From contig NC_091999.1 in the NCBI RefSeq assembly GCF_044704955.1, forward strand, positions 26,846,001 through 26,910,000: DNA of 64,000 nucleotides, in the 5' to 3' direction. The notes beneath the pieces are model-generated. The model searched no databases and was not told where the DNA came from. It was given only the letters and a program-made list of their open reading frames with translations. The stretch comes from Pristiophorus japonicus. Lineage: Eukaryota. The translations under genes were made by a program, and so were the position numbers. This document shows, piece after piece, positions 1 through 64,000 of this stretch (positions within the stretch are counted from its first letter, which is position 1; every line of letters starts with the position of its first letter).

Positions 1-24980: not shown

Positions 24981-26697
24981 ACCGGTCTATAATTCCCTGT
25001 TTTCTCTCTTCCTCCTTTTTTAAAAAGTGGTGTCACATTTGCTACCCTCCACTCCATAGGAACTGATCCAGAGTCAATGGAATGTTGGAAAATGACTGTC
25101 AATGCATCCGCTATTTCCAAGGCCACCTCCTTAACTATTCTGGGATGCAGTCCATCAGGCCCTGGAGATTTATCGGCCTTCAATCCCATCAATTTCCTAA
25201 ACACAATTTCCCGACTAATAAGGATTTCCCTCAGTTCCTCCTTCTTACTAGACCCTCTGACCCCTTTTATATCCGGAAGCTTGTTTGTGTCCTCCTTAGT
25301 GAATACCGAACCAAAGTACTTGTTCAATTAGTCTGCCATATCTTTGTTCCCAGTTATGACTTCCCCTGATTCTGACTGCAGGGGACCTACATTTGTCTTT
25401 ACTAACCTTTTTCTCTTTACATATCTATGGAAGCTTTTGCATTCCATTTTAATGTTCCTTGCAAGCTTCCTCTCGTACTCTATTTTCCCTGTCCTAATCA
25501 AACTGTTTGTCCTCCTCTGCTGAGTTCTAAATTTCAGCCAGTCCCCTGGTTCGCTGCGATTTCTGGCCAATTTGTATGCGACTTCCCTTGGCTTTAATAC
25601 TGTCCCTGATTTCCCTTGATAGCCATAGTTGAGCCACCTTCCCTTTTTTATTTTTACGCCAGACAGTGATGTACAATTGTTGTAGTTCATCCATGCGGTC
25701 TCTAAATGTCTGCCATTGCCCATCCACAGTCAACCCCTTAAGTATCATTCGTCAATCTATCCTAGCCAATTCACGCTTCATACCTTCAAAGTTACCCTTC
25801 TTTAGGTTCTGGACCATGATCTCTAAATTAATTGTTTCATTCTCCATCCGAATGTAGAATTCCACCATATTATGGTCACTCTTCCCCAAGGGGCCTCGCA
25901 CAACGAAATCGCTAATTAATCCTCTCTCATTATACAACACCCAGTCTAAGATGGCCTCCCCGCTAGTTGGTTCCTCGACATATTGGTCTAGAAAGCCATC
26001 CCTTATGCACTCCACGACATCCTCCTCCACCGTATTGTTTCCAGTTTGGTTAGCCCAATCTATATGCATATTAAAGTCACCCATGATAACTGCTGCACCT
26101 TTATTGCATGCACCCCTAATTTCCTGTTTGATGCTCTCTCCAACATCACTACTACCGTTTGGAGGTCTGTACACATCTCGCACTCGCGCTTTCTGCCCTT
26201 TGGTATTCCGTAGCTCCACCCATACCGATTCCACATCATCCAAGCTAATGTCTTTCCTTACAATTGCATTAATTTCCTCTTTAACCAGCGATGCCACTCC
26301 GCCTTCTTTTTCTTTCTGTCTATCTTCCTAAATGTTGAATACCCTTGGATGTTGAGTTCCCAGCCTTAATCACCCTGGAGCCATGTCTCCGTGATGCCAA
26401 CCACATCGTATCCGTTAACTGCTATCTCCACAGTTAATTCATCCATCTTATTCCGAATACTCCTCGCATTGAGGCATAGAGCTTGCCTTTTTAACACACT
26501 TTGTCCCTTTAGAATTTTGCTGCAAAATGGCCCTTTTTGTTTTTTGCCTTGGGTTCCTCTGCCCTCCACTTTTACTCATCTCCTTTCTGTCTTTTGCTTC
26601 TGTCTCCATTTTGTTCCCTCTGTCTCCCTGCATTCGTTCCCATTCCCCTGCCATATTAGTTTAACTCCTCCCCAACAGCACTAGCAAACACTCCTCC
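24981..26697 (-). mobile_element. CR1 fragment (ORF1 end, APE and linker of ORF2), same family as 58537-61918
   Basis: CLNARSIRNK, GDFNMHIDW, KSPGPDGLHP, NYRPV; frameshifted. Confidence 0.92.
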
Positions 26698-28422
26698 TGG
26701 ATCCTGCTTATTTACACACTGAATTAATTTAATTACTTTGTTTTTATTCAAATGGTTATTTATAATTATATTAATTAATTAGTAATTATAGTTAAATTAT
26801 TAATTTAATAAAGTATTGTTATTGCTCCCAGGTCTTAGTGTGGACCAAACTTCGAGAAAAAAGGTAAAACTCACCAAACGTTCATCTACCTGCTGTATTT
26901 TGGAGGCCAAAGCAGCACCTCCTTCAACCATTGTTCCCATTCAAACTCTCACCAAATTCCGTTTAATATCACTGTGCAGAACACACTGTGCATCAGCAGC
27001 TAGTCTTTAGTTTTATACCATTGGAGCCACACACAAGTTACAAGTGCTGTCTCAGCTCCATGCCCATTGCTCGCAGTAATTAGCACATATTTAAGACTAA
27101 CACTTACAGCTGACTGATAGTTAACTACCAGTAACAGGCAGTTTCTGCTAACTTCTGTTTTTAAAGTTCTAACTTCAATTCAAAACGTTAATCCAAATGT
27201 CCCTTTTTACAGCTAATACTCAGCCAGACTCACCACGGACTTACCACGGAATCTCACTTTCTCTCCGTTCCCAAGTTTAGCACTCTCTTTGTGCACTCCG
27301 TTTAAGATCAGGATGTGATGATAGAGTAAGCTCTGACATGCTTTGCTGGGCCGAAAGGGTCCGGGTGGGGAAGGTCGCTCTGTAAATTTGCAGTCCACAA
27401 GCAGATGGGCTGCTAAGTCCCAGCACCCCCAGGGAAACCTCAGGGCAACCGCCTCAGACCAGTTTGTAGCCGCGAGCAACGAATGGCCTATTTCTGTGCT
27501 GCAGACATAAGTAACTCTTTGTAAAGTGAGGTGTGAAGGAGAAGGGATGTCTGAAATGCGATTCTGGGTCAACCACAGACCAGGGCGTGGTCAGAAGGGC
27601 AGGTCTGTGATGGCACAATGCTCAGGCACAGTGTCATGCGAGTTTCCCCGCTTTATTACATCACACATACTGCAATACCTAGCAACAAAGCTCGTTACCA
27701 CCCTCCCTGAACACTGCATATTATGGGCTATGTTTAGCACGGAGATTTTACAGAGAGTGAGGAGGAGCTGAGTTTAATGTGTGTCGAGTGTGTGCGGGGA
27801 ACACTTCATCCTGCAGATCACCGCATTGTTCAGGCAAACTTACAAAGGAACGTTATAGTGGTGAATGTCACTGGGATATACTCCGTCTGCAGGAGACCCT
27901 TTAATCCCAAAGGTAGATTATCTGAAACAAGGATACGTCACTGTCTCCGGGCGCTGGGGCTGCTCACGTTAAACCCCACTGGGAGAAAAACACAAGGAGC
28001 CTGTAAAAGGATGAAAGCACTGACCTTTGAGCCTTTGAAACCTTCCCTCCCTGGCTGTTGTTTGGTCCCAGGCCATTTCCCCCCAGCTTTCCCTGGGAGT
28101 GCTGGGGACTGAGCGGCCCGCCCGTGGACTGAAATGTAACAGAGCCACCTTCCCCGCGCCGCTCCCTTTGGGTAAACACATCCGACACGAGCCTGGCTGT
28201 CGGTAGCTATATAAATCCGTCCCAGGCCGCAGCAGACATCTTAGCGGGGATAACATCTGCAGGAGTCCAGCGGGACTGATCTCCGTGGACTTCCCCACCT
28301 CTATCATTTTTGTTAGTCGCTGAATCCGCGCGGTGAAAGATGAAAACAGGCCTCACTGTGTGTGTATAACAGAGATGAGCGAATTGGGCAGAACACCCGC
28401 CCAAAACATTGTGTGATTCTTA

Positions 28423-29321
28423 TTATTTAATACATTTAAAAATTACAGTAAAGGGATATTTCACCACATTCTTCAACTCCTCTCTGAATTTCGACTGGGT
28501 CACGGCATAAATACATGTGTTGGTGCAGCAACTCAGGAGCTGAAGCATAAATCCAATTTCCTGTACATATTGAGGTAGATATACAGGAATAAAGTTTAAC
28601 AAATACAATCGTTCAACCACAGAATATAAGAGAAACACTGCCCATAGCAGGATAAAATTGCCGGATATAACAAACAGTAAAATGATGGATTTCCTTCGCT
28701 TCTCCATCTCTGGGTCACTGGGAATCTCCCCACTGCTGTGGGCCCTGAGTCTCCTGCGGGCTCTGCTCGATACTAAAACCTGTCTGACAGTTAAAGTATT
28801 GAGCAGAAGGATCAGAACAAATGGAATAAACGGTGTTATAATATAATGAAGGAATTCAATTACTGCCCATGATAGTGACTCAGAGACTTCCCATGTAACA
28901 AAACAAAACCAGCTACCATTGGAAATCTGATACATACCTCCATACATAAAGTACCAGAAAGTGTTCTTTACACAGAATAGCGCACTCAGTGTTCCCATAG
29001 CCACAGTCGCCGTTTTCTCGGTGCAATATTTGGTTTTGAGCTTCTGACAACAAATGGCTATACATCGATCAAAGGTAAAAGCAACTGTGAACCAGACGGA
29101 ACAGTCAGTGACTGCGTAAAGCAGGATGGCATGGATATTACACACTTTGCTCTTCCACTTGAAATCAAACGCGGTTGAATAAAGAATAGGAATCTGCCTG
29201 GATATCAGGTCGAGGATAACGACCAGTAGATCTGCCGCTGCCATTGCCACCAGGTAACGGCTGACACACTTGGAGAGACCGCACCTTCCTCGAGACAGGA
29301 TCATTATCGTCACTAAGTTCA
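28423..29321 (-). CDS. GPR139-like class A GPCR, exon 2
   Basis: 899-nt exon after a TTTCTTGCAG acceptor; NLVTIMILSRGRCGLSKC, LVAMAAADLL, TVAFTFDRCIAIC, NTCIY; seven-TM pattern; stop at 28423-28425. Confidence 0.92.
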
Positions 29322-29426
29322 CTGCAAGAAAGAGAAAAACAGGGAATTTATATTTCAGATTGAGAGCAACATCAGCTGTCTCAAAGAATTATGTGTGAAA
29401 TGTGTCAGGATTAAATGAACTATACA

Positions 29427-29760
29427 ATGGGACGTGTGGTGTTTGGGTCAGGACTGATTACACCAGCGGATGGGACGTGTGGTGTTTGGGTCAGAACTGA
29501 TTACACCAGCGGATGGGACGTGAGGTGTTTGGGTCAGGACTGATTACACCAGCGGATGGGTCGTGTGGTGTTTGGCACAGGTATTGAAAGAACCAATATA
29601 TGGGACGTGTGGGTGTCGGGGCAAGGACTGAATGTACCAATGGATGGAACGTGTGGGCGTTGGCTCTGGACTGAATGTACCAGTGGATGGGATGTTTGGG
29701 TGTTGTGACAGGGAGTGAGTGAAGCGGTGGATGTGATGTGTGGTTGCTGGGTCATGACTG
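29427..29760. repeat. 43-bp minisatellite in the GPCR intron, decaying rightwards
   Basis: Unit GATGGGACGTGTGGTGTTTGGGTCAGGACTGATTACACCAGCG. Confidence 0.85.
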
Positions 29761-29894
29761 AAAGAGTTAATGTGTTGGACTTTTGCCGGGATGTTAAAGC
29801 GCTGAATGAGACTAATATATAACGCCATATCCAAGTCAGAGTGAGCAATAATTCAGCACAAGAAGCCGCGAGTTTGTCAATAACCTGTGTCCAT

Positions 29895-30115
29895 TGAGGG
29901 GAATAGAGTCATTGTCCAGGGATGGGAATGTAGTCTGGGGACAGCGAGGGGAATGGAATCTGTGTCCAGGGAGGAGAATGGAGTTGTGGGCCAAGGGAGG
30001 AATGGAGTCTGTGGCCAAGAAAAGGAATGGAGTCTGTACAGGGAGGGGAATGGAGTCTGTGGCCAAGGTGGGGAATGAAATTTGTTGCCAGAGAGGGGAA
30101 TGGAGTCTTTGGCGA
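29895..30115. repeat. ~22-24-bp minisatellite
   Basis: Recurrent GAGGGGAATGGAGTCTGTGGCCA. Confidence 0.75.
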
Positions 30116-30935
30116 GATTATGGCGGTTGTGTCGAAGGCTGAAGAAGATGACTTGAATTGCATTATGTATCGAAATCAGAACCTTTCCAACCATTGTATT
30201 GAAAGTACACTTTGTAACTGGCTTAAGCTGACTTTCCAGGAATATTGCAAATAATCTTTAAAGAAGGGACTGTCGCTTTACAATAGACTAATGATGACCC
30301 ATGTTGTATGATGTCACAGAGGATTTTCGAACGTGTCTGTTTACAGCTGGAACTGTGTCAACCTGCTGCCTTTCACCTGGTGTGAGAAAGTTACAGACTT
30401 CCAGTTGACAGAGAGAGTTTGAGACTGGAAATATCAAAATATTTCACAATATAGTGCTACATTTTGAATAGTTGCTACCGTGCGGCCCACACCGAGATCT
30501 CCTGAACTGTGGCTGAACAAGGGAAATAAATCAATTCAAGCACAACTGAATAAACATTTTACTGGAAGACGCATTGCAGTTTTAACCCGGTCCTGATCAT
30601 CTGGAATTAGTGACTATGAGGCAGAGCGGGAGGCGGTGGAAATTACGACAACTGTCTATAGCTGAATCATTAGTGGATAATGTCTCATATCTCAGTGTAT
30701 TTGTGAAGGATCTCTCAACGCTGATTTCCACAGAGCAGTGTCATTAACAATAACCAGCGGTCCTTAAAACACGTATTACCGCTGAACACATATTTATTAT
30801 CCAACACTGGGCATCAGTGCAGAAAGCTGACTGCAAGCTGTTCAATAATCTAATCGTTCACTAACATATCTTGTGTCAATAAAATAAAATTTCTGTCAAA
30901 TCCTGTAAACCACTATCACTGGAAACAATTTGCGG

Positions 30936-31268
30936 AAACAACACACTGTTTATTGAACTGGGAGCAGTGAGTCAGCAAATGATCAAACATTACATGACAG
31001 AAACTTCCGTGCATTGCCTGACACAGAACAAGAGGTTTAAATTGTGAAAACAACATACTGTTCATTGAACTGGGATCAGCGAATCAGCAAATCATCAAAC
31101 ATTACATGACAGAAACTTCCGTGCATTGCCAGACACAGAAAATAGGTTTAAATTGTGAAAACAACATACTGTTCATTGAACTGGGAGCAGCAAATTAACA
31201 AATGATCAAACATTACATGACAGAAACTTCTTTGCATTGCCAGACACAGAACAAGAGGTTTAAATTGA
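30936..31268. repeat. ~111-bp tandem triplication
   Basis: Three copies of AAACAACATACTGTTCATTGAACTGGG..CATTACATGACAGAAACTTC..GGTTTAAATTG. Confidence 0.9.
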
Positions 31269-31355
31269 ATACAATTAATAACTAGAACTAAAGGACAAGG
31301 ACAGAAAATACAGGGAAACATGGGTTACATAATTAATTGTAGATGAAGGACTCAC

Positions 31356-31452
31356 CAGGAACACCAACTGCAGCGAGGAGCGGGTAATAAATACGTTCCA
31401 CATTTAAAAGTGCCAACAGGATCCTAAGCTCAGTTGGAATCTCCCAGAACAT
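31356..31452 (-). CDS. GPR139-like GPCR, exon 1 (MFWEIPTELRILLALLNVERIYYPLLAAVGVP)
   Basis: ATG at 31452 with an upstream in-frame stop; ends CCT G|GTGAGT; phase-1 join gives GVPVNL and a 331-aa open frame. Confidence 0.88.
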
Positions 31453-31540
31453 GACTTGACTTTCTGTGACCTCCAATGAGAACTGTTCGTTTTAGAAAAC
31501 AACTTCAGTCAAACATTGCTATACAGGCTGAAAAAAATCC

Positions 31541-31550
31541 CTATTTATAG
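31541..31550 (-). promoter_or_regulatory. TATA box of the GPCR gene
   Basis: CTATAAATAG on the minus strand, ~90 bp upstream of the ATG. Confidence 0.6.
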
Positions 31551-31904
31551 GCTGAGTGATCTCTCCAGTGAGACAATTAAACTGCACACTGAAGGATATT
31601 AATCACAGTCACTGAATAAACAAGTTTTCCGAACCTTTTCTTTGCATCACTTTCAATTGCAAAATATCTTAAAAGCAACGTGGCTTTCAGATCAAATAAC
31701 TTTATCCAAAACCAAGCACTATTGGTAAAAGCAGAAATAGTTAAGTCCACAGAATCACAGCATGCATGTGAAGGGAGCAGCTTCATTTAGGGAGTTTATA
31801 TTATTACTGAGAAATAAAATAACTCTGTAATTTCACAATTTCAATTCACTTCTCGGCGTAACACAAGTGAAATAAAACAAATGGAAGGATAGATTTCTAA
31901 GTAA

Positions 31905-32900
31905 AGGTCAGTAACATACATGGGGACTGACAGTACAGTGCTAAGTAAGGATACATTGGCACTGATAATACAATGGTCAGTAAAGATATATGACGACTGA
32001 TCACACACTGGTCAGTAATGATACATGAGGACTGATAATACAATGGTCAGTAAGTATACATGGGGACTGATAATACAGTGGTCAGTAAGGGTACATGAGG
32101 ACTGATAATACAATGGTCAGTATGGGTACATGGGGACTGATAATACAGTGGTCAGTAAGGGTACATGAGGACTAATAATACAATGGTCAGTAAGGGTACA
32201 TGATGACTGTTAATATAATGGCGAGTAAGGATACATGGGACTGATAATACAGTGCTCACTAAGTGTACATGCGGATGGATAATACAGTCGTCAATTAGGA
32301 TACATGGGGACAGATAATACAATGGTCAGTAAGGGTAAATGGGGACTGATAATACAGTGGGCAGGAAGGGTACATGGGGACTGATAATACAGTGGTCAGT
32401 AAGGGTACATGGGGATTGATAATACAATGGTCAGTAAGGGTACATGGTGACTGTTAATATAATGGCGAGTAAGGATACATGGGACTGATAATACAGTGGT
32501 CACTAAGTGAACATGCGGATGGATAATACAGTCGTCAATTAGGATACATGGGGACAGATAATACAATGGTCAGTAAGGGTACATTGGGAAGGATAATAAA
32601 ATGGTGAGTAAGGGTAGATGGTGACTGTTAATATAATGGTGAGTAAGGATACATGTGGACAGATAATACAGAGGTCAGTAAGGATACATGGGGACAGATA
32701 ATACAGTGGTCACGAAGGGGACATGGGGCATATAATATATTGGTCAGTAATGGTTCATGGGGACAGATAATACAGTGGTCCGTAAGGGCATATGGGGGCC
32801 GATAACATATTAGTCAATAAGGGTACATGGGGACAGATAATACAATGGTCAGTAAGGATACATGTGTGCTGTTAATACAATGGTCAGTAAGGATTCATGG
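31905..32900. repeat. 35-bp minisatellite, ~28 copies
   Basis: Unit GGTCAGTAAGGGTACATGGGGACTGATAATACAGT. Confidence 0.95.
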
Positions 32901-32959
32901 CGACCTATGCCATGCAGATAGTCACACGCCATGCTATCGTTTATTTTACTCAGAGCATG

Positions 32960-35035
32960 AAATGGAGAGACTGGAGGTGAGGAAATGCGATGAAAGGAGC
33001 AGAGAGGTGAGGTGGGGAGAAGAGAGAGGACAGGAGGCGGGAGGGGAGTAGGCGAAAGGAGATGAGTGTGGAGGAGAGGAGAGGAGGGGAATAGGAGAGC
33101 AGAGGTGAGGGGAGGAGATGAGTGGAGTGGAGAAGACAGCAGAGCAGAGTAGAGGATAGGAGGTGAGAGGAGAGGTTGGAGGAGGAAAGAGAGAAGATGA
33201 GCAGGAAGGGGAGAAGGGTTTAGTGGAGGAGAGGATAGAGGAGAGGGGAAGTAGAGAGGAGAGCAGAGCAGAGATGAGTAGAGAAAAGTTGATAAGAGGT
33301 AAGGAGAGGACAAGAGAGGAGAAAAGAGGGCAGAGGAGAAGATAGGAGAGGGGAAGAGAGGAGAGGAGGGGAATGGAGATGAGAGTGTAGGGGAGATGGC
33401 AGGAGAGGAGAGTGGAATAGAGGTGGGGAGAAGGTAGGGGAGAGAAGAGAGATGAGAGGGGAGAGGAGGAGAGGAGCGGAACGTAGAAGGGAGGAATGGA
33501 GTGAAGTGGAGAGAGGAGAGAGGATGCGAGGGAAGCAGAGTAGAGCAGAGGAGAGGGGAAGGGCGGCGGGAGAGTAGAGGAGAGACCATCAGAGGAGAAG
33601 AGAGGAATAGAGTGGGGAGAGCAGGGGCGAGAAGAGATGAGAAGGGAGGGGAGGAGAGGGGAGAAGAGAGGGGAAGTGGGGAGGAGAATGGAGGGGAGAA
33701 GAGCTGTGGAGAGTCGAGCAACGGAGAGGAGAGTAGAGGAGATGAGAGGAGAGGAGAGAAAAGATGAAAAGGAGAGAGGAGGGTAGTAGATTAGAGGAGA
33801 GGAGAGGATGAGACATGGGACAAGAGAGGAGAGTAGAAAAGAAGGCAGGAGAGGAAAGAAGAGTGGGTAGTGGAGAGGTGAGTAGAGGTGAATGGAAAAG
33901 AGGGGTGGTGAAGTTAGGGGAGAGGAGAGGAGAGAGAAGACAATGAATGAGAGGAGGAGGTGAAAAGAGGGTAGAGGAAAGGAGAGCAGATGGGAGGAGA
34001 GGGTAGGAGGGCAAGGAGAGGAGTGGAGAAGAGAGGAGTGGAGAGGGTACAGGAGAACAGAGTGAACGTGAGGAGCGGGAAGGAGAAGAGAGGGGAGAAC
34101 ATCAGAGGACACAAGTTGAGGAGAGGAGTTAAAATGAAAGGGGAGAAGAGGGGAGACGGAGGGGAGAGGGGAGAGGAGAAGAGGGGAGAATTTAGGGGAG
34201 CGGAGTAGAGATGATTGGAGTGGAGAAGAGAGTAGAGATAGAAGCGACTTGAAAACAGGGGGGAGGAGAGGATAGGGGAGGAGAGGAGATAATTGGAGAT
34301 GAGAGAGCAGAGGAGAGGAGATGAGAGGAGATGAGAGGAGAATGGAGGAGAGGAAAGGGGAGGAGAAATTGGTCGGGGTGAGGGGAGAATGGAATAGAGG
34401 CATGGAGAAGGTAGGCGAGAGGGGAGAAAATGAGGACATAAGAGAGTTGAGGAGAACAGCTGAATGGGGAGGAGAATTGTGGAAAGGCGGGGAGATGGGA
34501 GAGGAGAGAGGAGAGAACGGGAAAACAGGTGAGGAGAGAAGTGGAGAGGAGAGAGGAGCAGATGGGAGAAGGGATGAGCCGAGTGGAGCGGATAGAGGAG
34601 GAGAGGGGAGAGGAGGAGAGAAGATGAAAGGAAAAGGAGGTGAGCAGAGTAGAGAGGAGATGAGAGGAGTGTGGAGGAGAGGGGAGGCGAGAGGCGGAGA
34701 GTTGTGGAGAGGGCAGGAAAAGAGGGACGAGCGGAGAGAGGAGGGTAGAGATGAGCAGGGAGGGGACGAGAGTGTAGGGGAGGAGAGGTGAGAAGAAAGC
34801 AGAGCAGGGGAGAGTAGAGGAATGGAGAGTAGATGTGATGAGAGGAGAGGAGAGGTAATTGGAGTGAAGAAGGGAGGGGATTAGAGGGGAGGACTGGGCA
34901 GGGGACAGGAGAGGGTAGGGGCGAGGATAGGAGAGGAGAATAGAGTAGAGGAGGGAAGAAGGCAGGGGAGAGGAGAGGAGACGAGCATAGGAGAGATGTG
35001 AGGAGAGAGGAGAGGGGAGGGGTGAGGAGGGGAGG
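32960..35035. repeat. Degenerate (GGAGA)n polypurine tract, ~2.1 kb
   Basis: Near-pure G/A on the + strand; source of the spurious S/P/L and E/R/G ORFs. Confidence 0.95.
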
Positions 35036-35633
35036 TGTTGGGGTAAAAAGGAGGCTTCTCTCCTTTAACGTGGACTAACTGATGGAGCTAAACGACATCT
35101 CGCCCAGCTTCCCACTGTATAACGACCAAGGAAGTAAACAAACGAAACCTCAGGTTTATTGGTTTTATTACGAGCAATGCACGGGAAGGTTCAATCTTGG
35201 AACCTCTGAAATAGAAGGGTTTTCAAGCATAATTTATACAGGTGTTGGAGAGGAGCTTTCCTCCTGCAAAATCATCGATAGTTCTATTGCTATTAGCGAA
35301 GTTACATTGATTTATTGACTCTTATCAGATGGGCTCTGAGTGGTACATGCAACAGCCCATCTCTCATCTTTGTTTTGTTCCATTTTGCCCTCTACCCCAG
35401 TATATCCGATGTCTGGTACGGTTGTCCTGGCTTCTTTATCTCTTCTCAGGGACTTGTAAAGAAAACTGCTGATTTTGGCTGCTTAAGTCTTACTAAGGTT
35501 AAGCTATAATATGCTGCGTATAAGCGTGTTATACCTTTATAAGCAAGTGTTACATACATAGGTAATTGATAAGTTCACAACCTTCAGCATAATTCTGACC
35601 CCATATCTACAACCTTATTATTTATCCTTTACG
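35036..35633 (-). mobile_element. ERV 3' LTR
   Basis: Direct repeat of 42731-43329; ends ..CAACA on the minus strand; preceded by the PPT. Confidence 0.9.
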
Positions 35634-35899
35634 ATTCCCCCTAATGGCCCTTGGCTATATGCCCAAGATAGGCAATTTCGCAATTAATTCCACATGGGTG
35701 AGCTTCCAGGGGTGACCTTTTACTGGGTAGTGCTACTTCCCGAGCTCCTGGACCTATCTGTTGGTTTGCCCATCAAGGTTGTACTATGTATGTCCTTTCT
35801 GCCGGACAGTCTGATTTCCCTTTGTTCAATGTTTTATCCATAGTACGGACTAGGGCCTGCCTCTTACGTCGGTTGCAGCTTTTTAAAGGATAATACTAG

Positions 35900-37600
35900 C
35901 AAGGTGAGTTCCCTTGCACTACAACCAGTACAATGAGTCCAGCATAGTTCGTGTATAAGTCCTTTCTAGCCAATATTTTCTCGGTGTTAGAATTATGCCC
36001 CGCCTGGGGTATCCTCTCTTTCTTCTATTTTTCTTCCACTTGGGGTCTTCTCTATTGTACCGAATTCCTGCCCTGCCTGGGGTATCCTCTATGTTGACGA
36101 ATGGTGTACAATTCAGTCCAGTTTGTTTCTCTTTCAGTTGGAGTATTGGTTTTCCTTGTTGTCCGATGGCCTTCGCATAACCTCCTTAGGTAATGTCCAT
36201 CATTGCCCCGTCGATCTTTCCTCCTTTAGCTCAGGGGTTGTAATAAACCCATTTATATCTGTCTCGTCAAGTGGAGTAAAGCAGAAGTCAATATCCATAA
36301 TGGTGCATGACGTGTTCCTTTCTTCATTTCAGTTGCCGTGATGCTCACACATGAATCTCCATATCCTCGTGAAACAGCGATAATTTTGTAGTCCTGTGTT
36401 AGTGGGGGTGATGCTCAAGGTGCACCCGTCCACTTGGTTATATCCACAGTCATCTTTGAACATTCGTAGTAGATCTCGAAATAAAGCAACTTTTTACTCC
36501 TACATTGTTTGGTGTAGAGTATCTACGATTGTCACATCATACTGTCATATAGATAATAAAAAATCTATTTAATGTGCGGTTACACAGCAGGCCTTTGAAA
36601 CCCAAGCATGACTGTTTCTCTGCACCTCGCAGGCATGAGTCATGTTTTTTCTAAGGTCCAGTTGGTAAATATATCGAGTATTTTCCAATCCGGCACCTTT
36701 CTATTCTGAAGCTGTTCAATGTTATGTTGTATTCCATTCAGCAACCATACTCCATATCCTATACATAATAGTTCTGTCTGTATGGTTTTACTTAAGTTCG
36801 TTTCTGCTCTTTTCATTTTTAGTTCTGGCGTGGTCTCGCAATGTGTGGGCCACTTTAATAATTCCCTTTCTGCGCCATTACCGAGTTGTGTCTGTAACTT
36901 TTCATGATCCTCATCCCTTTCCAGCAATCCCTGTAAGGTTTGTGTTTGGGCGTTAACTCGATCATCTATCGTGTCTGGCTCGATAGTGTTCCAACTCCCG
37001 CATTGTATCCCACCGTGTACCATTTCTAGCATCCCTCTTTTTCCCCTGTCCCGTTTTTTACCTGACCCTCTTTCGACAATAAATTTCATGGCTTTTGATT
37101 GAGGGCCTTTAAGTGCTCGCAGGGTCAGGTTTCTATACAGGCTTATACTGTTTAACCTGCAGGTGTTGGTGTTAGTTATATTGTTTAAATTTACGAATAC
37201 AGTAATTATTCGCTGACGTACCCTGAAGTGTATCTTATCCTTGGTCTGCCATAGCAATTTCTCTTTTGCCCCAGTGTTCACAGTTGGACAGGTTTGTGGC
37301 GCTAGGGGTGTGATGGTCGAGGTCCTGGTAATGCTCACTGTTGCTAAACTAGTGGATGGGGCCGTGTTGGTGGGTCTATCTCTGGAGATATCCCTCCACC
37401 ACCATTCATAGATTTTAGTGAAATCTGCACCCCCTTCCCCGGGTGCAGTATGTTTGACCCTCCTGATTATAAAACACACCGCGGTCTTATTCCCACTAAT
37501 TATGGTCCCGTATTATTGACACATCCCCAATGTTGTTTCGTTTCCTTGTTACGTTGTTTTATGCCCGTTATTTAACTCTACTGTTGTTCCGTCCGTCACC
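35900..37600 (-). pseudogene. env: ERV env remnant (279-aa open piece at 36640-37479)
   Basis: Thr-rich segment, furin-like RGKR followed by a Gly-rich peptide and heptad-like region; lies between pol and the PPT; outer bounds approximate. Confidence 0.7.
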
Positions 37601-37759
37601 ATCAGTGTTTTTGATGTTTTATTAAACTAATGTCGCCCAAGTCCCTGTAATACAGGCCTTGCCATCCCTCAGTCTGTTGTCCCTGATATGAGGCTGCGTT
37701 ACTCCACGTTATTTCCACGAGCTCTTGAGTCCTGCAAAAAGCAATATTTTCCAGTCGTC

Positions 37760-40330
37760 ACTGGTTAGTTAGTGACCATGCTTTTTTAACTGGATCCAGT
37801 GTTTCCACTTGCCGATACTCCTTATAAGTACCATAACTTACCATGATTACGTGATAGAGGCCGATCCATTTGGATGCGATCCCGAACCTCTCTGGGGTAA
37901 TCTCTTGACTGCCTATTTGGGGTGTTTGGAACTTCTGTTTCTTAGTGTCGTTCTCTAAATCCATCACCAGCATCTGGACATCAAGTTTATCATGTTGGTT
38001 CTACCTGTATGCACATACCCGTGGTATAAATTTAATAGGCTCCCGTGGATGCATTCCGGGGCCACCACATTCCCATCTTTTCTCCATATCCCGTCGGTCC
38101 CTTGTTTGGCCCTCTCTGCTTCCACTCCTCCTGTTCCTGCGGAGTGGCCTCTCCCTGTACCTCAAGCATATTTACTTCCTCAGGCCCAATTGTACATGCT
38201 CCGCCTTGGGCTTCCCCGGCCAGTGTACCTGCCACTCGCTTGGCTGCTTCATCTGTCCATGCATTCCCCTGTTCATACTGATCATTATTTTTTACGTGTG
38301 CTTTGATCTTTATTATCGCACACTCCTGGGGTAGGAAGGAGGCTTCCACTAGATGTTTCCCAATCTCTTCATGTTTAATCGGTCCTCCTCCTGAGGTCGT
38401 GTATCACCGTCTGCTCCAGGCTATCATATAATCATGCTCTACTCCGAAAGCATATCGACTGTCTGTATAGATATTTACTCATTTTCCCCTCGCAAGCCTC
38501 AGAGCCTCAGTGAGAACCACTAGTTCAACCACTTGAGCTGATAGATTCTCTACTAACCGTCCTTCCCCTTTGACCTGACCGCTGCTATCTACCACGACCC
38601 ATCCTGTCTGTGGTGTCCCATTGATATAGCGCCGAAACTCATCTACATTTCGATCCATGTCTGCCTCCTCAAGCAGGGTTTCACTTGCCTGACTACTTCC
38701 CTCATCTTCTGTTGTGCTACAATGATGCTCCTCTCCCTTTGTAATGATCCACCCTGCAGGCGTCTTTTATTATTGTTACCGTCCCGTTGAGTGGGGCGGG
38801 GCGGGGGGTGGGGGGTGGCGGGAGAGGAGAGGGGAGAACATTATTTACCACCTCGCCATTTGTGCATCGAATACATTTTTAGCCTTCCAGTTTTAAGTAA
38901 TTCTACTGAGGTACGCTGGGTTTGTAGAATAATGCACCCTGACATTATTATTGGTTCGTTAAATCTGATGGCCCAAGCCGCACAGTCGTGGGCAGCAACG
39001 CACCTGGACAGTCCTGCAGCTACAGGTTGCGGTTTATCTGAGTAATATGCCACTGGTCTATGCCTGTCTCCATGTAATTGAATCACCACCGCGTTATAAT
39101 GATGGTTAATATGGTAGGTATAGACGTGAAAGGGCCTATTCTGGTCTGGTAGTCCCAGGGCTGGAGCACTTGTGAGAGTTTGTTTTAACCGCACACATGC
39201 AGTTTCTTGATCTGGACCCCAGTTTACTGGCTCTTAGGAGGGTTCCCATCCTTTGACCTGTTTCTGTATAGGTTAGGTCATCTTGGCATATTCGGGAATA
39301 ACATTTCTGCAGTAGTTGAATAGCCCGAGTACCTGCCTGACCCCTTTCACGGTTCCTGATCTGGGGATTGATTGAATTGTTCCTTACTGTCCTCGGGCAT
39401 CTGTCTCTTCCCTTACGATATTATGTATCCCAGATATGTTACTTCGCTCCTTCTTTCTCCTGACAATATTCGATGAAAGATGCTCCAGCTGTTATTGAAT
39501 CCCAGTGGTACCTTCGCCCATGTGTTTTGTTATCCATTTACCTTGAAGACAAATTTTCCTTGAGACTCTTTGGCTAAGGGAATAGTCCAAGTTCCATTCA
39601 CTATATCCAGCATGGTGAATATCTTATGATCTGGATCCAGGCCATTAAAAATTGTGGCTGGACTTGCCAATATTGGGTGTTCTCCGGAAGTCACCTTATT
39701 CAGGGTGGTATAATCGATAGTCAATCGGTAAGACCTGTCGGGTTTCTTCATCAGCCACACAGGTGAATTAATGGAGGCTATTACATGTTTCAATATACTT
39801 TGCTCCTCTAATTCATGCACTATCTAACAGACCGCTTCCTCAGCTTCTGGTGTTAATTGGAACTGTCGGTGAGCTTTGTGTTCGGGTCCAGGAATTTTGA
39901 TGGGTGATATCTCTGCTAATCCATAATCTTGTTTGCATTGTGCCCACAGAGTCGGGTATAATTGGCACACGCTAGCCCATACACGCTTTGTTTCCCTCTC
40001 GGGTTGGATTATGGTTGTTCCTACCACTCGTTGCTGCTGGTGTCCCGGGTTTTCGAACTTAATTCGGTTTCGTGCTTATCTCCCAAAATTATCCGATTAC
40101 GCTGAAGAGCTATCAGTACCCCTATCTCCCTTAATGTATCGCTGCCTTCTGTATGCCTTCTTTATGTTGTCTTCTGTATTCTGACAGCACCAAAACTGAG
40201 CAGGTAGCATTACCCCTGTACTTCGACAACACCATCTCACTTCGGGTCGCTTTCTGATATCCCCCACTCTCTCCTTGTATGTTGATGGTCCTATGGGTCA
40301 GGGGCAAATCTAAGTTGGTTATTGGGTGTT
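37760..40330 (-). pseudogene. pol: ERV pro-pol remnant
   Basis: NSPVWLMKKPD.SYRLTIDY, LDIVNGTWTIPL, LTSAPALGLPD (tether), IYTDSRYAF and KIKAH..GNAWTDEAAK (RNase H), YHGYVH (integrase Zn finger). Confidence 0.9.
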
Positions 40331-42710
40331 CTCGGGTTGGGGCTGTGGTGGCAGTGGTACCAGTGGTGCTGGTACCTGTCTGAGCATGTCCATCAGATCT
40401 TCCCTGGTTAATGGTATTCCCTTCTTTGCCTGTTGTGGTCTCGCCATCCAGCGCCTTCCTCATAACTCCAGCAATCTTTGGCCAAATGTCCAAGTTTACC
40501 ACAATTTTGACATGTCCCTTTAGAATTGCTGTAACGTCTGCTTTTCTGCAGGCAATCCCTACTGAAGTTACCTTCCTGATTGCAGTTTAAACATATCAGT
40601 GGAGCTGCGCGGGAGTCTGTCTCTTCCTCCTTCGTCTCTGCTACTAACGCTGTTGCTGCTATTTTTGCTCATTTATCCCTTGTTCTAACTTTAACCACTC
40701 TACATGTTCTGCCCATTCCAAAGTTTTATCATAATCATCTCCTGTCTTAAATACTCACTTAATTATCTTTTGATGTGCCTTTCCTAGTCCATCCTTAAAC
40801 ATTTTCAAGAATGCTGCATCATTTCTGTTGCGGTCATCAGCCCCAGAGTGGTTTTTGTATTCAATCCACTTTCGTTCCCCGTACTCCCCAAACCTTTTCC
40901 CTGCCATTTGAGTCACAGTATTCTACTCCAGTCTTTTGTCAGAGTTCTGTATCTCTACTATTTTGCTTTAGCGGGTGGTAACTTATTCAATAGAATTTGT
41001 CTCCTGTGGGCTGAGGGGCACCTCCTATATGGCAATGTGGGCTGCTCTACATCCGCTGGAGCGAATGGTGGTCGTGCGTATCAGTGCCACTGATAAATAG
41101 CCATTATCATGTGCCGGGGCCACCTCTACTCCAAACTCATTATCCCTGTCTGATTGACTGTTAGGTTGGGGTTGTGGACTGCACTTACCCAACTTGGGGT
41201 ACATTATCTCTATTACCGTAGGTGATGGTGCTGTGGCTGTGCTCTGCACTATCTATCTGGTCCTGTCTTTTTCTCTGCCAGCTTATTTATCTTAGCTTCT
41301 AACTCTTGAATTTGATGTGTTTAAGTATCTATGTGTCCTCTGTAGCAGGTGAGTATTATTACATAGGCTTTCTTCGTTTTGTTTTCATTCTGAATATCCC
41401 CACATTTCTTCTGTCTGTCAGGTGAGTCTTTTTTCTTTTATTAAGAAATCCAAACTAATAATGTCCAGTATAAAATATCTTTCAATGGAAAGGGTTAACT
41501 CCACTACAGGTTTGTAAGAAGGTCTGGCGTCATTACGTGACTTCGGGTATCCATCTGAAAATATTACCCCAAGTCTTTGTGCTTTCAAAGCTTGATAAGA
41601 AATTAGGAATCCGTTAAAATAGCAGAAATTATTGGTAAAGTTGTCAAAATAAAACTTTCTCAGCGGGAAAGGCAGCATTTTAGATTAAACTCCAATTTCT
41701 CTACACACCCAATTCAAATACGTGCCAACGAGTTTTTCATATGATTTAAAGCGAGACCACACATTTTAATAGCTATTTTGTTTACAGAAATCCAATTTCC
41801 ACGCAAGCTATATACATTCCAGCATTTTGTTTTTTTATGGTCCCGTTCACTGAGCAAATCTTGTGTTTTATTTTCTCTCGGCACAAAATCTAAACTTCGG
41901 TGCCAGTCCATCTTTTTAAGAATCCTGTAATTCCCAGTTTTTTCTTTCTGTGCTGAGTTCACATAGCTTAGATCGTTTCCCCCTTTTGAATCTGAACTTA
42001 ATAATTTTTTGATGACCTTACTTCAGTCCATAGTTAAACATCTTTGTTTCTCTTCCTCGGCACAAAGTGTTGTCGCGTTTAACTCATAAGTTTTTATATT
42101 TCAACCAATATCCTTTTCACAGCCAATTTAAATCTCGTTTCTTCAAATTAGGTTTTGTATTTTGATGATCTTCCTCCAGTCCATTTTGCTCAACATCTTT
42201 GTTTCTCTGCAGCTTTCAAGGTCAAATTTCTATCTTTTGATAAAAACAGACTGTCCTTTGTAAATTCAATTTGATATCCAACATTTTTCTTTTCTTTTAT
42301 TAATTTTCCATTTATCTCAGCTCGCATTTTATCCCACTGGCCAGTTTTCCTAGGATCCTGGGGTCCCACCCCACGGTTTAGGTTGTATTCCTTCTTGTTT
42401 GCACCGCACACGATCAATACCAGCTTCACTGTGTGATTACCACGTCATGCTTCAGGACATACACCTTATATTTCCCATAACGATCGCTGGGGTCCACTCC
42501 CCATGCGGTTGCATTCCTTCTTTCTCAGGCATACACCTATCCCACCCTTGGTTTTCAACCATCTTTGGTTCGTTATAAGTTGTCCTACAGCTGACCCCTT
42601 CAAATTCTTCATACAAATTAGTTCCTTCCCCGTAAATGCTGCAGCTGCATGTGGTAAAAAACATGCTCACTACCATTTAGCAGTCACGTGATCCAGGTCG
42701 GAAGGTCTGC

Positions 42711-42728
42711 ATCCGGTTCATGACGCCA
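42711..42728 (-). other. Primer-binding site, tRNA-Ser(CGA)-like
   Basis: TGGCGTCATGAACCGGAT, 2 nt after the 5' LTR; 16/18 match to the complement of the vertebrate tRNA-Ser(CGA) 3' end as I recall it. Confidence 0.7.
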
Positions 42729-42730
42729 AA

Positions 42731-43329
42731 TGTTGGGTTTAAAAAGGAGGCTTCTCTTCTTCCACGTGGACTAACTGATATAGTTCATCGACACCTCACC
42801 TTTCTCCCACTGTATAACGACCACGGAAGTGAACACACGAAATCCCAGGATCAACTCGCTTTTATTACGAGCAATTACAAGGGAAGGTTCAGTCGTGGAA
42901 CCTCCGAAATACAAGAGTTTTCAAGCATAACTTATACAGGTTTTGGAGAGGAGCTGTCCTCCTGCAAAATCATCGATAGGTCTATTGATATCAGCGGAGT
43001 TACATTGATTTGTCGACTCTTATCCGACGGTCTCTGAGTGGTAAATGCAACAGTCCATCTCTCATCATTGTTTTGTTCCATTTTTCCCTCTACCCCAGTC
43101 TATCCGACGGTTAGAGTGGCTGTACTTGCTTATTTATCTCTTCCTCATGGACGTAAAAAAACTGCTGACCGGCTGTTTAAGTATTACAGAGATTACGGAT
43201 TCAGTTCAATGCGTTATACATTTGCGCTGTACCTACATAAGCAAGTGTTACCTACGTAGCAATTATAAGTTCAAGACCTTCATCATAATTCTGAGCTCCT
43301 ATTTGCAACCTTATAATTTATCCCTTGAA
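42731..43329 (-). mobile_element. ERV 5' LTR
   Basis: Direct repeat of 35036-35633, followed by the PBS. Confidence 0.9.
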
Positions 43330-44701
43330 GGGGTCGATGCAAAGCCTCCATCATTGTTCCCCATGAGTCCTCTAATTGTTTGGTGAGACGTTTATTCTCT
43401 CTGCTTAGATCTTCTTTTTAAATCTCAAGATTTCCTAATTGTTTACATTGCAGCCCCTACGTGAATTGCATTGATACTCTGCTGTTGCATTACTGCAGTA
43501 GCTGAGGCAAATTGACTCTGCAAATTCACAATTTTCTGTTTAATGTCTGAATCTATTTTCTGCAATTCTTCATTCTTAGCCGAATTCTTTTTTCCAGTTC
43601 TGATATTTTATCCCCTAATTCTTTCTTGACCTTTGATTGACGTCCTGCGAAGTACGAAGCTGCACAGGTGACTAGACTCATCGCCTTACCCAGCTTCCAT
43701 TTCTTAGCTTTAATCTGTTCATCAATAAAAGTGACCGTATCCTTAAGGGATACATTCGGATTCTTCCCTAGGCAATCTAGCAACAGTGTCTGCACTTGCG
43801 TTTTGTCACATATTTTTTCTAACTTTTTCTGATACTCTTCCAAGAGACACTCCTCCGGCATCTGAAAATTAAATATTTTTAAGTAAGCTTCCTTAATGAA
43901 GATAACAGTCACTAGCAGTTGACGTAAATCAACCTTACACAAGATTTGATCTGCCTTGCATCTGCTGGTGACACACAAGAACTTGTTTTCAAATAGACAG
44001 AAAAAATTACAAGAGTTCCCAATTAACTTGATTATTGAGTATATTGCATTTTGTTCAATATCTCTTTGTTTTGTTCCTTCGTGGTCGCCAGATGTAGTTT
44101 TTAAACAATGAGCAGCTTTTTGCCGCTTTGCTAACTATAGCAATTCAGCTATTTCCAGGGTATATACTTAATTCAAACTGGGAGACTCTTGTTCACATCA
44201 TACCAAATACTTTTAATACAGGTATAGTGAGTAAAAACAGTGTTTTATCAAGTAAATTACATTCTGTTACAAAAGTAATACTTAACAAATTATAGTCTCA
44301 GCCTAATTCTCGATAGCGTCCTCTCGAGCTGACCGTGGTGCCGACTCCTTATCTCCTGTTCGCTTGATTCGCACTGCCTTCTGAGTAGAAGAGCTGTTAC
44401 TTTATACCATTTTTCTCCCATTCAAAAGCTGTGAAAATTTACAGCTGTTGTAGCCTTACAGTAGATCATATTATCTACTGCCTTTGACTTTCCATGTTAT
44501 CTCTATCTCCCTCCCTCTCTGTGGCAGGAATCAGTTCTCTGAGAACAATTATACAGACCATGGTCACACAGAATTCATTACTGAGCTTGGCTTTACAAAA
44601 ATATGACTAGAACTGGTACGCAATGTATACCTTTATGTTATTGATTAATAATTTTGGCCTTGATCTTTCTATTTCTAAATGAAGCTTTATCAGCAGTTAC
44701 A
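43330..44701 (-). mobile_element. Second LTR element: 5' LTR (44093-44701), tRNA-Arg(TCG)-like PBS (44073-44090), gag-like 5' ORF
   Basis: TGTAAC...CTACA termini, TATAAAA at ~44401, PBS TGGCGACCACGAAGGAAC, coiled-coil ORF 43553-43978. Confidence 0.75.
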
Positions 44702-44749
44702 AAAATGGATAAAATAATAATGACTCAATTTTAAAATTTTGCTTTGTTC

Positions 44750-45450
44750 ATGTTTGTAAATGTATATGTGTGGTTATGTCGAAATGTTTGTTTATGTTGA
44801 GGTGTAAGTGTGTGTGAGTTTTCGTGTAACATTGTGTTCACATGTAAGTGTGTGTGTGTGTGTGTTTTGTGTTAGTTTGTGTTTGGATTTATAGGCATAT
44901 CCATGCTTGTGTAAGTGTGTTGAGGTATGTGTTTTCCAATAAGTGTATGGTTATGTCTCAATGTTGTTCATGTTTGGTGAGTGTTTGTGTGTGTGTGTTT
45001 TGTGTAAATCTGTATTTGATTTGATGCATTTGTTTACGAGTGTGTGTGTGTTTTGTGCAAGTCTGTGTGTGGATTGACGTGTGTATTTACCTGTGTGTAA
45101 GTCTGTTTCTGTGTTTTGTGTAAGTGTGTGTGTGGATTGATGTGTGTGTAAGTGTGTTTTTGCAAGTGTGTGTGTGGGTAGATGTGTGTGTTTATGTGTG
45201 TGTAAGTGTGTATAAATGTGTTTTGTGTAAGTGTGTGTGCGTGGAATAATGTGTGTGTTTATGTGTGTGTAAGTGTGTGTGTGCTTTGTGTAAATGTGTG
45301 TGTAGATTGATGTATGTGTTGATATGTTTGTAAATGTGTGTAAGTGTGTTTTTTGTAAGTGTGTGTCTGGATTGATATGTGTGTCTATGCTTGTGTAAGT
45401 GCGTATAAGTTTCCGTTGTGTTAGTGTACGTTTCGATTGACGTGTATTAT
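44750..45450. repeat. Degenerate (TG)n low-complexity tract
   Basis: TG-rich throughout, with a loose higher-order GTGTAAGTGTGT..GATTGA motif. Confidence 0.9.
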
Positions 45451-46340
45451 TGTTTTGTTCAAAGTTTCAGAGAGTACCAATAACTGGATTTGACAATGGT
45501 GGTTTTCATTAGATTCTAGTTATGTATAATATTATGTTTCAGGTTGTTAGTATGTCTTCATATGTAAGTCTTTGTGCGTTCATGTGTAATTGTGCACTTA
45601 CACAAAAACACAAACATATACAAAATCATCAAAACACTTACATGTGAACACACACAAACTCACTTTCACATGTATTCTCCTCCGCTCTGTGTAAATGTGT
45701 TCTGTGTGAGGCGCAATGTGATATCAGCCGAACGAATGCAACAATTCAACCGATGGGCTTCAGCAACATCAGGGACACAACTGTGAGAAACTCGGAGAGG
45801 ATTCAGTCACCAGTTTAGACATGGCCCATTAGAATTCAACATGTTAGTTTACAATTAACAGGGACTGTTGCACCCCCAAGCCTATTTAAAAATATTATGT
45901 GGAATAAATAGTTATTTCAGAATATAATACTCATATGGCAAATTTAAAATTTTTAGATCATGGGTTAGAATGTACGATGGCAACTTAGTGCATTAAAAAG
46001 AGAGTGGTTCACTTCCCATCTCCCTGCGGGAGTGGCAGTGGGGGTTACATGAATTATACGTTTCCCTTTCTCCTCTCGCTGGTGCGTGTGAGAGGTATAG
46101 TGAGTTAAAATTACCATTTACTCCCTCTCAGCTGAAGTTACCTTCAGGAATCCTGTAATGAGAGAACTCCACGCAGTTTCTAACTCATGCTGTATCTGAG
46201 CTGGGAGCGCTGGCTGTACAAGCCTTGGGACCGAGATCCGCAAACACCCTACTTCAGATAAACAGCCCTCACATTGGCCAAAATAGGAAACATAATTAAT
46301 TGAGTGGCTGTGTGTTTAACTCACGATGGAAGAAAAGCCC

Positions 46341-46396
46341 TTTATTGTTTTTTATTTAAGAACTGAAATGCAATCGAGACATTCTCATTGACAAGA
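46341..46396 (-). pseudogene. IGHM: Displaced end of the IgM secretory tailpiece (S-C-Q-stop) with polyA signals
   Basis: TCT TGT CAA TGA at 46396-46385; AATAAA at 46356-46351 and 46346-46341; matches the shark IgM tail ..MDT.NSCQ*. Confidence 0.8.
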
Positions 46397-47626
46397 ATGA
46401 CTAAGAAAGCAATAAAGGAAGGAAAGATAGATTACAAAGGTAAACTTGCGCAAAACATGAAAACGGATAGTAAAAGCTTTTACCGATATGTAAAACGGAA
46501 AAGAGTGACTAAAGTAAATGTTGGTCCCTTAGAAGATGAGAAAGGGGATTTAATAATGGGAAATGTAGAAATTGCTGAGAGCTTAAACAATTATTTTGCT
46601 TCGGTCTTCACAGTGGAAGACACAAAAACCATGCCAGAAATTGCTGGTCAAAGGAATGTGGGAAGGGAGGACCTTGAGACAATCACTATCACTAGGGGGG
46701 TAGTGCTGGACAGGCTAATGGGACTCAAGGTAGAAAAGTCCCCCGGTCCTGATGAAATGCATCGCAGGGATAAAGAGATGGCAGAAGTTATAGCAGATGC
46801 ATTCGTTAAAATCCACCAAAACTCTCTGGACTCTGGGGAGGTACCAGCGGATTGGAAAGCAGCTAATGTAACACCTCTGTTTAAAAAAGAGGGCAGGCAA
46901 AAGGCAGGTAACTAAAGGCCGGTTAGTTTAACATCTGTAGTGGGGAAAATGCTTGAAACTATCATTAAGGAAGAAAGAGCGGGATATCTAGATTGGAATA
47001 GTGCAATCAAGCAGACGCAGCATGGATTCATGAAGGGGAAATCATGTTTAACTAATTTACTGGAATTCTTTGAGGATATAACGAGCATGGTGGATACAGG
47101 TGTACCGATGGATGTGCTGTATTCAGATTTTCAAAAGGCATTCGATTAGGTGCCACACAAAAGGTTACTGCAGAAGATAAAGGCACGTGGAGTCAGAGGA
47201 AAAGTATTAGCATGGATAGAGAATTGGCTGGCAAACAGAAAGCAGAGAATCGCGATAAATGGGTCCTTTTTGGGTTGGAAATCGGTGGTTAGTGGTGTGC
47301 CACAGGGATCGGGGCTGGGACTACAACTGTTTACAATATATATAGATGACCTGGAAGAGGGGACAGAGTATAGTGTAACAAAATTTGCAGATGACACAAA
47401 GATTAGTGGGAAAACGGGTTGTGCAGAGGACACAGAGAGGCTGCAAAGAAATTTAGATTGGTTAGAGAATGGGATAAGATTTGGCAGATGGAATACAATG
47501 TCGGAAAGTGTGAGGTCATGCATCTTGAGGGAAAAAAAAACAGCAAAAGGGAACATTGTTTGAATGGGGAGAAATTATAACATGCTGCGATGCAGAGGGA
47601 CCTGGGGGTCCTTGTGCATGAAACTC
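46397..47626 (+). mobile_element. CR1 LINE, left part (5'-truncated ORF2)
   Basis: KSPGPDEMH, QHGFMKGKSCLTNL, SGVPQGS, KFADDTKI; ends at RDLGVLVHET. Confidence 0.93.
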
Positions 47627-47802
47627 TTTTAGGAGCAAACAAAAAACATTAACCCGTGCCCCCCGATCTGGGGGAAACACCAACATTTACAAGGTTTATT
47701 TTTGGCACAAAAATATATTTTTTCTCCAAGTGCCCCCTATAAAAGGGGAGGGGGACACTAAAAGCACCGGCAATTAAAACAAATTAACTTAAAAATATGA
47801 AA

Positions 47803-50800
47803 TCAAGTTAAAATTTGGTTGCCGGGCGTGATGATGCACTCCAGTCCCTCCGGTGCCCATCTCTTGCAGAAGGCCACGAGCGTACCGGTGGACACCGCAT
47901 GCTCCATCTCCAGGGACACCCTTGACCGGATGTATGCGCGGAAGAGAGGCAGGCAGTCTGGCTGAACGACCCCCTCGATCGCCTGCTGCCTGGACCGGCT
48001 GAGGGCCCCCTTGGCCGTGCCCAGGAGCAGTCCTACGAGGAGGCCTTCGGACCTACCCGCTCCCCTCCGCACAGGGTGCCCGAAGATCAGGAGTGTGGGA
48101 CTGAAGTGCAGCCAGAATTTCAGGAGCAGCTCCTTTAAATAACAAAACAGGGGCAGCAACCTCGTGCACTCAATAAAAACATGGAACACGGACTCTTCCA
48201 GACCGCAGAAATTGCAGGCGGCCTGGGAGCCCGTGAACCGGCTTAAAAATTTATTGCACGGCACTGCTCCGTGCATCACCCTCCAGGCCAAGTCCCCGGC
48301 AAATAGTGGGAGGACCCCTGCGTAGAGTGCCCTCCATCGGGGACCCCCGCCTCCTCTGGACGGCAAGATGGTACGCCATGGCGTGTCCAGACGGCAGGCA
48401 AGGATGGCAAAGTTGAGAGTGTGCAGCAGCAGCCCGTACAGGAAACCCCTCCGCGCAGAACTGAAAGGCACGGAGGGGATTTCCACGAGGCGGCTCAAGT
48501 TGTGAGGCGTCGGCCCCCGAGGGAGGTTCCGGGGTTTGGCGCCGATGAGGAATTCCGTCCGGACGGGGGTCAGTTCGGATGGGATCTCCCCGCGTGCTTG
48601 AGCCTCCTCGATGCACCTAATGGTGTCGGGGCCCAGAGCTGTTTTTATCGACTCGATGGCATCAGCCGCGCGGCGGACGTTGGCGGAATTTAGGCGCCGC
48701 GCCAGCATGTCTGGCACCATCCAACCCGCTCCTCCGCCATCGAGCAGGTCCCTGACCCTGGTCACCTCACCAGCCAAAGCACGCTCATCCGATCGCCACC
48801 TAAAACCTCGGTCGTGGAGGTACGGATTCCCGAGCAGCGGCTCCTGCAGGACGGCCGCCACTCCAGCCGGTGGAGAGCTCCGCTTGGTGGAGACTTTGTT
48901 CCAGACCCTGATGAGTTCCTTGTAAAAGACAGGCAGCTCCCGGAGGGCGGTCCTGACGACCCCCACACTCACAAACAGGAGCTGCGTGTCGTAGTTGCGG
49001 CCGTGCTGCTGGCGGAAGAAAGACATCGCCAGAGCACACCACCTGGGAGGGGGGTCAACGTAAAGGTATCTCTGCAGGGTCTGAAGATGGAAAGTCGCGA
49101 GCTGGGCGCTGACGCACACCAACAACTGACCGCCCTCCCCAAGCGGGAGACTCAAGACCGCGGCAGAGACCCAGTGCTTCCTGTTGTTCCAGAAGAAGTC
49201 CACCAGCTTCTTCTGTATCTTGGCGACAAACTCAGGTGGAGGGGTCAAAGTGACCAGCCGGTACCACAACATGGCGGCCACAAGCTGGTTTATGACTAGC
49301 GCTCGACCCCTGCAGGACAGCACTCGGAGCAGTCCTGTCCAGCGCCCTAGGCGAGCGGCGACCTTGGCCCCCAGCTCTTGCCAGTTCGCCACCCACACTT
49401 CCTCGTCGGGGCTAAGGTAGACTCCCAGATTGAGGAGATGGGTCGTGCTCCAGGCAAAAGGCGTGAGCTCCTCCGGCAGGGAGTCCACCCGCCACTGACC
49501 CACCAGGAGTCCGGAACATTTCTCCCAGTTGATTCTGGCGGAGGATGCGGCTGAGTAAATCTCCTGGCACTCACACATCCTCCGCAGGTCAGCGGGATCC
49601 TCTACCGTGAGGAGCACGTCATCGGCGTAAGCCGAGAGGACGACCTCCACGCCCGGCCCTTGCAGAGCCAGTCCCGTCAACCTCGTCCGCAGGAGGCGCA
49701 GGAAAGTCTGCACGCAGACGGCATATAAATGGCCGGACATGGGGCATCCCTGGCGCACCCCTCTCCCAAAGCGAAGGGGCGCCGTCAAGGACCCGTTAAC
49801 ATTAATCAGACACTCTGCGGCGGCGTATAAAAGTCGGATCCAGGCGACGAAATGCATCCCAAACCCGAAAGCGCGCAGAGTTCCAAGCAGATAGTCATCA
49901 TTCACCCTGTCGAACGCCTTCTCTTGGTCGAGGGATAGGAAGGCGACCGGCAGACCAGCCTCCTGGGGAATAATGGATGAGGTCCCGGACCAGATGGATG
50001 TTATCGTGGATTGTCCGGCCCGGGACCGTGTAGGACTGGTCGGGTTGGATCATGTGGTCCAGCACGGCACCAAGGCGAGCAGACATCGCCCTGGCGATGA
50101 TTTTGTAGTCCGTGCTGAGGAGGGATACTGGGCGCCAGATATTAAGGAGGCGGAGATCGCCCTTCTTATGGAGCAGGACAATGACTGCCCTGCGCCAACA
50201 GAGGGGCATCTCCCCGGTCACCAGACTTTCCCACAGGACCCGCGCGTAGTCGCCCCCCAGGACTTCCCAGAACGCCCTGTGGAGCTCCACGGTCAGCCCG
50301 TCCAGACCCGGGGATATTCACCTCGAGAGCCGGTCGAGGGCGCCGGTCAGCTCCGCCAGGATTAGCGGAGCTTCCAGATTTTCGGCGCCCTCCGGGCTGA
50401 CCTTCGGCAGGTCCTCCCACAAAACTCTATGCACTTCTTCGCTGGACGGCTCCAGAGAGAACAGGGCCCCGTAATATTCAATGGCCCTGTTGTTGACGTC
50501 CTCCGGATCCGAGACGAGAGAGCCGTCGTCGGCCAGCAGCGTCAAGAGCTGCTTACGGACACTCTGTCTTTTTTCCAGCGAGTAGAAGAAAGGCGGAGCC
50601 GCGGTCCAGATCCCGCAGGAACTGGATCTGTGACCTCACGAACACGTCTCGGGACCCTACGAGCTGCAGGTCCTTCAGCGTGTCCTTCTTCGCTTCGTAC
50701 ACCGTCCGCAGGGCCGGGTCCCCGACGACTTGCTCCAGGTCGAGCACCTCCTTTTCTAGATGCCCGACCCTGGCCGCCCGCCTCTTGGTCGACCCCCTCG

Positions 50801-51691
50801 CGTACTCTTGATAGAAGACGCGGACGTGAGCCTTGCCCACGTCCCACCATAGCCTCAAGGAGGGGACGCCCCCCTGCTTCCTTCTCCAGTCGGCCCAGAA
50901 ACGACGGAACGAGTCCTGGAACCGCACGTCCTCCAGCAGCTGGTTGTTAAAATGCCAGTACGCGGACCCCGTCCTCGCGCGGAGCGAAGCGAGCTCTGCC
51001 CGCAGCAGGTGGTGGTCCAAACAGGGTACCTGCCGCATGGAGGCTGCCGGGACGCAGGAAACGTACGCCCAAGACAGGTAAAGGCGGTCGACTGTGGACC
51101 ATCCAACTCCAGGCCTCACCCAAGTAAAGGCGCTGGAGTCTGGGTGGAGATTTCGCCAGACGTCCACCAAGTCGAAGGACCCGACCAGGTCCCACAACTT
51201 CTCCATCGCCGTCATGCTCTGCGGGGCACCGGAGGGGTCCCTGGCCTCGAGGGTGCAGTTAAAATCCCCCCCGAGGACAATGCAGTCGCCGACGTCGACG
51301 GAGCCAAGAAGAGCGGACACCTCTTCGAAGAAGCGCGTTTGCTGCGGGCCGGGCTGAGGGTCGTACACGTTCACGAGGTGGAGCGGCACGCCCCCAGGCG
51401 AACCGTTCCGTGCAGCAAGCGGCCTGGCACGGGCTCCTCGACCCCCAAGATCTCCGGCTGAAAATGCGGGGCCAGCAAGATGGCCACCCCACTAGAAGTG
51501 GCAGTGAGGTGGCTCATGCGGACCTCTCCTTGCCATTCCAGGATCCACGTGGCTTCGTCTCCCGGAACGGTGTGGGTTTCTTGCAGGAAGCACGCTGCAT
51601 ATTTCCCCTCCTGCAGGAGCGAAAAATTGTTAAATCTACGTCGTGCCTCTCTGCTGCAGTTGATGTTGAGGCTGGCTATGGTTATCTTCAT
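47803..51691 (-). pseudogene. Tx1 ORF2 (APE endonuclease, RT, Zn finger), frameshifted
   Basis: MKITIASLNIN, FLQETH, GGDFNC, WRPVSLLSTDYKI, GVRQGCP, SAYADDV, CNFCGLEESVFHVFIEC; split across five ORFs. Confidence 0.93.
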
Positions 51692-51693
51692 GA

Positions 51694-53820
51694 CTAGAGC
51701 ATAGTGCAACCTCTACCTAACCTATTGTGGGGGGTGGGAGTGGAGTCGTTTGTTGACCTCCACTCCTTCAGCAGCCCAGTGAGGAACCTTTTGAGCCGGC
51801 GCAGCTCAAGGCCTTGCGCCTTTGATAAGGGCCCGCCCACGGCCATGGTTTTAGCGGCGGCGCGGACGGAAGCGATGAGCAGCCCCGGCTCAGACCATCT
51901 TTCTCGGGCCAGATGGGTTCGGTTGCGGCGACCCTGGCGCTGGACCAAAAAGTCCCGGAGTTCCTCGACGGGAATGAGGGGGGATTCAGCGGCGGTCACG
52001 AGGAGATCTACCGCCTCACTGGCGATGGACTCGAGATCTTCACCCGCGTCCTCCACCGAGTCCCCGTCCTCCTCCGGGAGGTCGCCGCTAGCAGCCGGCT
52101 CGTCGACCGCACGAGGTATGGCAAACGGCCCGGCCGCTCCATCTGGCCCTGGCTCTGCCCCAATCCCACCCCAGGATCGTCGGCAGAGGAGTCCCCACTG
52201 AGCTCTTTTAAAATTGGTACTGGGTCGGGAACCAACAGCGGAAGGGTTTCCTCCTCCGCCCCAGGAACCGCGGAACACGGAGAGACCTGGTCAAAGTAAT
52301 GTTCCAGGTCCTCCAAGTACCCCAGCTCCAAAGTAGGTGGCGAAGGTTGTTGTTCTTCCCCCTCCCCGCCGCCACCCCCCGGCCCAGCGTGTACAGAATC
52401 GTTAAAATTAATCCATTTTCAGTTTCTTCCGGGCCGAGCGACTCTAGGGGGCAGATAATTAATATCTGGGCGGGCTCAGGTTCGGACTGTTCGGCCCCGC
52501 CTGCCTCAGTCCCGGGGACGCTCGACTCGGCGGCTACGCATTCCACCGCTGGCCCGTCGCCCCCCTCGTCAGGCAGATCATTCACACCATCCCCGGGAGG
52601 CAGAGGCCGGGCAGCCTCGACTGCCTCACCCTCCCCGGGGACAGATTCCTCACGCCTGCAGCGCAATTTGGGGGCGCTGGTGGGGGACGCGGGACACGCG
52701 GCGGGCACCGACTCCTCCGCGGAGGGATGTTGTTCCCCCTCCGCCTCATTGGAGCGGCGCCTCCTTTTGTTCCTGGGAGGGCGTGGAGGCAGGGAGACCT
52801 CCATGTCTGCCGAGGCCTCCCGCTCCACCCACCCCCTTTTTCTTTTCTTGCCCGCGCCCGAGCGCCTCTGTGATACTGGTCAAGGGCTCAGGCACGGGCT
52901 CAGGGCATCCCGCGCTCGCCGGTGACGGGGTTGGCCCGAGCGCGGTAAACAGATTGTCTGGCGCACTGTGGGGTCCCGCCTCTAGATGTTTCGCCTTCTT
53001 CCGTGCCTTCTTTCCGGTCGGACGCTGTCCCTCCCCCCCCGCCGGAGGCCGTGAAAACAATGGCCTCCGACGATGCCCGCGCACCTACGGCTCCCGGCAC
53101 GTGGACGCTACTAGGGGGAGGTGTGGCGGCGGCGCAAGCCTTGGCCACCCTCGGTGGTTTGGCGGCTTTGGAGGCGGGGCAGTTCTTGCGAACGTGCCCC
53201 ACATCACTGCAGGCATGGCACCGCAACCCGTTCGACGTCCAGAAGACGTGGTAGGCAGTCCAATCGTGCACCACATTGAAATTGCCCTCCGTCGTCTCCT
53301 CCCGCGCCAGCCGGACAAAGAGCTGGCGGCGGAAGGAGAACACATGGCGCAGGCTGTTCTCCCTGAGGCCGAGCGGTATGGGGTTGATCCCCGACCTTAC
53401 CTCCCCCATTTGGTGTAGATGAGGGAGGAGGAGCTCAGCGGGATCAAAGGGCGGGACGTTTGAAATGATGACCCTCTGCGCGGTGGCCTCGAGAGGGTCC
53501 ACCGGCAGGAACACCCCGCCCACCATGAGCCCCTTTTCAATGGCCAGGGACATCGCCCGCTCTGACCCCAGGAAGAACACGGCCTTCCCAGACATCTTGG
53601 AGACTTCGACAATGGCCGAGGGGCCGACTACCCCAGCCATCGCCCGCACGCACTCCTCAATGCTCATTGCGGGTTTAGTGTAGCCCTTGACCCCGTGTTT
53701 TTTAGTTATCAGTCTGAATGGTGGCAGGGCAGAAGGAGGCGCAGGAGGTGCCGTGGATGTGGATGCCACCTGCGCATAAGTCCTAGCTGGCCCTGCCACC
53801 GGCGTGGATGGGGTCGCCAT
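51694..53820 (-). pseudogene. Tx1 ORF1 (gag-like RNA-binding protein), frameshifted
   Basis: KHGVK..SIEECVRAMAGVVGPSAI..SKMSGKAVFFL..ISNVPPF..CHACSDVGHVRKNCP. Confidence 0.9.
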
Positions 53821-54764
53821 CACGGGGTCCCTTTCAGGGCTACACCCACCCCAAAGTCACATGCCTTAATTGTCTTAAGTGGCCTCGTTTAAATATTTAA
53901 CAGCGGGAGCTCTGAAAGAGGCACTCCTCTCCCCTAGTTGGCATTTGGGGAGGGGCCTTGCTCCCTCTGCTCAGTTGTCTAAATTGTTCTTGTCTTTTTT
54001 TTTTCCAATTGGGAGGAAGGGCTCTCAGAGAGAGAGGGGAGAGACAGAGAGAGAGATAGAGTGAGGGGTTGTGGGAAAGAGGGAGGCTGCAAGGGCAGAT
54101 CTCCCCTCACAGTAATGGGTGGGTGCACTCCCCAGATGGCAAACAAAACAGTCTTTGGGGTTGACTTCGGGTGGGGCAGAAGATGTCTTCACCTGGGGCA
54201 GCTGGAGCCACACAGGTACACACTCCCAACGATGTTAATTAGGGTGATTTAGTTTCTTCAGCCTGGTAGCTCCAGCTATCCCAGGCTAGGCAATGGGGGA
54301 GGGGTGCTTCAGTGGTGTGTGGGCCTAGCTGTAGTCAAGACCCCCACATACACTTCCACACACACACACACCCCCCGCGATGTTCTGGCCCTCGATTGGT
54401 CATCTTTCCTCCCCCCACCGATACAACAAAGTCTTTTTGGTGAATGCACCAAAACACACCCACCTTTGGCTGAAGAAGTCTTTCCCTCCTTCCACATTGG
54501 CAAGTTGTTGTTCTTTTTCCCCCCTCTCTCCAAATCTTTGTTGAAATAATGAAGGTGTTGCAGTCTTCTGCTCTCCTCCTCTCACTCTAGATGAATGGTA
54601 ATGAAGCCCCTTCCTTCCTCCAGTTCCTGGGCTGGTCTCAGGGCTCACTCCAGGCCTTCCAGACGGGAGCTAAAGCAGGGAGTTCCTTCTCTCACAGCAG
54701 CTAGGCTCCAAGTGCATAGGCCACGCCTCCAAAGCTCCACCATTGGTCCTTGTGCATGAAACTC

Positions 54765-54951
54765 TTTTTGGGAGTAAACAAAAAACATTAAACCGTAACC
54801 TCCCCCCGATCTGGGGGAAATACCACACATTTACAGGCCCTTTTATTTTTTTGTGGTATTTTTTGGGGGGGGTTTTTGGGCACAGAAACATATTTTTTTC
54901 CAAGTGCCCCCTATAAAAGGGGAGGGGGACACTAAAAGCACCGGCAATTAA
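54765..54951 (-). mobile_element. Second Tx1 insertion, 3'UTR only, at the same target
   Basis: Diverged copy of 47627-~47780; shares CCAAGTGCCCCCTATAAAAGGGGAGGGGGACACTAAAAGCACCGGCAATTAA. Confidence 0.92.
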
Positions 54952-55648
54952 TGTTAGTTTGCAGGTGCAACAGGTAATCAGGAAGGCGAATGGAATGTTG
55001 ACCTTCATTGCCAGAGAGATGGAGTACAATAGCAGGGAGGTCCTTCTGCAACTGTATAGGGTATTGGTGAGGCCGCACCTGGAGTACTGCGTGCAGTTTT
55101 GGTCACCTTACTTAAGGAAGGATATACTAGCTTTGGAGGGGGTACAGAGACGATTCACGAGGCTGATTCAGGAGATGAGAGGGTTACCTTATGATGATAG
55201 ACTGAGTAGACTGGGTCTTTACTCGTTGAAATTCAGAAGGATGAGGGATGATCGATAGAAACATTTAAAACAATGAAAGGCATAGACAAAATAGAGGCAG
55301 AGAGGTTGTTTCCACTGGTCGGGGAGACTAGAACTAGGGGGCCCAGCCTCAAAATACGGGGGAGCCAATTTAAAACTCAGTTGAGAAGGAATTTCTTCTC
55401 CCACAGAGTTGTGAATCTGTGTAATTTACTGCAAAGGGGAGGAATTGAGGATAGCTCATTGAATGTATTCAATTCACAGAAAGATAGATTTTTAACCAAT
55501 AAGGGAGTTAAGGGTTATGGGGAGCGGGCGGGTAAGTGGAGCTGAGTCCACGGCCAGATCAGCCATGATCTTGTTGAATGGCGGAGCAGGCTCGAGATGC
55601 AAGATGCCCTACTTCTGTTACTAATTCTTATGTTCTTATGTTCTTATG
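54952..55648 (+). mobile_element. CR1 LINE, right part to the 3' tail
   Basis: Resumes at VSLQVQQVIRKANG, directly after the interrupted motif; ends in (TTCTTATG)n. Confidence 0.93.
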
Positions 55649-56011
55649 AAGGTGTCCATCAGAACAAGGGAAATGCTTTACCACTGGATTTATTGACGGT
55701 TCTGTTGGTGATTATCAATGGGATCGCTTCATGTCCCACCACACAGGAGTGAGAGGCGCCGCTCGCCCACTCCTCGGCTGCAATGGATAGCAGGCTGTAC
55801 ATGAAGAAGGAGCTGCTGCCGTTCTCCGCCATCAACTCGGTGTTCATGGAGTTGCCGGAATCCACGGGCTTGTCATTGACGGTCCATTTGATGAAGATCT
55901 CTCGGGGGGAGAAACCTCTCACTAAGCAGGTGAGGCTGACCAACCTCTGAGCAGAGACTTCTTCTGCTGAGGGCAGGAGGACAGACACGGCCGCTTCCCG
56001 CGGATCTTTCG
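55649..56011 (-). pseudogene. IGHM: IgM Cmu4 exon (55682-56011) plus disrupted secretory tail
   Basis: CTACAG acceptor; [50 protein letters not shown]; tail ISLVLMDT is out of frame and cut by CR1. Confidence 0.93.
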
Positions 56012-56929
56012 CTGTAGAACAGTTACAACAAAGGCCAATGAACTGGTTAGTTCCAGAGACAATGGGGGAATTTCAACCCAATACAGCGGGCGCATTTTGG
56101 GCGTGGTGGTTGTTAAATTGGTAAAAATTAGAATCCCTACCTCAACTCGCTCACTTCCGGTTGTAATATTATATTTCAGTAATATATTTAAATGAGACTT
56201 GAATCCTCTATTTTAACCACCATTTGGTGTTTAACAGTCGCTGGTCCGGTTTGACACACTTTGTAAATCTCAGCAGTTACAGCAAGGTGGAGATTGCTGC
56301 TCCCAGGTGGTAATTGCCCTTACACCTACCTCCTGAATCCAGGGTCCCTGCCTAACCCACCCCCCGCGATCCGCGACCTCCTCACTCGGCTTCCAATCCT
56401 CCCGTTTTCACTGGTGGCCTGTGAGATCAACGCCCACAACTCGCCTTCCTCATTTAAATTCAGCCAATTTCCGGTGGTTAGATGTGAGAGAAATGGACAC
56501 TGCGTTTAATTTTTTACGCTTTTCCTTTTCCCCTCTGTTGCCTCTCTGGTTTTCCATCCCTTATCCGAGGGAATGTAATCTTTCTCTCTGAAATCTTGAA
56601 GCATTGGACTGGAAAATGACAAAGAATTTAATGCACAGAACGATGAGATTTGGCTAACTGGTCTATGCCGGTGTTTATGATCCACACAAGCCTCCTACGA
56701 GCCCACTTCATCTAAACCTAATAATATACCCTTCTATTTTTTTCTCGCTCATGGACTTATCCAGTTTCCCCTAAAATACATAATGTCAGGTCCCAGAGTG
56801 CTGAGTTGGTGGATTTACCAACCTGAATGATCAGAGTAGCCATTAAACACTTTATATAATCAATTGGCCCTTGCACACGCATCGAAATTGTCGCAGTGTC
56901 TCAATTATTGCAACAATTTCCCCGCTCAC

Positions 56930-57237
56930 CCTTTTCCTTGTGGATGGAATCTCTGAGAGGAGTCGACATATCCTGATGGCTCACCACGCAGTAGAACCTA
57001 TCCCCACTCAGCCAGTCTTCTGTCGAGATGTTTAAGTTGCTGATCACACTGTTGGGATCCTCTCCGGGTTGGACGGCAATCTCTGATTTCAAAGTCTCGT
57101 TTTTTCGGGTCCAGGTCAGGGTGAGCCCGTAAGGAACGTCAGACACGACGTACGTTAAGGTCACCGTGGCCTCCAGTAAAACCTGTTCCAGTGACGGTGG
57201 GCGAAGAGTGATTTTTAATCGCTGCATGGGACATCCA
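56930..57237 (-). pseudogene. IGHM: IgM Cmu3 exon
   Basis: [49 protein letters not shown]; 308 nt (frameshift near 57218); first Ig Cys->Tyr. Confidence 0.92.
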
Positions 57238-58536
57238 CTGCGAAACAGGAATGAAAGTAAGGAAAAGCCGCATCTTCAGAATCAGGACACCAATAATTAG
57301 CCTTAACTCTTTCAAGGGGAATAACTCACTTTTGAGATATCAACCTCTCGCTATTGCTTGAACACTTTCGTTATGGAAGGGCAATGAATTGGCAACGATT
57401 CTGGGAGGTCTGTAATATTTCCTGTGTATTTGAGCCAGAGCCACCTGTAATGGGCTGTGAAGCAAATACCTGGCCTACAATGGGAATACATTGGGACACA
57501 ATTGTGATAGGCACTGAATGGCGCTCTCCCTGCAATCCCTTGCTCCTTTACGCCCGTCTATAGATTCTTGCACCCAAACGCATCTCCACTGCGTATAATA
57601 GCTGATGCCCGATAATCCCCAAGTTCAAGAGGTCGACACCAGCATTATACTGGTTCAAAACCAGTGTCAAATTAATTGCAGGATTTATGGGACAACAGGA
57701 AACAAAGTTAAGTTTCTAGTCTTTTGCTGCTATTTTTGTTGCGATGAAAATGTGCAGGAACCAGTCACATCCCACGTCAGAGGAGAAGTGCAAGGTCCGG
57801 AGAATGGAGTTGCAAGGAATCTTTTGTGGTGGGGCATCATTTGTAATGAGGTGAGGTAGTTTGTTAATATCTGTAATTACTGAACATTTATCATGTCTGG
57901 TGAGAGAGATTCAGAAAGCACTATGACCTCAGGGCATTAATATCAACATAGGAATAGGAGAAGGCCATTCAGCCCATCCATCCTGTCCCGCCATCCAGTT
58001 AGATCATGGCTGATCAACACTCAACACCATCTTCACGCCTTGGCTATGTAACCCATGATAACCTTGCCGAACAAAAATCTATCAATCTCAGTTTTCAACT
58101 TTTCAATAGAAAGCAAGTGTCAGCAGCTTTTGGGGAGGGAAATCCCGACTTGCACTATTCTTCCTTTGAGAAATTCCTTTCTGACATCACCTGTGCACGG
58201 CCTAACTCTAATGTTAAGGTTCTGCTACTTGTTCTGGACTCTCCCATCAAACTAAATCAATGTTTCTATATCAACTCGATCAATTCCATTTATCAACTTA
58301 AACACGTCAATTGGATCATCTCTTAACGTTCCATACTCGCCACCTGATCATTTTACATTATTAGCCCCGGTATAATTCGGGTAAACATGCAGTTTAGCAC
58401 CTCCACGTATATCCTTCCTCAGGTGCAGAGCCCAGAATTGGGCTCAGTACTCTGAATAGGGTAGATGCCCATTCTTGCAGTGGGTTCCTGGACAGTTAGC
58501 AGTAAAGGATTCCAGACTCCTATTGCCGTTGCGTAT

Positions 58537-61500
58537 ATAGAAACATAGAAACATAGAAAATAGGTGCAGGAGTAGGCCATTCGGCCCTTCTAGCCTGCAC
58601 CGCCATTCAATGAGTTCATGGCTGAACATTCAACGTCAGTACCCCATTCCTGCTTTCTCGCCATACCCCTTGATCCCCCTAGCAGTAAGGACCTCATCTA
58701 ACTCCTTTTTGAATATATTTAGTGAATTGGCCTCAACAACTTTCTGTGGTAGAGAATTCCACAGGTTCACCACTCTCTGGGTGAAGAAGTTCCTCCGCAT
58801 CTCGGTCCTAAATGGCTTACCCCTTATCCTTAGACTGTGACCCCTGGTTCTGGACTTCCCCAACATTGGGAACATTCTTCCTGCATCTAACCTGTCTAAC
58901 CCCGTCAGAATTTTATATGTTTCTATGAGGTCCCCTCTCATTCTTCTGAACTCCAGTGAATACAAGCCCAGTTGATCCAGTCTTTCTTGATAGGTCAGTC
59001 CCGCCATCCCGGGAATCAGTCTGGTGAACCTTCGCTGCACTCCCTCAATAGCAAGAATGTCCTTCCTCAGGTTAGGAGACCAAAACTGTACACAATACTC
59101 CAGGTGTGGCCTCACCAATGCCCTGTACAACTGTAGCAACACCTCCCTGCCCCTGTACTCAAATCCCCTTGCTATGAAGGCCAACATGCCATTTGCTTTC
59201 TTAACCGCCTGCTGCACCTGCATGCCAACCTTCAATGACTGATGTACCATGACACCCAGGTCTCTTTGCACCTCCCCTTTTCCTAATCTGTCACCATTCA
59301 GATAATAGTCTGTCTCTCTGTTTTTACCACCAAAGTGGATAACCTCACATTTATCCACATTATACTTCATCTGCCATGCATTTGCCCATTCACCTAACCT
59401 ATCCAAGTCGCTCTGCAGCCTCACAGCATCCTCCTCGCAGCTCACACTGCCACCCAACTTAGTGTCATCCGCAAACTTGGAGATACTACACTCAATCCCC
59501 TCATCTAAATCATTAATCTACAGTGTAAACAGCTGGGGCCCCAGCACAGAACCCTGCGGTACCCCACTAGTCACTGCCTGCCATTCTGAAAAGTACCCAT
59601 TTACTCCTACTCTTTGCTTCCTGTCTGACAACCAGTTCTCAATCCATGTCAGTACACTACCCCCAATCCCATGTGCTCTAACTTTGCACATCAATCTCTT
59701 GTGTGGGACCTTGTCGAACGCCTTCTGAAAGTCCAAATATACCACATCAACTGGTTCTCCCTTATCCACTCTACTGGAAACATCCTCAAAAAATTCCAGA
59801 AGATTTGTCAAGCATGATTTCCCTTTCACAAATCCATGCTGACTTGGACCTATCATGTCACCTCTTTCCAAATGCACTGCTATGACATCCTTAATAATTG
59901 ATTCCATCATTTTACCCACTACCGATGTCAGGCTGACCGGTCTATAATTCCCTGTTTTCTCTCTCCCTCCTTTTTTAAAAAGTGGGGTTACATTGGCTAC
60001 CCTCCACTCCATAGGAACTGATCCAGAGTCAATGGAATGTTGGAAAATGACTGTCAACACATCCACTATTTCCAAGGCCACCTCCTTAAGTACTCTGGGA
60101 TGCAGTCCATCAGGCCCTGGGGATTTATCGGCCTTCAATCCCATCAATTTCCCCAACACAATTTCCCGGCTAATAAGGATTTCCCTCAGTTCCTCCTCCT
60201 TACTAGACCCCCCGACCCCTTTTATAACCGGAAGGTTGTTCGTGTCCTCCTTCGTGAATACCGAACCAAAGTACTTGTTCAATTGGTCCGCCATTTCTTT
60301 GTTCCCCGTTATGACTTCCCCTGATTCTGACTGCAGGGGACCTACGTTTGTCTTTACTAACCTTTTTCTCTTTACATATCTATAGAAACTTTTGCAATCC
60401 GTCTTAATGTTCCCTGCAAGCTTCTTCTCATACTCCATTTTCCCTGCCCTAATCAAACCCTTTGTCCTCCTCTGCTGAGTTCTAAATTTCTCCCAGTCCC
60501 CAGGTTCGCTGCTATTTCTGGCCAATTTGTATGCCACTTCCTTGGCTTTAATACTATCCCTGATTTCCCTTGATAGCCACGGTTGAGCCACCTTCCCTTT
60601 TTTATTTCTATGCCAGACAGGAATGTACAATTGTTGTAGTTCATCCATGCGGTCTCTAAATGTCTGCCATTGCCCATCCACAGTCAACCCCTTAAGTATC
60701 ATTCGCCAATCCATCTCAGCCAATTCACGCCTCATACCTTCAAAGTTAGCCTTCTTTAAGTTCTGGACCATGGTCTCTGAATTAACTGTTTCATTCTCCA
60801 TCCTAATGCAGAATTCCACCATATTATGGTCACTCTTCCCCAAGGGGCCTCGCACAACGAGATTGCTAATTAATCCTTTCTCATTACATAACACCCAGTC
60901 TAAGATGGCCTCCCCCCTAGTTGGTTCCTCGACATATTGGTCTAAAAAACCATCCCTTATGCACTCCAGAAAATCCTCCTCCACCGTATTGCTTCCAGTT
61001 TGGTTAGCCCAATCTATGTGCATATTAAAGTCACCCATTATAACTGCTGCACCTTTATTGCACGCACCCCTAATTTCCTGTTTGATGCCCTCCCCAACAT
61101 CACTACTACTGTTTGGAGGTCTGTACACAACTCCCACTAACGTTTTTTGCCCTTTGGTGTTCTGCAGCTCTACCCATATAGATTCCACATCATCCAAGCT
61201 AATGTCCTTCCTAACTATTGCCTTAATCTCCTCCTTAACCAGCAATGCTACCCCACCTCCTTTTCCTTTTATTCTATCCTTCCTGAATGTTGAATACCCC
61301 TGGATGTTGAGTTCCCAGCCCTGCTCATCCTGGAGCCACGTCTCCGTAATCCCAATCACATCATATTTGTTAACATCTATTTGCACAGTTAATTCATCCA
61401 CCTTATTGCGGATACTCCTTGCATTAAGACACAAAGCCTTTAGGCTTGTTTTTTTAACACCCTCTGTCCTTTTAGAATTTTGCTGTACAATGGCCCTTTT

Positions 61501-61918
61501 TGTTCTTTGCCTTGGGTTTCTCTGCCCTCCACTTTTCCTCATCTCCTTTCTGTCTTTTGTTTTTGCCTCCTTTTTGTTTCCCTCTATCTCCCTGCATTGG
61601 TTCCCATCCCCCTGCCATATTAGTTTAACTCCTCCCCAACAGCACTAGCAAACACTCCCCCGAGGACATTGGTTCCGATTCTGCCCAGGTGCAGACCGTC
61701 CGGATTGTACTGGTCCCACCTCCCCCAGAACCGGTTCCAATGCCCCAGTAATTTGAATCCCTCCCTGCTGCACCATTGCTCAAGCCACGTATTCATCTGA
61801 GCTATCCTGCGATTCCTACTCTGACTAGCACGTGGCACTGGTAGCAATCCCGAGATTACTACTTTTGAGGTCCTACTTTTTAATTTAGCTCCTAGCTCCT
61901 TAAATTCATTTCGTAGGA
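58537..61918 (-). mobile_element. Young CR1 LINE in the Cmu2-Cmu3 intron; ORF2 broken by one nonsense codon; 5'-truncated in ORF1
   Basis: ORFs 59518-61542 and 58636-59457 are in the same frame, separated by TAG in FTL*INDLD; (TTTCTATG)n tail. Confidence 0.96.
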
Positions 61919-62024
61919 ATGATCAGCCAACTCAGGATATACCTTAGACTAAGGACACGTCACTCACTGCCTGACACCAGAGCAAGGGGAAAACTTCTTT
62001 GGCGAGGTTAATAAATCCTGAGCA

Positions 62025-62455
62025 ATGAGGAATCCTGAACCAGAAGATCGTGGGTTGAAGTCCCACTCCAGATATTTGATCACAATATGTAAGCAGAGTC
62101 TCTCAGTGCAGTGCTGGGGGCCTGGTGCATTGTCGGAGGTGCCGTATTTCGGATCATGTGTTAAACCAAGAATCCATCTAGCCTCTCAGGTGGAGGTAAA
62201 AGTTCCCCTGGAATTATTTCAATGAAAAGCAGAGGAGTTCTCCCTTGTGGCCTGTGAATATTAATCCCTCAAGAAATAACACTAAACAAAAAAAATGGTC
62301 GTTATCACACTGCTGTTTGTGGGAGCTTGCTGTGCACTAGGTGACTGCCGCACTTTGTACATTACAACTGTGACCACATTTCACAACTTAATTCATTGCC
62401 TGGCAAGCGCTTTGGTTCAGTCTGTGGTCGCTGAAGGCGCTGTATAAAGTCAAAA
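62025..62455 (+). mobile_element. DeuSINE (SacSINE1-like), near full length
   Basis: B-box-like GGGTTGAAGTCCC, Deu core (TCGGAGGTGCCG..CTCAGGTGGA..GCTGTTTGTGGGAGCTTGCTGTGC), L2-like tail AAGGCGCTGTATAAA. Confidence 0.8.
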
Positions 62456-62589
62456 TTGTATCGCAAGAATACACAAACTGCATGATTGGGAATTAGGAAT
62501 ATTCCTCTGTTTCTACTAATTTCAATCAAAGTCCTGACTGAGATCAGCGCTCAGAATGGTCTGGAACCTCCCTGGATTGTGCCTCTTAC

Positions 62590-62910
62590 CCTGAGATCTG
62601 CTGAAGTTACGGCTTTGTGTGCCCCCTTCATGAGTGACTTGGCAGGTGTAGACCGAGCCGGTGAACCATTCCCTGGCGGGGAGTGTCAGCCGACTGGCCG
62701 TCAAAACGTTTCCGTTCATCTCAAAGGCGGGAGAGGTGATGAAGCCCGAATCCAGGAGTTGTCCACTCTTCAGCCAATTCATGGTCAGTGACTTTGGCCT
62801 TAATTCGATGATTGAACACATGGCGCTTGCATATCTGCTGCTGATGATTTGTTCAGTGGAACATGGCAAGAGGAGAACAATTGGAGGAACAATGATCCGT
62901 TCACGACGTT
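62590..62910 (-). pseudogene. IGHM: IgM Cmu2 exon
   Basis: CSIIELRPKSLTMNWLK..SGFITSP..SRLTLPAREWF..YTCQVTH..QSRN; donor G|GTAAGA; expected acceptor reads TG. Confidence 0.9.
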
Positions 62911-63034
62911 CACGAGAAGGCATTTTATTGACATTGCTTGCAAAATAAATGAGTAAGAAATGCAAAGTGTCCTTATATTTTAACAAGTTCTTTGCTGTCA
63001 GATTCACACCAACCTGGCATTTGCAGAGAGCAAA

Positions 63035-63330
63035 ATTGTGCACAGTATACTCAGTGTAATATGCAGACCAGAACTGTGCATAATATTCTAAGTGCGATAT
63101 GGGGATCAGAACCATGCACAGTATTCTAAGTGTGATATGGAGACCAGAGCTGTGCATACTATTCTAAGTACGATATGGAGACCAGAACTTTACACAGTAT
63201 TCTAAGTATGAGATGGAAACCAGAATTGTAAACAATATTCTAAATGTGATAAGGAAACTAGAACTGTGCACAGTATTCTAAGTATTATATGGAGACCAGA
63301 ACTATGCACAGTACTCTAAGTGTTGTCTAA
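63035..63330. repeat. 38-bp minisatellite derived from CR1 RT sequence
   Basis: Unit GAGACCAGAACTGTGCACAGTATTCTAAGTGTGATATG, ~7-8 copies; reverse strand encodes HLEY.AQFWS. Confidence 0.8.
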
Positions 63331-63401
63331 CCAAGTTTCTATACAAGTTCAACATAACTTCTCACCTTATCACAGATTGCCCTGTATCCCACATCATTAA
63401 C

Positions 63402-63701
63402 CTGACATTGTGATGTTCCACACCGACACACCACGTCGAACCTCGCAGCAGATTGTGCTGCTCCCCACCTCCGACTCGGTGATGGTTAACTGGCTGCTCA
63501 GGGTGCAGGTTCAATTCTTTTTGAGCAATGACGGGTAGGTCTTCAATCCAGTGGTGATCGGCTCTTTATCTTCCTTCCAGAAAAGGCTGATGATGTCAGG
63601 GGAGTAGTCCATCACCAAACAGCCCTACGTGATGGAGCCATCGGTGCTGGGTTGTTCACAGGAGGAGAGCAGGGCGCAGAGGGTGGGGGGAGACGGTGTT
63701 A
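63402..63701 (-). pseudogene. IGHM: IgM Cmu1 exon with two premature stops
   Basis: [62 protein letters not shown]; TAG at 63625, TGA at 63511. Confidence 0.93.
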
Positions 63702-64000
63702 CTGGGAAGGAATGGCCCATTGAACAAGTTAGACTCTGTAATCCGTGCTTACAAAAGAAATAAACAAATCGAAATTTGATTGCAGAATAAACTAATTCCA
63801 CCATTTCTCCATCAAAGACTACACGGGCATTTGAGCTTCTGTCAGTTCTATCGTAAGCACCTGTCAATGCGCTGGTCAGGAACGCACCTCTCTATCACCG
63901 AGCTCTATCACATTACACAACAAGAACCTTTACACAACTCGTCAATAAAGAAGCCTTCATTGGATCATACAATAGCAGAACAGAGACGTTTTTCCTGTTA

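Follow-up and report, generated by a model that had tools for sequence, protein, structure and literature searches.

A Tx1-type retrotransposon that very probably integrates at one fixed site within CR1 elements of a shark genome

In the 64-kb window (the whole stretch of shark DNA that was analysed), one CR1 copy is interrupted by two members of a second LINE family, both inserted at the same phosphodiester bond. This arrangement raises the question of whether one LINE can serve as the specific target of another. The reading that we consider very probable is that a Tx1-type family with APE and RT domains integrates sequence-specifically, and in antisense orientation, at a single fixed position within the sequence that encodes the RT of a CR1 subfamily.

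The host CR1 lies on the plus strand and is divided into a left part (46394..47606), which is 5′-truncated, lacks the APE domain and contains RT-coding sequence with stops, and a right part (54952..55648), which terminates in the octamer tail (GTTCTTAT)3 at about 55621–55648. In tblastn comparisons with the full CR1 ORF2 located at 59521–61542 on the minus strand, positions 46394–47338 corresponded to amino acids 358–674, positions 47467–47628 corresponded to the next segment, and positions 54926–55533, to the right of the insertion, matched the same ORF. The host CR1 is co-linear with the full CR1 over the insertion, for ∼1.2 kb on the left and 0.7 kb on the right, and is 50–72% identical to the full APE+RT ORF2 elsewhere in the window. 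To the right of the short second copy, CR1 resumes with 5–7 bp missing, in line with the initial annotation, which had described such a resumption. The similarity to CR1-type ORF2 and the short octamer repeat at the 3′ end indicate, at the level of sequence, that the target is CR1, the dominant LINE in sharks (PMC8455134).

The long element (47627–54744, minus strand) is 7,118 bp in length, contains ORF1, APE, RT and zf-RVT, and splits the CR1 within the RDLGVLVHET codons, where an antisense element of ∼7.1 kb had been annotated. Its 5′ UTR (53824..54744, minus strand; ∼920 bp) adjoins the right copy of the target-site duplication with its 5′ end. The ORF1 region (51694..53823, minus strand) is composed of an intact N-terminal piece of 307 aa (52900–53823) and two more open pieces (52208–52828 and 51694–52278). 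In the N-terminal piece there are two RRM-like domains and a CCHC knuckle (aa 194–231), and the best fold matches of its predicted model, which is of moderate quality (pLDDT about 65–84 in the two domains), were all tandem-RRM proteins (probability 0.9–0.99, E about 1e-3). Relatives of ORF1 occur in catshark and sturgeon, and JGI metagenome proteins are 59–72% identical to it. ORF2 (47803..51709, minus strand) encodes the APE endonuclease, RT and a C-terminal zf-RVT in four frame segments, with three frameshifts near 51392, 50590 and 49960 that were located by tblastn of relatives; its pieces are co-linear with relatives of 1,000–1,100 aa. The APE pieces (51371–51709 and 50553–51389) match L1-EN and ORF2p (E 5e-10) and contain the GDFN and DH motifs, and the Pfam search found RVT_1 and zf-RVT in ORF2, with RVT_1 in the two pieces that follow APE. 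The nearest RT relatives are turtle, sturgeon and fish proteins, the closest of which (P0001) is 65% identical. Metagenome scans gave no match to a 24-nt block of the 3′ UTR and no relative of a 700-aa ORF2 piece. The 3′ UTR itself (47627..47802, minus strand) ends in a terminal 4 A only (TTTT on the plus strand). It includes a 59-nt block (47719–47777) that shares 98% identity with the short copy and for which folding predicts a hairpin in each of the two copies; a structural signal in this hairpin was considered and rejected, as it folds no better than shuffled sequences (z −0.8 to −1.4).

Among solved proteins, the element resembles L1 more closely than it does R2 or other clades: the RT matches L1 ORF2p with an E value of 2e-17, versus 3e-8 to 5e-5 for R2 proteins. 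Human L1 (ORF2p, 8sxt and 8uw3; L1-EN, 1vyb) provides the best solved matches for both APE (E 5e-10) and RT (2e-17) and has the same domain order. The shark element differs from human L1 in its lack of Transposase_22, which the Pfam search did not find in ORF1, in its A tail of 4–5 nt, and in its fixed site GAAAC|AC or CTC|AA in place of TTTT|AA. The long poly(A) and TTTT|AA-like nick of L1 proper are thus both missing, and the initial annotation had correctly described the junction as not of the L1 kind. The predicted ORF1 fold, with RRM and CCHC modules, points to a type I ORF1p rather than the type II (Transposase_22) ORF1p of vertebrate L1. Type I ORF1p has been stated for Tx1-like elements of non-mammalian animals (PMC5203782), and in chondrichthyans Tx1-type elements have been reported but no full L1 elements (PMC8455134). 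The element is therefore consistent with membership of the L1 superclade, and its type I ORF1 agrees with Tx1; this placement fits the ORF1 type, the near-absent poly(A) and the non-TTTT/AA site, and is one by features rather than by an RT tree with named references. An atlas search returned only generic L1-like RVT_1/zf-RVT clusters, in which Tx1 and L1 are not separated. The L1-EN chimera with a Tx1L hairpin loop (2v0r) was also considered as a hint of Tx1, but it scores only slightly above native L1-EN, a gap too small to be used.

The insertion is flanked by the direct repeat GGTCCTTGTGCATGAAACTC, which occupies 47607..47626 on the left, where it encodes the CR1 residues G-V-L-V-H-E-T, and 54745..54764 on the right. 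The two copies of this target-site duplication are identical at 20/20 positions, which bears out the perfect 20-bp repeat of the initial annotation, and the 20 nt upstream of each copy match at 4/20 positions only. The last 2–3 nt of the left duplication (CTC; TC corresponds to 47625–47626) may be part of the element tail and not of the target. This caveat, already attached to the repeat when it was first described, stands, and the nick is therefore placed after 47624 or after 47626. The insertion point is GAAAC|AC (or CTC|AA), and the primer strand ends in ...GAAAC or ...AACTC. Allowing ≤3 mismatches, the target 17-mer GTCCTTGTGCATGAAAC occurs three times in the window, versus 0.14 occurrences expected; the three matches are both repeat copies and an empty homologous site in another CR1 of the window (18596..18612, plus strand), which reads GTACTTTTGCATGAAAC, then ACAAAAGG. 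This is the variant empty site that had been placed at ∼18590–18625.

The second family copy (54765..54951, minus strand) directly follows the right duplication. It is a 5′-truncated fragment of 187 bp with the same orientation as the long element and the same 3′ junction, GAAACTC|TTTT in both, as the initial annotation had stated. It lacks a separate target-site duplication, and the 64-kb window yielded no other copy of the element beyond the long and short ones. When the short copy is aligned to 47627–47777, 137/150 columns show identity, with another 37 columns taken up by gaps, among them a 31-nt indel. The pair could in principle stem from a local rearrangement in which the left end (47607–47777) was duplicated 7 kb away, so that the 20 nt and the 187-bp copy have one origin. 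The perfect duplication is too weak an argument against this possibility, because the 20/20 repeat is not significantly better kept than the 91% identical tail (P = 0.16); the rearrangement is rejected on geometry instead. The start of the duplicated block would have to coincide exactly with the start of the duplication made by other insertions (see below), and its end would have to coincide exactly with the resumption of CR1, 5–7 bp past the nick. Moreover, the tails differ by the 31-nt indel and 13 substitutions, and the arrangement lacks any known mechanism. Of the alternatives to CR1 targeting that we weighed, this one, which the initial annotation had itself named as a way in which its reading might fail, is the least probable, with hardly any chance of being correct.

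The two insertions of the window could also reflect self-targeting, in which the first element entered CR1 by chance and the second homed in on the first one's tail or junction (e.g. by 3′-end homology), so that CR1 is not the target. The second hit in the window is indeed not independent of the first, and with the short copy as the earlier arrival, the nick for the long copy was made beside a tail that was already there. In the opposite order, the short one landed with native CR1 downstream. Copies from elsewhere in the genome bear on this point. Logan contigs of the same species were available from two runs, both made on a single sample, which is possibly also the source of the assembly. All six back-joints listed (6/6) lead from the element, at 47630, 47827, 48002, 48006, 48078 and 48130, to CR1 positions 47608–47610, with 1–6 filler letters at the joints; the kind of joint is unlabelled in this listing, and 'from > to' was interpreted as 'goes back'. 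The CR1 joint at 47608–47610 corresponds to the start of the target-site duplication in the window. The genome therefore contains at least five, and probably six, further 5′-truncated copies. If joints were scattered over 600 bp of CR1, the chance of five further joints within the same 3-bp interval would be about (3/600)^5. Self-targeting gives no account of differently truncated copies whose duplications start at the same CR1 position, and we regard it as very unlikely.

The different truncation points also indicate independent events and rule out segmental duplicates of one event, another outcome that had been named as counting against site specificity. In total, there are independent insertions at the same target nucleotide, two in the window and at least five elsewhere, and the specificity for CR1 that the initial annotation had proposed from two hits is thereby supported. 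Contigs are not countable as copies, and contig depth was rejected as a measure of copy number. The final 80 bp of the tail (47627–47706) have about 50-fold less contig depth than ORF2, so the 3′ junction is poorly sampled outside the window. A constant junction between the element and CR1 at the 3′ side could by itself be produced by a carried-along flank: a master copy located in CR1 would give rise to read-through transcripts, and its daughters would take CR1 sequence to random sites. However, the 5′ ends of the truncated copies join the start of the CR1 duplication and not random DNA, a target-site duplication made of CR1 is not predicted by transduction, and the co-linear CR1 homology extends to both sides of the insertion in the window. 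We consider transduction highly improbable, even more so than self-targeting.

In the mechanism that we propose for integration into CR1, the APE endonuclease would nick the sense strand of CR1 either directly behind ...GTGCATGAAAC or, 2 nt later, behind CTC. The freed 3′-OH would prime reverse transcription of an element RNA ending in 4–5 A, and a cut of the second strand about 15–20 bp upstream would generate a target-site duplication of 17–20 bp. The duplication, together with the untouched downstream CR1, would restore a complete target at the 5′ side of the element. A second element could therefore land there, which would give a head-to-tail pair. What we infer is the order in which the two elements inserted, the precise place of the nick (to within 2 nt), and a specificity that would be set by the endonuclease rather than by pairing between RNA and target.

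Target-specific families are known in the Tx1 clade, and some of them are aimed at other transposons (PMC4494074); the criterion for a target-specific LINE in that study is that >20% of flanks correspond to the target. Tx1-Mar, Tx1-9_AMi, Tx1-8_Crp and Tx1-4_AMi of crocodilians and Tx1L of Xenopus are likewise APE+RT Tx1 LINEs with a preference for fixed transposon positions, and their targets are Mariner, Harbinger, LTR elements and the piggyBac Tx1D, at which copies stack (PMC4494074). Compared by descriptions, the shark element differs from these in that its target is a non-LTR retrotransposon, entered in its RT-coding region and in antisense. Keno, Mutsu, Dewa, Kibi and Koshi are likewise target-specific Tx1 families with multicopy, safe landing sites (Kojima and Fujiwara 2004, as cited in PMC4494074 and PMC4640811), but their targets are snRNA, 5S rRNA and tRNA genes or microsatellites, whereas that of the shark element is a LINE. 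R1 and R2 of rDNA also have a multicopy target, which they enter at one nucleotide and where they leave 5′-truncated copies. R2, however, uses a restriction-like endonuclease, and its proteins match the shark RT only weakly, while R1 belongs to another APE clade. No published account of a CR1-targeting Tx1 was found in the literature. The CR1 site is a new target for the known Tx1 habit of target specificity, and would add another LINE to a range of targets that comprises RNA genes, microsatellites, DNA transposons and LTR elements.

Target-specific LINEs show how retrotransposons can multiply without hitting genes, and their endonucleases offer natural models of site-directed integration. Because CR1 accounts for about a fifth of shark genomes, a CR1-targeting element would also demonstrate that site specificity does not stop an element from becoming very abundant if its target is itself an abundant repeat. 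The broader picture of a LINE family living inside another LINE, with a conserved CR1 RT stretch that shark genomes hold in very many copies as its only landing site, head-to-tail arrays and an abundance of the order of the host subfamily, has in our judgement a somewhat better than even chance of being right. If it is, this would be the first target specificity of one non-LTR element for another, and it would provide a natural endonuclease with a recognition site of roughly 17–25 bp. For annotation, nested Tx1-in-CR1 arrays are to be expected genome-wide in this shark, and they inflate the apparent fragmentation of CR1.

Empty CR1 sites are common in the Logan contigs, 153 and 150 of which (in the two runs) continue as ACAAAAAGTTAG... 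behind 47624, and the commonest empty-site CR1 sequence is ...GAAAC|ACAAAAAG. The other CR1 subfamily reads GTCATGGTACATCAGTC... at the target sequence.

The Tx1-type element is inserted in a 5′-truncated CR1 copy on the plus strand, which extends from ~46394 to ~55621–55648 and ends in a (GTTCTTAT)3 tail. Sequence comparison within the window indicated that this host CR1 is co-linear, on either side of the insertion, with the full CR1 ORF2 at 59521–61542 (minus strand), and that the insertion point lies in the codons R-D-L-G-V-L-V-H-E-T. The two copies of the target-site duplication (47607–47626 and 54745–54764) both read GGTCCTTGTGCATGAAACTC, with an identity of 20/20 (the 20 nt upstream of each copy share just 4/20), and they enclose 7,118 bp (47627–54744) that are coding on the minus strand. 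Directly after the right duplication there is a short copy of the same family (54765–54951, 187 bp), which aligns with 47627–47777 of the long copy; 137 of the 150 aligned columns are identical, and gaps take up 37 columns, including one indel of 31 nt. Both copies begin with the junction GAAACTC/TTTT. The host CR1 picks up again at 54952/54953, reading GTTAGTTTGCAGG, and lacks 5–7 bp (ACAAAAA) at this right junction when compared with empty CR1 sites. The CR1-nested element proposed in the initial annotation is confirmed by the perfect duplication, the second copy with an identical 3′ junction and the co-linearity of CR1 on both sides. No further copies of the element were found within the 64-kb window.

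Because the two insertions in the window may be interdependent, Logan contigs of public runs were compared with the region 47027–48226. In the two Pristiophorus japonicus runs, which derive from one sample, 84,883 and 50,979 contigs aligned to this region (contigs are not equivalent to copies, so these numbers give no copy count), and both the CR1 half and the element half are highly repeated in each run. The back-joints listed return from the element to CR1 (47827 to 47608, 48002 to 47609, 48006 to 47609, 48078 to 47610, 48130 to 47609 and 47630 to 47610), a direction that is our reading of the joint table, which carries no label for the kind of joint. Each joint contains 1–6 letters of filler, and three of them occur in both runs. 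In all six of the back-joints listed, the landing point is constant within 3 bp and corresponds to the start of the duplication in the window (47607), exactly the pattern that a 5′-truncated copy with an adjoining target-site duplication should produce. Since the copies are truncated at different points, the insertions are independent events, and the chance that five further joints fall in one 3-bp stretch of 600 bp of CR1 is negligible (~(3/600)^5).

The differing truncation points also remove the possibility, raised in the initial annotation, that the CR1-flanked copies are segmental duplicates of one event. The same annotation considered that the short copy could have arisen by local duplication, with which the perfect 20-mer by itself is compatible (P = 0.16); however, this would require break points that match the insertion geometry, and it is removed by the landing of other copies at the same CR1 point. 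Self-targeting, in which the second element homed to an existing tail, leaves the CR1-made duplications of the other copies unexplained, and if CR1 flanks were simply carried along with the element, neither the 5′ junctions at the duplication start nor the ~2 kb of co-linear CR1 would be accounted for. The concern that genome-wide flanks might be heterogeneous is answered in part, in that all of the back-joints listed land on the CR1 duplication start. Contig depth at 47627–47706 is ~50 times below that of ORF2 or CR1, and therefore the 3′ junction of the element is poorly sampled beyond the window; tail length likely varies between copies, as in the window pair, which would break short contigs.

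These last 80 nt of the 3′ UTR (47627–47706) hold the 4-nt and 31-nt indels that separate the two copies in the window, and the indels and low depth suggest that the tail is hypervariable or falls into several subfamilies. In one contig per run, seven A connect CR1 at 47623 to position 47722 of the element, so that 98 nt of the tail are absent; these contigs may come from a rearranged copy or from a subfamily with a deleted tail. Within the 3′ UTR, a block of 59 nt (47719–47777 and 54893–54951) is 98% identical between the copies, and the remaining tail is 91% identical, with indels; a hairpin is predicted in this block (GUGUCCCCC...GGGGGCAC), with a fold energy that is not significant.

An empty site is located at 18596–18612 in another CR1 of the same subfamily as the host, and CR1 copies of a different subfamily read GTCATGGTACATCAGTC at the homologous place. 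Empty sites are also frequent in the Logan contigs of P. japonicus, in which 153 and 150 contigs from the two runs match CR1 to 47624 and continue with ACAAAAAGTTAGTATGCAGG. The commonest empty site among Logan contigs is GAAAC-AC-AAAAAG, and that of the related species is GAA-TC-CC-AAAAAG, so position 47625 is variable among CR1 copies. The TC at 47625–47626 may belong to the host or form the final two letters of the element, and the caution in the initial annotation about the terminal CTC of the duplication stands. In two related sharks (runs X5 and X9), the same CR1 subfamily is present, with the empty site CATGAA-TCCCAAAAAGTTAGTTTGCAGG. At least 10 more CR1 fragments from two or more subfamilies lie at 1–26600 and 58000–61600 of the window, and the ORF2 at 59521–61542 among them is nearly intact (APE and RT, 674 aa open).

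Because the element lies antisense to CR1, its cDNA corresponds to the plus strand, and the primer must then be the CR1 sense strand, ending in ...GTGCATGAAAC-3′ (47624) or ...AACTC-3′ (47626). A cut in the opposite strand 15–20 bp upstream would generate the duplication. The right duplication and the intact downstream CR1 would again form a complete site, at which a second element could land. In the simplest reading of the window pair, the long copy inserted first and the short copy followed, deleting a small part of the target; the opposite order is possible, as is a deletion that occurred later in a two-copy array. From other APE LINEs (PMC4494074 and references therein), we infer that the endonuclease would set target specificity.

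Target-specific families are a known feature of the Tx1 clade and insert in RNA genes (U2, U5, 5S and tRNA), microsatellites, satellites, LTR elements and DNA transposons (piggyBac, Mariner and Harbinger) (PMC4494074, PMC4640811). The element described here is probably target-specific as well, and these known targets do not include CR1. A full-text literature search, including a 2026 survey of CR1-group elements, found no Tx1 element or other LINE that targets CR1, in agreement with the initial annotation. The principle of target specificity is already known, and CR1 as the target is new.

On the minus strand, the long copy comprises a 5′ UTR of ~920 bp, an ORF1 region (53823–51694) with an intact N-terminal 307-aa piece that contains a CCHC knuckle, ORF2 (51709–47803) with APE endonuclease, RT and zf-RVT domains, and a 3′ UTR of 176 nt with four A at its end. 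ORF2 aligns co-linearly with relatives of 1,000–1,100 aa yet is broken by three frameshifts (near 51392, 50590 and 49960), so the copy, judged by its reading frames, is full-length or nearly so but dead. The best solved-structure match of the RT and APE pieces is human L1 ORF2p (E 2e-17 and 5e-10), with far weaker matches to R2 proteins. A domain search of ORF1 found no Transposase_22 domain. The ORF1 structure model, built from 16 relatives, predicts two domains with moderate confidence, and its best fold matches are without exception tandem-RRM proteins (SFPQ, Sex-lethal, PUF60 and IMP3). Type I ORF1p (RRM plus CCHC) is tied to Tx1-like elements of non-mammalian animals (PMC5203782). The assignment to the Tx1 clade is indirect and is drawn from features such as these.

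Among relatives of ORF2, the closest are an unnamed protein in ENA (65%) and proteins of sea turtles (45–50%), and ORF1 relatives were found in catshark and sturgeon. JGI metagenome contigs of 1.4–3.9 kb also code for ORF1 relatives (P0241–P0249, 59–72% identity) and are probably fish or shark host DNA; two metagenome scans for the element gave no match. The 3′ end of ORF2 is present at ~94% identity in the related shark of run X5, so the family either predates the split from P. japonicus or moved between the two. CR1 constitutes about a fifth of shark genomes, and Tx1-type elements, with no full L1, have been reported in chondrichthyans (PMC8455134).

Elsewhere in the window, a single-exon rhodopsin-type GPCR ORF (28423–29322, minus strand) is 98% identical to P. 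japonicus 'probable GPR139' and is one member of a very large expansion specific to sharks (2,366 matches at E ≤ 1e-20). This match places the window in a sawshark or a near relative, in keeping with the published repeat content given above. Immunoglobulin constant-domain exons lie directly to the right of the host CR1, within a set of constant-domain-like open frames on the minus strand at 55659–55988, 56901–57227 and 62522–63157, the third of which has a Pfam C1-set match. The frame at 55659–55988 ends in secretory-tail-like residues, and the CR1/Tx1 nest is located 11 nt past its end; an Ig heavy-chain cluster may thus harbour the nest, either in an intron or in its 3′ region.
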